A DNA stretch of 62,683 bases, the filler included, from a bacterium (lineage in GTDB: Bacteria; JACRDZ01; JAQUKH01), in NCBI GenBank assembly GCA_028719205.1. It is 3 parts of 3 records of this genome, joined end to end, with 100 filler letters (N's around TTAATTAATTAA, not from the genome) between each part and the next. Parts side by side here need not be neighbours in the genome. Positions count along the whole stretch, not along the records: positions 1 to 27,950 come from JAQUKH010000033.1; 2 more parts are not named here. One strand, written 5' to 3'. Both the position numbers and the translations under genes were made by a program. Positions 1 through 62,683 of this stretch are shown one piece after another (position 1 is the stretch's first letter; each line of letters opens with the position of its first letter). The notes beneath the pieces are model-generated. The model did not search any database and was not told the DNA's origin. It saw nothing but the letters and a program-made list of their open reading frames with translations.

Positions 1-21
1 GATTTATTTACAAATAAATTA

Positions 22-498
22 TTATCTTGAGATACACAACACTTTATATTTTATAGTTCCGGCAGGAACTTTGATCTCAACGGTATCATTTTTTTTAAGC
101 CCCAGCAAATTATTGCCTATAGGGGAAGAGATGGAAATTTTATTCTCCATAAAATCCGCCTCAAACTCTGAAACAAGGGTATATTCCAATTCCTCGCCTG
201 AATCCAGATCTTTCAGCTTAACAGTCGCGCCTATAAGCACCTCATCATTTGAGATATTTGATTCATCAAGTATTTGCGCGCGCCGGAACTTATCCTGCAG
301 CTCGGAAATTCTATGTTCATTAAAGGCCTGCGCTTCTTTTGCCGCGTCATATTCAGCGTTTTCACTTATGTCTCCATGGTCCCGGGCCACACCAATCGCT
401 TTAGAAAGCTCTCTGCGTTTAATAGTCTGGCAATATTGCAGTTCAGCCCTTAATTTTTCATAACCGTCTTTACTCATATAAATTTTTGCGTTACTCAT
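22..498 (-). CDS. greA: Transcription elongation factor GreA
   Basis: HGDISENAEYDAAKE motif, C-terminal ISISSPIG..L.G..V.IKVPAG; 158 aa. Confidence 0.96.
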   Translation of the reverse strand: MSNAKIYMSKDGYEKLRAELQYCQTIKRRELSKAIGVARDHGDISENAEYDAAKEAQAFNEHRISELQDKFRRAQILDESNISNDEVLIGATVKLKDLDSGEELEYTLVSEFEADFMENKISISSPIGNNLLGLKKNDTVEIKVPAGTIKYKVLCISR

Positions 499-592
499 CT
501 TTACTCCCTCTGATTAAGATCTTATTTGTTGAATCAAAAGCAAATATGATACCATATTTTGTTTGTCTTTCAAATATTTTTTTAATCATTTT

Positions 593-949
593 TCAGATCC
601 CCATATTTGACAGGATCCTGGCAATAGCATTTACTGTTTCCGTTAATTCAGGATGCGAAACCTCCAGCCCTTCAATAGACGATACCAACCCGTCTAATGA
701 AGCTTTTATAAGATTCGGATTTTTTTCTTTTTTTGTCGCCTCGTGAGCGCTTATTTCAGTAAAATGCGCTATGCTTTGCGCGTCATCTTTGCGGCTTTCA
801 TTAAGGATTGAAACTTCCGCTTTCAGGTCATACAAAAGCCTGAGTAATTCTTTTCTGTTTTCTTCATTAATAGTTTCAGCCCCTTTTATTTTTTCCTCTA
901 TCTTTGAAATCGTAGAATCTATCATATTACCATCCTTCCTTTCGTTCAT
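593..949 (-). CDS. DUF4404-like small helical protein (start may be ATG at 925)
   Basis: C-terminal LEVSHPELTETVNAIARILSNMGI resembles DUF4404; GGAAGGA precedes ATG 925. Confidence 0.7.
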   Translation of the reverse strand: MNERKDGNMIDSTISKIEEKIKGAETINEENRKELLRLLYDLKAEVSILNESRKDDAQSIAHFTEISAHEATKKEKNPNLIKASLDGLVSSIEGLEVSHPELTETVNAIARILSNMGI

Positions 950-971
950 TAAAACTGTTAAACATCTTAAG

Positions 972-3932
972 CTATGCCTTCGGAAGACTTACTACAACCG
1001 TAGCCCCTTTCCGCAAACCTTCTGAATAAATACTAATTTTCCCATGATACATTTCAACCAGCTCTTTACAAATTGAAAGCCCCAAGCCTGTCCCGTCAGT
1101 CGCGGCATGGTGTTTATAAAATTTATCAAATACCCTGTTTATATCTCTCGCTGATATACCGCAGCCGGTATCTTTAACCTTTATATCGATCATTTTACCC
1201 CTAAGTATACTGATTACAGAAATTTTACCTTTATAAGTAAACTTTATCGCGTTATCCAAAAGATTATTCAATAAGATCCTCAGGTCATTATTGTTAATTT
1301 TAATTTTATCCGCGTTTGGCGGTATAAGTATACTTAATTTCAGATCTTTTGATTTCAAACAGGATTTTATATTTTTCACAGCGTCTTTCATTGTTGTTTT
1401 CAAAGATGCCTTCTTTATCACCCTTTTACTTTTAATCAAGGCCTCTTTTTTCATTTCCATCGAAAATTCATTTAAGATACCATTTATATCCCTGCGCACT
1501 TTTTTGATATTATCTTCCGCTATCCGTTTAGCCTTAATCAGGCTTTCTTTATCTCCTGACTCCATACTATTCTGGATTATTCCCAAAGACATCTCTATCA
1601 TCGAAACCGGAGTTTTTAAACCATGAGAAAGGTCCCGTATCAAATTTTTCTTTGCCTTTTCCACTTTTTTATACTCGCTGATATCCTCAGATATTTCAAT
1701 AAAAGCTTTTGCCTCATTATTTGGATCCAAAACAGGAAAGGTATGTATAATAACCGGCACACGGCTGCCGTCATAGGATAAATATTCTGATTCCGCTTTA
1801 ACTACTTTTTTCGAAGCCATAGTTTTTGTCCCGGGGCAATCAGGACAAACTGAATCGCCATTCGCGCAAATCTTATAACAGAGCATACCTTCCGCCTTCT
1901 CTTTCGGGATACCGGTCCTTCTACAAAATTCACTATTTACCATTACAATTTTATAGTTTTTATCGATCAGGGTTATTCCAAGATTAATATTTTCTATTAA
2001 AGTCCTGTAACGTTCTTCGCTTTCAACAAGGATCTTTTCCATTCTTTTGCGTTCAGTAATATCCCTTATGATCGCCATACTTGCGGGTTTGCCCTCATAT
2101 TCAATTTGATTGGCATTTATCTCAACCAGCGTTTTTCTGCCTCCTTTGGCTAAGATCGCTATCTCATATATATTGGGGATATCATAACCCTTTAGTCTTT
2201 TTCCGTATCTTTCTATCACAATCTTCTTATATTCCGGGGATACATAATTTATAAATGGTTTTCCGATCAATTCCTCTCTTTTAAACCCTGTCATTCTGCA
2301 AACTATTGAATTTAAATATTTGAGAATATTATCCTGCATAATTATTATGCCGTCATTCCCTTTTTCAACCAGATTTGAATACTTCTTTTCGGAAGCTTTC
2401 AGCCTTTCCTCATTTTTCTTGCGCTCGGTAATATCCCTGAAGGACCATACACGCCCGGGAATATTCTTTTCCATCATTAGCGGGGAGGAAAAACGTTCAA
2501 AGATCCGGCCGTCTTTGAAATAAAGCGTGTCCATATCCTCCTTGTCCGTACCATAAAGAAACTTTACCTTCTTAAGAAACGCGTCCGGATCTATCAACTG
2601 TTTCAACACAAAACCCAATAACACATTATCATCTTTGGATTTCATAATAGATTTTGGGATCCTCCAAAGATTTATGAACCGCTGATTCGCGTTAATTACT
2701 TTACCTTTATTGTCAACTGCCAGTATCCCGTCAGCAGTAGATTCCAATACGGCTTGCAACTTAATTTCAATTTGACGAAGATCTTTCTCAGCCTTCTTGC
2801 GTTCGGTAATGTCTTCGATAATGCCTTCTACGCGTATCAGACTGCCATCAAAATCCCTAACTGGTATTACATTAAGATTACCGATAAATGAACTGCCATC
2901 TTTGCGGCGGTAAACATTCTCGAAGGTTCTCAAATCAGGATTTTCTTCCATCAGTTGAAGGATCTCTGTCCGGCGGTTAGGGTCAACAAATAAATCGGCG
3001 GCAACGTTCCTTATGTTCTTAATGACATCCTCGGGTGAGTCGTAGCCGAACATGCGGGCAAACGCGTAATTAACTGAAAGTGCTTTCCCTTCCGGTGTAG
3101 ACTGAAAGATCCCCAGAATCGCATTATCAAATAATCGCCGGTATTTTTCTTCGCTTTCAAAAAGAACCTTTTCTGCCAGCTTGCGTTCAGTAATATCCTG
3201 CACCGTTCCATAAAGACGGACTATACGGCCGGATTTATCCTTTAAGGCTCTACCCTTTGCATTTGTAGTAATTATCTTCCCGTCAGGACGCACCACATCC
3301 AATTCCAGTTCATAAGACGTACCATTAGTAACTGCCACTTGCACAGCTTGCGACAGAAGTCTCCAGCTCTTTTTTGTGTAGCAGGAAGCAAGGCCCCCGG
3401 CATATGTGGGAGGAGGCAATTGCGTATCCCGTCCGACAATTTCATAAAGCTCTTTAGACCATCGCACTTCATCGGTTGCCACGATCCATGACCAACTTCC
3501 AATATGGGCAATTTGCTGGGCTTCATTCAACAATCTCCCGCTTTCCATCAGTGTCTCTTCAGCAAACTTGCGCCCGGTAATATCGTGAATCACCGAAAAC
3601 AAATATGTTTTATTTCTCACAACTATTGGAGTAGTGTGCACCTCAACAGTCCTGAACTCCCCGTTTGCCAAAAGGTGCGGCACTATAAAATATTTTCTCT
3701 CTTCCTTCACGGCCCTTTGCCGTTCAGCGTCAAGCTCTTCAGGCGGAAGCTTGTTAATATCCCCTATCTTCATTGATTTTATCTGCTGTAAGGAATAGCC
3801 GTAAAAACGCAGAGCCGCATCATTGGCATCTATCAGCTGGCCGGTCTCACCGTTCATAAGTAAAAAGACAGCGTCATGCTTTCTGAAAAAGCTCTCAAAA
3901 CTATCTGAGATCATATCAGGACTTTGATCCAT
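972..3932 (-). CDS. Cytoplasmic multi-PAS sensor histidine kinase
   Basis: About six PAS/PAC units ending DIT/DIS, H-box DLSHGLKTP, NLLDNAIKF, DTGCGI, GTGLGLSIC; no TM segment. Confidence 0.92.
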   Translation of the reverse strand: MDQSPDMISDSFESFFRKHDAVFLLMNGETGQLIDANDAALRFYGYSLQQIKSMKIGDINKLPPEELDAERQRAVKEERKYFIVPHLLANGEFRTVEVHTTPIVVRNKTYLFSVIHDITGRKFAEETLMESGRLLNEAQQIAHIGSWSWIVATDEVRWSKELYEIVGRDTQLPPPTYAGGLASCYTKKSWRLLSQAVQVAVTNGTSYELELDVVRPDGKIITTNAKGRALKDKSGRIVRLYGTVQDITERKLAEKVLFESEEKYRRLFDNAILGIFQSTPEGKALSVNYAFARMFGYDSPEDVIKNIRNVAADLFVDPNRRTEILQLMEENPDLRTFENVYRRKDGSSFIGNLNVIPVRDFDGSLIRVEGIIEDITERKKAEKDLRQIEIKLQAVLESTADGILAVDNKGKVINANQRFINLWRIPKSIMKSKDDNVLLGFVLKQLIDPDAFLKKVKFLYGTDKEDMDTLYFKDGRIFERFSSPLMMEKNIPGRVWSFRDITERKKNEERLKASEKKYSNLVEKGNDGIIIMQDNILKYLNSIVCRMTGFKREELIGKPFINYVSPEYKKIVIERYGKRLKGYDIPNIYEIAILAKGGRKTLVEINANQIEYEGKPASMAIIRDITERKRMEKILVESEERYRTLIENINLGITLIDKNYKIVMVNSEFCRRTGIPKEKAEGMLCYKICANGDSVCPDCPGTKTMASKKVVKAESEYLSYDGSRVPVIIHTFPVLDPNNEAKAFIEISEDISEYKKVEKAKKNLIRDLSHGLKTPVSMIEMSLGIIQNSMESGDKESLIKAKRIAEDNIKKVRRDINGILNEFSMEMKKEALIKSKRVIKKASLKTTMKDAVKNIKSCLKSKDLKLSILIPPNADKIKINNNDLRILLNNLLDNAIKFTYKGKISVISILRGKMIDIKVKDTGCGISARDINRVFDKFYKHHAATDGTGLGLSICKELVEMYHGKISIYSEGLRKGATVVVSLPKA

Positions 3933-4095
3933 AAGAATTTAGAAACTCCTTTTTTCTTAATTTTGCTTATCTGTAAATTTTACTACTAATATTTTATATG
4001 TCAAACGCTAAATTTTTGATAATTATCTTGTTTTTTGTTGAAAACAACTGTATAATATGGGCTCTTTTTTTGTTTACATTTTGTGAAGGGATAAA

Positions 4096-5925
4096 ATGAT
4101 AAAAGTTGTAAATGTATCTAAAACTTATGGGAAGCAGGTTTTATTTGAGAACCTGACTTTTAATGTCAACAGCCGTGAAAAGATCGGCCTGGTCGGCAGG
4201 AACGGATTTGGAAAATCAACCATATTCCAGATGATCATTGGAAATAATGAGCCTGATACCGGTGATATTCTGATCCCGAAACATTATAAAATAGGTTACC
4301 TTGAACAGCATATAAAATTCACACAGCCGACTATTCTTCAGGAAGGATGTCTTGGGCTTCCGGAGAATGAACAGCATGATGAATGGAAGGTTAAAAAAAT
4401 ACTTACAGGGCTGGGATTTACTGAAGACGATATGTATAAAGACCCCTCCACCTTTTCAGGCGGGTATCAAATCAGGTTAAACCTCACTAAAGTACTCGTA
4501 TCCAAACCTAACCTGCTTCTTTTGGATGAACCTAATAATTATCTTGATATCGTCGCCATCAGATGGCTCGAAGGATTTTTAAAATCGTGGGACGGTGAAA
4601 TAATACTTATTACGCACGACAGAAATTTTATGGATTCTATTTCGACTCATACCTTGATGATCCACCGCCAGAAGGCCCGGAAGGTAGCCGGCGACACTGA
4701 AAAGCTCTATAATCAGATCGCTCAGGAAGAAACCATACACGAAAAAACCCGCATGAATGACCAGAAAAAGAGGGATCAGACTGAACTTTTTATCCGCAGG
4801 TTCAAGGCAAAGGCAAGTTTTGGAAGCCTTGTGCAGTCAAGGATAAAATCGCTTGAAAGACAGGTAAAACTGGAAAAACTGGACAAGGTCGCGACGCTGG
4901 AATTTTCATTCAATTCCGCTCCTTTCCTCGCGGCATCAATGATGTCTTTGAAAAATATAAATTTCTCATACGGCAAAGATGAACCAAACCTCATCAATGA
5001 TTTTTCATTACATATCGGAAAAAATGACAGGATCTGCATTATCGGAAAGAACGGAAAAGGCAAATCTACATTAATGAGAATAATGGCGGGCAAACTTCCC
5101 CCCACGTCAGGAAGTATAACAACACATCCCTCCCTTAAAATAGGTTACTACGCCCAGACAAATGTGGCTGAATTAAATGAACATAAAATGGTTTATGAAG
5201 AAATAATGAGCGCGAATCCGAAATGCCTTCCTGAACAGGCGCGTACTATCAGCGGAACGCTTATGTTCAGCGGAGACATGGCTTTAAAGAAAGTGTCCGT
5301 GCTCTCAGGCGGTGAAAAAAGCAGGGTATTGCTCGGAAAGATCCTCGTGCAGGAATCGCATTTACTCCTTCTGGATGAACCTACGAACCATCTCGACATG
5401 GAATCCTGTGAATCACTGCTTGACGCTGTAAATGAATTTGACGGCTCTATTGTTATGGTTACACATGATGAAATGTACCTTCATACGATCGCGACACGCC
5501 TTGTAATTTTCGACAGAGATAAGATCACGCTTTTTGAAGGAACATATCAGGATTTCCTTGATAATATAGGATGGGAAGATGACGCGAAAACATCAGAAGT
5601 CAGTTTGAAATCCGTAAAAAAAGACAGATCTGCCGACACGAAAACAGAAAAAAGATTAAAAGCGGAACTCTTGCAGGAAAAATCAAGAACCTTAAAACCT
5701 ATGGAAACAGAAATAAAAAAACTTGAAAACGAAATAATGGCCCTCGAAGCGGAAAAGATGAAAAATATTGAATTACTGGCAAAAGCTTCCGCGGATCGTA
5801 ATATCCCGTTACTGACAGAACTATCTCAGAGGAATAGCCTTGTAGGAACACAAATAGAATCACTCTTCTCTAAACTTGAAGTTGTTTCAAATAAATACGC
5901 GATAGAATCCAAGAAATTTAATTGA
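4096..5925 (+). CDS. ABC-F family ATPase
   Basis: Two NBDs ([32 protein letters not shown] twice), no TM, C-terminal coiled coil. Confidence 0.93.
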
Positions 5926-5931
5926 AAGGGT

Positions 5932-6309
5932 TCAAAATTTTGCCCCCCTGTTCAATACTTCCTTTACCTTTTCAACCACTTCTTTTGACTTGAAAGGAAG
6001 GCTTATATAACCATCTGCACCGGTATCCTGTACAATTTTTATCAGGCGGTTTTTTTCGATCGCGGAAACAAAAATTATCGGGATTTTCTTGAAATCCACA
6101 TCATTTTTTAATATATTGTAAACTTCGGCTCCGTTAATATCGGGCAGGTTATAATCTAATAAAATAAGCTGGTATTGATTGCTCTTTGCCTTGTTAACTC
6201 CATCCTTGCCTGTCTCTACGCACTCCACTGAATAACCGGCTTCACTGAGCCTTATTTCAAATACCATATTTAACGAAGAATTGTCTTCAATTACTAATAT
6301 TTTTTCCAT
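5932..6309 (-). CDS. Single-domain response regulator, atypical (Lys of KPF replaced)
   Basis: ILVIEDN, ILLDYNLPD, FVSA, GADGYISLPF. Confidence 0.88.
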   Translation of the reverse strand: MEKILVIEDNSSLNMVFEIRLSEAGYSVECVETGKDGVNKAKSNQYQLILLDYNLPDINGAEVYNILKNDVDFKKIPIIFVSAIEKNRLIKIVQDTGADGYISLPFKSKEVVEKVKEVLNRGAKF

Positions 6310-6323
6310 ATCCGGCCTCCCCG

Positions 6324-7226
6324 CTATTCAAGCATTTCTTTCACAAGCTTATCAATATCACATTGCGACAATGTGGAACCGCTTTCCGGTTTCAAAGATC
6401 CTGTTTCCGGCCGCCTGTAAACGCGGAGACGGTTATCCACAGTTTCAAAAACATCCGCAGCGGACCCTACAAGAGACTCGACCATTCCAAGGACCAAAAA
6501 ACCGCCGGGATTAAGACATTCATAAAGTTTAAGCAATACTTCCTCCTGCAGTTGTTTATTAAAATAGATCAAAAGGTTTCTGCAAAGAATTATATCGCAT
6601 AGCAGGAAAGGCGTATCAGTTATAATATTGTTGTACCTGAATTTTACTAAATTTCTTACATAGCTTTTTAATTTGTATTCATCTTCGCCTATTTTTTCAA
6701 AATATTCATCTAAAAGTTTTTTGCTGACCGCTTTTAATCTGTTTTTGGAATAAACCATATTCTTAGCCTCTTCTAAAGCATCTCTGTCAATATCCGTTCC
6801 GACTATATTCAATAAAAATTTTTTTCTCGCGTCACCCAATTTCTCAAGCAGAAGGATTGCCAGTGAATACGGCTCGTCTCCGCTTGAACACCCGCAGCTT
6901 AACGCGCGAATGATCTTGTGCTGATTAATACTTTTGGAAAATATTACCCGGGGAATTACTATTTTATCTATCGCGTTAAAACTTTCCGGATTCCTGAAAA
7001 ATTCCGTTACATTTATTGTTAAGGCATTGATCAACTCTTTATACTCTGCCGGATTAGTTTGTAATATTTTTATATAATCATCATATGAATCCGTTTTATA
7101 CCTGTCCATACGCGTGTTTATTCTTCTTAAAATAGAGGTTTCCCTATACTGGCTAAAATCAAGCCCTTTTTCATCATGCAGTTTTGTCAGTAAACGCATT
7201 ATCGCGGGATTATCTATTATTTTCAT
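6324..7226 (-). CDS. cheR: CheR-type methyltransferase (second copy) with C-terminal LSQxDIDxL peptide
   Basis: [42 protein letters not shown]. Confidence 0.92.
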
Positions 7227-9150
7227 TTTTTAGTTTATTTAATAACTCCTCGGCGGCAGTGCCATCCTGAGGGTATGCTTTTATTTTATAATCAAACTTT
7301 ATTTTTGACGAGTCCATGATCCTTTCAGCAAGCTTAATGCCGTTTTCTCCGCTGCTTTCCGCTATGATGATAATAGCTCTATTATGATAAACCAACACAA
7401 GATCATCTTTCCTTCTCATACTGTTTTTACACTGCTTTTCCAGATAGTCAATGTGGCTTTTATTTTCCTCTGTTAATTCCTTTCCATAGCCCGGATCAAT
7501 TAATATTAAAGAAAGATCTGTCCCTTCTTTTTTAACTCTGTCTATTTCCTGCTGGATCAGATCAATGTATGCTGAATTTTCATTAAATATCGGAATTGTA
7601 AACAAAAAAGCCGAGCCCTTTCCCAATTCTGACTCGATCCAGATCTTCCCTCCGTGTTTTTCAACAAGTTCCCTTGATATTACCAATCCTAATCCGGTAC
7701 CACCTGATCTATGTTTGGATCCCGCTTCCAATTGACTAAATTTTTTAAAAAGCTTTTTCTGGTCTTCATCTGAAATACCCAAGCCTGTGTCTTTGACAGA
7801 AATTACCACAAAATTTCCTGAAATATTACAGTTCACAATAATATTCCCACCGGGGGGAGTGAACTTCATCGAATTTCCGATCAAATTCGTAAGTATTTGT
7901 ATTATCTTATCGGGATCAGCAAAAATAGAAGGCAGACCATCGGGAATATTATTTATTATTCCTATCTTGCTATTTCTAGCTAAAAGTTCAAAACTTGCCA
8001 TTACCTGATTAACGATTTGCGAGATCATAACCGGAGCGCGTTTTAACTTGATCTTTCCTGACTCGATCTTTGACAGGTTCAAAAGGTCATTTACGATCCG
8101 TGCTAATCTGTCCGAGTCGTTAATCGCCGTGTTAAGGCACTTGATCTGTTTTTCGTTTACCGGCCCCACAGCGCCATCCATAATAATTGAAATTATCTCC
8201 CTTATAGAGGTCAAAGGCGTCCTTAGTTCATGGCTTACAGCATTCACGAAGTCGGATTTCATCTGTTCAATTTCTTTTTCTCTTGTAATATCAGTAAGAA
8301 GTGTCGCCCTTCCCATAAATATATTATCGGGGCCGAATATCGGGGTAGATCCTATATGAACTATTCTCTTTTTGGGTGCTCCGATATTAATGATCTTCTC
8401 ATTGTATTCATTTTTATTCGCTTCCAGCGACAAATCTTTCAGCATAACATCTATCGCAAATTTATTTTCCAGATTTCTGTGTAAATCAAGCATATTTAAA
8501 GCGGCATCATTGATAGTAATAATATTTTCCCAGTTATCCGTTATTATCAGGCCTTCTTTCATCCCGCCGACGATCGCTTCTATTCTTCTTTTTTCCTCTT
8601 CAACTTTCTTCTTTTCCCTTTCCAATAAATGTGATTGTTCTATAACCATATTCCGGTCCAGTAAACTGCGTAATCCCAAAGCAAGCTGGTTACAAAATAT
8701 TTCCAGAATATTCAACTTGAACCTTACAAAAGCATCTTTATGAGAACTGCCGACAGTTATATATCCAAGCGTTTTGTCTTTTACTTCTAACGGAAAAATA
8801 TAAAAAGAATTGAGAGACTTCAAAGATCCTTTTCTATTATCTATCGGGTCTTCCTCGATATATGTATTCAATTCCTGCCAGACTATTGAATTTGAATTTG
8901 CCCATTTCCGGATCTCCTGCTTAACTTTTTCTTTAAAAAGATCAAAAACAGGACTATTTAAATCTATAACTGAACTATAATTTATTAAAGCATGATCACT
9001 ATAAACCAATGCTAACGAGCAAAATTCACAATTCACTAAAAAGGGTATATTAATAATTGCCCATTTGATCAAAGGTTCCGGGCCATCCAGTGATAAGGCA
9101 AGATTATTTATTTCATTTAATACATCAGTTACTACTCTTTCCTTCTGCAT
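7210..9150 (-). CDS. GAF-PAS histidine kinase with C-terminal degenerate GGDEF domain (start taken at ATG 9150; ORF open to 9171)
   Basis: [32 protein letters not shown]; tail LSLILID...[15 protein letters not shown]...YPQDG. Confidence 0.9.
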
Positions 9151-9757
9151 TTGTACCAACCCCCATTGCATTTAATATTTTCCCCAAAGACAACATATCC
9201 GGTATAAAAAAGAAATTAGCTAATATCTTTTCATCAACAACAGTAAACTCTGTTTCAACAAGGATAACATGATCCGCTTCCTTGCTTGTTTCGATCAGTA
9301 TATTGTCAATTATCGCGCCGGCCATATCTTCAGCTAAAGCAGGCGATGATACCAAAAACTTCATTTTCAAAAGTTTGGCCATGGCGCTCAGATAAGCACC
9401 TGAAATTATTGTCATTGTTTCTTTTAAGGCGGATTGTTCCATATCACTTAAAACATTGGTTTGTTTAACCCGGCCCAGCAATAAACCCACTAATTTGCAG
9501 GCATCTTTCTTAAAAAAAGGAAACAGGATCACACCTGTGGCGTCACCCAGCAGTTGTAAATATATTGCTATTACAAGCGCCTCAGCATCGCCAAAAAGCT
9601 CAACTGCCTTTTCAATAGTGGAAAAATTTACCTTAGGAACCTCAATATTGATCTTTTTATTCAGCATCTGCGATAAAGCGGTAGCGGCATTACCCGCGCC
9701 TATGCTGACTATTTCTCTTAAAGCATCTTTTTGATCCTGATTCAACTCATTTTCCAT
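9125..9757 (-). CDS. cheC: CheC-family protein with both E-x2-N sites altered
   Basis: [40 protein letters not shown]. Confidence 0.88.
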
Positions 9758-9782
9758 GGCAGATCTCCTTTAGCCTTAATAA

Positions 9783-10394
9783 TTAAACACCCAAAGCACT
9801 GATAATTTTTTTAATTGCATCTCCAATCGGAATAAAAACTAAAAAGCCCTCTACTTTTGTAGCGGCTTCAGTAAATTCGGTTTTTATACAAAGAACATCC
9901 TCTATATCTTCTTTACTGATCCCGTTTTTATTAAGAAACTTTTCTGAAAGCCCGATCTTCCCAATATTGTAATCAGGGGTAGATACTATCAGGGAAAGCC
10001 TTGTCATTTCACCTACCGCGTTTAAATATGACGCGGCCACGATATTTCCGATCTCTCTCAGCGCCGATTGCTGAAATTCATCTGTAAGTTTTGAAATTAT
10101 CTTAGGTTTTCCCATTACAATATCGCATAACATTGCCGCGCCATCTTCCTGTATCGCGAAAATTATTATTCCTTTCACACTGCCCAATACCAATAAGCTT
10201 ATCTGTATAATTTCTTTTTGCGTGCCATTAAGAAACGTGTCAAGCCGCGACAGTTCAATAATATGAACAGAAGGAACAGCGATCATGATCTTTTTGCCCA
10301 GGAGTTGTGAGAGCGCGATCGCGGAATGTCCTGAACCGATATTCCCTGCCTCCTGCAAAGCACTTCTTTGCATTTCAGTTATTTTTATAGCCAT
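9783..10394 (-). CDS. cheC: CheC CheY-P phosphatase
   Basis: SALQEAGNIGSGH and SALREIGNIVAASYL, both E-x2-N intact. Confidence 0.92.
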   Translation of the reverse strand: MAIKITEMQRSALQEAGNIGSGHSAIALSQLLGKKIMIAVPSVHIIELSRLDTFLNGTQKEIIQISLLVLGSVKGIIIFAIQEDGAAMLCDIVMGKPKIISKLTDEFQQSALREIGNIVAASYLNAVGEMTRLSLIVSTPDYNIGKIGLSEKFLNKNGISKEDIEDVLCIKTEFTEAATKVEGFLVFIPIGDAIKKIISALGV

Positions 10395-10414
10395 ATTTAA
10401 CTCCTTTTTAATAA

Positions 10415-12400
10415 TTATATTAATGTCGCAACATCTAAAATCAGCGCGACTTTTCCATCGCCAAGTATGGTCGCTCCGGCAAATCCATGAATTCCTTTAA
10501 ATTCTTTAGACAACTGTTTTATTACTATATCCTGCTGGCTTAACAGCTTATCAACCACAATACCAAACTGTTTATTTTCAAATTCAACAATTACGATCTT
10601 AATTAGCGAATTGTGTGCCGCGGTCCGTGAATCGCTGTTCATATCACAGACTAAAGAAAAGAGATTTTCGAGCCTTATAATCGGGAGGACTTTGTTACGA
10701 TGCAGGATTGTTTCACTTGCTTCTATTTTTTTTATATCATTTTCTTTCGCGACAAGGATTTCAATTACGCTCGATATGGGAATAGCAAAAGTTTTTTGTA
10801 AAATTACAACCATTAACGCCTGAACAACCGCTGTGGTTATTGGAAGGCGCATTGTGATCTTCGCCCCAAGGCCGACATCAGATTCAATCACTACACTGCC
10901 GCCAAGGCTTTCTGTTTTCTGTTTAACAACATCAAGGCCTACACCTCGGCCTGAAATATCTGTTACCTCCTGTTTAGTGCTCAAACCCGGATGAGCGGTC
11001 AAGAGGAGGATATCTTCCTTATTCATGGATTTTAAATCTTCTTCTTTTATTATGCCCCGCTCTATAGCTATTTTTTTTATAACATCAGTATCAATTCCTT
11101 TACCATCGTCTTTTACTTCGATCAGCACATAACTCTTTTCCCTGCGCGCTGAAAGAACTATTGTACCTTCTTCCTGCTTACCTTTATTTTTGCGTACTTG
11201 CGGGCTTTCAATGCCGTGGTCTACTGAATTTTTCAGCAAATGGATAAGCGAATCGCCAATTTCATCCAATACACTCCGGTCTAATTCTATGTCCCCGCCT
11301 GTCACATCAAACTTTATCAATTTAGATTCTCTCTTAGCTAAATCCCTTACAAGCCTTGGAAAACGTTCAAATATCTGGTTCACCGGAACAAGCCGCGCCT
11401 GCATAACTTCCATCTGCAGGTCATCAATATGGCGATTGAAATCTTCTATAACGGATTTCAGGTCATTGTCCTGGAATCTTAAACCAATTTCCAGAAGCCG
11501 TAACTTGCTGATAGCTAATTCTTCCACAAGATTCATTAATTTATCCAGGCGTTTTATATCAACACGCACACTCTGGATCTTGCGCATTTGCCCGCTCTGC
11601 CCCGCAGCTTCTTTAATTTCTTTAGTATCATCAATGGAACTTTGCTTTACGTCCTTATTCCATAACGGATTTATCTGTATCTCATTAACTATTACTTTTT
11701 CGACATCCAATATTTCAAAAACATTTTTTTCCACAATGTCTTTTTTTTCTTTAGTAACAAATATACAGCTGAAACTCTCTCCAAACTTTTCTTCTTCAAG
11801 ATCCTGGCTGCTTGGTATTGACTTTATCACCTCGCCGATATTGTGAAGATTTCTGAATATCATAAACGCCCTTACGCTCTTAAGGACGCAATTCTTTTCC
11901 AAATAAATTTTAATATAATAAGATTGAAAACCTTCTGACTTTACCCTGGCTAAAGTCTTTTTTTCAAACTCATTAAGGCTGATCTCATCAGTTACTTTTT
12001 CTTCATTAAATTTTATCCGCTTTGTCATAGCCTTGTCCAGTTTATTGACAAGCGGTTGTATATCTTTCTTGATTTCTTTTTCTTCCTGAACATCTCTTAC
12101 CATGCTTTCAAGGCTGTCAAATGATTCAAATAACAAATTTACCAATTCCTCTGAAATCTGCAGGGTATTGTCCCGCGCCTGTGATAAAACATCCTCCATC
12201 TTGTGGGATAGATCCGCTATAAGGCTATACCCCATGCTTGCGGACATACTTTTAAGCGTATGCGCCGACCTGAAGATCGTGTTTAACGCGTCTGTATTTT
12301 TAGGGTCTTTTTCTATAATAAGCAGATTTTTATTCATTTCCTGCAAAAACTCGCCCGATTCCTGAATATATAATTTTTTATATTCGTTCTGTTTTTCCAT
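10415..12400 (-). CDS. cheA: Chemotaxis histidine kinase CheA (P1-P2-P3-P4-P5)
   Basis: IFRSAHTLKS, SVRVDIKRLDKLMNLV, HLLKNSVDHGIE, SGRGVGLDVV, GATILGDGKVALILD. Confidence 0.97.
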   Translation of the reverse strand: MEKQNEYKKLYIQESGEFLQEMNKNLLIIEKDPKNTDALNTIFRSAHTLKSMSASMGYSLIADLSHKMEDVLSQARDNTLQISEELVNLLFESFDSLESMVRDVQEEKEIKKDIQPLVNKLDKAMTKRIKFNEEKVTDEISLNEFEKKTLARVKSEGFQSYYIKIYLEKNCVLKSVRAFMIFRNLHNIGEVIKSIPSSQDLEEEKFGESFSCIFVTKEKKDIVEKNVFEILDVEKVIVNEIQINPLWNKDVKQSSIDDTKEIKEAAGQSGQMRKIQSVRVDIKRLDKLMNLVEELAISKLRLLEIGLRFQDNDLKSVIEDFNRHIDDLQMEVMQARLVPVNQIFERFPRLVRDLAKRESKLIKFDVTGGDIELDRSVLDEIGDSLIHLLKNSVDHGIESPQVRKNKGKQEEGTIVLSARREKSYVLIEVKDDGKGIDTDVIKKIAIERGIIKEEDLKSMNKEDILLLTAHPGLSTKQEVTDISGRGVGLDVVKQKTESLGGSVVIESDVGLGAKITMRLPITTAVVQALMVVILQKTFAIPISSVIEILVAKENDIKKIEASETILHRNKVLPIIRLENLFSLVCDMNSDSRTAAHNSLIKIVIVEFENKQFGIVVDKLLSQQDIVIKQLSKEFKGIHGFAGATILGDGKVALILDVATLI

Positions 12401-12414
12401 TTTATCCCCGTAAA

Positions 12415-13464
12415 TTAAACTTTCACTAATTTTTCCATCTCTCTAGCCATTAGATGTAAAGGAACAATTCTGTCCGCCAGGCCCGCTTCTACTACCGATC
12501 GCGGCATGCCATAAACGATACAGCTTGATTTATCCTCAGCTAAAACCATGCCTCCCGCGGTTTTAATTGCCTGCGCGCCGAATGTTCCGTCAGTGCCCAT
12601 TCCGGTAAGAATAATACCGACAGTTTTTTGTTTAAAATTTTTTGCCACGGATCCCATCATTATATTCGCGCATGGCTTCACGCCAAGCTGAGCGGGTTTA
12701 TCGCTTAAAATTACATGCGGATTGTTTTCTCCTCCCTCAACTTCCATATGTATTCCCCCGCGGGCTATTATAACCTGCGCGGGTTTTATGGGCATCTGGT
12801 CTTGCGCCTCCAGGATACTGATTTTTGACTGCCAATTCAGCCTTTCGGAAAAACTTTTTGTAAAACCCACCGGCATATGCTGTACTACCAGAACTGCGGC
12901 AGGCAAATCCGCACTTAGAAGAGGTAAAATTGTTGACAATGCCTGAGCACCTCCCGTTGAAGAAGCAATCGCAAAAACCTTAATAATAGAAGACGGTTTT
13001 TTAATAATTTCCCTGCTCTCTTTTGCCTTCTCAGCCCAAATTAACTTTAACTTTTCAATAGGAACCTTTGACGCCAGCTTCACTTTTTCAATTATTTCTT
13101 TGCTTATTTTTGTAATATCAGGCGAGATCACGCCTCCCGGTTTGCAAATAAAATCTATTGCCCCAAACTCAAGAGCGCGTATGGTCTCCTCAGAACCCTC
13201 CTTTGTAAACGCGCTGATCATAACGCACGGAACAGGGCACTCGCTCATTATATAACCTAAAGTGTCTAAGCCGTTTAAAACCGGCATTTCTACATCTAAA
13301 GTAACAACATCCGGCTTCTGGTCATGAATAGCATCTATAGCTTCTTTACCGTCTTTCGCTATAGCGACTACTTCTATTTCAGGATCGCTTTGAAGTATTT
13401 CGCTTATCTTCTTGCGCATCAGAGCACTGTCATCAGCAATTACTACCCTTATTTTTTTATTCAT
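12415..13464 (-). CDS. cheB: Chemotaxis methylesterase CheB
   Basis: REC (DDS, TLDVEMP) plus SSTGG, QHMP, LTGMGTDG, YGMP. Confidence 0.97.
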   Translation of the reverse strand: MNKKIRVVIADDSALMRKKISEILQSDPEIEVVAIAKDGKEAIDAIHDQKPDVVTLDVEMPVLNGLDTLGYIMSECPVPCVMISAFTKEGSEETIRALEFGAIDFICKPGGVISPDITKISKEIIEKVKLASKVPIEKLKLIWAEKAKESREIIKKPSSIIKVFAIASSTGGAQALSTILPLLSADLPAAVLVVQHMPVGFTKSFSERLNWQSKISILEAQDQMPIKPAQVIIARGGIHMEVEGGENNPHVILSDKPAQLGVKPCANIMMGSVAKNFKQKTVGIILTGMGTDGTFGAQAIKTAGGMVLAEDKSSCIVYGMPRSVVEAGLADRIVPLHLMAREMEKLVKV

Positions 13465-13497
13465 TATTACTCCCGTAATTCATGCCGCTTGTTAAAA

Positions 13498-13986
13498 TCA
13501 TATTTCCTTAACTCCATGCACTATTGATCTAATTTTTAGTTTACCGGTTGAGGTATCCAGAATGATAGTCCTTCCGATTGAACCGCCGGTCTCCTCAGCA
13601 ATAAGCGGAATTTCAAGTTCCTTAAGTTTCTTCTTTGCCGCGTCTACATTTCGCTTGCCGATGGACAATGAATTATCTCTTATTATATTCGGGAACATAT
13701 TAGCTCCGCCTGCAATTTTTGCTTTAATAAACCTTTTATCGGCGCCAAGTTTTATAATTTGTGTTAAAAGCATATCAATAGATGAATTCACAAATTTCGC
13801 AGGGTTATTGCGTAAACTTTCCTTCATATTGTTTCCATCCGGCAGCATAGCATGCGCAAGGCCTCCCAATTTGGCATAATTTTCATATAAAACTATTCCC
13901 ACACAGGAACCTAACGCCCGGGTTTCAATATTATCAGGGCTCTTAACTACAGCCAATTGAGCCATATTTACGCGTATTGTCGCCAT
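13498..13986 (-). CDS. cheD: Chemoreceptor glutamine deamidase CheD
   Basis: ALGSCVG, AHAMLP, KIAGGANMF, IGKRN, ETGGSIGR. Confidence 0.95.
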   Translation of the reverse strand: MATIRVNMAQLAVVKSPDNIETRALGSCVGIVLYENYAKLGGLAHAMLPDGNNMKESLRNNPAKFVNSSIDMLLTQIIKLGADKRFIKAKIAGGANMFPNIIRDNSLSIGKRNVDAAKKKLKELEIPLIAEETGGSIGRTIILDTSTGKLKIRSIVHGVKEI

Positions 13987-14002
13987 AAAAACTCCTATGA
14001 GA

Positions 14003-14374
14003 TCATTTCAACGCTCTTTCAACCGCGCTTAACACACGCGAAGATTCAAATGGCTTTACGATAAAATCCTTGGCACCCGCCTGGATCGCTTCAACAACCA
14101 GCTGCTGCTGGCCCATAGCGCTTACCATAACTATTTTAGCCTTTTCATCATGTTTAATAATTTCTTTTACAGATTCAATTCCCCCCATTTCAGGCATAAT
14201 AATATCCATAGTTACAATATCCGGTTTCACTTTTTTATATTGTTCCATACCTTCTTTGCCATTCGCAGCTTCTCCCGCGACTTCATAACCGCCCTCTGTT
14301 AAAATATCAGTCAACATCCTCCGCATAAACACCGCGTCATCCACCACCAGCACTTTTCCTTTTGTCTTTGCCAT
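14003..14374 (-). CDS. cheY: Chemotaxis response regulator CheY (F1/Firmicutes-archaeal type)
   Basis: VDDAVFMR, TMDIIMP, VSAMGQQ, FIVKPF; position in che operon. Confidence 0.93.
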   Translation of the reverse strand: MAKTKGKVLVVDDAVFMRRMLTDILTEGGYEVAGEAANGKEGMEQYKKVKPDIVTMDIIMPEMGGIESVKEIIKHDEKAKIVMVSAMGQQQLVVEAIQAGAKDFIVKPFESSRVLSAVERALK

Positions 14375-14423
14375 TTTTTCACCTCCTTAATTTCGTGATT
14401 TTTAAAAATTCAATGTTTATAAT

Positions 14424-14918
14424 TTACTCTTTGACTGCTTCTTTTACTTTTTTAATTTCTTCATGGCTCAGTATCCTGTCAACGTCAAGCAGAATAACTA
14501 ACCTGTTCTCCAGTTTTCCGACTCCTTTTATAAATTCCGAATGTATCTGTGTTTCGATCATCTCAGGCGCGGGATCAATACTTTCCTCCGGGATCCTTAA
14601 TACCTCCGGTACTTCATCTACAATCAGGCCTACCGTATTATCCTTAACTTCCGCTACAATTATCCTGGCCTTATCAGTAAGCTTAATCTCTTTCAGCCCA
14701 AACCTTTTGGCTAAATTCATTACAGCTATGATCTGACCGCGAAGGTTAATAACACCCATAATAAATTCCGGCGCGCTTGGTATAGAGGTTATATCCTGCA
14801 TTCTTATAATCTCTTTTATCTGTGAAATATCCACTCCAAACTCCTCACCTGCCATAAAAAATATTACAAGCTGTTTTTCTTTCACACTTTTTTTTTGCTC
14901 TTTTTTTTGGTCAGCCAT
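14424..14918 (-). CDS. cheW: Coupling protein CheW
   Basis: GVINLRGQII, VGLIVDEV, LVILLDVD. Confidence 0.96.
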   Translation of the reverse strand: MADQKKEQKKSVKEKQLVIFFMAGEEFGVDISQIKEIIRMQDITSIPSAPEFIMGVINLRGQIIAVMNLAKRFGLKEIKLTDKARIIVAEVKDNTVGLIVDEVPEVLRIPEESIDPAPEMIETQIHSEFIKGVGKLENRLVILLDVDRILSHEEIKKVKEAVKE

Positions 14919-14990
14919 TCTCCGCTCCTTTCATTACTCAACCATCGGATTTTCTTTCCAACAGTCATTTCCATTATAGCTTATCCTTAC

Positions 14991-15818
14991 TTATTTTTTA
15001 ACATAAATTCTATTTTTCGAGTCATATTCGATAAACCTATCTGTCATATGGACGGGAATCGATTCAACTCTGCCTAAGATCAAAAAACCGCCTTTATTTA
15101 ATGAACTTAAGAGCCGCTCAAGGATATGCTCCTGAAGTTTGCGGGAAAAATATATAAAAACATTACGGCATAAGATCATATCCATATTTTTCAAAGGAAC
15201 ATCCGCGATAATATCATTATAATAAAATTTCATATAATCCGGCCATCCTTCGCGGATCCAGTACCGTTTATTTCCTATATCATAAAAATATTTATTAATG
15301 AGCGATTTTTTTTGCGCTGATAAATTTTTAAATTGACAATCCTCGTATACCCCTTCTTTTGCCTTGGCAAGCACCCTGTTGTCGATGTCAGTCCCAAAAA
15401 TTGTTAATCCATAATTTGCTATTTCCTTATTCAAAATTTCCGCGAAAAGCATTAAAACCGAATACGCCTCTTCACCTGAAGAACAGGCACAACTCCATAC
15501 GCGGACCGGATTTGACCCCATTTTTTTTTTTGAGATCAGCTCAGGAATTACATTTTTTTCTATCGCGTCAAACACAGGCGTGTCCCGAAAAAATTCGGTC
15601 ACATTTATGGTCATTACATCCATTAAATTATCTATTTCTTCCGGATGCAATTTCAAATAATAATAATATTGTTCAAATCCCCCCGTTTTGGTGCTTCTTA
15701 CACGCGCCATTACCCGCCGGGAAAGAAGATTCTCCCTGTATTGTGAAAAATCAAGATTGCGTTCTTCTTTAATTTTCTCAAGAATATTTTGTAAATAAGG
15801 ACCCTTTTCTGAAATCAT
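14991..15818 (-). CDS. cheR: CheR methyltransferase (first copy; start taken at ATG 15818)
   Basis: [36 protein letters not shown]. Confidence 0.93.
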   Translation of the reverse strand: MISEKGPYLQNILEKIKEERNLDFSQYRENLLSRRVMARVRSTKTGGFEQYYYYLKLHPEEIDNLMDVMTINVTEFFRDTPVFDAIEKNVIPELISKKKMGSNPVRVWSCACSSGEEAYSVLMLFAEILNKEIANYGLTIFGTDIDNRVLAKAKEGVYEDCQFKNLSAQKKSLINKYFYDIGNKRYWIREGWPDYMKFYYNDIIADVPLKNMDMILCRNVFIYFSRKLQEHILERLLSSLNKGGFLILGRVESIPVHMTDRFIEYDSKNRIYVKK

Positions 15819-15822
15819 TTTT

Positions 15823-16293
15823 TTATATCTTTTTTTCCTTGTTATCCGTCGGCCATGCATTCAACCCAACCATCTCGTACATCTTAGAAAAACAAAAATC
15901 CGCGAAGATCCTTCGCGCGTCTTTATTCACGGCATCAAATAATATCCCAAATTCATACAAACCGCTTTCCGTTCTTTCCAGCCTTACTATTCTTCCTTCC
16001 AGAGTCAAGACCGCTGATTCAAACTCATCCAAAAGTATCTCAAGCTGCACCCTGGAGTTTATCGGGATATTTTCAGTCGTTAATAAAAGGCACCCGTTTA
16101 CAGAAATATTTTTTGCCGCCACAGATAATTCATTAACATTTTTACTGCCGCCGGTTTCATTAATAAGCTTGTACCTTACTTTTAGAGGCAAATCCAGACG
16201 AGCGCATTTTCTTTGTTCGTTAAAATCATCACTATTAACAGCATGTTTTAAAACGCTCTTGATATCTGCTGTTTTAAATTTAATTTTATCCAT
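15823..16293 (-). CDS. Stand-alone PilZ-domain protein
   Basis: RKCAR (RxxxR) and NISVNG (N-x-S-x-x-G), GRIVR, YEFGILF. Confidence 0.9.
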   Translation of the reverse strand: MDKIKFKTADIKSVLKHAVNSDDFNEQRKCARLDLPLKVRYKLINETGGSKNVNELSVAAKNISVNGCLLLTTENIPINSRVQLEILLDEFESAVLTLEGRIVRLERTESGLYEFGILFDAVNKDARRIFADFCFSKMYEMVGLNAWPTDNKEKKI

Positions 16294-16311
16294 GTCTGCC
16301 TCCTAGTATAT

Positions 16312-16333
16312 GTCACCAGTCACCGCGTCATCA
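16312..16333. repeat. Three degenerate 7-8-nt tandem repeats between comFB and pilZ
   Basis: GTCACCA GTCACCGC GTCATCA. Confidence 0.4.
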
Positions 16334-16343
16334 GAAAAAAGAC

Positions 16344-16676
16344 TTAATTCTTTTTTCTCTTTGGCGAACTAGTGTGATGTTGCCTCGTTGCCTTTAAAGT
16401 TTGCGTTTTTTTCTTATGTCTTGGATATTTTTTAACTATTTTTAGGGCCTTTGCGATCTCGCTCACAATATCCGTTTTAAATTGAATTTCCACTGCTTTT
16501 AGTTTCTTATAAGCCCTGCCTACATCTGAAACACAATACATAGGCGGAAGATTATTCAACGCCAGGGATATTGTATCCAATCTGCATCTTTCACAATTAC
16601 AATATTTTTTACTATAAGCCAATATTTGATCCAAAGTTTCCATTACCAACTCTTCCATATAATTCCTGTATTCCAT
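16344..16676 (-). CDS. ComFB-family protein (cyclic dinucleotide receptor family)
   Basis: NYMEELV, CNCERCRLD, ALNNLPPMY, IVKKYPRH. Confidence 0.9.
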   Translation of the reverse strand: MEYRNYMEELVMETLDQILAYSKKYCNCERCRLDTISLALNNLPPMYCVSDVGRAYKKLKAVEIQFKTDIVSEIAKALKIVKKYPRHKKKTQTLKATRQHHTSSPKRKKN

Positions 16677-16693
16677 AATTTTCTCCTATGTTT

Positions 16694-16727
16694 AAAAGCA
16701 AAAAGCCTGATTTTAAAAAAATCAGGC
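16694..16727 (-). terminator. Intrinsic terminator-like hairpin just upstream of the comFB RBS
   Basis: Minus strand GCCTGATTTT-TTT-AAAATCAGGC followed by TTTTTGCTTTT. Confidence 0.6.
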
Positions 16728-16744
16728 CCCGCTAATACCTTACT

Positions 16745-16798
16745 TCAAAAAACATTTCCGAACAATATAAGATTTCCATACTTTAAAAGATTTACCAT
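16745..16798 (-). CDS. Possible 17-aa leader peptide MVNLLKYGNLILFGNVF
   Basis: AGGA then ATG at 16798, TGA at 16745; lies between sigma28-like promoter and terminator. Confidence 0.25.
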   Translation of the reverse strand: MVNLLKYGNLILFGNVF

Positions 16799-16808
16799 TG
16801 TAATCCTA

Positions 16809-16836
16809 TTATCGGCATTTCATATTTTTTGTTTTA
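16809..16836 (-). promoter_or_regulatory. Sigma28 (FliA/SigD)-type promoter for comFB-pilZ-che
   Basis: TAAA-N16-GCCGATAA, matching the sigma28 consensus. Confidence 0.7.
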
Positions 16837-16945
16837 AGCAAATATATTAATTTTTAATTATTTCATAAATTCCTGCAGTCTTTCAGGCATTTGAATATCT
16901 CATTCCGGTTTGAAACTGAAAAAGCGGTAAGGACCGTACGACCCG

Positions 16946-18640
16946 TTAAATACTTTTTAACTTAAACTTTCCGACCATATCTTTTAATTCAACAGCTGTC
17001 CGCGCTACTTCCTGAGCCGAAGCTGACATCTCCTGCATTGACGCGGTCTGTTCTTCGACAGAGGCCGAAACCTGCTCGATCGTAGAGGAGGATTCTTTAG
17101 CAATTGAAGCAACTTCATTAACCGCTTTGGCCACACGTTCCGTATCCTTAACCTGCTCCTGGCCGCTCTGTTCAATTTCGCGGGTAAGTACATTTGCCTC
17201 ATTAGCCACTTTATTAAGATCTATTAACATCTCCATGATCTTAGAAACCTGAATTTTACCTTCCTGCATCTCTTTTGAGTTCAATTCTATCGCTTCAACA
17301 GCGTGGTTAGTTTCTGCCTGAATAGACTTGATCAACCCTCCGATTTCTCTTACCGCTTCAGCCGAACCTTCCGCTAATTTTCTGACTTCCTCCGCCACCA
17401 CCGCGAAGCCCCTGCCCATCTCACCCGCGCGGGCCGCTTCTATAGCCGCGTTTAACGCCAGTAAATTCGTCTGGTCGGCGATTTTGGTGATCGTTTCCGT
17501 GATTTCTCCGATCTGCTGAGATTTGTCTCCCAAACCGCGTATCACTTCCGCGGTATTTGTAATAGCCTTGTTAAGAATACCTATTTTATCAACTGTTTCA
17601 CTGGTCAAAGTACGGCCGTTTTCGGCGCGGGTTGAAGTTTGGTTTACCGTAACACCGGTAGACTGGGCCTTGGTAACCATCTGTTTTATCGTTATCGCTG
17701 CTTTTTCCGAAAGCCCGAAGGCTTCTTCAATACGTTCAAACTGGGTAGCCGCCCCTTTAGACACATGCTGTATCGCGCTGGAAATCTCCTCAATTGAAGC
17801 GTTCATCTCCTCGGCGGAAGAAGAAAGCTCTTCGCTTGAGCTTGCCACTTTTTCCGCGTTAACACGAATATTCATCACCATATCATGCATTGATTCTATA
17901 ATTTTATTAAAGGCCTCGGACAACTGGCCTATTTCGTCATTAGAGGATACCCCTATCCTCTGTGTAAGATCACCGGCCCGCGATGCCAAAGTGACCGCCG
18001 CAGCCTTAAGTTTGTCTATCGGGTTAGTTATAGTAAATCTGATAAAAGCAAACACCACCAAAATAGTTACCAGCAGGCACACCCCCGCTATCAAAATACT
18101 TAAGAAAGTTATATTTTTTATCAAAGCTTCTATCCTGTTACTTGAATATCCCAGTACGATCTCTCCGATACCTTTTTCCTCTTTGATTATAGGTATCCGT
18201 ATCTCATGCAATTTTAAATCCTTTACATCAACATCAGAAACAATATATTTCCCTGAAAGCAATTCTTTTGTATTTTTACCGACAGGCAAACGGAAATTTG
18301 GATCCTTCAACCTGTTGGCGGTTGTTACCTGCTGATCTTTCCTTACAATGACCGCGTAATAAATATCATCCTGTTTGTCAACAGTTATTTCACAAGGTGT
18401 ATTTAATATTTTAATTATCTCAGGTGAAAATTCATCTGAAATAGAAATAACGGAATTTAAAGGGCCCGCTACCACAGCGCTTAAGTTTTCCCCCACGGAA
18501 ACAATACGCTCGGAAAATTCTTTGTTCATATTATTTCTGAAGATCATCAAATAAAATATCATTAGAACAGCAATAGAAATAACCAGTGTACCGCTAACCA
18601 ATAATCCGATCTTCTTTCCAAGCGAAAAAAATTTTTTCAT
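16946..18640 (-). CDS. Methyl-accepting chemotaxis protein (TM-periplasmic domain-TM-HAMP-signalling)
   Basis: [65 protein letters not shown] methylation sites. Confidence 0.96.
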
Positions 18641-18658
18641 AAAAATAACCTTTACCTG

Positions 18659-19114
18659 CTATTCGTTTATTAATAAAATAACCTTAATCCCCTCAACACC
18701 TTTTACCTCACTTTCCAGAACATACCCGATACCGGTTTTCTCCTTCTGGACAAAAGATATTATATCCTTTGAATTATCAATGGCTTTCGGAATATCTGAC
18801 CCGGACTCAAGCGAAAATCTTACCCAGTAGCTTTGATATTCACTCACGCGCATCCCGCATATTTTTTTTAGAAACCTCTCAAGTATCGACTTATCCTTAT
18901 GGTTGGCTGCTTTAATAGCGGAACCCTTCCAGTACTTCACCTTTCCCACATAGATATCTTTAATATCTTTTATCTCGGGATTTTCCTTCTCCGAAAATAC
19001 AGGGGACTCGCTATTAACAATTACAGCGATATTTTCCACGGCAGCTTTTTCTGCAAAGGCTGATACGTGAACACATAAAATTATGAACGCGCATAAAACT
19101 ATTATTTTTTTCAT
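18659..19114 (-). CDS. Small exported periplasmic-binding-protein-like protein (PstS/PBP2-like half domain)
   Basis: Signal peptide (SAFA), IAVIVN..P, IY.G...W, FVQKEKTGIGYV. Confidence 0.7.
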   Translation of the reverse strand: MKKIIVLCAFIILCVHVSAFAEKAAVENIAVIVNSESPVFSEKENPEIKDIKDIYVGKVKYWKGSAIKAANHKDKSILERFLKKICGMRVSEYQSYWVRFSLESGSDIPKAIDNSKDIISFVQKEKTGIGYVLESEVKGVEGIKVILLINE

Positions 19115-19130
19115 TTTATTTCCTTGTCTT

Positions 19131-19174
19131 ACCTCTCCTTCCCCTCCTTGGCAAGAAGGGAATTATGGGGTGGT
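19131..19174. repeat. Degenerate REP-like imperfect inverted repeat between porin and PBP genes
   Basis: ACCTCTCC..CCCCTCCTT-GGC-AAGAAGGGA..GGGGTGGT. Confidence 0.35.
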
Positions 19175-20352
19175 TAAAATGATGCTGCCAAACCTACTGA
19201 CATTCTGTAATAACCTAATTCTCTTTTCGTCTTGACATAATCAGTTTCAATTTTTAACAATGTCTGCCACGGAAGTATTTGATACGCGAATCCATAAGTA
19301 TAATATCTTGTTTTGAATTCCGGGGCACTTTTATCCGGGGCCCAGATCTGATACTGCAAAAACGGGATCCAATTTTCACCCACGTTATATTTTGTCATTA
19401 CATAAAAAGCTCTCATATTCACACCATTTTTATCCGAATTCGCGAGCTCAGAGGTAATACCCAGGTCATAAGCGTTATACTCCGCGGAAAACGCGTTGGT
19501 ATACTGTTTGATAAAATTCTCGCTTGATACCAGGGAAGGCAGTATATAATCATAATTTATACTCTGCAATTTATATTTATCATGGTTATGTGAATACATC
19601 ATTTTAAGATTAGTCTGCCCAAGAGGGAGGTCATATCCAATTCTGCAGCCTAAAGCTTTAGATTCATTGTCATCCTTATACGCGCCGCCTACTTCAACCA
19701 GTTGAGCATTACGCTCATCATGACAATTACTGCATTGGGTAGCCTCATTCCTCACTATATGCGCGGGGCTGACCGCCTTACCGTTTGCCACATAAAGATC
19801 ATAGGTGAATTGGCCCTTCTCGCCCAGGATCCAGGCTCCCTGAGAATACCTTTGAAATAAGTTAGCATCACTATCAGTGTTGCTTCCCCGGGTATATAAA
19901 GAATACCTGCCCGGCTGGTCTAAAGTCGGATAGGTAGGTACCGCGAACTGCATGGTATTCCAAAGGCCGAACGGTGTGGCAAATTTTCCGGCCCGGATCT
20001 TAAACCATTCTTTGGCGGTAAATGTAATATATGCGTCATTAATGTTTATTTGTCCGGACGAACGCGAGTCTAAAGTTCTTAAGGCCGTAATAGCATAATA
20101 AGGGGCATGTTCAAACACGATCTGGCTATATACGTCTATTTTATCACTTAGCGTGAATTTAGGTATAAGCGCTAACACGAATGGATCAAATGTTGAATTA
20201 GGATTAGGCCCGTGCTTAGTTTCACTTATATAATTCCAGCCGAAATAACCGTGCCAGGTCAATTTTTGAAATTCCTGCGCGTGGATCTCAAGCCCTGAAA
20301 AACCGCAAATAAAAAAGGCCAGAAAAACTAATCTTATCTTTGAAATTTTCAT
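19174..20352 (-). CDS. Outer-membrane beta-barrel porin with an internal CxxCH heme-binding motif
   Basis: Signal peptide, amphipathic aromatic strands, IRAGKFATPFG, C-terminal Phe (GLAASF); CSNCH at residues 207-211. Confidence 0.8.
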   Translation of the reverse strand: MKISKIRLVFLAFFICGFSGLEIHAQEFQKLTWHGYFGWNYISETKHGPNPNSTFDPFVLALIPKFTLSDKIDVYSQIVFEHAPYYAITALRTLDSRSSGQININDAYITFTAKEWFKIRAGKFATPFGLWNTMQFAVPTYPTLDQPGRYSLYTRGSNTDSDANLFQRYSQGAWILGEKGQFTYDLYVANGKAVSPAHIVRNEATQCSNCHDERNAQLVEVGGAYKDDNESKALGCRIGYDLPLGQTNLKMMYSHNHDKYKLQSINYDYILPSLVSSENFIKQYTNAFSAEYNAYDLGITSELANSDKNGVNMRAFYVMTKYNVGENWIPFLQYQIWAPDKSAPEFKTRYYTYGFAYQILPWQTLLKIETDYVKTKRELGYYRMSVGLAASF

Positions 20353-20396
20353 TTTTTCTCCTCTTATAACCTATGCCCCATATCCTTTTATATTAA

Positions 20397-21077
20397 TTAC
20401 CATCTTTTACTATGACAAATAGTATTGTTACTGCATCCCAACTCTGTGCCGACTGCTACATTTTTATCCGGCTTTTTAGTAGAGTATGTCCCATTTTTAT
20501 GACAACCAAAACAAACAGTTAAATTAGTTAAAGACATTGGATTTGTTTTGGAATGGTGTACCGCCCGTGGTGTTGTTGTATCGGTAGTGCTTGTATCATC
20601 GGCGGTTTTGTTATTCCAGGGCGCCCGTGGATGAGGTGCGCTAACACCGTGGCAGGTAAAACAAGGCACATTTACGATACCGCCCGCAAAATCCTGGCCG
20701 TGGCATTTCTGGCAGCGAGGGAATCCATAAGTTGATGACCCGTTAATAGATGTAGAATTATATTTGGCATTCGCCCCGTGCGCAGTGAAATCCGACCAGC
20801 CGGCAGGATGCTGTTCATGACAGGCTTGCCCCTTATAACTCGCGGAAAAACAATTTACATTCGAGTTCCCGCCATCACAATTGACCCCGTGGCAATTAGT
20901 ACACCCGGTTTTTTCTTTATACGCGAGATATCCGGTCTTATGAACTTCGATCCAATTTTCAGGATGTAATATCGTACTAACCGTTGGTTGTTTATTCTTG
21001 CTACCGCACCCTGAAAAACATATTAAAAACACTATAAAAATAAAAAATCTAAAAGAAACAATTTTTATTTGTGACAC
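20397..21077 (-). CDS. Multiheme c-type cytochrome lipoprotein (4 CxxCH plus CX9CH and CX5CH)
   Basis: GTG start, lipobox FSGC; CTNCH, CQKCH, CFTCH, CFGCH; CFSASYKGQACH, CSNNTICH. Confidence 0.88.
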   Translation of the reverse strand: MSQIKIVSFRFFIFIVFLICFSGCGSKNKQPTVSTILHPENWIEVHKTGYLAYKEKTGCTNCHGVNCDGGNSNVNCFSASYKGQACHEQHPAGWSDFTAHGANAKYNSTSINGSSTYGFPRCQKCHGQDFAGGIVNVPCFTCHGVSAPHPRAPWNNKTADDTSTTDTTTPRAVHHSKTNPMSLTNLTVCFGCHKNGTYSTKKPDKNVAVGTELGCSNNTICHSKRW

Positions 21078-21152
21078 GGTTTGCCCCTTTCATTATTTTT
21101 CCGGCTATGGTATTAGCTTAACTAGATGGATCTATATGCCTATTAAATTTTA

Positions 21153-21181
21153 ATTGTAGAACACAAAATTTATATAGTCAA
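21153..21181 (-). promoter_or_regulatory. Sigma70-type promoter for the cytochrome-porin-PBP-MCP unit
   Basis: TTGACT-N17-TACAAT. Confidence 0.55.
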
Positions 21182-21194
21182 TGCAAATTTTATC

Positions 21195-21223
21195 TTGACT
21201 AAAAAAGTATTTTATTCTATTAT
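21195..21223 (+). promoter_or_regulatory. Sigma70-type promoter for the ptsN-like gene
   Basis: TTGACT-N17-TATTAT. Confidence 0.5.
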
Positions 21224-21233
21224 CTACAGCAAA

Positions 21234-21261
21234 GTATCGGTTTTGTAATATAGAGACTTTA
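21234..21261 (-). promoter_or_regulatory. Weak sigma28-like promoter pointing at the cytochrome operon
   Basis: TAAA-N16-ACCGATAC. Confidence 0.35.
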
Positions 21262-21269
21262 ATATTATT

Positions 21270-21818
21270 ATGAGAAATAGATCATTAAAAATATATCCTC
21301 TTATATCGGAAAAAAGTATAAATCCTAACCTTTATTCAACTACTAAAGAAGAAGCCATTAAAGAAATAATCGAGCTGGTTAATTCAGATCAGGTGCTGAC
21401 AGATAAGAGTAAATTTTTAAATTTAATTATAGAAAGAGAAAATCTATGCAGTACCGGGCTTGAAAATGGCGTGGCTTTTCTTCATCCGAGAGTAGCGGTT
21501 GAAGGGCTTGTAAATAAAACAACCATCGGCATAGGTATTTCCCGTAAAGGAATCGATTTTAATTCAGCGGATGAAGAATTAACCTATGTATTTTTCATAT
21601 TATGTTTTAAGGAATATGAGAATCATTTGCAGTACTTATCCTATTTGAGCCGTCTCTGTAAAGATATTGAATTTATAAATAATCTGAAAAGTGCTGATAA
21701 TTTCAAAGAGATTATAAAAATTATTGATGAAAAAGAAAAAAGCGATAAATCTGCAGGGATACCACCGCACAAGACACTTTATGATGGTATAATGAGTTTT
21801 TATCAAAACAAAAAATAA
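21270..21818 (+). CDS. PTS EIIA (PtsN/fructose-mannitol type) domain protein
   Basis: ERENLCSTGLENGVAFLHPR, GIDFNSAD, HLQYLSYLSRL. Confidence 0.88.
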   Translation: MRNRSLKIYPLISEKSINPNLYSTTKEEAIKEIIELVNSDQVLTDKSKFLNLIIERENLCSTGLENGVAFLHPRVAVEGLVNKTTIGIGISRKGIDFNSADEELTYVFFILCFKEYENHLQYLSYLSRLCKDIEFINNLKSADNFKEIIKIIDEKEKSDKSAGIPPHKTLYDGIMSFYQNKK

Positions 21819-21819
21819 T

Positions 21820-22461
21820 ATGCTTACTAAAATTGGCGTACAGCGGGGTACAAAAGACAATATTAAGCTTGCGGGAATATTTACTGTCGTTTCCGGTTAT
21901 ACAAATACACTGGCTTTTTTAACTGTTGGTTTTCTTGTATCACATGTTACCGGAACAGCTACTCATTTCGGCCTTAATGCCGCTAAACTGGATCTTAGCT
22001 TTATTCAATATGGTTTGATGCTGTTGATGTTTATACTCGGTGCCATCATGAGCAGTTTCATAATGATCCATCCGCATTTAAAAAACAGTATCGCTCTTTT
22101 GATCGAAGGCGGCATTCTATTGATAACCGGTTTAATAACTTTACCTTCATTAAAACTTTCCGCAATAATTACCATAAATCTTGTTCCATTATCTTTATGC
22201 CTTGCCATGGGAATACAAAGCGCCTCAACAACTTATTTATCTTCAGCTATAGTCCGGACAACTCATCTTACCGGAGCCGCGACTGATATCGGCATGGCTA
22301 TAGTAAAAAAAGACATAAGGGCGTTAATTATTCTATCGGTTATTATCTTAGGTTTTATTTTTGGATCATTTTTAGGGTATTTCGCGAATTTATATTCAGG
22401 GATACACGGTTTTATACTCCCCGGGATCGTAATTACTGTAATAGGAATAGCGTATTTATAA
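21820..22461 (+). CDS. YoaK/DUF1275 family membrane protein
   Basis: SGYTN, VSHVTG, AMGIQ, VRTTHLTGAATDIG; multiple TM. Confidence 0.88.
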   Translation: MLTKIGVQRGTKDNIKLAGIFTVVSGYTNTLAFLTVGFLVSHVTGTATHFGLNAAKLDLSFIQYGLMLLMFILGAIMSSFIMIHPHLKNSIALLIEGGILLITGLITLPSLKLSAIITINLVPLSLCLAMGIQSASTTYLSSAIVRTTHLTGAATDIGMAIVKKDIRALIILSVIILGFIFGSFLGYFANLYSGIHGFILPGIVITVIGIAYL

Positions 22462-22473
22462 ATAGGTCCGGCA

Positions 22474-25443
22474 TTACGCAAAATCAGATGAGGGTTTGTC
22501 GATATAATAACCCTGCGCGAAATCGATCCCGAAATCTTTTAGAAGCTCCAGCGTCGCTTTTCTTTCTACAAATTCAGCAATGATCATGATCCCCATACCT
22601 TTAGCCATATCCGCAATAGCTTTTACGATCAACTGGTCTTTCAGGCTTTGTTCCAGGCGTTTAACAAATGATCCGTCTATTTTAATATAATCTACATTCA
22701 TTTCTTTCAAAAACACAAAAGAAGTAAACCCCGCTCCAAAATCATCCAGTGAAATACCGCAGCCTATTGCTTTTATTAAATTAATAAATTTTACGGCCGT
22801 GTCCATATTTTTAATGGCGGCAGTTTCTGTTATTTCAAACACTAAAAATTTAGGGTCAGCTCCTGTTTCCATTATTTTAGACTTCAAAAAAGAAATAAAC
22901 TCCATGTTCTCCAGATCTTTTTCAGAAAGATTTACGCAGAAAGTAATATTCTTCCCCTCACTTTTTAATTTTGCCATAATTTTTAATGTTTTCTCTGTAA
23001 TAACCTTATCTATAAAATATATTAATCCGGTATTCTCCGCGGTTTCCATGAACATCGCGGGCGTAGCAATATTCCCGTTTTCATCGACTATCCTGGCCAG
23101 TACCTCATAATGATGGATCTTATTACTATTTATATCCAGGATCGGCTGGTACCATGGCTCCACCCGGTCTTCTTTTAATGCCTTCTGAATAAACTCCTTC
23201 CACTTGAATTTTGAATAGATCTTTTCCAGATCATGATCTTTTGATTTGAAAAAGCAATATTGATTTCGTCCGGATTTCTTTGCCCTATACATTGAGGTAT
23301 CTGATTTTCTAAGAAGGTCCCTGACGGTATTCCCGCTTTCAGGATAAAGCGCGCATCCCATACTTATTGTTGAATGTATAGCAGCGTCAGAAAAATAGAA
23401 ATTTTCTATAGCCCTGCAAATGTATTCTGCCGCTTTTTCCCCTTCTTTTTCATCAATGTCAGGCATAAAAACCGCAAACTCATCGCCTCCCAGCCTCCCG
23501 ATAATACCTTTTTCCCCCGGTTTTTTTATAATGGAATTATATATTTCTACTATAGTTTTTTGTAATAATTCGGCTATACCGCGCAGATAATCATTTCCAA
23601 CCGAATGTCCGTATACATTATTAATAACCCGCAGGCCGTCAATATTAAACAAGGATAATATACCAATCTTCTCAAAATTTTTATCCTCAGCGATCCATTT
23701 ATCTAATTGATCCATAAACCAGCTCCTGCTGAAAAGGCCTGTCAGTTCATCACAGGAAACAAGGTTTTTGATCTTTTTCTCAGAGACCATCCTTTCAGTA
23801 ATATCTTCCTGAATAACAAGAAAATGCACGATTTTACCGGTTTCATCAGAGATAGGATTAACCAGGGAATAACACCAATATTCTTTCCCGTCTTTCTTTC
23901 TATTTTTTGATACCCCCCGCCATCCCCTTCCTTCTTTAATGGCTGACATCAACTCGTTATCTTCATTCTCTTTACCTCCGGAGGAAACAAACAAATATAA
24001 ACTTTTTCCAAGCAGCTCTGCCTTTAAATATCCTGTTAAAATTTCAAAAACTGAATTTACATTTTCAATTTTGCCTTCCCTATTGGTAATAAATACCATA
24101 TTGGTACTGTTATCAATAACAGTTGAAAGTTTTTTTATTTCAAACTGGGCGTCTTTCTCGCTGGTAATATCGCGAAATGAAGCAAGATAAGCAGGTTTAT
24201 CCTCCCATATTGTTTCTACTACCCTTAATTCCGCGAATCCTGCCCTGCCGTCTTTATAGATAATTTCTACTTCCAGCGTTTTATCAATCTTTTCAGAAAA
24301 AGCTGTAATTTTACTTAATACATCGTTTATGTTATCTCCAAAAAGGGATTTAGCGGTAGAATTTATGAACTGTACTATCCCGTTTTTATCCAGAATAATA
24401 ATGCCATCCGAGTCTTTTTCAACAATATTTAAGAAATTTGCCCTGCTTTGCTCTAAATTTTCTTTTGATTCATCCAGGTCCTTAAGCATATTCAAAATTG
24501 CTTCCTGATACTCTGTTAAATTCTTAGTCCGGTCATTAACTTTTTCTTCCATAGTCTGAAGCAACTCATCATGGTCCTGGTTTAACCTGTCTAACTCTTT
24601 AATAAGCCATTTTGTTTCCCGAATATCATAAACTCTGCACACAAAACCTTTTATTAAAAGATTCCCTGAATTTTTAGATTTTATGTTCTCATTTGAATAT
24701 ATTGCCGCGCCTGAAATGCTAACAGGTATTTTAACGCCGGTTTTTGTAATACAATATGTTTCGATCCATTTTGTTCTTTCCGGCCTGATAAGCCTGTCTG
24801 TCAAACTGCCGGTTAAGACCCTGCCTTCATTAATTAATCCCACATAATATTTCAGTTTATCTTTTAATCTTTTTATATTCCTGAAATCACTCGCGGTTAA
24901 CTGTCCTGCCTGTGCCCTTTCACTTATCCTTTTTGCCATATGAAGGTAATATTCCTCTCTCCCTTCCTTTATCTGTACCGCTGCAATAACATTAACTAAA
25001 TACTTTTTGCCCTCATTGTCAAAATGTGTGTGTACTACAGCATAAGGTTCACCCGCGGTTAACATTCCTGAGATAGGGCATTTATCCTCGGGGGGCTGGC
25101 ATTTGTAATCTTTACCATGTGTTATTTTATAGCAGTACTGGCCGATTATTTCTTCTTTTTTAAGGCAAGACATATTTAAAAAAGCCTCATTGGCCTTTTT
25201 TATTCTAAAATCTTTAGATATCAGGCAAATACCTTCATCAATTTCATTAAATATCTCTTCTTCCGCGAAAATTGATGAAATATGCCGCCCGATAAGGCTG
25301 TTTTTTTTATATCCTAACAAGTCCAGTAATCCCTGATTGACTTTTTCGATCATCCCATCAGGATTAAACATAACCATTGAATCAGTCATACAGGAAGCAA
25401 CTTCGTCTGTATATTTTTTTTTATTAATTCCCGTTTTTTTCAT
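22474..25443 (-). CDS. PAS-GGDEF-EAL diguanylate cyclase/phosphodiesterase
   Basis: DELTGL, RLGGDEF, YQPI..YEVLAR, FEITE, DDFGAG, KIDGSF, AEFVE, QGYY. Confidence 0.94.
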   Translation of the reverse strand: MKKTGINKKKYTDEVASCMTDSMVMFNPDGMIEKVNQGLLDLLGYKKNSLIGRHISSIFAEEEIFNEIDEGICLISKDFRIKKANEAFLNMSCLKKEEIIGQYCYKITHGKDYKCQPPEDKCPISGMLTAGEPYAVVHTHFDNEGKKYLVNVIAAVQIKEGREEYYLHMAKRISERAQAGQLTASDFRNIKRLKDKLKYYVGLINEGRVLTGSLTDRLIRPERTKWIETYCITKTGVKIPVSISGAAIYSNENIKSKNSGNLLIKGFVCRVYDIRETKWLIKELDRLNQDHDELLQTMEEKVNDRTKNLTEYQEAILNMLKDLDESKENLEQSRANFLNIVEKDSDGIIILDKNGIVQFINSTAKSLFGDNINDVLSKITAFSEKIDKTLEVEIIYKDGRAGFAELRVVETIWEDKPAYLASFRDITSEKDAQFEIKKLSTVIDNSTNMVFITNREGKIENVNSVFEILTGYLKAELLGKSLYLFVSSGGKENEDNELMSAIKEGRGWRGVSKNRKKDGKEYWCYSLVNPISDETGKIVHFLVIQEDITERMVSEKKIKNLVSCDELTGLFSRSWFMDQLDKWIAEDKNFEKIGILSLFNIDGLRVINNVYGHSVGNDYLRGIAELLQKTIVEIYNSIIKKPGEKGIIGRLGGDEFAVFMPDIDEKEGEKAAEYICRAIENFYFSDAAIHSTISMGCALYPESGNTVRDLLRKSDTSMYRAKKSGRNQYCFFKSKDHDLEKIYSKFKWKEFIQKALKEDRVEPWYQPILDINSNKIHHYEVLARIVDENGNIATPAMFMETAENTGLIYFIDKVITEKTLKIMAKLKSEGKNITFCVNLSEKDLENMEFISFLKSKIMETGADPKFLVFEITETAAIKNMDTAVKFINLIKAIGCGISLDDFGAGFTSFVFLKEMNVDYIKIDGSFVKRLEQSLKDQLIVKAIADMAKGMGIMIIAEFVERKATLELLKDFGIDFAQGYYIDKPSSDFA

Positions 25444-26320
25444 TCAATTTCTCTTCAAGTTTTCCGATCTTCTTTTTCAGCTCTATCATTTTCAATTCTC
25501 TTCCCACTGATGACTTCGCGAAAATTTCCAGATCGGATATTTTTTTCTCAAGTATTTTTTTTGTATTTGCCATTTCAGAAATATCTTTGGTAACATGCAC
25601 AACTTCTATCATTTTTGATTTTTCATTGAATATAGGATAAATAGAAATTATAAAATGATTTTCTTTTATCGGGTTATCCATTTCAATACTGCGGGATTGG
25701 CTATCTATTTTAGTCTTTTTAAAAGGGCAGCCCTCCCATGGTTCATCAAGTTTATGCAGAAGTTTATAACATTTCTTGCCAATAATATTTTTTGTATCCA
25801 ATCCGATAAATTTATAAAAAGCCTTATTTGCCCTTAAAATATTATAATCAAGGTCCAATATGAAAATAAAATCTGAAATCGCGTCAAATGTATTCTGCCA
25901 TTCCTCTGATGACCTTTTAATAATATCAATAACCATCATTCGTTCTGTTATATCACTGCCAAAACTTACAGTGCCTATTATTTTATTGGATTCAACAATA
26001 GGAGCTGCATTCACCGATAAAATAAGTTTTACTCCATCTTTTAAATTTACAACAGCTTCATAAGTTTGAGATTTACCCGTTAATGTCTCATTAAAAATTT
26101 TATTAATCCTTTCCAGATCTTCAGGCGGTACTAATAAACTATAAGGTTTTCCAATAATATCAGCTGATTTAAAACCGCCGACTTCTTCCGCTTTTTTATT
26201 TATATAAGTAATCATACCTTCGTTATTTGATACCCATATCAGATCATTTGAGTATTCGATCATATTTTGGAAGATATGTTCCTTTAATTCGACCTTATTT
26301 TTATTCTTTTCTTTTACCAT
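25424..26320 (-). CDS. PAS-PAS protein with C-terminal coiled coil, no enzymatic output
   Basis: Two PAS/PAC units, tail SVGRELKMIELKKKI; overlaps the GGDEF-EAL start. Confidence 0.85.
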   Translation of the reverse strand: MVKEKNKNKVELKEHIFQNMIEYSNDLIWVSNNEGMITYINKKAEEVGGFKSADIIGKPYSLLVPPEDLERINKIFNETLTGKSQTYEAVVNLKDGVKLILSVNAAPIVESNKIIGTVSFGSDITERMMVIDIIKRSSEEWQNTFDAISDFIFILDLDYNILRANKAFYKFIGLDTKNIIGKKCYKLLHKLDEPWEGCPFKKTKIDSQSRSIEMDNPIKENHFIISIYPIFNEKSKMIEVVHVTKDISEMANTKKILEKKISDLEIFAKSSVGRELKMIELKKKIGKLEEKLNEKNGN

Positions 26321-26324
26321 TTAA

Positions 26325-26444
26325 TTATCTCCCAAAAATAAAAAACCCAGGCTCTGTATTAACACATACACAATACCCGGGTTCAATTTTAGTAAAAATA
26401 TTTATAAGCGCTTTGCTTATTTTTCTTCCCTGCAAGAACATCAT
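26325..26444 (-). CDS. Possible 39-aa leader ORF MMFLQGRKISKALINIFTKIEPGYCVCVNTEPGFFIFGR
   Basis: GAGGA then ATG at 26444; TAA 4 nt before the PAS gene ATG; reads through the hairpin. Confidence 0.35.
   Translation of the reverse strand: MMFLQGRKISKALINIFTKIEPGYCVCVNTEPGFFIFGR
26334..26383 (-). terminator. Terminator-like hairpin immediately upstream of the PAS gene RBS
   Basis: AACCCGGG..TGTAT-GTGTTA-ATACA..CCTGGGTT followed by TTTTATTTTT then GGGAG. Confidence 0.55.
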
Positions 26445-26476
26445 ATTACATCCTCAAAGAAATGTTTTAAAACTTT

Positions 26477-26505
26477 ATTTTAGCATGAGCACAATTCAAC
26501 GTCAA
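26477..26505 (-). promoter_or_regulatory. Sigma70-type promoter (extended -10) for the leader-PAS-GGDEF/EAL unit
   Basis: TTGACG-N17-TAAAAT with TG before -10. Confidence 0.55.
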
Positions 26506-26561
26506 TCAATTTCAGAAAACTGTGCAATACAATAATTCGGTAATCAAATTTAGAACTTTAA

Positions 26562-26819
26562 TTACCCTTTAGCTATTTTGTGTTTGTAAATATATATCTT
26601 CGCGCCTATAATTTGCCCAATAATGTCAGCGCCAAGCATTACCGGATAAGTAATAAACGCAAAGCCCAGCCCGCTGAAGATCCTCAAAAGGACTATAAAC
26701 GGAATAGGCAGATGTATCGCCAGGAACCACTGTAAAGAAAATTTTTTCACTTTTCCCCGCCAGTAGCCAAAAGGCAGGTTCAGAATAATAACCGCGATAG
26801 AAATAAGCAAAAGCTTCAT
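26562..26819 (-). CDS. Small conserved-looking membrane protein
   Basis: Hydrophobic 85 aa, NLPFGYWR..FSLQWFLAIHLPIPF; GGAG RBS. Confidence 0.7.
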   Translation of the reverse strand: MKLLLISIAVIILNLPFGYWRGKVKKFSLQWFLAIHLPIPFIVLLRIFSGLGFAFITYPVMLGADIIGQIIGAKIYIYKHKIAKG

Positions 26820-26921
26820 TTATTCTCCAAATACTTTTTGCCGTATATTATAAAACAAAACACATCTTTCCTGTAAGAATTTTTATTACAATAAAAAAAA
26901 GTTTTATGCTATCATAATAAT

Positions 26922-27650
26922 ATGGATCAAAATAATTCCATATCCCTTTTGATGGCATTTTCCTCGGGTGTGCTTTCTTTCATTTCCCCCTGCGTCCTGC
27001 CTCTTATTCCCGGTTATATTTCGATCATCACAGGATTGTCGTTTGACGAACTTAACACTTCAAGTGAAGACTATAAGGTAAAAATATTTGTAAGTACCTT
27101 ATTTTTTGTTTTCGGGTTCAGCTCGGTATTTATTCTTATGGGCGCGTCAGCCACATTTATAGGGCAATTGATCTTCCGCTATTCCAATTCAAGCATAGTC
27201 AGATATATCTCCGGGATTTTAATAATAGTATTTGGGTTACACTTTTCAGGAATATTTAAGTTAAATTTCTTATACAAAGAGAAAAAACTTTTTGCCAATA
27301 AGGTTAATAAAATGACCCTGCTTGGGGTTTTTTTAATGGGCGCGGTGTTTGCTCTCGGATGGACACCCTGCATCGGCCCGATATTATCTTCCATCCTGCT
27401 CTATGCAAGCACAAAAGAAACTATGAAGGACGGGCTGATTCTTCTATCCGTTTATTCGCTGGGATTAGGAATACCTTTCATCATCACCGGAATAGCCTTC
27501 AGTAAATTTTTGAAATTATCGAGCGGGATAAAAAAACATTATCGGTGGGTCGAAATAATAAGCGGCACAATATTGATCCTGATCGGGATATTAATAATAA
27601 CCAACAACTTCCAGAAATTCTCCTTCTGGCTTATCGGAAAATTTCAATAG
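26922..27650 (+). CDS. ccdA: Cytochrome c biogenesis protein CcdA
   Basis: SFISPCVLPLIPGY and GWTPCIGP, six TM, YSLGLGIPF. Confidence 0.93.
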   Translation: MDQNNSISLLMAFSSGVLSFISPCVLPLIPGYISIITGLSFDELNTSSEDYKVKIFVSTLFFVFGFSSVFILMGASATFIGQLIFRYSNSSIVRYISGILIIVFGLHFSGIFKLNFLYKEKKLFANKVNKMTLLGVFLMGAVFALGWTPCIGPILSSILLYASTKETMKDGLILLSVYSLGLGIPFIITGIAFSKFLKLSSGIKKHYRWVEIISGTILILIGILIITNNFQKFSFWLIGKFQ

Positions 27651-27652
27651 TT

Positions 27653-27817
27653 CTATCTTTCCATAATATAATAAACGCCGTAAAAAACCCCGAAGATAAA
27701 TCCAAAAGACAAGCTGAATAGAATAGTAGAAAGCATATGCCCGCGGCTGGCCCCGAGCCAATAGCCTATACCTCCTGAAATTATTCCGCTCAGGAGGCCG
27801 ATCCCCAATACGATCAA
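27653..27817 (-). CDS. Small two-TM protein, weakly AtpZ/AtpI-like; start uncertain (TTG 27817, frame open to 27898)
   Basis: LIVLGIGLLSGIISGGIGYWLG...FGFIFGVFYGVYYIMER; not in the ORF track. Confidence 0.45.
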   Translation of the reverse strand: MIVLGIGLLSGIISGGIGYWLGASRGHMLSTILFSLSFGFIFGVFYGVYYIMER

Positions 27818-27898
27818 AAAACTAGTTGATTTAGCGCGTTCTTTTTTTTTACTCTTAAAACTCCTCTGAGCCCTCCAAATTAAGCCTGCCTTAAAACC

Positions 27899-27949
27899 TT
27901 ATTTACCTTGCATATGACAAATATCGCACGTTTTCTTGTCTTCTCTTTC
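27899..27949 (-). CDS. 3' end of a gene cut by the gap, ending in a CxxCH (probable c-type cytochrome)
   Basis: EREDKKTCDICHMQGK-stop. Confidence 0.5.
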   Translation of the reverse strand, partial: EREDKKTCDICHMQGK

Positions 27950-27950
27950 T

Positions 27951-28050
27951 NNNNNNNNNNNNNNNNNNNNNNNNNNNNNNNNNNNNNNNNNNNNTTAATT
28001 AATTAANNNNNNNNNNNNNNNNNNNNNNNNNNNNNNNNNNNNNNNNNNNN
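27951..28050. other. Artificial contig join (N spacer with six-frame stop linker at 27995-28006)
   Basis: N44-TTAATTAATTAA-N44; genes on both sides are truncated. Confidence 0.95.
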
Positions 28051-31000
28051 ATTATAAAGCGGCGGGGTTATTTTGTTTCAGGAAAATTTGATCTATACCA
28101 GAAAAATATTCCCTATAGCGCTCTTATCCAGAGCTTAAGAAATTTAATCAGGACCTATTTAACGGAAAGCGATAAACGGGTTGAGACCTGGAAAGATAAA
28201 ATTTTAAGAGTACTGGAAACCAAAGGAAAAGTAATAACAGATGTTATACCTGAACTGGAAATATTGATTGGTATCCAACCGGAGATCCAGCCGCTCCCCC
28301 CCGTGGAGGCAAGAAACCGGTTTAATGATCTTTTTGGAAAATTTTTGGCATGTTTGGCCAATGAAGAAAATCCGCTGACGCTTTTTATTGATGACCTTCA
28401 ATGGTGTGATACCGCGACCTTTGATTTTTTAGAGAGTTTATTTTTCAATTATAAAGACTACAAATATCTTTTTTTTATAGGCGCTTACCGCCATAATGAA
28501 GTGAATTCAAGCCATCCCTTAACAAGATTGGTCCACGATATTAAAGAAACTAAAGGCCCGCTAAAAGAAGTGAGGCTTGGCCCCTTAGATTCCCGTCATT
28601 GTCATGAAATGGTATCTTATATACTGGATTCTTCGCTTGCGCATACAAAGGAATTATCTAATTATATAGCTAACCTTTCAGAAGGAAATCCTTTATTTGT
28701 CAGCGAAATATTATCATATCTCAATAATGAAAAGTTGATGTTTATGGATAAAAGCAGGAATTGGTACTGGGATCTTAATAAAATAAAGCAGTCCAATATG
28801 CCTTCCACGGTTGTCGCGCTTTTCAGTTCCAAAGTCCAGAAATTGCCGGATCACACCAAAGAACTGCTTGAATATTGCGCGTGTATAGGAAACCATTTTC
28901 TTCCAAGCGAAATTTCTACCGTGAAACAAATAACACTGCTGGATACTTTTGAAATATTAAAACCTGCGTTAGCTCAGGGACTTCTAATGGAAGGCAAAGA
29001 TGACCTGCAGTTTGTCCATGACCGCGTGCAGGAAGCGGTTTTAATTTCAATTAATTCGCAAAAAAGAAAGGAACTGCATTGGAGCATAGGAACCCATTTA
29101 TTGTCTGTAATTCCCAAAAATACTGATTATGAAAAACTCGATAATCTTTTTTCTATAACCGCGCACTTAAATCTGGGTTTGCCGGAAATATTAGAACCGG
29201 AAACCAGGTATCAAATCGCGGGCATAAATTACAAGGCAGGCAATAAAGCATTAAGTTCATTAGCTGCAGAAGCCGCGAATGAATATTTTAAAGCGGCAAA
29301 AGATTTATTGCCGGATAATTGCTGGAAAATCCGATATGAAGAGGCATTTAAAGTTTATAAAAAACTGGCAAAAACAGAATTAATGTGCGGGAATTACGAT
29401 AAGTCGGAAAAACTGCTTAATCAACTGCTTAAAAACGCGAAAAGTGATCTGGATAAGGCTGAATGCCTCGCGGAACAGACGACCTCGCTTTCATCGATCG
29501 GGAATTTTATTAAGGCAATAGAAACGGCTAACAGGGGATTGGCATATTTTGACAAATCGATCCCGATGAGCGCCGGTAAAGCGGAGCAAAAAAGAGAAAA
29601 ATTGATGAATCTTATAGAGTCTAAAAAAATTGATATCTGGAATAAGATCCTTAACATGCCGTTTACTAACGAAAGAAAAAGCAAAATAGAGCTGGCTTTT
29701 TACAGTGAACTTATTCCTGATCTTTATATGTCGGGCCTGGTGCCGCAGTTATATCTTTCCGCGGTGCAATCGACGGAAAACTGTTTGCTCGGAGGTATGG
29801 ATGAGTCGGTAATATATTCTTTCAGTATTATGGGGCTTTATCTTGGAGAAAAAGGCGATTTTAAAAAAGCGTTCAAATATGAAGACCTGGCCTATAATTT
29901 ATGCGAGAAATATCCTAATACTTTCGGTGCCACGCGCGGAATGAACGGGATCGTGTGGTGCAATATGCATTCAAGGAGCCACCCTGAAGAAATAATTAAT
30001 TATTGCCTGAAGTCCATCCAGTGCGGGAAAAATTCTGGGGACCTTTATAACGCGGGGCTCTCATACGGCCCGTTAATGTGGAATTTGCAGGTGCAGGGAA
30101 ACAATATGCTGGAAGTTGAGAGATACGCGAATGAATGCCTGGAATTTTCCAATAAGTATCATTTATATTTTTCTGTTCATTTAGCGGAGGCGATGCAGGC
30201 GTCATGGGTGGAACCTATGAAGAAAAATTACACGCCTGTTCCAATGGAGCGGAAAATAAAACAATGGGAAAAGGAAAATCATATCGCGTCGGTGGGAAGT
30301 TATTACGCGCATCTGGGGATCAACCATTATTATTTTGGAGAATACGAAAAAGCCGAGGAAAATCTTTTGGCAGTTAAAAAGTATCTGACAGGTTTAACGG
30401 ATAATGTCCTTAAACGGCAATGGCATGTTTTTCTGGTGCTTAACGCGTTAAGGCTTCACGAAAGGAAGATCAAATATAAAACAAAAAGGAATATACTTTC
30501 ATATATTCAACCATTAATAAAAAAGATAGAAACTTGGGCGCAATTAGGCCCTTTACTTAAGCCGTATCTGGCTCTTATTTATGCTGAACTTAAACGAATC
30601 ACCCAGGATCTGGAGGAATCAAGAAATTTATATTTTGACGCGATCAATATTGCCAATCAAAACAGATATGTCTTTTTAGAGGCGTATCTGCATGAATGTA
30701 TAGGAGAGTTTTCAGGGGCAAATAATAATTTATCCAGGATTTTCATTAAAGAGGCAGGACGTTTGTATAAAAAATGCGGCGCGGGGCGGAAAGAGATATT
30801 GATAAAAGAAAAATATCCCGGGTATTTTGAGGATGAAATAGTTTTAGTTCCAACCGCTGTATCAGAGCCTGCTTTTGCTCTTCCGAATATTGATGTAAAT
30901 TATCTTATAAAATCCAGTTTGATCATTCCCGCTGAGACAGAAGAGCAGGTAGTTTTGCATAAAATTATGAATGTTGTTCTGGAAAGTTCCGGCGCCCAGC

Positions 31001-32157
31001 ATGGATATTTAATTATGGGAGAAAATGGCGAATTGATCATACGCGCGGAAAGCCATATAGGTGAAAAAGATAAAGTAAAAACACTTAATCAGAAATTTGA
31101 AAGCTGCCAGAATTTATGTCACGCGATTGTCCGTTATGTTCATCGTACAAATGAAATGGTGATTCTTGAGAACGCCTCTGAAAAAGGAGATTTTAAGGAT
31201 AATCCCGAAGTCCTGGAAATGAAAATGAAATCAGTTCTATGTCTTCCAATAATAAAACAAAACAGATCTATCGGGATATTATATCTTGAAAACCGTTTAT
31301 CGGATTCAGTTTTTACAAAAGAAAGGACGGATCTGACAAAATTATTTACTTATGAGGCCGCGGTTTCTATTGAAAACGGGAGATTACTTGAAAAAATGAG
31401 GCTGGTGGAAGATGAACTTCGCCGTCATCGTGAAAATCTGGAAGATATGGTTAAAGAGCGGACCGAGCAATTGCAGAAAACACAGGAAAATCTGCTTATC
31501 GCGGAACGCCTGGCTTCTCTCGGAAAACTGGCAGGAAGTATTTCACATGAAATAAGGAACCCTCTTAATGTTATCAGCACCTCGGCATATTATCTTAAAA
31601 TGAAGCTTGATACAAAAGATGAACGAATAAAACAGCGGATTGAATTTATTGAGTCTGAAGTAAAAAAAACGCTTTCTATTATTGATACAATTTTAAGCCT
31701 TTCAGGTTTGAAAGAACCCCGGAAGGAACGTATAGGTATTATAAGCGTTTTAAATGATGCTGTTCTTGATTCGAAGATACCCGATACTGTTGAGGTGGTT
31801 AAAAATATGCCGCCGGAGGAAATTATCATAAATGCGGATGAGGATCAATTCAATATAGCGTTTACAAATATTATTAAAAACGCGCTGGACGCGATGGATA
31901 AGAAAGGAAAACTTACATTAGGGATTAAAAAAACAGATAATGAGAAGGTGGAGGTATCCTTCGGGGACACAGGGGCGGGTATAGCGTATGAAAATATTAA
32001 TAAGGTTTTTCAGCCTTTGTTCACCACAAAAGCGCGCGGTTTCGGATTCGGGCTTTCAATATGTAAAATGATCGTAGATAAGCATAATGGAAAAATTGAA
32101 ATTAAATCTGAAAAAGGTAAAGGGTCAACAGTTACATTAATATTTCCTTTAGGGTGA
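28051..32157 (+). CDS. 5'-truncated AAA(STAND)-TPR-like-GAF-histidine kinase (Ser/Thr kinase-ATPase-HK family)
   Basis: Frame open from 28051 (GYFVSGKFDLYQKNIPY), FIDDLQWCD, GNPLFV, FVHDRVQEA, GAF (SVLCLP, GILYLEN), SHEIRNPL, GFGFGLSIC. Confidence 0.9.
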   Translation: MIKRRGYFVSGKFDLYQKNIPYSALIQSLRNLIRTYLTESDKRVETWKDKILRVLETKGKVITDVIPELEILIGIQPEIQPLPPVEARNRFNDLFGKFLACLANEENPLTLFIDDLQWCDTATFDFLESLFFNYKDYKYLFFIGAYRHNEVNSSHPLTRLVHDIKETKGPLKEVRLGPLDSRHCHEMVSYILDSSLAHTKELSNYIANLSEGNPLFVSEILSYLNNEKLMFMDKSRNWYWDLNKIKQSNMPSTVVALFSSKVQKLPDHTKELLEYCACIGNHFLPSEISTVKQITLLDTFEILKPALAQGLLMEGKDDLQFVHDRVQEAVLISINSQKRKELHWSIGTHLLSVIPKNTDYEKLDNLFSITAHLNLGLPEILEPETRYQIAGINYKAGNKALSSLAAEAANEYFKAAKDLLPDNCWKIRYEEAFKVYKKLAKTELMCGNYDKSEKLLNQLLKNAKSDLDKAECLAEQTTSLSSIGNFIKAIETANRGLAYFDKSIPMSAGKAEQKREKLMNLIESKKIDIWNKILNMPFTNERKSKIELAFYSELIPDLYMSGLVPQLYLSAVQSTENCLLGGMDESVIYSFSIMGLYLGEKGDFKKAFKYEDLAYNLCEKYPNTFGATRGMNGIVWCNMHSRSHPEEIINYCLKSIQCGKNSGDLYNAGLSYGPLMWNLQVQGNNMLEVERYANECLEFSNKYHLYFSVHLAEAMQASWVEPMKKNYTPVPMERKIKQWEKENHIASVGSYYAHLGINHYYFGEYEKAEENLLAVKKYLTGLTDNVLKRQWHVFLVLNALRLHERKIKYKTKRNILSYIQPLIKKIETWAQLGPLLKPYLALIYAELKRITQDLEESRNLYFDAINIANQNRYVFLEAYLHECIGEFSGANNNLSRIFIKEAGRLYKKCGAGRKEILIKEKYPGYFEDEIVLVPTAVSEPAFALPNIDVNYLIKSSLIIPAETEEQVVLHKIMNVVLESSGAQHGYLIMGENGELIIRAESHIGEKDKVKTLNQKFESCQNLCHAIVRYVHRTNEMVILENASEKGDFKDNPEVLEMKMKSVLCLPIIKQNRSIGILYLENRLSDSVFTKERTDLTKLFTYEAAVSIENGRLLEKMRLVEDELRRHRENLEDMVKERTEQLQKTQENLLIAERLASLGKLAGSISHEIRNPLNVISTSAYYLKMKLDTKDERIKQRIEFIESEVKKTLSIIDTILSLSGLKEPRKERIGIISVLNDAVLDSKIPDTVEVVKNMPPEEIIINADEDQFNIAFTNIIKNALDAMDKKGKLTLGIKKTDNEKVEVSFGDTGAGIAYENINKVFQPLFTTKARGFGFGLSICKMIVDKHNGKIEIKSEKGKGSTVTLIFPLG

Positions 32158-32161
32158 AATT

Positions 32162-33589
32162 ATGTTATTAGAATTTTTTACCTTTAATTTAGACCTGGTT
32201 TTCTTTGTTTACGGCCTGGCATTTTATGTTATGGGTGTGGCAATCCTGATACAGCCGCGAAAAGAAGAAAGCGTTTTTAAACTGGCGGAATTCATCTGGC
32301 TGCTGGGTGCTTTTGGAATAAGCCATGGGGTAAATGAATGGCTGGACATGTTTATTCTTGTAAAAAGATTTGAGTTAGGAATATGGCATATAATACGTAT
32401 GGCAGTTCTGACTGTATCATTTGTATTTTTATTTGAATTTGGACGCAAATTAGTTTCGCTTAATATTAATAAATTGTTGAGCGGGTGGATCACAGTTTGT
32501 TTGTGCGCGGTTACAATCGTTTTTATTTTTACGTTCAAGGAAGATCCAACTATCTGGCCGAGATATTTTTTAGGCCTCCCGGGCGGGTTAATGTCAGCTT
32601 TGGGTTTTTTCTGGTATCAACAAAAGAACAAAGATGATTGTGAAAAATTTGGTATCGGCAAATATTTTTTATGGGCAGCCGCTTCAATGGGACTTTACAG
32701 TATTTTTACGGGAATTGTTGTTCCAAAGGGAGGTTTTCCCCCGGCATCCTTCATAAATAACACATCTTTTTTAAATTTTTTTAATATCCCTGTCCAGGTG
32801 TTACGGGCTGTTTGCGCGGCCGCAATATCGCGCGCTATCTGGAACATATTGAGTGTTTTTAACCGCGAAATTATCAGTGACCTGAGAGAAAGTTTAGACA
32901 AATTAAAACACTCTGAAGATCTCGTTACAATGGGAAAATTCGCGGGCATAATGGGGCATGAATTCAGGAACCAATTGGCTGTTATGAAAAGCTCTTTGTA
33001 TTTTATTGATATGAAATTCCAGGGAGTAGATGAAAAGACAAAACACCATTTGGAAACCTTAAAAAAGCAAATTACAGAAACGGATAATATTATTGAAGAC
33101 ATTTTGATGTTTGCCAAAGGCAGACAGATAGATTTCAAAGACGTGAATTTGAAAAATATCATATTACACAGCGTTAGCGCGATTCGAAATTCAGAAAAAA
33201 TAAAAATAATTATAGAAATTGATAAAGATCTGCCGATTATAAAGGGCGATGAAATAAAACTTGACAGATGTTTTGTAAATATTGTTTTAAACGCGGTACA
33301 GGCGATGGAAGACGGCGGAAAATTACTTATATCAGCCGATAAAACAGGCAATTTTATCAATATTATATTTAAAGATACCGGATGCGGCATAAAAACACAG
33401 GATAAGGAAAGGATTTTTGAACCGTTTTTTACAAATAAGAAAGGCGGGACAGGGCTTGGCCTTTCTACCTGCAGGATCATTGTAGACGCGCATAAAGGCC
33501 ATATTGATGTTAAGAGTGAAGTTAATAAGGGGACAACAGTTAAAATAACGCTTCCTATCATTCAAAATTGGAAAGGAGATAAATTTTAA
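32162..33589 (+). CDS. Membrane-integral sensor histidine kinase
   Basis: N-terminal ~7 TM (FFVYGLAF, FGISHGVNEW), GHEFRNQL, NAVQAM, GTGLGLS. Confidence 0.9.
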   Translation: MLLEFFTFNLDLVFFVYGLAFYVMGVAILIQPRKEESVFKLAEFIWLLGAFGISHGVNEWLDMFILVKRFELGIWHIIRMAVLTVSFVFLFEFGRKLVSLNINKLLSGWITVCLCAVTIVFIFTFKEDPTIWPRYFLGLPGGLMSALGFFWYQQKNKDDCEKFGIGKYFLWAAASMGLYSIFTGIVVPKGGFPPASFINNTSFLNFFNIPVQVLRAVCAAAISRAIWNILSVFNREIISDLRESLDKLKHSEDLVTMGKFAGIMGHEFRNQLAVMKSSLYFIDMKFQGVDEKTKHHLETLKKQITETDNIIEDILMFAKGRQIDFKDVNLKNIILHSVSAIRNSEKIKIIIEIDKDLPIIKGDEIKLDRCFVNIVLNAVQAMEDGGKLLISADKTGNFINIIFKDTGCGIKTQDKERIFEPFFTNKKGGTGLGLSTCRIIVDAHKGHIDVKSEVNKGTTVKITLPIIQNWKGDKF

Positions 33590-33948
33590 TGGAAAAATTA
33601 AAAGTTCTTATAGTAGATGATAATGAAAGGTTTTGTAATAATATGGTGGATATCCTGGAATTAAAAGGTTATGGAATTAAAGGTGTTTACGATGGATTTC
33701 AGGCCATTGAAGCAGTCAAAAAAGAAAAATTCGATATAGTGCTTATGGATATTAAAATGCCCGGTTTAAGCGGTGTAGAAACTGCGAAGATGCTAAAAGG
33801 TATTGTTCCTGGCCTTAATATTATTATGATAACGGCCTTTGCGGATGATATTGCCTTTAAAGAGGAATTAGTAAATGCCAACCTGAAGATCATGCAGAAG
33901 CCTATGGATATTGATGTTTTATGCGGTATGCTGAAAACTATATCGTAA
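33589..33948 (+). CDS. Single-domain response regulator
   Basis: IVDDN, LMDIKMPG, MITAF, QKPM. Confidence 0.92.
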   Translation: MEKLKVLIVDDNERFCNNMVDILELKGYGIKGVYDGFQAIEAVKKEKFDIVLMDIKMPGLSGVETAKMLKGIVPGLNIIMITAFADDIAFKEELVNANLKIMQKPMDIDVLCGMLKTIS

Positions 33949-34003
33949 ATCCTTCAGTGTTTAAATGAAATAAATCCATATTAATATTTTCCAGGGGGGG
34001 ATA

Positions 34004-34972
34004 ATGAATAAAATAATATCTAAAATAATTTTATTAAGTATTGTTTTTATAATTATTTTATTTTTTTCTAACGGGACAATAGCAGAGAAAAAAAGGATAG
34101 GTATACTTCAGTGGAGTAATGAATCGCGTTACAGCGATTCTAAAGAAGGTTTTCTGGAACAAATGAAAAAGGAGGGATTTTCAGAAAATGAAGTGGAATT
34201 TATAACAGAGCTGGCTGACGCGAATAAAGTAAAAGCGATGAAAATAGCCCAGAAGTTTGCGGCTGATAGATTAACGATGTACTATACTATCGGCACCTCC
34301 GCGGCTGTGGCCCTCTCCAATGAAATAAAAGATTTACCGATCATTTTCAGCACGGTGTATGATCCAGTGGAATCAAAAATAGCTTTAGGTTTGCAGAGTT
34401 CAGGCAATAATAACACCGGGTCCAGTTCTTATGTCCCCATGTCGCAGATCCTGGAAACTTTAAAAAAATTAAAAACCATAAAAAATATAGGGATTCTATA
34501 TACTCCGGGGCAGAGTAATTCTGAGGCGCAATTAAAAAATCTTCAGAAACTGGAGCAGGAATTTAAAGTAAAAGTAATACCTATCCCGATCAAAACAAAA
34601 GGCGAAGTGTCTAATGTTTTAACTTTTGCGGCAGGAAAAGTGGATGCTGTTTATGTCTCCGGAAGCGGAATTATGGATGAAACTATTCCGGAAATAGTGG
34701 AAATAACCTCAAAATATAAAATAATCACTTTTACACATCTGGAAGACTCTGTAACAAAAGGCGTATTATTTGGTTTAAGCGCGGATCCCAGAGAAATGGG
34801 CCGATTGGCAGGTAAAAAAGCGGCTTTGGTATTGAGAGGCGCTAAACCTTCGAATATACCCATCGAGCCGTTAAAAAATTTTAATGTCGTGCTCAATATG
34901 AAAACCGTAAGAGCAGGACAATTTAATATACCGCCTGATTTTATGAAATTGGTAACAAAAAAAATTGAGTAA
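34004..34972 (+). CDS. ABC-type substrate-binding protein (PBP1/ABC_sub_bind), no permease adjacent
   Basis: Signal peptide, IGTSAA, PIIFSTVYDPV, GNNNTG, GAKPSNIPIE. Confidence 0.85.
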   Translation: MNKIISKIILLSIVFIIILFFSNGTIAEKKRIGILQWSNESRYSDSKEGFLEQMKKEGFSENEVEFITELADANKVKAMKIAQKFAADRLTMYYTIGTSAAVALSNEIKDLPIIFSTVYDPVESKIALGLQSSGNNNTGSSSYVPMSQILETLKKLKTIKNIGILYTPGQSNSEAQLKNLQKLEQEFKVKVIPIPIKTKGEVSNVLTFAAGKVDAVYVSGSGIMDETIPEIVEITSKYKIITFTHLEDSVTKGVLFGLSADPREMGRLAGKKAALVLRGAKPSNIPIEPLKNFNVVLNMKTVRAGQFNIPPDFMKLVTKKIE

Positions 34973-34973
34973 T

Positions 34974-37076
34974 ATGCTGATAAAAAAATTTCAGGAAAGC
35001 CTGCAGTTCAAATTTGTAAGTTTAGCTTTGGCCATCACCGTGTTTGGCGGTATTATCGCGAGCCTGGTCCTCGTCAGCGGCGACATTAAGCTTCTGAGAA
35101 AGACCCTGTTGACTAAGGGCTACAGTTTCGCGAATTATATAGCTGAGATCGGCCAGGATTCGTTAATTTCCAGGGATTATCTCCGGCTTGATGATATAGT
35201 CAGCGCGATCAATCATGACCCTGAAGTGGCTTACGCTTTTATCAAAGATAATAACGGCCGGATAGTTACATCTTTTTTTGCCAGCTTAAATATGAATATG
35301 CCGGAACTTAAAAAAATATTATCCGGTATGCCCGCGGATGCTGATGTTGAGGATACGATAAAATCCATTAAAAATAAAGCTGTGATAAGTGAAATTTCTT
35401 TTCCAATTGCCATAGAAAATGAAACCGTAGGCAAAATTTTTATCGGCATGTCAGAATACGATATAAGGCAGCAGATAAAAAAACTTATTGCTTACATTAC
35501 TATGGTTTCTATTTTTATTTTTATCTTTATTCTTTTTTTATTGATAATATCCCAGGGAATACTTACTAAACCTGTAAAAGATCTGGCGGTTTTAATGACC
35601 GATATTTCTGTAAAAAAGGATTATTCTATAAGGGCCGCAGTTAGACGTAAGGATGAAATAGGGTTATTATCCAGCTGTTTTAATTATATGTTAGAGCAGA
35701 TACAGAAACGCGATGCGGAACTTGAGTCTCATGGATTGGATCTGGAAGATAAAGTTGCAAAACGCACGGAAGAATTATTAAGCGTGAATGAGCGGCTTCA
35801 GAATGAACTGTCTGAACGTAAAATAATAGAAGGAAAAATGCGGAATTTGATGGAGGAATTAAAAGAAGTCTCGATAAGGGACAGTTTAACCAAACTTTAT
35901 AACCATGGATATTTCCGGGATGCCCTGGATAATGAATTTTCCCGCGCCAAAAGATACGGGCACAACGTAACCTGCCTGATGCTTGATATTGATTATTTTA
36001 AGAAAATAAATGATACCTACGGCCATTTATTCGGGGATAAAGTTCTTATTGAAGTCGCTAATTGCTTAAAAAAGTGCGTCAGGGAAAGCGATATTTTAGC
36101 CAGGTATGGCGGGGAGGAATTCAGTATTTTACTTATTGAATCGGATTATGAAAAGGCGTTAATGGTTTCGGAGAAGATAAGGAGCTATATTGAATCCTAT
36201 AATTTTAAGGACGCGGATATTTCCGTTAAATTAACTGTAAGTATTGGTTTGTCCTCTTTACTTGAGGATGCAATACTGGACAAGGAAAAGTTTCTGGGAT
36301 TTTCCGATCTGGCCCTTTACGCGGCAAAAATAAACGGGAGAAATAATATTGTTATGCATAAGGATATTAAAGATGCCGCGGTGATTGAAGATATGAAGAT
36401 AAAGAATATAGAAGATAAGATTTTTGAGGTTGAAGAGGTTTCCAGGCAGTCTTATCTGGAATCTATCAGGATGTTAATAACGACGTATGAGAAAAAAGAC
36501 CCGTACATGCGAGAACATTCTTTAAATGTTTTCAGATATGTTTTTATGATAACTGAAGAGCTCAAGCTCCCCGCGAGTGAAGCCGCGGTTATCGGCAACG
36601 CGGCTATTTTACATGATCTGGGAAAGATCGCGATCCCTGATGATATTATGTTCAAAAAAGGAGAATTATCCGAGGAAGAGTATTCTAAAATAAAAGAACA
36701 TCCGGTAATAGCTTTTAATATATTGAGGAAGTCCACTTATGTAAGGCGGGAGCTGGATATTATTTTACACCACCATGAATGGTTTGACGGCAAAGGTTAT
36801 CCGATCGGCTTAAAAGGCAGGCTCATTCCTCTGGGAGCCAGGATCATTGCTGTTGCTGACAGTTATGACGCTATGAAGAGTTTTAGAACTTACAGGAATA
36901 ATGTTACACCTGATACTATTATAGATACTCTGGTGGAAAAGGCAGGTACTCAATTTGACCCTGAAGTAGTTTATGCTTTTATAAACAGTCTTGATAAAAA
37001 CGGATTATGGCCGTCAACGATGGATATTAATCAAAGATTAATAAAATTAAAACGCCTCGCCAAAAGTTACAAATAA
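34974..37076 (+). CDS. Membrane sensor HAMP-GGDEF-HD-GYP protein (start ATG 34974; TTG 34965 possible)
   Basis: Two TM, HAMP, RESD..RYGGEEF, HDLGK, HHEWFDGKGYP, ADSYDAM. Confidence 0.92.
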   Translation: MLIKKFQESLQFKFVSLALAITVFGGIIASLVLVSGDIKLLRKTLLTKGYSFANYIAEIGQDSLISRDYLRLDDIVSAINHDPEVAYAFIKDNNGRIVTSFFASLNMNMPELKKILSGMPADADVEDTIKSIKNKAVISEISFPIAIENETVGKIFIGMSEYDIRQQIKKLIAYITMVSIFIFIFILFLLIISQGILTKPVKDLAVLMTDISVKKDYSIRAAVRRKDEIGLLSSCFNYMLEQIQKRDAELESHGLDLEDKVAKRTEELLSVNERLQNELSERKIIEGKMRNLMEELKEVSIRDSLTKLYNHGYFRDALDNEFSRAKRYGHNVTCLMLDIDYFKKINDTYGHLFGDKVLIEVANCLKKCVRESDILARYGGEEFSILLIESDYEKALMVSEKIRSYIESYNFKDADISVKLTVSIGLSSLLEDAILDKEKFLGFSDLALYAAKINGRNNIVMHKDIKDAAVIEDMKIKNIEDKIFEVEEVSRQSYLESIRMLITTYEKKDPYMREHSLNVFRYVFMITEELKLPASEAAVIGNAAILHDLGKIAIPDDIMFKKGELSEEEYSKIKEHPVIAFNILRKSTYVRRELDIILHHHEWFDGKGYPIGLKGRLIPLGARIIAVADSYDAMKSFRTYRNNVTPDTIIDTLVEKAGTQFDPEVVYAFINSLDKNGLWPSTMDINQRLIKLKRLAKSYK

Positions 37077-38138
37077 GCCCTGTTGATCTTCAGTAATTCC
37101 AAAGTCAACTCTTACCTTCATTAAAGAATCGGGAGGGAGCCCGAACCTTAATCCAAATCCGTATGTGCTTTTTATTGACCCAAACTCAGGGTATGCCACG
37201 TCTCCCGCGTCGCAGAATATTGCCATAGATACGACTTTATCCAGCATTCTCCGGTATTCTCCCTGTAAAGCGTAATATTTTGGTCCGATAAAACGGCCGA
37301 AAGAGTAACCGCGAAGCTTGTCAGAACCACCTAATTTATACATAAACGGGAAGCTTGGATCGTTATTTGAATATCCTCCTGAAAGTTTAAAGGCAAAAAC
37401 ATTTTTAAACAATATCATTTTGAAATACCTTATGTCCATTTCAGACTGAAGACAATCTGTTAGATTGGTATTAGAACTTAATTCCTGAGGAATGTATTTA
37501 AATGAAAATTTAATATATTTTCCTTCGTGTGTGCTGAATATATTATCGCGATTGTCAAAAACAGTGTTTAATCCAAAGCTTATTGTTGTTTCATCGTCGG
37601 ATGTGTTAATATGCGCATTGCCGTTAAAATCTTTTTCTTCCCAGGATTCCAGGTCAAAAAACGGGCCGTACGAGAAATGAGGAGCAGTTTTATAATAAAA
37701 TCTGGTTTCCAGAAAATACCTGAATACATCTATCTGTTTTTCATCTTCTAATTTGGTGTTGTTGCCCATTCCATAATAAAATACAGGGAAGTTTGAAACA
37801 GCGGTTGATATTTCATATGTGAGAGGGGTTCTGGATAATTTCTGGTAGTCTAAGGACAAGGTCAATCCTTTGTTTGTGCTTCCCATGAACTGGGTGCCCA
37901 GATAATAACCTGGTTCTTTGGGCGTGTAAAAAAAATACGCGCCTCCAAGGATTAGCTTATCGGTTGGATTAAAACCAATAACCGGGGATATGGATCTTGT
38001 ATCTTTTTTTTCTTTGATCAGGCTATATCTGCTTTCTTCAATGCTGTAATTTTCTGAAACTTCAGTTCCTTCAGCATAAACGGAAATTCCGAAAAAAGAA
38101 AAAAATAAAATAAAAAGAGGAATAAAATATTTTTTCAT
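37047..38138 (-). CDS. Omp85/BamA-TamA-like barrel lacking POTRA domains
   Basis: Signal peptide, DNRDN, LGGSDKLRGY, EYR, GFGLRF, RVDFG, C-terminal GEAF. Confidence 0.8.
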   Translation of the reverse strand: MKKYFIPLFILFFSFFGISVYAEGTEVSENYSIEESRYSLIKEKKDTRSISPVIGFNPTDKLILGGAYFFYTPKEPGYYLGTQFMGSTNKGLTLSLDYQKLSRTPLTYEISTAVSNFPVFYYGMGNNTKLEDEKQIDVFRYFLETRFYYKTAPHFSYGPFFDLESWEEKDFNGNAHINTSDDETTISFGLNTVFDNRDNIFSTHEGKYIKFSFKYIPQELSSNTNLTDCLQSEMDIRYFKMILFKNVFAFKLSGGYSNNDPSFPFMYKLGGSDKLRGYSFGRFIGPKYYALQGEYRRMLDKVVSMAIFCDAGDVAYPEFGSIKSTYGFGLRFGLPPDSLMKVRVDFGITEDQQGLFVTFGEAF

Positions 38139-38229
38139 TAAATTTATTAATTATAAAATCGACAGTATATCAAAAAATTGGTAAAATTAAAAGTACATTT
38201 GATATAATGAAAAATAAAAGGAGATCAAA

Positions 38230-38688
38230 ATGTTATTAGAGAAGATCAATAGTGACATAGTTGAAGCAATGAAAGCAAAAGATAGTCTGAGAACTGAAAC
38301 CCTGCGGATGGTGAAATCAGCCTTAAATTACGTTAAAATTGAAAAGAAGAAAGAAATATTGGATGATGAAGATGTTTTAGCAATAATCTCAAAACAGGTA
38401 AAACAGCATAAAGAATCCGTGGAAAGCTTTGAAAAAGGCGGGCGAGCGGAACTCGCGGATAAAGAAAAGAAAGAATTAGTGATCCTGGAGAGTTACATGC
38501 CTAAACAGATAAGCCATGAAGAAGTAAACAAGATAATTAAAGAAACAGTCCGGGAAGTCGGGGCAGCAGGCAAAAAAGATTTCGGAAAGGTAATGAAAGC
38601 TGTTTCCGCGAAGCTTAAAAATCAGGCGGACGGTAAAGTAGTCAGCCGGATAGTCGGGGAAGAATTAAGCAAAATAGAAAATGCCTGA
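38230..38688 (+). CDS. GatB/YqeY domain protein
   Basis: AMKAKD..LR, KQHKESVESFEKGGR, YMPKQ, DFGKVMK, ADGK. Confidence 0.93.
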   Translation: MLLEKINSDIVEAMKAKDSLRTETLRMVKSALNYVKIEKKKEILDDEDVLAIISKQVKQHKESVESFEKGGRAELADKEKKELVILESYMPKQISHEEVNKIIKETVREVGAAGKKDFGKVMKAVSAKLKNQADGKVVSRIVGEELSKIENA

Positions 38689-39895
38689 AAACAATATGCA
38701 TATATTAACTGTTAACAGAGGGTCTTCCAGTCTTAAATTTACCCTGTTCGATATGCGTGATGTAGGGGCTCCGCGTGCGGAGCCCCTGCTAAGCGGAAGC
38801 ATCGAAAGATTAGGTTCAGCTTCTGCGGCTTTTCAGATAAAAGATAATGCGGGTAAAAGCGTATTAGACCAGAATTTAATAAACAAAAATTCCCCCCAAA
38901 CCATTCAGATATTTCTGGATTGGATAAAAAAATATTTTTCAAATTATAAACTGGCCGCGGTCGGCCACAGGATCGTGCATGGAGGTTCAAAACTAAATAA
39001 ACCTTGCATTATCACACCTGAAATCCTTGATTATTTAAACAGCCTGATCCCTTTCGCGACGGAGCATTTGCCTGTTGAAATAGAAGTTATTAACGCCTTC
39101 AAGAATACATTTCCCGATATTTTACAAATTGCCTGTTTTGATACTGCCTTTCATTGTGATAAGCCCGATATCGCGAAGATGACACCTTTGCCGAGGGAAC
39201 TCTCAAAAGAGGGTGTTATCAGATATGGGTTTCACGGATTGTCTTATGAATATATTATGAGTGAATTAAAAAATATGACAGGAGAAAAAACTGCAAACAG
39301 CCGTGTAGTTATCGCTCATCTTGGAAATGGATCGAGTATGTCCGCGGTTAAAAACAGCAGATGCGTTGAAACAACCATGGGTTTTACCCCGACGGGAGGC
39401 CTTATGATGGGAACCCGGTGCGGCGATATTGACCCCGGCCTTATATTTTATCTCCTGGAACAAAAATCAATGCCGGTTTCTGAAGTTAAAAATATTTCAA
39501 TTAAAAGATCCGGGCTTCTGGGTGTATCTGAAATCAGTTCGGATGTGGAAACTCTTTTAAAAAGCGAGGAGAAAAATCCTTTTGCCGGAGAGGCAATTAA
39601 CCTTTATTGTTACACCGCGAAAAAATTCATTGGTTCACTTGCTTCGGTTTTGAACGGTATTGATATATTGATCTTTACCGCGGGTATCGGGGAAAACGCG
39701 CCTTCAATACGCGAAAGAATATGTAAAAATATGGAGTATCTGGGGATTGAAATTGACCTGGAGAAAAATAATAATAATGAGGCCGTTATATCTAAAGAAA
39801 AAAGCAAAGCTACAGTTCGTGTTATGAAAACAAACGAAGCGCTGATGATAGCGAGGCATACAACAAATATGCTGACAAAATATCATGGAGGCTAA
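38681..39895 (+). CDS. ackA: Acetate kinase
   Basis: [54 protein letters not shown]. Confidence 0.94.
38762..38789. repeat. GTAG-type REP-like palindrome inside ackA
   Basis: GTAGGGGCTCCGC-GT-GCGGAGCCCCTGC, read in frame as VGAPRAEPL. Confidence 0.7.
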
Positions 39896-42260
39896 TGGTA
39901 TGGGAATATTATCAAAAGACGAATTAAAAAAGATCAATATGTATTGGCAGGCGGCTAATTATCTTTCGGTCGGTCAGATTTATTTACTGGACAATCCTTT
40001 GTTAAAAAAGCCTTTAACGATAGAACATATTAAACCGCGGCTTCTTGGTCATTGGGGAACTACTCCCGGGCTTAATTTTATTTACGCGCATTTGAACAGG
40101 ATAATAAAAAAACGTGATCTGAATATTATTTATATAACAGGCCCCGGGCACGGCGGGCCCGGGCTAGTGGCAAATACTTACCTTGAGGGAACATACAGCG
40201 AGGTTTATCCAAATATTTCGAGGGATGAAGAGGGGATGAAAAAATTGTTCAGGCAATTTTCTTTTCCCGGCGGGATTCCGAGCCATACAGGGCCCGAAAC
40301 CCCTGGATCAATTCATGAGGGCGGGGAGCTTGGTTATTCTGTTTCGCACGCGTTCGGCGCTGTTTTTGATAATCCGGATCTGATAGCGGCCTGCGTGGTA
40401 GGCGACGGTGAAGCGGAAACAGGGCCGCTTGCCGCGGCATGGCATTCCAATAAATTTTTGAATCCTGTCTCTGATGGTGCGGTTCTTCCGATCCTTCATC
40501 TGAATGGATATAAAATTTCCAATCCGACTATATTAGCCAGAATAAGCCATGAGGAATTAAAATGCCTTTTTTCAGGCTATGGTTATAAACCGTATTTTGT
40601 GGAGGGGTCTGACCCTGAAGCCATGCACCGGTTAATGGCGGAAACTTTGGATAAAATTTTTAATGAAATCAAATCTCTTCAGGATGAAGCAAGAAAAGAA
40701 AGTTTGCCTAAACGCCCATTATGGCCAATGATCGTATTGCGCACGCCAAAAGGCTGGACATGTCCCAAAGAGATTGATGGATTAAAAGCCGAAGGCTCAT
40801 GGCGTTCGCATCAGGTGCCTCTTTCTGAAATGGCTGAAAAACCGGAACATATAAAGATCCTTGAAGGCTGGATGAAAAGCTATAAACCTGAGAATCTTTT
40901 TGATAAGAAGGGAAAGTTAATCGATGAGTTAGCCGAATTGCCGCCTGAAGGAAACCGCCGTATGGGATCTAATCCGCATGCTAACGGAGGAGCGATCTTA
41001 AAAGATCTGAAGATGCCGAATTTTATTAAATATGCTGTTTCTGTTCCAAACCCCGGAGAAACTGTTGCCTCGGCTACACATGTTATGGGAGAGTTTTTGC
41101 GTGATGTAATGAAACTTAATATGGATAACCGTAATTTCAGGGTAATGGGGCCTGACGAAACAGAATCAAACCGGTTGGGCGCGCTGTTTGAAATAACCAA
41201 AAGGACCTGGTTAGGCGATACTGTTCCCGGAGATGATCATCTTTCACCTGACGGGCGGGTGATGGAGATCTTAAGCGAGCATACCTGCCAGGGATGGCTG
41301 GAGGGATATCTGCTTACAGGCAGGCACGGATTTTTTTCGTGTTATGAAGCCTTTATTCATATTATTGATTCAATGTTTAACCAGTACGCGAAATGGCTTA
41401 AAGTAACAGGAAAAGAGATTCCGTGGCGCCGCCCGATAGCCTCTTTGAATTATTTATTAACGTCTCATGTCTGGAGGCAGGATCATAACGGGTTCAGCCA
41501 TCAGGATCCGGGATTTATTGATCATGTAGTGAATAAAAAAGCCGATATAATCAGGGTTTATTTCCCGCCGGACGCTAATTGCCTTCTTTCCGTGACAAAC
41601 CATTGTTTACAAAGCCGAAATTATATAAATGTTATCGTGGCCGGTAAGCATCCCCAGCCTCAATGGCTTAATATGGATGCCGCGGTTAAACACTGCTCTT
41701 ACGGGATCGGGATCTGGGAATGGGCCAGCAATGATAAAGGCTCTGAACCGGATGTTGTAATGGCTTGCGCCGGCGATGTCCCGGCAATAGAGACACTTGC
41801 CGCGGCGGATATCTTAAGGAACCTCGCGCTGGATTTGAAAGTACGGGTGATCAATGTAGTTGACCTGATGACGCTTCAGGATAAAGATGAACATCCTCAC
41901 GGCATTTCACATAAAGAATTTGATCTTTTGTTTACTTTGGATAAACCGATAATATTCGCGTATCACGGTTATCCGTGGCTGATCCACCGGCTGACATACA
42001 GGCGGGCCAATCATAAAAATCTTCATGTTCGGGGTTATAAGGAAGAGGGAACAACAACAACCCCTTTTGATATGCTGGTGCGTAATGAAATGGACCGGTT
42101 CCATCTGGTAATGGATGTTTTTGACCGTGTTGAAAAACTGGAGTATTTAGCGGCGCATATTAAACAGGCCATGCGTAACAAACTTGTCGAGCATGAGGAA
42201 TATATTAAAAAATACGGGCAGGATATGCCTGAGATACGGAATTGGACGTGGAAAAACTAA
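39885..42260 (+). CDS. xfp: Phosphoketolase (XFP family; start may be ATG 39900)
   Basis: [46 protein letters not shown]. Confidence 0.96.
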
Positions 42261-42268
42261 TGAGGTTT

Positions 42269-42363
42269 AATTAATTGCAAAATCTCTTTTTGCTTACCTG
42301 CCTGCCGGCAGGCAGGAACCCAAAGCGTTTCTATAGACGCAAAAAAAGATCTTGCAATTAATT
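42269..42363. repeat. 95-nt element with 25-nt terminal inverted repeats enclosing a perfect 20-nt palindrome (42297-42316)
   Basis: AATTAATTGCAAAATCTCTTTTTGC ... GCAAAAAAAGATCTTGCAATTAATT; inner CCTGCCTGCCGGCAGGCAGG. Confidence 0.75.
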
Positions 42364-42392
42364 TTATAAAATTGAAAAACAAGGGGAAAAAC

Positions 42393-42998
42393 ATGGCAGA
42401 CACTGAACAGAGGCTGCGCGATATTAATGAGGTTTCGATCGCGATCGACACCTGGGATGATATTTTTTCCGATTTTGACCCGAGGCCTTTAAATGAACGG
42501 GAGTTGTCGGAAGATTTTATCTCTGAACTTAAAAAACGGTACAGGGAAACGCAGGCGGGAAATATTATTGTTTCGATCTATGAACCTATTTCCCTGAAAG
42601 ACGGCAACGCGGAAAAAATGGTAGTACACAGGATAAAAAAGTTTTTTAAATATCAATACCTGCAGGGACTAAAAGATATCAGGCGTATCAGGGTCAGGGG
42701 AGGGATCTTTCTTTTCGCGGGTATTTCTTCATTAACTATTTTGACCTTAGTTAATCATTATAATATTTTGATTACAAAACTCGCGAATGAGATCCTCGGC
42801 ATCGCCCTGATGCCTTTAGGCTGGTTCGGCATATGGGAGGGTTTTTCAAAACTCGTGGATACCTCCCCGAAAGTTTTTCAGGATAATGAGCTTTTCGACA
42901 AGCTGTCAAAAGCCGAGTTTCGTTTCATTTATATTGAAAACGGAACCATCAAAGAAGAAAATAAAATTTCTGCGAAAGAAGAAAATAAATTAATATAA
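42393..42998 (+). CDS. Hypothetical two-TM membrane protein
   Basis: DIFSDFDPRP..RELSEDF, GWFGIWEG; AGGGG RBS before ATG 42393. Confidence 0.75.
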   Translation: MADTEQRLRDINEVSIAIDTWDDIFSDFDPRPLNERELSEDFISELKKRYRETQAGNIIVSIYEPISLKDGNAEKMVVHRIKKFFKYQYLQGLKDIRRIRVRGGIFLFAGISSLTILTLVNHYNILITKLANEILGIALMPLGWFGIWEGFSKLVDTSPKVFQDNELFDKLSKAEFRFIYIENGTIKEENKISAKEENKLI

Positions 42999-44603
42999 TT
43001 CTTTCAGCTGTTCCTTGATATCTTTATTTAACAGGTATTCGTCAAACGTTGTGTCCGCGCGGTCGATAAAACCTTTCGGCGTGATCTCGATTATGCGGTT
43101 CGCTACGGTCTGCACCAGCTGATGGTCATGCGAGGAAAAAAGAAGGGTTCCTTTGAACCGTTCTAGGCCCTTGTTTAAAGACGCGATCGATTCAAGGTCC
43201 AGATGGTTGTTCGGTTCATCCATAAGCATTACATTGGGCAGGGAAAGCATCATGCGGGCGAACATGCATCTGACTTTCTCGCCGCCTGATAAGACCTTAA
43301 CCGGTTTTAGTGATTCTTCTCCTGAAAAAAGCATACGGCCTAAAAATCCGCGGATAAAACTTTCATCGGTGCTTTTTGTATACTGGCGAAGCCAGTCAAT
43401 AATATTAAGTTCCACATCAAAATATTTCGCGTTATCTTTGGGATAATATGCCTGTTTTGTTGAAACACCCCATTTAAAACTGCCGCTGTCCGGGCTAATT
43501 TCGCCCGAGAGTATCTGAAACAGGGTGGTTTTTACAAGGTCGTTAGGGCCGACAAAGGCGATTTTATCACCCTTGTTAACCTTGAGCCTGAAGTCCTTGA
43601 ACATAACCTGCCCGTCGAGCGATTTGGACAGTTCCTCGATATCTAAAATATTATTTCCGGCCTCGCGTTCCTGTTCAAAATTGATATACGGGTATTTTCG
43701 TGAAGAAGGGCTGATATCGTCAAGGGTAAGTTTTTCCAAAACCTTTTTACGGCTGGTTGCCTGCCTTGATTTAGAGGCGTTGGCGCTGAACCTGGCTATA
43801 AATTCCTGCAGTTCTTTCCGTTTATCTTCGATTTTTTTATTGGATTCACTGCGCTGTCTTAACGCCATCTGGCTTGATTCAAACCAGAAATCAAAATTAC
43901 CGGAATATAATTTTATCTTGCCGAAATCAATATCCGCAATATGCGTACAGACTTTATTTAAAAAATGCCGGTCATGTGAAACGATGATAGCGGTATTTTC
44001 AAAATTACATAAAAATTCTTCAAGCCACATGGCGGTTTCAATATCAAGATGGTTAGTAGGCTCATCAAGCAGTAAAACATCCGGGTTACCGAATAACGCC
44101 TGGGCTAAAAGCACGCGCATCTTTTGTCCCGCCTCAAGCTGTTTCATCTGCATTGTATGAAGTTCCACAGGGATATCCAGTTCGCTTAAAAGCTTAGCCG
44201 CGTCGGATTCAGCGGACCAGCCGTCCTGCTCGTTAAACTCTTCTTCAAGTTCTGAAGCCCGGAATCCGTCAGCGTCGGTAAAATCAGGTTTAGCGTATAT
44301 CGCGTCTTTTTCCGTTATAATATCAAAAAGCCTTTTATGGCCCATAATAACCGTAGTTAAAACCGTGTATTCATCAAAGGCAAACTGGTCCTGCTTTAAA
44401 TATGATATCCGTTTGCCCGGGGGCAGCACAATATCTCCCGCGGTAGAATCTATTTCGCCGGAAAGGATCTTTAAAAAAGTGGATTTTCCTGAACCGTTAG
44501 CGCCGATAAGCCCGTAACAGTTCCCGGGCGTGAAAATAATGCTTACATCCGAAAATAGTTTGCGCTGGCCGTAATGCAGGGATACTTTGTTAACTGAAAT
44601 CAT
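42990..44603 (-). CDS. ABC-F ATPase, YbiT/YkpA-like (start taken at ATG 44603)
   Basis: GNCYGLIGANGSGKST, FSANASKSRQATSR, LSGGEKVRC. Confidence 0.92.
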   Translation of the reverse strand: MISVNKVSLHYGQRKLFSDVSIIFTPGNCYGLIGANGSGKSTFLKILSGEIDSTAGDIVLPPGKRISYLKQDQFAFDEYTVLTTVIMGHKRLFDIITEKDAIYAKPDFTDADGFRASELEEEFNEQDGWSAESDAAKLLSELDIPVELHTMQMKQLEAGQKMRVLLAQALFGNPDVLLLDEPTNHLDIETAMWLEEFLCNFENTAIIVSHDRHFLNKVCTHIADIDFGKIKLYSGNFDFWFESSQMALRQRSESNKKIEDKRKELQEFIARFSANASKSRQATSRKKVLEKLTLDDISPSSRKYPYINFEQEREAGNNILDIEELSKSLDGQVMFKDFRLKVNKGDKIAFVGPNDLVKTTLFQILSGEISPDSGSFKWGVSTKQAYYPKDNAKYFDVELNIIDWLRQYTKSTDESFIRGFLGRMLFSGEESLKPVKVLSGGEKVRCMFARMMLSLPNVMLMDEPNNHLDLESIASLNKGLERFKGTLLFSSHDHQLVQTVANRIIEITPKGFIDRADTTFDEYLLNKDIKEQLKELY

Positions 44604-44686
44604 TAGTAAATGCCTTTCTATTTTTGCTAAAAAGCAAATATTATACACTATTTTGCTGTTTTGTCAACACGATTACGGATGACTTA

Positions 44687-47041
44687 TCATTCGATCATCC
44701 TTATTTTCAACGCCTTCTGGATATCAAGGTTGAACAGGTATTTTAATCCGGGGATGATGCTTAAAGGCCCGAGGATCATCAGAGGGATTACGGCTTTCAT
44801 AAAATCTGAAACATAAAAGAAATTTTCAATATCAAACCACGCGTTACTCATAACATGATTAAGATATACTGAAACGCTAATAGCCAAAGGAATGGAAACG
44901 ATCCCTCCCAATACCGTTAAAATAAGCGCCTCCGTAAAAACGCTGACAGAGATATGCCGGTTATCATAACCAATGGATTTTAATGTCGCGTATTCTCCCT
45001 CACGCTCCATAATTCCCATATTGGAGCTTGTAAAAATAAAAAGAATAGCGACAAAAACGCTGACAGCTATCGCGACATTTACTATTCCTGTAATTTCTCT
45101 TATGAATTTAATAAAATCCGTAACAAGAGTTTCTCTTTTTGTGATCTTGCCGATAAAACCGAATTCATGGATCTTTTTCATCAGCGCGTCGGGAACAGGC
45201 TGAATAGAATCGATCATTATTCCGCTTGCCTCATCGGGAAACTCAAGTATCTCCCTCGCCCGGTAAAAATCGATCACCGATTCTCTCTGGCTCACATCGG
45301 ATTTAATGCCGCAGACTGTAAACGGATAAATTTTCTTGTGGACCTTCAGTTCTACCGCGTCTCCAACTTTTAATTTAAGTTTTCTGGCAAGGTCATTGTT
45401 AATAATTATCTCATCTTTTTTTTCCACGTTTCTTCCTTCAACTATCGGAAAAACCTGAACCTTCGACGGGAACACTATCGCGAATAATCCCGTCCCTTCA
45501 AAATTCCCGCCTTTACCCAGTTCCGCGTAATACCTGAAATACGGCTCAATTTCTTTGATGCCTTCAATTTTTTTTATTTCCTCATAATCCTCAAAATAAA
45601 CGGGATAAAGAAAGTCCACTACCATCGTCCATTTCTGGCGGTCAAACCGCTTTTTGATCGTTGTTTCAAGCGATGACATGCTGATCATATAGGAGACAGC
45701 GACCCCGATAGAAAGCCCTATGGAAAAAACAGAGGCTGTGGAAAGATATTTTTTTCTTAAAATATTCCTTATTCCTAATCGCAAACCTATGGAAAGCTTT
45801 GAAGTAGCAATAAAGATAAATTTAAAAAATGATCTGTTTAATGATGAGCTGTTTTTTATCACCGGATGCATAATATCGTGCGGGTTGAGTTTCAAAAGCC
45901 CCCATACTGGAATAAGCGAGGCTATTATGCTTGTTGAGAATCCGAATAATATTCCTTTAATGATACTCGAGATAAATATCCTGTTGAAAACAAATATCAG
46001 CCCGTGAGCGCTTCCATAAATGGAGGTAAAGGTATTTCTCATAATTATGGCGAAAGGGATCCCGAGAATGATCCCGAAGCATCCCAGGATGATACCTCCC
46101 AGAAAATAAGAAAAAATAATTTTTTTAGGATGATACCCGATAGCAAGAACCGCTCCGATCTCTTTACGTTCATGGATTATCAATCTGCTGAAATTAATAA
46201 GCGCGATAATAAAAGATAATGAGCCGAGAACAATAACTATCGCCGGCACATAAACTTTAAAAGCGAGCAGGTCCAGTTCAAGATATTTATAGGCAAAATG
46301 GTCTTTAAACGGAATAACCTTTTCAATATTTATTCCGCTAAGACGGGCTAAAATATTTTTTTCCATTTTCTTATGGTTAATGCCGGGTTTGAATTTAATA
46401 ATAAGGTCATTAACCATAGTAAATCCCAGGCTCTCGCTTACTCGGGAAAGCGAGGTAAAAAGGACGCCGACCGACCCTTTTTCCGGCAGAAAATATTCAG
46501 GATTAGCCGTGATCGTAACGTATTCCGGGCCGACACCGAAGCCCACGATCTTATTTTCATATTCCTTCTCGCCGACCTTGACCTTCACGGTATCGCCCGG
46601 TTTAAAGCCGTAAAAATCCCTGAGGGTTTTCTCGGCAACAACTTCATTAAGGTCTTTGCCGTTAATTCCTCTTCCCTCCAGCAAATGTATCTTATCGATC
46701 GCCGGGTCATGCGTATCCAGAAAGACCATACGCGCGACGATCTTTTTATCACCCGGCAGAGACATTATCCCCGGGAAGATCAGCCTTTTTTCCACTTTGT
46801 CTATACCCTGAATATCTGAAAGGTCCGGCAGGTTATGAATATCCTCAGGAATAAATTGAATTTCGAGATCCGCGAAATTAAGGTCGCTGAATATCTTATC
46901 GCGGGTGTAATAAAGGCTGTTCAAAGCCATATCCACGCCGCTGTAGATCCCTATCCCGCAGGCGATAGTAAGGGCGATGCTCACGGCATGCAGTTTCATC
47001 TGCCAGAGATTACGAAAGATCTTGAGGTTGATTTTCTTCAT
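44687..47041 (-). CDS. ABC exporter permease, duplicated MacB-PCD/FtsX architecture
   Basis: Two repeats with ERKEIGAVLAIGY and EREGEYATLKSIGY. Confidence 0.9.
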   Translation of the reverse strand: MKKINLKIFRNLWQMKLHAVSIALTIACGIGIYSGVDMALNSLYYTRDKIFSDLNFADLEIQFIPEDIHNLPDLSDIQGIDKVEKRLIFPGIMSLPGDKKIVARMVFLDTHDPAIDKIHLLEGRGINGKDLNEVVAEKTLRDFYGFKPGDTVKVKVGEKEYENKIVGFGVGPEYVTITANPEYFLPEKGSVGVLFTSLSRVSESLGFTMVNDLIIKFKPGINHKKMEKNILARLSGINIEKVIPFKDHFAYKYLELDLLAFKVYVPAIVIVLGSLSFIIALINFSRLIIHERKEIGAVLAIGYHPKKIIFSYFLGGIILGCFGIILGIPFAIIMRNTFTSIYGSAHGLIFVFNRIFISSIIKGILFGFSTSIIASLIPVWGLLKLNPHDIMHPVIKNSSSLNRSFFKFIFIATSKLSIGLRLGIRNILRKKYLSTASVFSIGLSIGVAVSYMISMSSLETTIKKRFDRQKWTMVVDFLYPVYFEDYEEIKKIEGIKEIEPYFRYYAELGKGGNFEGTGLFAIVFPSKVQVFPIVEGRNVEKKDEIIINNDLARKLKLKVGDAVELKVHKKIYPFTVCGIKSDVSQRESVIDFYRAREILEFPDEASGIMIDSIQPVPDALMKKIHEFGFIGKITKRETLVTDFIKFIREITGIVNVAIAVSVFVAILFIFTSSNMGIMEREGEYATLKSIGYDNRHISVSVFTEALILTVLGGIVSIPLAISVSVYLNHVMSNAWFDIENFFYVSDFMKAVIPLMILGPLSIIPGLKYLFNLDIQKALKIRMIE

Positions 47042-47056
47042 GCGTTTTCCATAAAA

Positions 47057-47614
47057 CTATTTAACAATTTCTATTTTAATATCACCCCGCTCTTTTATTT
47101 GAGATTCCAGTTTTTTGTGATCAATATTTTTGAGATATATCTTCAGGTCTTCCCACATTTTATTAAAACTAATTTTAGGCAATTCCTTTAAGGCTTCAGT
47201 GTACGGCCAATTTTGAACATACACTCTATATATTGCCACCGCTGTTCCGGTTCTGTCTAATCCGTGCTGGCAATGGACAAATACCGGCTGGTTATTCGGA
47301 TCAGTTACAACTTTTAAAAAAGTTACGACATCTTTATCATTCAGTTCCCAGGGATTAATAGGAATATTAATATATTGAAAGCCTAAGCCCTTGATCATTT
47401 CAACATCAGAATAATTATCCCTTAAATTAATAATTGTTTTAACTCCAATTTCCTTAAGCGCTGCAAAGCCCTTCGCGTCAGGTTGAGCGCCCCGCAGAAG
47501 AGAGTCTGTAACCTGATAAACATTTGCTAAAGGATCTGTTTGTTCAACCGCGAAAACAGGAAAAGATAATAAATTTAAAACAATAAAAAGATTGATGATC
47601 TGCTTTTTAAACAT
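47057..47614 (-). CDS. Exported Cys-based (PTP/DSP-like) phosphatase
   Basis: Signal peptide (VFA), RGAQP, INLR, VHCQHGLDRTG. Confidence 0.88.
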   Translation of the reverse strand: MFKKQIINLFIVLNLLSFPVFAVEQTDPLANVYQVTDSLLRGAQPDAKGFAALKEIGVKTIINLRDNYSDVEMIKGLGFQYINIPINPWELNDKDVVTFLKVVTDPNNQPVFVHCQHGLDRTGTAVAIYRVYVQNWPYTEALKELPKISFNKMWEDLKIYLKNIDHKKLESQIKERGDIKIEIVK

Positions 47615-47646
47615 GATTTCTCCCGGTATTGTTAGGAAATCCCGCT

Positions 47647-48327
47647 TTATTTTTTCTCTGTAACTTTTCCATCCTCTATATGTACCACGCGGTCCGCGAT
47701 CTCGCCGATTTTGGGATTATGCGTAACAATGATAAGCGTTGTGTTAAAATTTTTATTCAGATCTTTTAGCGTGGATATTATTTTTTCTCCGGTGTGAATA
47801 TCCAGGTTCCCGGTCGGCTCATCCGCAAGGATCAATTTAGGCTTTTTTGCGAGTGCCCGGGCAATCGCCACCCTCTGTTGTTCCCCGCCGGAAAGCTGAG
47901 AAGGAAACTTATTTTTCTTATCTGAGAGTCCGACTATGCCTAAATATTCCTTAGCGGCTGTTTTGATTTCATCCCGGCTCCACGGCAGGATCTCAAGGCC
48001 GGCTTCAATATTTTCTTCCGCGGTTAAGGTAGGCAGTAAATTATAGAACTGAAAAATAAACCCGACCTTATCTCTCCTGAAATAAGTCAATTCATCCCTG
48101 TCAAGTCTGGTCAACTCGGTTCCGTCTACTGTGATTTTTCCGGAGTTTGGAGAATCCAGCCCGCCGATAAGATTGAGGAGGGTAGTTTTCCCGCTTCCCG
48201 AAACTCCTAAAATAACTACTAACTCACCTTCATTCGCTGAAAAATTCGCGCCATTAATAACGTCCGACCTGACCTCATCAACAGAATAATATTTACTGAT
48301 ATTTTCGATCCGTATAATTTCTTTCAT
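47647..48327 (-). CDS. ABC exporter ATP-binding protein (LolD/MacB-like)
   Basis: [41 protein letters not shown]. Confidence 0.94.
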
Positions 48328-49379
48328 AAATTCATTAACTCTTTTGTCTGTCCCAGCAGAGCGAACACATATTCCGCTTCTTTCTCGGTCTTTGAGCCTA
48401 ATCCGCAGCTTGGCGTAAAAATCGTATTTTTAAGCAGCAGATCCTTATCAATTCCCTGCGCTGTTAATATTTTTACGCATTCCTGGAATTTATTTTTCAG
48501 GTCATTTATTTTAACCTTAAGTTCCATCGCGTTCGTTGGAACGATCCCCCAGGCGATAATGCCTCCTTTTTTCAAGAATGTTTTTAGCTGATCAGGGTAA
48601 AGCGCGAACTTTTCCGCGTAATTCCAGGCATCAAAATTCACGATATCCACTCCCGATTCAAACAGCATCGGCCAGTCCGTGTTGCCGCAGCAATGTATTC
48701 CTGTCAAAGCCTTCGATTTTACTTTTACAATATTAAAAGTCTCTTCAAGAAGGGAAATAACCCTGTCTTTTGTCAACGGGCAAAAAGCTGAACCGAAAGA
48801 AGAAAGATACGGCTCGTCAAAAAATATAATTATATCCTTATTGAATTTCTTTTTTAATAAATTTGCCTGCCACACAGCCTTCATCGCTAAAACCTTCGCG
48901 ATAGCCTCAAGCATTGCTTCATCATATAATAAAGACTTATCAAAACTATCCACAGCGGAAAACGCGAAAGTAAACGGGCCTGTAACATGGCCTTTAACCA
49001 TCAAGGCCTTATCTGAATCTTCTTTAGGTATTTTATCCAAAAAATAATACAAACCGCTTGCCCGTTCCTTAGTTATCTTAAAATGCTCTATATCACCTTC
49101 AATGAATTTTTCATACATTTTAGTTAACGCTTCCTCTTTATCCTTTTTTGGATCAAGAATAAGCTTATCTTTCTTAGGATCATGGATAACAGCCGGCATC
49201 GCGTCCAGATACTGGAATATCATATCTTCTTTTTTGTCTTTTTTCGTAAGTTGCGGCCAGAACGGTATTTCCGGAATTGACGAAAATATCAGGTCAACCG
49301 CTTTTTTAGGTTCCGAATATGGCAGGCTCCCGATCCCTGTCGCCAATCCGCTTATAGAAATTTTCTTATCAGATTTCAT
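48324..49379 (-). CDS. Core (folate-independent, MetE C-terminal-like) methionine synthase
   Basis: ATGIGSLP, PFWPQL, KGHVTGPF, FDEP, GIHCCG, TPSCGLG; 351 aa single barrel. Confidence 0.75.
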   Translation of the reverse strand: MKSDKKISISGLATGIGSLPYSEPKKAVDLIFSSIPEIPFWPQLTKKDKKEDMIFQYLDAMPAVIHDPKKDKLILDPKKDKEEALTKMYEKFIEGDIEHFKITKERASGLYYFLDKIPKEDSDKALMVKGHVTGPFTFAFSAVDSFDKSLLYDEAMLEAIAKVLAMKAVWQANLLKKKFNKDIIIFFDEPYLSSFGSAFCPLTKDRVISLLEETFNIVKVKSKALTGIHCCGNTDWPMLFESGVDIVNFDAWNYAEKFALYPDQLKTFLKKGGIIAWGIVPTNAMELKVKINDLKNKFQECVKILTAQGIDKDLLLKNTIFTPSCGLGSKTEKEAEYVFALLGQTKELMNL

Positions 49380-49431
49380 TTTTCTCCTTGCTTGTTTTGT
49401 ATAGATATTTTAGGAGTAAAAAACTAAATAG

Positions 49432-49459
49432 TCAAGAAAAATAGGCATACAGTCGATAT
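49432..49459 (+). promoter_or_regulatory. Sigma28-like promoter
   Basis: TCAA-N16-GTCGATAT about 30 nt before the ATG at 49490. Confidence 0.45.
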
Positions 49460-49489
49460 ATATTTTGTCACTAAAATCCGGAGGAAACT

Positions 49490-50401
49490 ATGCCAGAAAA
49501 AAATAACGAATATCCTATAATAGAAATGAAGTTTACTTCAGAAGAGGATCTTATATATCTTGTTAAACAGAAATTAGGGCAGGTTGAGCCGGATATAAAG
49601 ATTATTAAAGAAAAAAAACTGTCTTTTGAGGATGAGGAGAATTTTTATCTTCTGGCTCATGATCAAAATAAAAAATTTGTCCTTATAGCGGTAAAAATAT
49701 ATGAAGATGAAAATTGGCTTTACCGTATTGTCGACCACCTTGAATGGTTCCAGCATTATCTCCAAAGATCGCACGATACACTCCCTCAAAATGAACGAAT
49801 AGCGCTTAATTTAAAAGACGCGAGAATAATTCTCATCGCCCCGTCTTTTTCAGATCCTTTAAAAAAATGTGTTCCCTACTTATCAATACCATTAAGCCTT
49901 TATGAGTATCGTTATCTAAAGGTCGGATATCAGCAGGGCCTGCTTTTAAATCCAATAAAATGGAAAAGTATGCAGATAGAAAATGTGGTTGAATTAAATA
50001 TTAATCCTCCGCTAAAACCGATCCTTGATAATTTTATCAATAAACTTTCAAAATTAGATACAAAAATAATCCTGAATTATGAAAAAAACCATATTGATCT
50101 GACCTTTAACGAGCAGTCCCTGGGGCAGATACGTTTCGCGAAGAAATTTTTCTGGATAGACACGGGGCTGGGATCATGGCAAAGTATTTGCGTGGAAAAT
50201 GAAGCATCTTCTCATATTGCGTGGGAAAAAATAAAACTGATATACCTTCATCTTGGCGGTGAAAATGAAGAGTTGTTAGAGGAAGATATGGAATCTTCCT
50301 CGGAATCCTGTTCACCGGTAAAAAATCCGAATGGGTTAACCCAGGAAGAAATTATGGAACTCAGCAAAATAGATCAGGATGTAAGAAATATCCTGAATTA
50401 A
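49490..50401 (+). CDS. Hypothetical protein, N-terminus resembling a degenerate NucS/PD-(D/E)xK fold
   Basis: SEEDL, FYLLAHDQNKKFVLIAVK, ARIILIAPSF; GGAGG RBS; acidic tail ending GLTQEEIMEL. Confidence 0.7.
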   Translation: MPEKNNEYPIIEMKFTSEEDLIYLVKQKLGQVEPDIKIIKEKKLSFEDEENFYLLAHDQNKKFVLIAVKIYEDENWLYRIVDHLEWFQHYLQRSHDTLPQNERIALNLKDARIILIAPSFSDPLKKCVPYLSIPLSLYEYRYLKVGYQQGLLLNPIKWKSMQIENVVELNINPPLKPILDNFINKLSKLDTKIILNYEKNHIDLTFNEQSLGQIRFAKKFFWIDTGLGSWQSICVENEASSHIAWEKIKLIYLHLGGENEELLEEDMESSSESCSPVKNPNGLTQEEIMELSKIDQDVRNILN

Positions 50402-51039
50402 ATTTCCCTGATCGGGCATAGAGAACACTTTGGATCTTTATTCGAACAGAATTCTTTTCCTGTTCTTACGATTAACGCGTGATATTCATTATATAATTTT
50501 AAATTCCCGGGCAGATTTTTTTCAATAAAGTGTTTCAATTCATCATAAGGCAGACCTTCTTCAATTAATTTATGCCTTGAAAAGATCCTGCGGGTATAAG
50601 CGTCAACAACAAACGATAATTTCCCGCCGGCATAAAGCATAATACTATCCGCGGTTTCCGGGCCGATCCCGGAAATATCAAGAAGAACATTACGTAAAGT
50701 TTTCCCTTCCTGATCTAACATTTTCCCAAGATCACCCTCGTATCCGGAAAAAAGGATATTCAGAAAATTATTCAGCCGTTTTGCTTTTAGATTGTAATAT
50801 CCGCTTGATCTTATCAGTGAACCCAGTTTCTCCAATGGAAGGTCATATAGTTCACGCGGGGTCAGGACTTTATTATTTTTCAGATTTTGTATGGAAACCG
50901 AAACGTTTTTCCAGGCGGTATTTTGTGTTAGTATCGCACCGACAATTACTTCGAAAGGAGAATCCCCGGGCCACCAATGCTGAGGGCCAAAAGCGGAATA
51001 CAATTTATCATAGATCAGTTTAATCTTTGGATTTTTCAT
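50398..51039 (-). CDS. Endonuclease III-like HhH-GPD protein
   Basis: GPQHWWP, GAILTQNTAW, ISGIGPETAD, FVVDAYTRR, CSNKDPKCSLCP. Confidence 0.9.
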   Translation of the reverse strand: MKNPKIKLIYDKLYSAFGPQHWWPGDSPFEVIVGAILTQNTAWKNVSVSIQNLKNNKVLTPRELYDLPLEKLGSLIRSSGYYNLKAKRLNNFLNILFSGYEGDLGKMLDQEGKTLRNVLLDISGIGPETADSIMLYAGGKLSFVVDAYTRRIFSRHKLIEEGLPYDELKHFIEKNLPGNLKLYNEYHALIVRTGKEFCSNKDPKCSLCPIREI

Positions 51040-51634
51040 TAACTGACGGAATATTTACTTTTTCTGCTCCATTCGCGTTAACAATTACATAACCAAATTC
51101 CTCGCTATTTGATTTATCTCCCGCGCCAAAGATTTTTGCTGTTATCATTACCCAATCTCCTGATAAGATTTTTTTCAGTTCCCTGTCCATTTTTTTATCA
51201 AAATACGCGAAAAATAATCCGTCTTTTCTGGCTACCAGATCCTTTGAACTTAAATTTCTTGCCAAAAGATACCATTTTATCCGTCCGTCATCGGCCGTCC
51301 CGATCTTGTCCAGATAGCAGATCCATTTAATATTTCTATCCTGATATCCTATCGGCGCCTTATGAACTTCATCCCAGGTCAGATCTCCCTTATCCTCCAG
51401 AAAGATCTGATCAACCATAGTTTTTGGAACCCAAAAGGTGACCCTGGCCTGAACCCATGACCCTCTTTCATCTAATTGTTCAACGATAATATTATTAAAA
51501 AGCATGCCTGCCGCCGGGCCATCAGGATCAGTATAAATCTCTGTTGATTTATCCTTTATTTTTAAATCAACCGCGAATATAGAAGTCACCTGACATAAAA
51601 TTATCATACTAAATAAAATAAATACTTTTTTCAT
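51020..51634 (-). CDS. Hypothetical exported protein (possible SH3-like plus OB-like domains)
   Basis: Signal peptide (IFA), ERGSWVQARVTFWV; overlaps the Nth-like start. Confidence 0.7.
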   Translation of the reverse strand: MKKVFILFSMIILCQVTSIFAVDLKIKDKSTEIYTDPDGPAAGMLFNNIIVEQLDERGSWVQARVTFWVPKTMVDQIFLEDKGDLTWDEVHKAPIGYQDRNIKWICYLDKIGTADDGRIKWYLLARNLSSKDLVARKDGLFFAYFDKKMDRELKKILSGDWVMITAKIFGAGDKSNSEEFGYVIVNANGAEKVNIPSVNEKSKD

Positions 51635-51742
51635 AATTATCCCCTTATTAAAATTTGTTATTTTTCAGGATTAGTGATAAAATATAAAAAGTTCTAAAAA
51701 AATATAATACCAAATTTTAATAAAAATAACAATACCCAAATC

Positions 51743-53128
51743 ATGTTTATAGATTCACACTGCCATTTAAGTTTTCCCCAATACGAACAGGACCGGACGG
51801 AATTGATCAATCGCCTTCAAAATGAAGGTATAGATTACGCGGTCGATATCGGCACGGAAGAAGATAATTGGGCTAATGTTCTTTCCTTGTCGCAGCAATA
51901 TGATTTTATTTATTCGGCGCTTGGTGTCCATCCGCATGAGGCTCAAAAAATTAATGACCAGACCTGGGAACGGCTTAAAAAACTTTCTAAGGATAAAAAA
52001 GTAATAGCTATCGGGGAAACAGGGCTGGATTTTTACCGCAATCTTTCTCCAAAAGAAATCCAAATAGCTGCGTTTCGGAAACACATCCAGATCGCGAAAG
52101 AAACCGGGAAACCTCTTATAATCCATATCCGGGACGCCTATCAGGATGCGATTACCGTGATAAAAGAAGAAAAGGCTTATGAATGCGGCGGAGTGATACA
52201 CTGCTTTTCCGGCACCTATGAATCAGCGAAGATCCTTATGGATGAGAATTTTTTCATATCATTCGCGGGACAGATCACCTTTCCTCCTGTCCGCCATGGC
52301 GGAAAAAATAATTATCCGGAGCTTATTAAAAAAATACCGATCGAAAAAATACTGATCGAGACCGACGCGCCGTATCTTTCGCCTGTTCCTAAAAGAGGGC
52401 AAAGAAATGAGCCGGCTTTTATTAAGTATACTGCGCAAAAAATAGCTGGAATAAAAGGGCTTTCAGTTGAAGATATCGCCAGGATAACCAGCCTGAACGC
52501 CAAACAGGTTTTTTCTATAAGCGTTATTAAAAACGAAGGCCGGATCACTTATCCGATCCGAAACTCTTTATACCTTAACTTAACAAACCGCTGTACCAGT
52601 GAATGCGCTTTTTGCGTCCGGTACAAAACAGATTTTGTTAAAGGGCATAACCTGAGGCTTCATAAAGAACCTGAATTGGAAGAAATTTTAAATGAGTTAA
52701 AAGATGTGGAAAAATATAAAGAGGTGGTATTCTGCGGCTTTGGAGAACCTTTGATCCGCTTAGACCTGGTTAAAGAAATATGCAAAAATCTAAAAAAACG
52801 TAATATACCCGTCAGGATCGATACCAACGGGCACGGGAACCTGATCCACAAAAGAAATATCCTGCCTGAATTAAAGGGGCTGGTAGATTCGATCTCTATC
52901 AGTTTGAACGCGGAAAATGAGGAAAAATATTTTAAGATCTGCCATCCATCTTTCGGAAAAGAAACTTACGCGAAAGTAATAGAATTTATTAAAGAGGCAA
53001 AAAAATATATCCCGGAAGTAAATATAAGTGTGGTAGGTTTACCCGGAGTAGATATAGAAAAATGTAAAAGTATCGCTCTGGAATTAGGAGTAGGGTTCCG
53101 TCTGCGGGAATATGATGAGGTGGGATAA
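51743..53128 (+). CDS. TatD nuclease fused to TatD-associated radical SAM domain
   Basis: DSHCH, GVHPH, IGETGLD, HCFSG, ETDAPY; then LYLNLTNRCTSECAFC, FCGFGEP, DTNGHG. Confidence 0.92.
   Translation: MFIDSHCHLSFPQYEQDRTELINRLQNEGIDYAVDIGTEEDNWANVLSLSQQYDFIYSALGVHPHEAQKINDQTWERLKKLSKDKKVIAIGETGLDFYRNLSPKEIQIAAFRKHIQIAKETGKPLIIHIRDAYQDAITVIKEEKAYECGGVIHCFSGTYESAKILMDENFFISFAGQITFPPVRHGGKNNYPELIKKIPIEKILIETDAPYLSPVPKRGQRNEPAFIKYTAQKIAGIKGLSVEDIARITSLNAKQVFSISVIKNEGRITYPIRNSLYLNLTNRCTSECAFCVRYKTDFVKGHNLRLHKEPELEEILNELKDVEKYKEVVFCGFGEPLIRLDLVKEICKNLKKRNIPVRIDTNGHGNLIHKRNILPELKGLVDSISISLNAENEEKYFKICHPSFGKETYAKVIEFIKEAKKYIPEVNISVVGLPGVDIEKCKSIALELGVGFRLREYDEVG
52286..52303. repeat. 18-nt in-frame palindromic insert in tatD
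   Basis: CCTG-TCCGCCATGGCGGA (perfect 14-nt palindrome) encoding PVRHGG between ITFP and KN. Confidence 0.7.
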
Positions 53129-53140
53129 ATATACGCAGTT

Positions 53141-54334
53141 TTAATGTTTCAATTTTTGTTCAGCCATAATTTTTATTGCCAAATTCCGCGCTTGATAAAC
53201 GCGCGCGTTATCCCCGCGTGTTTCATATCTTACCCACGCTTCCAAATCCAGTTTTTTAGGCGCGTCAGGCAGGCGGGACCAAAACGTGTAAGCTTCATCT
53301 AAACGTCCGCTTCCAAGATACGCGGAGCCAAGCATTTGCAATGTTACAGGATCTGATTTGTCGCGCGCGCGGGCCGTTTCCAGTAATTTTACGGCGCCGG
53401 CGTAATCATTCCGCTCAAGCGCGAGCATTGCCAATCTCTGATTGGCGGAAACATTGCCGGGATCCAGAGCCAATGCCTTTCGGAAATATGGTTCAATCTT
53501 AGAGTAATCTGCCTTGCGCCTGGTGAACTCAACCAGTTTATCGGGGTATTTGTACTGGCCGAGTTCCAGGCGTGTTTGATATATACTGCCAAGATTTGTA
53601 TACAATGCCGGCATGACCAGTTTCCGCCCTGACACCAATCCCAAAATGATAAATAGAAACGCGCCGAGTACGCGTTGCCGGTTCCAGATATCAGATAATT
53701 TCCTTACCGGTGAATGTCCGGTTGATGCCACAGTCAATCCTATCGGCACAAACATTAATGGTAACCAGACTGTCGAATAAAGGCTAACGTCCATTAAATC
53801 ATGGCATAGCATTGTTGTTGCTGATACTAAAGCGCCGGCTGCCAGCATATTTAACTGATTACGGCGTTTCCAAATCCAAATATAGAACGCGAAAACCAGC
53901 CAGATAAAGGCAATCAATCCCAAAAGGCCTTGCTCGATCCAGACCTGCAAAAAAGTGCTTTCCGCGTGAGGAATAAAAGGTACCTGTATCAAAAGGTTGT
54001 AAGTTGATAAAACCATGGGATAGACACCTAGTCCGCTGCCGGTGAAAAAGTATGCCTGGATCAATCGCCACGTGCGCCAATTATACTCCATATGCGAATC
54101 AATCAGGCCGTTGACCCCGGCAAGGCTCAAATGACTGAAACCAAATAAAATAAATAACAGAAAACCGGCCCCTAAAACGATAGCTGCAGATATCAATGCC
54201 CAAATTGCCGCTGAGGAATGTATGTGCCCGCGAAGTATTTTTACGAGGTGTATTATAAGGGCAACCAATAAAACGGTGCCCAGAATGATCAGTGAGCGCA
54301 AGGAACTGGACATTAAGCCGAATAATATGAGCAG
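53141..54334 (-). CDS. 5'-truncated O-antigen ligase/polymerase-like membrane protein with C-terminal TPR
   Basis: R..W...FTGSGLG, PHAESTFLQVWIEQGLLGL; FRKALALDPGN; frame open to the gap. Confidence 0.8.
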   Translation of the reverse strand: MLILFGLMSSSLRSLIILGTVLLVALIIHLVKILRGHIHSSAAIWALISAAIVLGAGFLLFILFGFSHLSLAGVNGLIDSHMEYNWRTWRLIQAYFFTGSGLGVYPMVLSTYNLLIQVPFIPHAESTFLQVWIEQGLLGLIAFIWLVFAFYIWIWKRRNQLNMLAAGALVSATTMLCHDLMDVSLYSTVWLPLMFVPIGLTVASTGHSPVRKLSDIWNRQRVLGAFLFIILGLVSGRKLVMPALYTNLGSIYQTRLELGQYKYPDKLVEFTRRKADYSKIEPYFRKALALDPGNVSANQRLAMLALERNDYAGAVKLLETARARDKSDPVTLQMLGSAYLGSGRLDEAYTFWSRLPDAPKKLDLEAWVRYETRGDNARVYQARNLAIKIMAEQKLKH

Positions 54335-54335
54335 G

Positions 54336-54435
54336 NNNNNNNNNNNNNNNNNNNNNNNNNNNNNNNNNNNNNNNNNNNNTTAATTAATTAANNNNNNNNN
54401 NNNNNNNNNNNNNNNNNNNNNNNNNNNNNNNNNNN
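54336..54435. other. Artificial contig join (linker at 54380-54391)
   Basis: N44-TTAATTAATTAA-N44. Confidence 0.95.
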
Positions 54436-54436
54436 T

Positions 54437-55045
54437 ATAGAAGCGGCTTCAAGCAGTATATCTGCCAAAATAGTAAAGATGTCCCTGGAAAAAGGGAAAA
54501 AGGTCCTTGCCTTAAGTGTTGGCGGGCTTATAAAGGATTTTACTGAATATAAAAAGCTCGCGCAATTGAAAGGCGGCAGGCTTTATATTCCTTCCGGCGC
54601 GGTAGCGGGTATTGACGGTTTAAAGGCGGTTTCCGCGAGCAAGATCGAATATGTAACATTGACTACGAAAAAACCGATCAAAGGGATCAAGGATGCGCCG
54701 TTCATAAAAAAGAATAATATAGATCTGGGAAGTATTAAGACAGATACATTGATCTTTTCAGGTAAGGTTGAAGAGGCGGTAGAGGCATTTCCTCAAAATA
54801 TAAATGTAGCCGCGAGCCTTGTTTTAAGCGGTATAGATTCTTCTTTAATTACCGTAAGGATCGTTACCAGCCCTAATTTTACAAGCAATACGCACGAGAT
54901 AAAGGCAAAGGGTGAGTTCGGGCAGATTACATGTGTGTGTGAAAATTTACCCGATCCAGATAATCCAAAAACAAGTTTTCTAGCGATATTGTCCGCGGGT
55001 GCCGCATTAAAACAAATTGTTAATCCGATAAAGATAGGGACATAA
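54437..55045 (+). CDS. nadX: 5'-truncated L-aspartate dehydrogenase
   Basis: IEAAS, LSVGGL, PSGAVAGIDG, FPQNINVAA, NTHEI, NPKTS. Confidence 0.9.
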   Translation: MEAASSSISAKIVKMSLEKGKKVLALSVGGLIKDFTEYKKLAQLKGGRLYIPSGAVAGIDGLKAVSASKIEYVTLTTKKPIKGIKDAPFIKKNNIDLGSIKTDTLIFSGKVEEAVEAFPQNINVAASLVLSGIDSSLITVRIVTSPNFTSNTHEIKAKGEFGQITCVCENLPDPDNPKTSFLAILSAGAALKQIVNPIKIGT

Positions 55046-55067
55046 AGGGGATAAAATACAAAAAGGA

Positions 55068-57722
55068 ATGGAAGTAATAACGACCCATGATAATGTTGAT
55101 TTTGACGGTCTTGCGAGTATGATAGCCGCGTCTAAACTTTTTCCTGACGCGAAACGGGTGTTGCCGGGCAGCCAGGAAAAAAGCGTCAGGCAATATTTAA
55201 CTTTATTTGGAAAATTTTGGCGGCTGGAAGAGATCAAGAGTATTGATATCTCTGATATCACAAAATTAATACTGGTTGATACGCGCCTGCCCGGACGGAT
55301 AGGAAAATTAAAAAATATAATAAGCAATAAAAAGCTCAAGATAATTATTTACGACCATCATCCGGGATTTTTGGATGATATTAAAAGCCCGCAGGATCAT
55401 TCTAAAAATTATGGCGCCACGATAACAATTCTTCTGGAAAAAATACAGTCTAAAAAGATAATCATCAACCATCAGGAGGCCACTTTATTCTGCCTGGGTT
55501 TGTATGAAGATACAGGTTCCCTGAGTTATCTTTCAACCACACCTTCTGATATAAAAATGGCAGCGTGGCTTTTAGAAAAAGGAGCGGACCTCAGTATCGT
55601 GTCTGATTTTACAAAATATGAGCTTTCCGCGGAACAAAAATCCATTTTGGAAAAATTAAATTCAAATTTAAAAGAATTTGATATTAACGGGGTGCAGGCC
55701 GTAATATCCTTTGCCAGGCTTAAAGGTTATACCGGAGACCTTTCGGTAATAACCCATCGTTTCAGGGATACCAATAATTTAAATGTTGTTTTTAATCTTT
55801 TTGAGACTGAGGAAAGGATACACTTACTGGCCAGAAGCCGCACTGAGCTTGTGGATGTTAATAAGATACTTTCAGCATTCAGCGGCGCGGGGCATTCGTC
55901 AGCCGCGTCTGCTTCTGTTCATGATCTTTCATTAAAAGAAGTCATTGATAAACTGCTCGCTACACTGAAAATAAACGTTAAACCTTTATATTTTGCCCGC
56001 GATATTATGAGTTCTCCTGTAATCAGCGTGCCGCCGGATATAAGTGTTTCAGAACTAAAGAAGATGATGCTGAGGTTTAATCACACCGGTTTTCCCGTTG
56101 AAGAGGATGGAAAACTTGTTGGAATGATAGTAAGGCAGGATATAGAAAAACTTTTAAGCCATAAGATGGAAGATGAAAAGATAAAGAATTATATGTCAAC
56201 GAACGTTATTACTATTTCTGAAGGAACTCCAATAGCTGAGATAAACAGGTTATTGGCTGAAAACGATATAGGACGCCTTCCGGTAATTGAAAATGGAAAA
56301 CTTTCAGGGATCGTTACAAGAACAGATCTGATCAAGATATTTCATTATGATCCGTCACAAATGGGTGAGGCTGTTCATACGGGCCTTGGCGCTGAAAAAT
56401 CCTTATTTGAAAAGTCCATGAAAGTCTCCGAGCTGAGATCATTATTGCCCACAATAAATAATAAGCTTCCGCTGCTTATGAAAGAACTTTTAATGGATAT
56501 AGGAAAGCAAGGTAAAAAATATGGCTTTCCTGTATACGCGGTGGGTGGTTTTGTAAGGGATCTGATACTCAGCCGAAAAAATTATGACCTTGATATTGTG
56601 GTTGAAGGAAATGGAATAAAATTTGCCCGCCTTTTGGCAAAGGAGTTGAAGGGGAAAGTAGTAGAGCATAAAAAGTTTCAGACCGCTATTATTACCTTCA
56701 AGAATAAAATGAAGATCGATGTTGCGACGGCCCGGACTGAATTCTATGAGCATCCCGCCGCTTTGCCAAGTGTGGAAAAGAGTTTTATTAAATATGACTT
56801 ATACCGCCGGGATTTCAGCCTTAATTCATTGGCTATTAATCTTGACCCCGATAATTTTGCGAAATTACTGGATTATTTTGGCGGAAGGACGGATATTAAA
56901 AGGGGAATTATACGCGTCCTTTATAATTTAAGTTTTGTTGACGACCCGACGCGTATCTTGCGCGCGGTAAGATTTGAACAAAGGTATAATTTTAAAATTG
57001 ATAGACAAACGGAATATCTTTTAAAAAACGCGCTTAAACTCGGAATGCTTGATAAAACCGCGCCGGAGAGGCTGCGTGAAGAACTCATCCTGATATTAAG
57101 CGAGGATGATCCGCTTAAAGCGTTTGTCCGTATGGAGGCCCTTGGGATCCTTTCGTGGATACATCATGGCCTGAAGATCAACCTGCGTGTAAGAAATACC
57201 ATGAAAGAAATTAATGAAGTCTTGTCATGGTTTAAGTTGTCATTTTTTAAGGATTATGTTACTGTGTGGATCATTTATCTTTTATCGCTCGTGGATCAGC
57301 TCGATGTTACTGAAATAGAATCTTTAATAAAAAAATTTAAATTTTCTAAAGTGGAATCTGGTATAATTCGTCAGGTGAAAATTGATCTGCCGCCTGTTTA
57401 TGATGAATTAAAATCAGAACAGGTGATGAGCCCGAGCGAGATCTATAATTTACTTTTTCCTTTGTCACTGGAGGCTCTTCTATATTTAATGGCAGGCACG
57501 CGGAATGTTTTGGTTAAAAAACGGGTAGCTGTTTTTTTAACAGGTTACCGTAATGAAAAATTACAAGTTACAGGGAAAGATTTGATCAGGCTCGGCTTGA
57601 AACCGTCGCCTTTATTTAAAGAAGTGCTTTATAAAATATTTTCAGCAAGACTTAACGGCGAAGTTAAAACTAAAAAGGAAGAATTAGAATTAGCTAAAAA
57701 AATAATAAAGGGAAAAATATGA
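55068..57722 (+). CDS. DHH-CBS-tRNA nucleotidyltransferase (likely A-adding enzyme)
   Basis: HDNVDFDG, VDT, DHH, EDTGS; CBS pair; VGGFVRD, DLDIV, RRDFSLN, DDPTRILRAVRF. Confidence 0.88.
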   Translation: MEVITTHDNVDFDGLASMIAASKLFPDAKRVLPGSQEKSVRQYLTLFGKFWRLEEIKSIDISDITKLILVDTRLPGRIGKLKNIISNKKLKIIIYDHHPGFLDDIKSPQDHSKNYGATITILLEKIQSKKIIINHQEATLFCLGLYEDTGSLSYLSTTPSDIKMAAWLLEKGADLSIVSDFTKYELSAEQKSILEKLNSNLKEFDINGVQAVISFARLKGYTGDLSVITHRFRDTNNLNVVFNLFETEERIHLLARSRTELVDVNKILSAFSGAGHSSAASASVHDLSLKEVIDKLLATLKINVKPLYFARDIMSSPVISVPPDISVSELKKMMLRFNHTGFPVEEDGKLVGMIVRQDIEKLLSHKMEDEKIKNYMSTNVITISEGTPIAEINRLLAENDIGRLPVIENGKLSGIVTRTDLIKIFHYDPSQMGEAVHTGLGAEKSLFEKSMKVSELRSLLPTINNKLPLLMKELLMDIGKQGKKYGFPVYAVGGFVRDLILSRKNYDLDIVVEGNGIKFARLLAKELKGKVVEHKKFQTAIITFKNKMKIDVATARTEFYEHPAALPSVEKSFIKYDLYRRDFSLNSLAINLDPDNFAKLLDYFGGRTDIKRGIIRVLYNLSFVDDPTRILRAVRFEQRYNFKIDRQTEYLLKNALKLGMLDKTAPERLREELILILSEDDPLKAFVRMEALGILSWIHHGLKINLRVRNTMKEINEVLSWFKLSFFKDYVTVWIIYLLSLVDQLDVTEIESLIKKFKFSKVESGIIRQVKIDLPPVYDELKSEQVMSPSEIYNLLFPLSLEALLYLMAGTRNVLVKKRVAVFLTGYRNEKLQVTGKDLIRLGLKPSPLFKEVLYKIFSARLNGEVKTKKEELELAKKIIKGKI

Positions 57723-58375
57723 CTCAGGTCAGTGAATTGGCAATTTCAATACCGGTGCTTTTATTTTCAGTGATAATCCACGAATGCGCGCATGGATGGA
57801 CCGCTGAAAAATTCGGCGATCCTACAGCGAGGGCTATGGGGAGATTAACATTAAACCCGCTTCCGCATATTGATCCTTTCGGGACAGTGCTTTTGCCGAT
57901 TCTTCTGGCAATGGCTAAATCACCTATTATGATAGGTTGGGCCAAACCTGTGCCGGTTAATTTTCAAAACCTGAGGAATCCGAAGAAAGATATCCTTTGG
58001 GTAGGGATTTCAGGGCCGGTTGTTAATATTCTTATGGCAATAGTTTCAGGATTGCTTTCAAAAATATTAATACTGGCAACGATAAATAATGCCAATATAT
58101 TTTCCGTGCTTTTGCCAATAAGGTTTATGTTAAAAACCAGTATTGACATAAATATTATTTTGGCGGTTTTTAATATGACCCCGATCCCTCCGCTTGACGG
58201 GTCCCGTTTTGTTTATAGCCTGCTTCCGGACAAACTGGCATATTATTATGGAAGCATGGAGAAATACGGATTCTTTGTCTTGCTGCTCTTAATGTATACA
58301 GGTATTTTAAATTTTTTTATTGTTCCATTGTACAGCGCGGTAATATTCATATTTCATTTTTTACGGATTTTGTAG
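57719..58375 (+). CDS. Site-2 protease (M50)
   Basis: HECAH, GRLTLNP, GWAKPVPVN, FNMTPIPPLDG. Confidence 0.93.
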   Translation: MTQVSELAISIPVLLFSVIIHECAHGWTAEKFGDPTARAMGRLTLNPLPHIDPFGTVLLPILLAMAKSPIMIGWAKPVPVNFQNLRNPKKDILWVGISGPVVNILMAIVSGLLSKILILATINNANIFSVLLPIRFMLKTSIDINIILAVFNMTPIPPLDGSRFVYSLLPDKLAYYYGSMEKYGFFVLLLLMYTGILNFFIVPLYSAVIFIFHFLRIL

Positions 58376-58385
58376 GGAGAATCAG

Positions 58386-59366
58386 ATGAAAAACAAAAGG
58401 ATCTTAAGCGGTATGAGGCCAAGCGGGAAACTGCATCTTGGGCATCTCGCGGGCGCTTTAAAAAACTGGATAAAATTTCAGGAAGAGGCCGAATGTTTTT
58501 ATATGGTGGCTGACTGGCATGCCTTGACCACTGAATATCAAAATACAAAAGGAATTAAAGATAATATTAAAGATATGGTAGTCGACTGGATTGCCGCGGG
58601 GATAGACCCGAAGAAGAGCGTTATCTTTGTTCAGTCGAAGGTATGCGAGCACGCGGAACTTCACTTGATCCTGTCGATGATCGTAAGCATCGCGCGCCTG
58701 GAAAGGGTTCCTTCATACAAAGATATTCAGCAGGAGCTTTCGAATAAAGACCTTTCTACTTATGGCTTTTTAGGGTATCCGGTATTACAGGCGGGAGATA
58801 TTCTCTTATATAAAACTAATTTTGTTCCGGTTGGCGAAGATCAATTGCCGCATATTGAATTGACAAGGGAGCTTGCTAAAAAATTCAACAGTTTATATAA
58901 GGAGGTATTAACGATCCCTAAAGGGATTTTGACCGAAACACCGCGCCTGCCGGGGCTTGACGGCCGTAAGATGAGTAAAAGCTATGGCAACTCGATCTAT
59001 CTTTCTGATAATGAGAGCGCGGTTTCAAAAAAAGTGATGACAATGATAACCGATCCGCAAAGGATTAAAAGAGATGATCCGGGGCATCCGGATATTTGCA
59101 TCGTATATGCTTTTCATAAAATTTATAGCGTAAAGGAAATTGATAAAATTGCCGAAAATTGTATTAGCGCGAAGATTGGATGCACTGACTGCAAAAAGGA
59201 TCTTGTCCAGAAACTAATTGAGGTCCTGAAACCGATAAATGAAAAAAGAAAAGAACTTTTATCGCAGAAAGACCTGGTTGACATGATCCTGGAAAACGGG
59301 AACGCGAAGGCGAAAAAAGTGGCCGGAAAAACATTAGATGAAGTAAAAGAAGCGATAGGATTTTAA
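58386..59366 (+). CDS. trpS: Tryptophan-tRNA ligase
   Basis: SGMRPSGKLHLGH, YPVLQAGDIL, VGEDQ, KMSKS. Confidence 0.97.
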   Translation: MKNKRILSGMRPSGKLHLGHLAGALKNWIKFQEEAECFYMVADWHALTTEYQNTKGIKDNIKDMVVDWIAAGIDPKKSVIFVQSKVCEHAELHLILSMIVSIARLERVPSYKDIQQELSNKDLSTYGFLGYPVLQAGDILLYKTNFVPVGEDQLPHIELTRELAKKFNSLYKEVLTIPKGILTETPRLPGLDGRKMSKSYGNSIYLSDNESAVSKKVMTMITDPQRIKRDDPGHPDICIVYAFHKIYSVKEIDKIAENCISAKIGCTDCKKDLVQKLIEVLKPINEKRKELLSQKDLVDMILENGNAKAKKVAGKTLDEVKEAIGF

Positions 59367-59372
59367 ATAGCT

Positions 59373-59417
59373 CGGAAGAGCGGAAGTACGGAAGACTGAA
59401 GAGTACAGAACACAGAA
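59373..59417. repeat. Degenerate 7-8-nt tandem repeats between trpS and scpA
   Basis: CGGAAGAG CGGAAGTA CGGAAGA CTGAAGAG TACAGAA CACAGAA. Confidence 0.55.
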
Positions 59418-59426
59418 AAAGAGGGG

Positions 59427-60161
59427 ATGATGGAAAAAGAAAATTACCAGGTAAAACTTGACAATTTTGAGGGGCCGATGGACCTCCTTTTGCACTTGAT
59501 CAAAAGAGAGGAGATGGACATCTATGATATCCCGATAGCAAAAGTAACCAGGCAGTATCTAGAGTATATCGAGCTTCTGGAAATCCTTGACCTTTCTATA
59601 GCGTCTGAATTTATGCTGATGGCTGCCATTTTGATACAGGTAAAATCTAAGATGCTTTTGCCCATTGAGAGCGTAAATCTTGAAGAAGAGATCAGCGATG
59701 ACCCGCGCTCGGCTCTTGTGCAGAGTGTAATGGAGTATAAAAAGTTCAAAGAATTAGCCGTGGAATTAGGGAAGAATAGAGAGCATCAGGAAGAAGTTTT
59801 CACCAGGCTTGTGCCTGAAATAAGCCTGGAAGAGGAAAATCAATTTGTGGAGGCTACGCTTTTTGACCTTCTGTCAGCGTTTAAAGACGCGATAAAAAAT
59901 GTTGAAGAACAGACCTTTCATGAAATAACAGTAGAAGAATTCACTGTAGTAGATAAAGTAAGGGAAATAAAAAACCGGTTAAGCTCGGGTGAAGGATTTT
60001 ATTTTTCAGAAATTATGTTAACCTGCAGGACTAAGATCGAAGTTATTGTTACCTTCATTGCTATCCTTGAGTTAATAAAACAGCAGGAAATCCAGATCCG
60101 CCAGCATGGAATTTTTGGTGATATAAAAGTATTCCGTCTTGTGCTTCAAGGAGTTATATAA
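59427..60161 (+). CDS. scpA: Segregation and condensation protein A
   Basis: FEGPMDLLLHLI, KSKMLLP, VTFIAILELIK. Confidence 0.95.
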   Translation: MMEKENYQVKLDNFEGPMDLLLHLIKREEMDIYDIPIAKVTRQYLEYIELLEILDLSIASEFMLMAAILIQVKSKMLLPIESVNLEEEISDDPRSALVQSVMEYKKFKELAVELGKNREHQEEVFTRLVPEISLEEENQFVEATLFDLLSAFKDAIKNVEEQTFHEITVEEFTVVDKVREIKNRLSSGEGFYFSEIMLTCRTKIEVIVTFIAILELIKQQEIQIRQHGIFGDIKVFRLVLQGVI

Positions 60162-60162
60162 T

Positions 60163-60744
60163 ATGGACCCTAAAGAATTAAAAGCTATTATTGAATGCCT
60201 TCTTTTTGTATCACCCCAGCCTTTGGAACTAAAGAGACTGGAAGAGATCATTGGCGGAGGAGTAGATACGCATACTATCAGGGTCATGATAAATCAATTG
60301 CAGGAGGAGTATGGAAAAGAAGATAGGGGAATACAGATCGTGGAAATTGCCGGAGGTTACAGGATGAATACCCGCAGGGAGTATTCTCCATGGGTTAAAA
60401 GATTGTTTAATACAAAGCTCCATTTCCGTTTGTCGCGTTCCGCGTTAGAAACACTATCAATAATTGCCTACAAACAGCCGATAATGAGAGTTGAAGTTGA
60501 GGCGATCAGGGGAGTAAGTGTTGAATGGGCTTTGCATACATTACTGGAGAAAAATCTTATTAAAATTGTCGGCCGTTCTGAACAACCCGGCCGGCCGCTT
60601 CAATATGGGACTACAGACGATTTTATGGTTTATTTCGGTCTTAAGGACCTGACTGAGCTTCCGCAATTAAAAGAATTTAAGGATATTATTCAGACTGAGG
60701 ATATTTTAGCAGAACCAATTGAGCAGGCAAGTGAAGAGATGTAG
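60163..60744 (+). CDS. scpB: Segregation and condensation protein B (start taken at ATG 60163)
   Basis: LSRSALETLSIIAYKQPI, IRGV, GRPLQYGTT..F...FGL. Confidence 0.95.
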   Translation: MDPKELKAIIECLLFVSPQPLELKRLEEIIGGGVDTHTIRVMINQLQEEYGKEDRGIQIVEIAGGYRMNTRREYSPWVKRLFNTKLHFRLSRSALETLSIIAYKQPIMRVEVEAIRGVSVEWALHTLLEKNLIKIVGRSEQPGRPLQYGTTDDFMVYFGLKDLTELPQLKEFKDIIQTEDILAEPIEQASEEM

Positions 60745-60799
60745 TACATTACTGATTACACGAAATTTTTGCATCACAAAAATTCTTGAGGGAGAATAA

Positions 60800-62095
60800 A
60801 TGCATAGAAGAGTAGTAATAACAGGATTAGGTGTTATTTCACCCTGTGGTACGGGTAAGGAAGATTTTTGGAAAAATATCAAATCAGGGAAATCAGGAAT
60901 TGGAAAGATAACCCGTTTTGATACATCGGATTTTCCTACAAAAGTTGCGGGGGAGGTAAAAGATTTTGAGGCAAAATGGTATATGGATCCAAAGGCGGTA
61001 TTGAGAACAGACCTTGCGACTCATTATGCTGTTAACGCGGCTTGTATGGCAGCGGAAGACGCAGGGGTTTACCATAACGGAATAGACTCTGAAAGATTTG
61101 GTGTTTCGGTAGGAACGACATTAGGCGGTTTAATATTCGCGTTAGAACAGCATGGTATTCTATTGGAGAAGGGTGCGGCACGAATGAATCCTTTTACCGC
61201 GTCAGCAGCGTTTCCAAACGCGACCTCAAGCCAGATCTCCATACATTTAAAGGCTAAAGGCCCGAGTTATACCATATCCAATGCCTGCACATCCTCTTTC
61301 GACGCGATAGGTTTTGCCACATATTTGATCCGGAGCGGAATGATGGATGTTATGGTTGCTGGCGGGGCCGACGCGCCGTTATATCCAACCATTTTTAGCG
61401 CGTTTTGTCTTTCCCGTATTATGTCTCAAAGAACCGGCGGTACACCTAAACCTTTTGATATTAACAGAGACGGTATGATCTTGAGTGAAGGTGCGGGGAT
61501 GCTGATCCTGGAAGATCTGGGGCATGCAATTCATCGTAATGCGAAGATCTACGGAGAAATTCTCGGATACGCGTCAGCCTGTGACGCCTATCATATGGTG
61601 GCTTATGACCCGACAGGCAACGGGGCATTTCGCGCGGTAAAAGGCGCTTTGGCGGATGCGAAAATATTACCGGATGAAATAGAGTACATTCAGGCATATG
61701 CGAACGCGACTTTAGTCAATGATATAGCTGAAACAATAATCATTAAAAAGGTATTTGATGATTATGCTTATAAGATACCGATAACAAGCCTTAAATCGTT
61801 ATTTGGCCATGTCCAGAGCGCGTCGGGCGCGATAGAACTTATCGGATCCCTGGGTGCAATGGATGATGGCGTGATCCCGCCCACTATAAATTATGAAACT
61901 CCCGATCCTGATTGTAATCTCAATTATGTTTTTAATACTTCAAAGAAAACAAAATTCAGGCTTATGCTTGCCAATTGTTTTGGATTCGGAGGAAAGAACT
62001 CCGCGCTGGTTTTAAAGAAATTTGAAGACAGCGTTATTTACACTATTTTCTTTGAAATGCTGAAAATACTTACCCCTGTACTTCATAATACTTAA
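60800..62095 (+). CDS. FabF-like ketosynthase with altered first catalytic His motif
   Basis: RRVVITGLG, NACTSS, RDG..LSEGAG, KSLFGH, FGFGGKN; YIQAYANAT replaces YINAHGTST. Confidence 0.88.
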   Translation: MHRRVVITGLGVISPCGTGKEDFWKNIKSGKSGIGKITRFDTSDFPTKVAGEVKDFEAKWYMDPKAVLRTDLATHYAVNAACMAAEDAGVYHNGIDSERFGVSVGTTLGGLIFALEQHGILLEKGAARMNPFTASAAFPNATSSQISIHLKAKGPSYTISNACTSSFDAIGFATYLIRSGMMDVMVAGGADAPLYPTIFSAFCLSRIMSQRTGGTPKPFDINRDGMILSEGAGMLILEDLGHAIHRNAKIYGEILGYASACDAYHMVAYDPTGNGAFRAVKGALADAKILPDEIEYIQAYANATLVNDIAETIIIKKVFDDYAYKIPITSLKSLFGHVQSASGAIELIGSLGAMDDGVIPPTINYETPDPDCNLNYVFNTSKKTKFRLMLANCFGFGGKNSALVLKKFEDSVIYTIFFEMLKILTPVLHNT

Positions 62096-62118
62096 AAAAA
62101 TATTTGTATTGCCGATAA
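62093..62118 (+). promoter_or_regulatory. Sigma28-like promoter for the FadL-like gene
   Basis: TAAA-N14-GCCGATAA (perfect -10) about 30 nt before ATG 62151. Confidence 0.5.
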
Positions 62119-62150
62119 TTAATTTAATAACCATATAATGGGGGGGGTAA

Positions 62151-62683
62151 ATGAACAGGAAAATATTTTTATCAGTTGTTTTTCTTTTGGCTATCTTTGT
62201 TAATTCGATTTTTGCGGGTGGAATTGAGATCAGGGAAATCGGAGCAAAGGCAAGTTCAATGGGCGGTGCGTTCCGCGCGATAGCCGACGACGGCACTTCA
62301 GTATTTTGGAACCCTGCAGGATTAACTCAGATCAACGGTCAAAGCGTTACTGCTGAGGCTTCTTTCGTTCAAATGAAATCAAAGATCCGCCAGAATTATT
62401 ATGATTCCAATGTGATATCCGGATATAAAACTGTAAATGTTGAACAGAAAAAAGCATGGGAATTAGTGCCGACAATTGCCTATACAGGTGAGATAAATAA
62501 AGAACTGAAATACGGGCTTGGTGTTTATGTTCAGCATGGTTTAGGGGCTGAATTTGATTTTTTTTCTGATCCTGTAAATTATCCGGATTATCCTGAATTT
62601 GACTGGAAAAGCGCGGGTAATTTTATTTCCATTCATCCTGCCCTGGCTAAACAGATAAATGAACGTGTAAGTGTAGGTATTGG
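62151..62683 (+). CDS. FadL/TodX-family outer-membrane transporter, runs off the window end
   Basis: MNRKIFLSVVFLLAIFVNSIFA signal, GAKASSMGGAFRAIADDGTSVFWNPAGL; absent from ORF track (no stop in window). Confidence 0.85.
   Translation, partial: MNRKIFLSVVFLLAIFVNSIFAGGIEIREIGAKASSMGGAFRAIADDGTSVFWNPAGLTQINGQSVTAEASFVQMKSKIRQNYYDSNVISGYKTVNVEQKKAWELVPTIAYTGEINKELKYGLGVYVQHGLGAEFDFFSDPVNYPDYPEFDWKSAGNFISIHPALAKQINERVSVGI

Follow-up and report, generated by a model that had tools for sequence, protein, structure and literature searches.

The locus described here raises a simple question: why should one of two CheR methyltransferases in a chemosensory cluster end in a peptide resembling the CheY-docking segment of FliM, in a genome where no flagellar motor was found? 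The window that we analyzed is a stretch of 62,683 nucleotides from GCA_028719205.1 (lineage Bacteria; JACRDZ01; JAQUKH01), a genome (G000) that is 92.66% complete. It consists of separate contigs joined by N runs (27951-28050 and 54336-54435), with positions 1-27950 corresponding to contig C33 (JAQUKH010000033.1). The chemosensory genes lie on the minus strand in the order MCP, ComFB, PilZ, CheR1, CheW, CheY, CheD, CheB, CheA, CheC, CheC, sensor kinase, CheR2 and single receiver, which places cheR2 near the end of the run (Table 1). From this gene content (CheC, CheD, CheA with a P2 domain, and a CheY of the Thermotoga/Bacillus type) we infer a class F1-type system. Like the F1-type system of B. 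subtilis and T. maritima, it has CheA with P2, CheB, two CheC, CheD, CheW, an MCP, and a CheY that best matches that of T. maritima. Unlike that system, it comes with PilB/PilC-type genes and a second CheR bearing the peptide, and flagellar genes were not found.

Table 1. Features of the window (window positions) and, in the last row, tailed proteins encoded at other loci.
Feature	Position	Strand	Basis or remark
Single-domain receiver REC2	5932..6309	-	Pfam; retains phospho-Asp52 but has Leu in place of the conserved Lys (YISLPF); rival candidate for the tail partner
CheR2 C-terminal peptide L286-E300 plus stop	6324..6371	-	FliM-N-like motif; predicted helix 288-299
CheR2 variable linker P273-T285	6372..6410	-	Predicted disordered; mean identity 0.31 over 274-285; pLDDT <50 at 277-284
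CheR methyltransferase core (CheR_N plus SAM-binding domain)	6411..7226	-	FFRN, xEPY, xDID and CRN motifs intact
Sensor histidine kinase upstream of cheR2	7210..9171	-	HisKA, HATPase; GAF and PAS matches weak
Two CheC-family phosphatases	9125..10394	-	Pfam
CheA (Hpt, P2, dimerisation, HATPase, CheW), CheB, CheD	10415..13986	-	Pfam
Thermotoga-type CheY, proposed tail partner	14003..14374	-	Closest PDB entry: CheY chain of 4iga, a complex of CheY with a FliM peptide
CheW, untailed CheR1, PilZ protein, ComFB	14424..16676	-	Pfam
Chemoreceptor, likely CheR2 substrate	16946..18640	-	Consensus-like methylation sites; C-terminal pentapeptide not recognisable
Cyclophilin-like (PF04126) tailed proteins	L280:1471-2004; L281:1081-1578; L292:1462-1965	-; +; -	Also L340-L345, L348, L358, L362

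CheR2 (300 aa; 6324-7226, minus strand) ends ...[30 protein letters not shown], in which the terminal peptide [15 protein letters not shown] comes after a variable 13-residue linker. Its CheR_N and SAM-binding domains score 48.3 and 175.6 bits in Pfam, against a cut-off of 27. Residues R78, E118, D145 and N217, which we take to be catalytic, are invariant across 50 sequences and align with those of B. subtilis CheR (5ftw). An AlphaFold2 model shows a normal CheR fold, a linker of low confidence, and a tail helix at 288-299 (block mean pLDDT of 80, i.e. moderate); the top ten Foldseek matches to this model are all CheR structures, with TM values up to 0.76. By its motifs and predicted fold, then, CheR2 is an intact CheR-family methyltransferase. 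In loci L120 and L126 there is no other CheR between the MCP and cheR2 genes, which suggests that CheR2 is a native adaptation enzyme of this system.

An earlier note on this DNA described a flexible linker and a FliM/CheZ-like end on the second CheR but none on the first, and inspection of both ORFs confirms this: CheR1 (14991-15860) stops at the usual final strand and has no tail. Nor is the tail of CheR2 a chance match. With a profile of 49 homologue tails from which the window's own sequence was excluded, the window tail scores 30.6 bits (E = 1.2e-7), while the next best of the 14,930 frames of the genome reaches 8.2 bits. These data confirm the tail as a real feature.

Among 1,382 matched homologues of CheR2, we examined the best 120. 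The tail scores at least 12 bits in 57 of the top 60 (one of these being the window's own protein), a count that is partly circular, since the profile was built from 49 of the counted proteins, with the tails also visible by eye. The other three proteins are truncated. For ranks 61-120, the tail was seen in one fragment only. The search for a conserved C-terminal motif in orthologues that had been proposed earlier was thus carried out, and the motif is indeed conserved: in an alignment of 50 full-length homologues, Q288 and D292 are invariant (50/50 each), L286 and I291 nearly so (47/50 and 46/50), and positions 289-290 vary. Mean column identity is 0.69 for the motif, 0.31 for the linker and 0.70 for the catalytic core. 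The contrast between a motif conserved like the core and a drifting linker counts in favor of a functional docking tail. We also considered the tail as a mimic of a receptor methylation site, and rejected this on the grounds that positions 289-290 vary.

When tails were removed before tree building, the 24 tailed rows formed one group apart from CheR1 (SH-aLRT of 99 in a quick tree of 50 rows), suggesting that the tail marks a single CheR clade. This clade is small and patchy. Among representatives at 50% identity, only two of the 150 best carry the tail (P0056 and P0241), a tailed CheR occurs in 1 of 301 genomes of one phylum sample, and no close match to the tailed CheR was found in two genomes of the same genus. 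Those of the best 120 of 1,382 homologues that are named carry the labels Omnitrophica, Patescibacteria, Poribacteria and Deltaproteobacteria. Fusions of the tail to longer proteins were sought and numbered 0 of 120 among the matches listed, which is weak evidence. From the 50%-identity representatives, P0250 resembled a fusion but was rejected, as it is a CheR-PAS protein without the motif.

The N-terminal LSQXEIDALL segment of FliM is reported to bind CheY-P (PMC6700473), with D12 forming a salt bridge to K119 of E. coli CheY (10.1101/781468). The invariant Q288 and D292 of the tail align with FliM Q8 and D12. When a profile of 15 tails was searched against 177,635 PDB sequences, the FliM peptide of T. 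maritima (4iga_B) came first, at E = 0.13, followed by an Hsp70 helix, and scans of the tail with Pfam and NCBIfam matched no FliM or other relevant family. Judged by these two results, the FliM likeness of the tail is not significant by itself. We then have a blind test, in which a tail profile made without FliM input was run on 40 diverse genomes, 29 of them with FliM. The FliM N-terminus was the best match in 19/29 of the FliM-bearing genomes and was found at E ≤1 in 21/29. Together with the first rank of 4iga_B, this supports the resemblance that had been proposed for the peptide.

What the tail and the FliM/FliY peptide have in common is an L-S-Q-x-x-I-D-x-hydrophobic-hydrophobic core, a short helix, a flexible tether and the presence of a Thermotoga-type CheY. 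They differ in that the FliM/FliY peptide is the N-terminus of a C-ring protein, whereas the tail is the C-terminus of a methyltransferase in a genome where flagellar genes were not found. The tail is also less strict at E10, where only 36% of CheR tails have Glu (and 38% Asp), and replaces LL by IV, with an extra ML pair; the FliM set in this comparison comprised 23 of 27 loci, chosen by motif pattern. Thus, the tail has the look of a FliM peptide and yet belongs to no FliM protein.

Could this likeness be a coincidence, the tail being a generic capped amphipathic helix that serves stability or oligomerisation, or an encapsulation-type tag? Helices from the Hsp70 lid, aldehyde dehydrogenase and lysozyme do score alike in PDB and genome searches. 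With a mixed tail profile, FliM drops to rank 7 in the PDB, behind lysozymes, and across 301 genomes the strong matches of this profile fall only in its own training genomes. Most of its weaker matches were to internal helices or DnaK-like ones, so this search added no strong carrier to those already known. However, a generic helix would not be expected to keep Q and D invariant after a free linker, to have FliM as its best match in most FliM-bearing genomes of the blind test, or to track CheY and CheD as this peptide does (see below), and no microcompartment shell gene (PF00936) was found in G000. We consider a generic helix very improbable.

The setting of the tail gave no sign of a motor. 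In G000, at 92.66% completeness, there was no match to flagellin, FliMN_C, FliM or the rod domain, in line with the non-motor output that the earlier note allowed for, and none to CheZ (PF04344); PilB/PilT-type ATPases are present. Five other genomes with a tailed CheR likewise gave no match to flagellin or the rod domain, and all five contain pilus-type ATPases. In L032 and L113, pilB and pilC follow the cheR2 cluster. Three of these five (G103-G105) have matches to FliMN_C/FliM, which we rejected as signs of flagella: these lie in type III secretion-like clusters (L191-L193) with FliG-, FliM- and FliN-like proteins, no CheY-binding peptide stands at the start of the FliM-like ones, and flagellin and rod genes were not found in these genomes.

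If the tail docks a receiver, which one? Searched against the PDB, the window CheY matches 4iga_A best (E = 3.8e-48), so that this CheY and the tail profile find their top matches in the two chains of one complex, which we count in favor of CheY as the partner. The α4-β5-α5 (FliM-binding) face of CheY is nearly invariant in 8/8 orthologues. Two points weigh on the other side: the window protein has Ala at the position equivalent to K119, and sister systems whose CheR lacks the tail preserve this face too, so that CheA-P2 binding could explain its conservation. Thermotoga-type CheY accompanies the tailed CheR in seven of the eight cases with context (G000, G101-G104, L120 and L126); the eighth is G105, in which such a CheY or CheD was not found. 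We also modeled CheY with CheR2 residues 271-300, alongside three controls. The complex scored 0.57, compared to 0.02 for the best control; runs agreed in at least 89% of contacts, and partner pLDDT was at least 63. The mark that this model reached is passed by 116/157 solved and 2/215 mismatched pairs, and scores of 0.60 or lower include only 18/157 solved pairs and both mismatches. As a like complex has already been solved, the pass may reflect memory, and we take the model as weak support.

The single-domain receiver downstream of cheR2 is the other evident candidate, and would couple CheR2 to the neighboring kinases and pilus genes, not to CheA. Such a receiver follows the tailed CheR in 12/14 distinct loci versus 16/127 untailed CheR rows (these not deduplicated, with 15 edge cases excluded). 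Adjacent receivers keep the equivalents of Tyr106 and mostly of Lys/Arg119, and G105, where no Thermotoga-type CheY was found, has one of this type in addition to its tailed CheR. On the other hand, their residues matching 95, 96 and 99 of E. coli CheY, which are presumably part of the FliM-binding face, vary freely; the window copy is divergent, with Leu for the conserved Lys, even though the tail is intact; and L126 retains the tail without an adjacent receiver. Close orthologues of the adjacent receiver (≥60% identity) are, moreover, found in 9/14 peptide-free genomes versus 2/8 peptide-bearing ones. These points make the receiver a distinctly improbable partner, and Thermotoga-type CheY appears the likelier of the two. 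The earlier note had left this choice open, proposing direct recruitment by CheY~P or by the adjacent receiver; the former alternative stands as likely, on the nearly invariant face, the co-occurrence and the weakly supportive model, and the latter is less supported, given its variable face, the Lys missing here and its failure to track the peptide. A second receiver that has the phospho-Asp but not the conserved Lys in its usual place (L256:9626-10021, on G000:C2, with YISL instead of YITK) groups with the window receiver in the tree. A receiver of the typical kind lies next to pilB on G000:C48.

We think it probable, from sequence and modeling, that the tail binds CheY, whether or not methylation is affected. 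The fuller reading that we favor, tentatively and with nearly as much room for doubt as for belief turned slightly toward doubt, is that through this docking the output of the kinase would act straight on receptor methylation, in a genome where no motor was found. CheA would phosphorylate CheY, and the tethered tail helix of CheR2 would catch CheY~P. By analogy with FliM, capture would use the α4-β5-α5 groove and prefer CheY~P. Captured CheY~P might then change the activity of CheR2, its choice of sites or its access to receptors, giving direct feedback on methylation; this is the least certain step. FliM-N is described as catching CheY with high affinity before a second contact is made (PMC9126983), a scheme that fits a tether on an enzyme such as CheR2.

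Such wiring would be new. In B. subtilis, phosphorylation feedback on adaptation passes through CheC/CheD: the published model attributes the coordination of selective methylation to CheY~P acting via the receptor, CheC and CheD, not via CheR (PMC340952). A dock for CheY~P on CheR itself would be different from this, and CheR2, if the reading holds, would be the first methyltransferase under direct CheY~P control. The textbook route of feedback from phosphorylation to adaptation is CheB, and CheR, to our knowledge, is treated in such schemes as unregulated by CheY.

Cyclophilin-like proteins (PF04126) of sister genomes were also matched by the tail profile, at their C-termini. The related chemosensory cluster of these genomes includes a CheR without the tail, and the rod domain had no match in them (the rod gene was not found in 21 genomes). 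Here the peptide reads RKLSQxEIDxLVxxLL and again is C-terminal after a variable linker, in 105 of the 120 best homologues (P0390-P0509), of which those named are labelled Omnitrophota. In the 301-genome sample, 22 genomes match the cyclophilin-like family, 8 with a tailed copy and 14 with untailed copies only. Thermotoga-type CheY (E 1e-35) is present in 8/8 of the former and 0/14 of the latter, and CheD in 8/8 versus 1/14 (that one a weaker match), counts that come from related, incomplete genomes, with a query built from four of the eight and CheY scoring on at most 14 candidates per genome. Viewed from the CheY side, 13 sister genomes have this CheY: 8 with the peptide, one with a probable remnant (L384), and 4 in which no peptide was found. 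In G318, a closer CheY type is present and the peptide was not found.

The tails of both carriers have features that FliM lacks, namely Val at FliM position 15 and a hydrophobic pair at 18-19. A profile of cyclophilin-type tails gives the window tail only 6.1 bits. The tailed cyclophilin-like copies may stem from one event; several of them sit on long branches in the carrier tree, in which G390, a tailed genome, is labelled untailed. One broader idea is that, in uncultured bacteria with pili but no flagella, a Thermotoga-type chemotaxis pathway has been rerouted and the FliM docking peptide redeployed as a portable C-terminal tag. CheR would carry this tag in one lineage and a cyclophilin-like protein in a second, and both of these soluble proteins would be direct targets of CheY~P. 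We regard this as possible but rather doubtful. Tailed proteins would be candidates for the target of CheY~P in bacteria that have a complete chemosensory system but no flagella, and the peptide serves as a search tag for such targets, the cyclophilin-like carrier being an example.

A cyclophilin-like carrier cannot methylate receptors, and hence the chemistry of the carrier may not matter. This raises an explanation absent from the earlier reading, in which the tail may be a sink or tether that buffers CheY~P or presents it to neighboring CheC, with CheR2 methylation unaffected. FliY, after all, joins a CheY-binding peptide to a CheC-type domain. The frequency of the peptide on an unrelated fold, the long carrier branches and the lack of a cyclophilin-like match in G000 fit a sink, as does the position of cheC, which immediately precedes cheR2 in L120 and L126 and is separated from it by one gene in L112 and in the window. 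Against it, cheR2 lies apart from cheC in L031, L032 and L113, and the CheR2 core is conserved like the tail, with its catalytic motifs intact. We judge a pure sink, the main rival, to be rather unlikely, and retain feedback on methylation as the preferred reading.

The residues shared by both carriers and lacking in FliM might instead point to a different dock: the receiver domain of CheB, another shared protein, or the core of CheR2 itself, with the tail as an autoinhibitory helix. The tail helix is modeled with moderate confidence, and an appended domain is reported to inhibit methylation by FrzF (PMC3447774). An intramolecular site, however, cannot account for the same peptide on a cyclophilin-like fold, and the variation at positions 289-290 is unlike a receptor-mimic methylation site. 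A dock other than CheY or the adjacent receiver seems unlikely to us, and CheY remains our preferred partner.

In layout, the tailed CheR has a counterpart in CheZ, where a C-terminal helix likewise follows a flexible linker on an enzyme core, the carrier there being a phosphatase and here a CheR. A 491-aa protein of the FliM-bearing genome G032 (L294:79-1554, plus strand) has a weak CheZ match (Pfam E = 0.0038, below the cut-off) and ends in a similar peptide matched by the tail profile.

Other additions to CheR are known. They include TPR domains (PMC3447774), MapZ binding (PMC6370697) and ComFB-CheR fusions in Omnitrophota (PMC12448109); P0251 is an example of the last. CheR-TPR proteins (of the FrzF and WspC type), MapZ-CheR1 and ComFB-CheR resemble CheR2 in joining a CheR core to an added interaction or regulatory element. 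Their inputs are TPR, PilZ and ComFB, whereas CheR2 has a 15-residue peptide of the receiver-docking type; the TPR domain of CheR-TPR is C-terminal, and CheR2 has none by Pfam. In the leading results of our literature searches, no description was found of a CheR or cyclophilin-like protein with a FliM-like peptide.

Several further observations concern the surrounding genes. In the window, ComFB and the PilZ protein precede CheR1 (14991-16676), and RxxxR and NxSxxG, which we take to be the PilZ motifs, are intact in the latter; by analogy, this arrangement resembles MapZ-type c-di-GMP control of CheR1. The kinase at 7210-9171 has ∼120 residues past the ATPase domain with no Pfam match, and similar C-termini recur in neighboring kinases and as stand-alone ORFs (L031:2352-2741). 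A 303-aa ORF at 49490-50401, with an acidic C-terminal segment, had no match in Pfam or NCBIfam. Sister clusters L259, L261-L265 and L268 contain ComFB and more than one CheC gene; their CheR lacks the tail and comes immediately ahead of CheY, and pilus genes are often adjacent. Five of these seven hold a gene of ∼715 aa that is FtsA/PilM-like in the copy tested. Finally, G000 has a second chemosensory cluster on contig C16 (L195), comprising two CheW, an MCP, a hybrid CheA, CheB, a multi-domain receiver protein and a CheR of 486 aa.

What the first reader, a model, noticed from the sequence alone, without database searches (positions are those of the whole stretch)
16946..21077. Candidate trans-envelope redox-sensing chemosensory module: multiheme lipoprotein, heme-porin, orphan binding protein, MCP
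Seen: four co-oriented genes with short gaps (44, 59 and 18 nt) behind one promoter region, directly upstream of a full che cluster. They encode a lipobox multiheme cytochrome, a beta-barrel with its own CxxCH, a small exported PBP-like protein with no ABC partner, and a transmembrane MCP. Established: porin-cytochrome pairs (MtrAB, Geobacter Pcc) and Cyc2 move electrons across the outer membrane for respiration. Inference: here a cytochrome-porin pair is wired to a chemoreceptor rather than to a quinol oxidoreductase, none of which is encoded in this unit. It could let the cell sense the redox state of, or contact with, extracellular electron acceptors or donors and relay that through the periplasmic adaptor to CheA. 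I do not know of a described system with this layout.
Basis: partly seen in the sequence, partly recalled or inferred. Interest (0 to 1): 0.9.

Follow-up and report, generated by a model that had tools for sequence, protein, structure and literature searches.

The report
Heme-tagged porin feeding a chemoreceptor
A widespread, heme-free trio of genes (outer-membrane pore, half-size periplasmic protein, chemoreceptor) has, in this bacterium and one close relative, gained a heme-attachment motif in a pore loop predicted to face outside, and here it also has a multiheme cytochrome gene in front, which would likely let a cell with no detectable flagellum sense the oxidation state of surfaces it touches.

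Summary
All four genes, gaps and motifs are real. The conserved core is not cytochrome plus porin but a heme-free trio: porin, one-lobed PstS-like protein, MCP/HAMP sensor (half-PBP follows the porin in 11 of 12 closest loci and 18 of 30 in a second phylum). This scan noted that trio before on other DNA. New here: a 27-residue CxxCH insertion in the porin, seen in 2 of 10 close homologues and 0 of 150 family representatives, gained once, and predicted to lie in extracellular loop 4 of a 16-strand barrel; and, 44 nt upstream, a lipoprotein cytochrome of a family that elsewhere follows a pentaheme gene in ExtBCD-like clusters. No periplasmic cytochrome is encoded, so this is no electron conduit. 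No flagellin or FliM/N was found; the 44H/CheC/CheD system is Dif-like. Best reading (0.5): surface heme redox state biases the porin-half-PBP-MCP relay and sets a surface-attached lifestyle. Against: the heme parts are not co-conserved with the trio, rest on one evolutionary event, and no binding was tested (complex prediction unavailable).

The parts
21153..21181 (-). sigma70-like promoter candidate (TTGACT-17-TACAAT)
   Evidence: consensus match only, such sites are common in this AT-rich region
20397..21077 (-). lipoprotein multiheme cytochrome c, 226 aa, 4 CxxCH + CX9CH + CX5CH (likely six hemes); family that elsewhere follows a pentaheme gene; extra Cys67 shared only with its two closest homologues
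19174..20352 (-). predicted 16-stranded outer-membrane porin, 392 aa, weakly Porin_O_P/ExtI-like (below cut-offs)
19678..19758 (-). 27-codon lineage-specific insertion in the porin (residues 199-225) with CSNCH at 19720-19734; in the loop after strand 7, extracellular loop 4 by porin topology
18659..19114 (-). secreted single-lobe (half) PstS-type binding protein, 151 aa
16946..18640 (-). MCP, 564 aa: periplasmic domain without heme motif, HAMP, about 44 heptads
16702..16730 (-). terminator-like hairpin with U-rich tail after the four-gene unit
   Evidence: z -3.14, 0 of 200 shuffles as stable
15823..16676 (-). comFB-family gene (16344-16676) and PilZ-domain gene (15823-16293)
9125..15860 (-). 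che cluster cheR, cheW, cheY, cheD, cheB, cheA, cheC, cheC (Dif/F1-like content); likely partner pathway
   Evidence: CheC, CheD by Pfam; the others read from sequence; same gene set surrounds the trio in L007
5932..9171 (-). downstream PAS histidine kinase (7210-9171), second CheR (6324-7226), single receiver domain (5932-6309); candidate outputs

Best explanation
This is a widespread heme-free sensing trio (porin, half-size PstS-like protein, chemoreceptor) that in one small lineage has gained a CxxCH insertion in a porin loop predicted to be extracellular and, in this genome, an upstream lipoprotein multiheme cytochrome, which together likely turn it into a sensor of surface redox state. 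Steps: (1, shown) the trio recurs without heme in many bacteria and the insertion arose once, recently. (2, predicted) the insertion lies in outer loop 4. (3, inferred) CxxCH gets a covalent heme in the periplasm before the barrel is inserted; the genome has cytochrome c assembly and Omp85 genes. (4, inferred) the lipoprotein cytochrome, a copy of the terminal member of ExtBCD-like conduit clusters, sits on the cell surface, exchanges electrons with minerals, electrodes, partner cells or the cell's own cytochrome wires, and sets the redox state of the loop heme. (5, inferred) electrons do not cross the membrane here; oxidation of the loop heme changes the barrel's shape or gating, and so the state or availability of the half-PBP, which contacts the MCP's periplasmic domain as in the heme-free relatives. 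(6, inferred) the 44H MCP signals through the neighbouring CheA/CheW/CheY/CheC/CheD system to a non-flagellar, Dif-like output such as matrix, pili or c-di-GMP.
For: Trio conservation: half-PBP follows the porin in 11 of 12 loci (two pairs of these loci are near-copies) and in 18 of the 30 best loci cut from a 301-genome survey. In L007 and L009 the porin directly follows cheW, and L007 has the same che gene set. Insertion: loop between the conserved NG and DD motifs is 39 residues in P0001 and P0002 and 10-26 in all other aligned rows that cover it; both keep C..CH with different inner residues (CSNCH, CIDCH; 19 of 27 identical); the pair is nested among heme-free porins with 100/100 support; a chance CxxCH in 27 residues is about 5e-5 by composition. 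Topology: strand 7 ends at 190, strand 8 starts at 232; porins have both termini and the short turns in the periplasm (PMC8406198 passage). Cytochrome context: preceded by a 5-CxxCH gene in 11 of 17 homologues and 4 of 5 loci of its own phylum, the layout described for extBCD (PMC6148476 passage). Linkage: 44-nt gap, no hairpin; the only other CxxCH porin (P0002) and the closest cytochrome homologue (P0012) both come from a Logan contig of 2,251 nt, consistent with one contig. With 44 multiheme ORFs in the genome (counted), a cytochrome next door by chance is roughly 1 in 50 (my estimate, about 2,400 genes assumed). Maturation and pili genes present. Precedent for heme gain by a short CxxCH insertion into a sensor scaffold: bioRxiv 10.64898/2026.02.01.703092 (abstract and section 8). 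One trio locus uses a CxxCH-bearing MCP (L041/L064), so heme has joined this trio at least twice.
Against: The heme parts rest on one evolutionary event and two sequences; the shared contig of P0002 and P0012 is inferred from equal length only. 0 of 17 cytochrome homologues lie beside the trio, and in 7 of 7 genomes holding both families they are on different contigs. The relay shows no adaptation to the new input: the MCP periplasmic domain is 82 of 141 identical to the heme-free L007 receptor and the half-PBP 48-64% identical to its six closest heme-free homologues. The loop is unstructured in the model (pLDDT under 50 for 196-227), and no distal heme ligand is conserved after the motif. Surface exposure of the lipoprotein is inferred from gene layout, not tested; homology to ExtD itself could not be tested. 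A hairpin and two genes separate the unit from the che genes. Both genus mates lack porin and half-PBP with these queries, so the feature is not even genus-wide.
Confidence: 0.5

Rival explanations
1. The loop heme is real but senses a small ligand (NO, CO, O2 or sulfide) at an open distal site; the upstream cytochrome is a neighbour or only re-reduces it.
For: No conserved Met/His follows the motif in both sequences; a CxxCH insertion into Cache domains produced an NO sensor (bioRxiv 10.64898/2026.02.01.703092 abstract).
Against: Gases cross the outer membrane freely (established knowledge), and the genome already has a CxxCH-bearing MCP in its second che cluster, so an outer-surface gas sensor adds little. 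His198, ten residues before the motif, could be a distal ligand.
Confidence: 0.17
2. The trio senses an ordinary solute as in its heme-free relatives; the insertion and the cytochrome are recent passengers in a cytochrome-rich genome and do not affect signalling.
For: No co-conservation; relay proteins unchanged; 44 multiheme ORFs in the genome; a paralogous MCP follows an ordinary full-size binding protein.
Against: Needs two rare heme events to meet by chance at one gene; the motif is kept while inner residues changed between sequences 79% identical.
Confidence: 0.17
3. The CxxC(H) is a disulfide switch or metal site, not a heme site, possibly pairing with the extra Cys67 of the cytochrome.
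For: Cys67 occurs only in the window's cytochrome and its two closest homologues; passing a heme-loaded loop through the barrel-assembly machine has no precedent that I found.
Against: The full CxxCH is kept, and its surroundings look like cytochrome heme segments; an exported CxxCH is normally heme-loaded (established knowledge).
Confidence: 0.08
4. Cytochrome and heme-porin form a small electron conduit (Cyc2- or Pcc-like) and the receptor reads the electrons arriving in the periplasm.
For: Cytochrome family comes from conduit-like clusters; Cyc2 is also a 16-stranded barrel with one CxxCH (PMC8406198); some distant porin-family members neighbour cytochromes (L056, L057, L059).
Against: No periplasmic cytochrome in the unit; half-PBP and MCP have no heme motif; the motif is predicted outside, whereas Cyc2's is N-terminal and periplasmic; the Cyc2 upstream motif is absent from the sequence.
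Confidence: 0.08

Closest known systems
Indirect chemoreception through periplasmic binding proteins (LamB-maltose-binding protein-Tar; PstS-CtpL); recalled, and named in this scan's notes
   Same: Porin, binding-protein fold and MCP in one route; the small protein is PstS-like.
   Different: Only one lobe, no ABC transporter in the unit, and a heme motif on the porin; ligand unknown.
Cyc2 fused cytochrome-porin (PMC8406198, passages)
   Same: 16-stranded barrel with one CxxCH.
   Different: Cyc2's heme domain is N-terminal and predicted periplasmic with an AXPXFAR motif; here CxxCH is a mid-chain insertion in a predicted outer loop, and the barrel belongs to a sensing trio.
Geobacter ExtABCD / ExtEFG porin-cytochrome conduits (PMC6148476, passages)
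   Same: The cytochrome's homologues follow a pentaheme gene, as ExtD follows ExtC; lipoprotein multiheme type.
   Different: No pentaheme partner, no periplasmic cytochrome and a different porin in this unit; sequence homology to ExtD not tested.
Geobacter EsnABCD electrode-sensing network (PMC5585712, passages) and Shewanella congregation (PMC5789149, passages)
   Same: A chemosensory pathway tied to use of solid electron acceptors.
   Different: EsnA has no periplasmic domain; the Shewanella MCPs are described as self-sensing energy-taxis receptors acting on flagella. Neither has a dedicated outer-membrane input encoded with the receptor.
Heme-c chemoreceptors and Cache_heme sensors (GSU0582, GSU0935, DcrA; search listing; bioRxiv 10.64898/2026.02.01.703092 abstract and section 8)
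   Same: Heme c recruited to signalling by a short CxxCH insertion into an older scaffold.
   Different: There the heme is in the receptor's periplasmic domain; here the MCP has none and the insertion is in the porin.
Dif-like chemosensory clusters (PMC2577667 section 10)
   Same: 44H MCP with CheA, CheW, CheY, CheC, CheD and CheR; non-flagellar output proposed.
   Different: Dif-like MCPs have periplasmic loops of 3-10 residues; this one has a domain of about 140 residues; CheB and ComFB are present.

Membership tests
Porin-cytochrome electron conduit (MtrCAB, Pcc, Ext) | periplasmic multiheme cytochrome encoded in the cluster | tested here: not met
   only one cytochrome gene, a lipoprotein; half-PBP and MCP carry no CxxCH
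Porin-cytochrome electron conduit (MtrCAB, Pcc, Ext) | outer-membrane beta-barrel | tested here: met
   16-strand model, general-porin fold matches
Porin-cytochrome electron conduit (MtrCAB, Pcc, Ext) | outer-membrane redox lipoprotein | tested here: inconclusive
   lipobox and heme motifs seen; which side it faces is not testable
Porin-cytochrome electron conduit (MtrCAB, Pcc, Ext) | electron transfer across the membrane | not testable with these tools
   needs proteoliposome assay
Cyc2 | N-terminal cytochrome domain with AXPXFAR[Q/K][T/Y] before CxxCH | tested here: not met
   motif at residues 207-211, mid-barrel; upstream motif absent
Cyc2 | 16-stranded barrel with a single CxxCH | tested here: met
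ExtI / phosphate-selective porin O and P | family HMM cut-off | tested here: not met
   Porin_O_P 17.1 bits against 20.9; porin_ExtI 14.9 against 150
PstS phosphate-binding protein | two lobes forming the ligand cleft, with pst transporter genes | tested here: not met
   151 aa, one lobe (TM-score 0.61 by query, 0.39 by target to 4q8r); no transporter genes in the unit
ExtD-type terminal conduit lipoprotein | sequence homology to ExtD | not testable with these tools
   no PDB or NCBIfam match above cut-off; ExtD sequence not at hand
ExtD-type terminal conduit lipoprotein | gene order barrel - pentaheme - multiheme lipoprotein | tested here: inconclusive
   not met at this locus; pentaheme precedes 11 of 17 homologues and 4 of 5 in the own phylum; the upstream 411-419 aa genes match no family
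Heme-c (Cache_heme) chemoreceptor | CxxCH in the MCP periplasmic domain | tested here: not met
   none in 16946-18640
Dif-like chemosensory system | 44H MCP with CheA, CheW, CheY, CheC, CheD | tested here: met
   about 44.7 heptads by a rough count; CheC, CheD by Pfam
Dif-like chemosensory system | MCP with tiny periplasmic loop | tested here: not met
   periplasmic region about residues 37-170
Flagellar chemotaxis | flagellin and FliM/FliN target in the genome | tested here: not met
   not found in G000 (92.7% complete), G001 (98%), G002 (92%); found in G003
Porin / half-PBP / HAMP-sensor trio (not found in print by my searches) | three adjacent co-oriented genes with homology to other trios | tested here: met

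The most novel reading that the evidence does not exclude
A dedicated outer-surface redox antenna: a conduit-type lipoprotein cytochrome passes electrons to a heme grafted onto a porin's outer loop, and the porin converts that redox change into a conformational signal sent through a half-PBP to a chemoreceptor, with no electron crossing the membrane. This would be direct contact sensing of extracellular redox potential, and a heme-gated signalling porin would be a new kind of receptor.
Probability: 0.35. Interest if true: 0.9.

Novelty: new variant of a known kind. Interest (0 to 1): 0.62.

Why it matters
How cells that respire solids detect a usable surface is open: the described cases read internal energy state or have no known outside input. 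This locus offers a four-gene, expressible candidate for direct outside sensing. It also gives a natural experiment on the unstudied porin/half-PBP/sensor trio: the place where a heme motif was grafted (outer loop 4) points to where the trio's normal input may act. Its reach is narrow: two known sequences carry the motif.

Tried and rejected
Complex prediction (porin with half-PBP was prepared) was not available: nothing was folded, so no interface was tested for any pair. No RNA holder was listed, so co-transcription is untested. No donor for the insertion: no good match among 438 CxxCH windows of the genome, and no clear likeness to the pentaheme family (the script stopped at its last line). 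No PDB sequence match for the cytochrome, its family profile, the pentaheme or the porin profile. Rfam: one chance-level hit only; no stable hairpin right after the MCP stop or in the leader. The NCBIfam c550/c551 and Pfam TMP_3 hits are far below cut-off and were dropped. The 6-CxxCH gene near the G003 trio (L017) is a c554-type protein separated by another gene and was not counted as a linked cytochrome. Short CxxCH frames in L036, L050, L052 and L061 were judged shadow frames. PMC13591261 held nothing on Ext proteins or sensing. The neighbourhoods of cytochrome homologues P0013-P0015 could not be fetched. Literature searches that found no description of the trio or of a heme-loop signalling porin: (open-licence full text only; one search found no paper with its four terms). 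No supplements were read; those of PMC6148476 may list Ext homologues that bear on the cytochrome's family.
Full report
Observation. The first encodes a 226-aa lipoprotein (FSG-C24) with four CxxCH and two longer motifs, CX9CH and CX5CH, whose Cys and His are invariant in 10 aligned homologues; six hemes is my inference. The second models as a 16-stranded barrel (mean pLDDT 78) that matches general porins and carries CSNCH at residues 207-211. The third models as one lobe of a PstS-type protein. The fourth is an MCP with HAMP and about 44 heptads. Contigs of a public run that may be the source sample, and one of a second run of the same study, reproduce the layout. A terminator-like hairpin, comFB and a PilZ gene lie between this unit and the che genes. 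The window joins several contigs; only 1-27950 is this contig.

What is conserved. The conserved unit is porin + half-PBP + membrane sensor. Scans with the porin alignment gave 12 loci; a half-PBP follows the porin in 11 (the twelfth contig ends inside the porin), and an MCP-like gene follows in 8. L008/L013 and L010/L014 are near-copies. In L007 the trio lies inside a che cluster with the same gene set, and in L007 and L009 the porin follows cheW. In a second survey of 301 genomes of the phylum of L003 (labelled Myxococcota), 86 had a porin-family match; the best 30 loci were cut out with 1.5-kb flanks, and 18 had the half-PBP adjacent. G003 has the trio with a diguanylate cyclase. This scan's notes report the same trio on other DNA; they are not independent support.

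What is not conserved. The CxxCH lies in a 27-residue insertion present in the window's porin and one 79%-identical relative only: 2 of 10 close homologues, 0 of the 150 best family representatives out of 1,014 matches, 0 of 30 survey loci. A tree of 26 porins nests the pair among heme-free ones at 100/100, sister to P0003: one recent gain. No cytochrome lies directly upstream in the 9 of 12 loci with at least 500 nt upstream or in the 18 survey trios. Conversely the cytochrome family was found in 12 of 301 genomes, 17 distinct genes; 11 follow a 5-CxxCH gene and none has porin-family, half-PBP or MCP hits in the 1.5-kb flanks; 7 of 7 genomes with both families hold them on different contigs. 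In the window's own phylum, 4 of 5 fetched loci show the pentaheme neighbour, three of them behind a possible barrel gene that matches no family. That is the layout described for extBCD (PMC6148476, passages); homology to ExtD is untested. Porin and half-PBP were not found in the two genus mates (98% and 92% complete), whose best CheA matches cover only the C-terminal part, so the whole region was probably gained or lost recently.

Why the heme parts may still belong together. The motif is kept while its inner residues differ, and a chance CxxCH in 27 residues is about 5e-5. The cytochrome is 44 nt upstream with no hairpin between. P0002 and the closest cytochrome homologue P0012 both come from Logan contigs of 2,251 nt, which suggests but does not show one contig. 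The genome has 44 ORFs with three or more CxxCH (counted), so chance adjacency is about 1 in 50 by my estimate. Topology fits: the insertion lies between strands 7 and 8, an outer loop under the rule that termini and short turns face the periplasm (PMC8406198, passage), where a surface lipoprotein could reach it. The loop itself is not modelled (pLDDT under 50), and I saw only the secondary-structure summary. A short CxxCH insertion that turned Cache domains into heme sensors is described (bioRxiv 10.64898/2026.02.01.703092, abstract and section 8), and one surveyed trio uses a CxxCH-bearing MCP.

Mechanism. Most likely (0.5) the surface cytochrome sets the redox state of the loop heme and the porin passes a conformational or gating signal through the half-PBP to the MCP. 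Electron passage is unlikely: no periplasmic redox carrier is encoded. Cytochrome c assembly, Omp85 and type IV pilus genes are present; flagellin and FliM/N were not found (genome 92.7% complete). With a 44H receptor and CheC/CheD, the pathway resembles Dif-like systems proposed to control matrix (PMC2577667 section 10), so the output is probably a surface-attached state. Rivals: gas/ligand sensing (0.17), passengers (0.17), disulfide or metal site (0.08), mini-conduit (0.08).

Comparison and novelty. It works like PBP-mediated chemoreception (examples recalled) with a heme input like Cache_heme sensors; it fails membership in conduits, Cyc2, PstS and heme-MCP families on tested features. EsnABCD (PMC5585712, passages) and Shewanella congregation (PMC5789149, passages) link chemosensing to solid acceptors without a dedicated outer input; PCC3/PCC4 (PMC5566968, passages) are conduits with inner-membrane partners. 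Searches found no description of the trio or of a heme-loop signalling porin in the open-licence library. The scan's notes hold related ideas on other DNA (conduit or Cyc2-like genes before chemoreceptors), which I did not check. Verdict: real, a new variant; interest 0.62; the bold case (heme-gated signalling porin) 0.35 likely, 0.9 if true.

Noticed in passing
L067 (G000:C16:10095-18925): Second chemosensory cluster (hybrid CheA-receiver, long CheR) whose MCP has a periplasmic CxxCH, weakly matching Mcp40H-20_sensor: a probable heme-c chemoreceptor.
   Followed up: partly
L068 (G000:C20:18565-21394): Paralogous MCP (42% identical) directly after a full-size Peripla_BP_6 binding protein; this receptor type seems to be fed by binding proteins.
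   Followed up: partly
L064:3677-7380 (G174:C47): Porin + half-PBP trio whose MCP carries CxxCH in its periplasmic domain: a separate recruitment of heme to the trio.
   Followed up: partly
L005:2013-2924; L010:1130-4477; L054: Duplicated half-PBP genes or tandem porin/half-PBP pairs; two lobes could make one cleft as a dimer.
   Followed up: no
window 20397-21077, residue 67; window 18659-19114; window 16946-18640: Unpaired cysteines: Cys67 of the cytochrome (only in P0011-P0013), one in the mature half-PBP kept in its six closest homologues, one in the MCP periplasmic domain shared with L007.
   Followed up: no
window 16344-16676; L007:3967-4230 and 11275-12363: ComFB-family genes travel with this che cluster; in L007 also as a ComFB-CheR fusion.
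   Followed up: partly
G000:C22:27396-29960: 23-CxxCH lipoprotein whose N-terminal module is a paralogue (39% identical) of the window's cytochrome, followed by repeats.
   Followed up: no
G000 contigs C12, C21, C42: Very large multiheme proteins (34 and 37 CxxCH) and a cluster of seven multiheme genes; also noted earlier by this scan.
   Followed up: no
window 19110-19176: Purine/pyrimidine hairpin between porin and half-PBP (z -1.9), without a U tail; may tune mRNA levels.
   Followed up: partly
window 27951-28050 and 54336-54435: Runs of N mark joins between contigs C33, C34 and C54; genes across them are not neighbours.
   Followed up: yes
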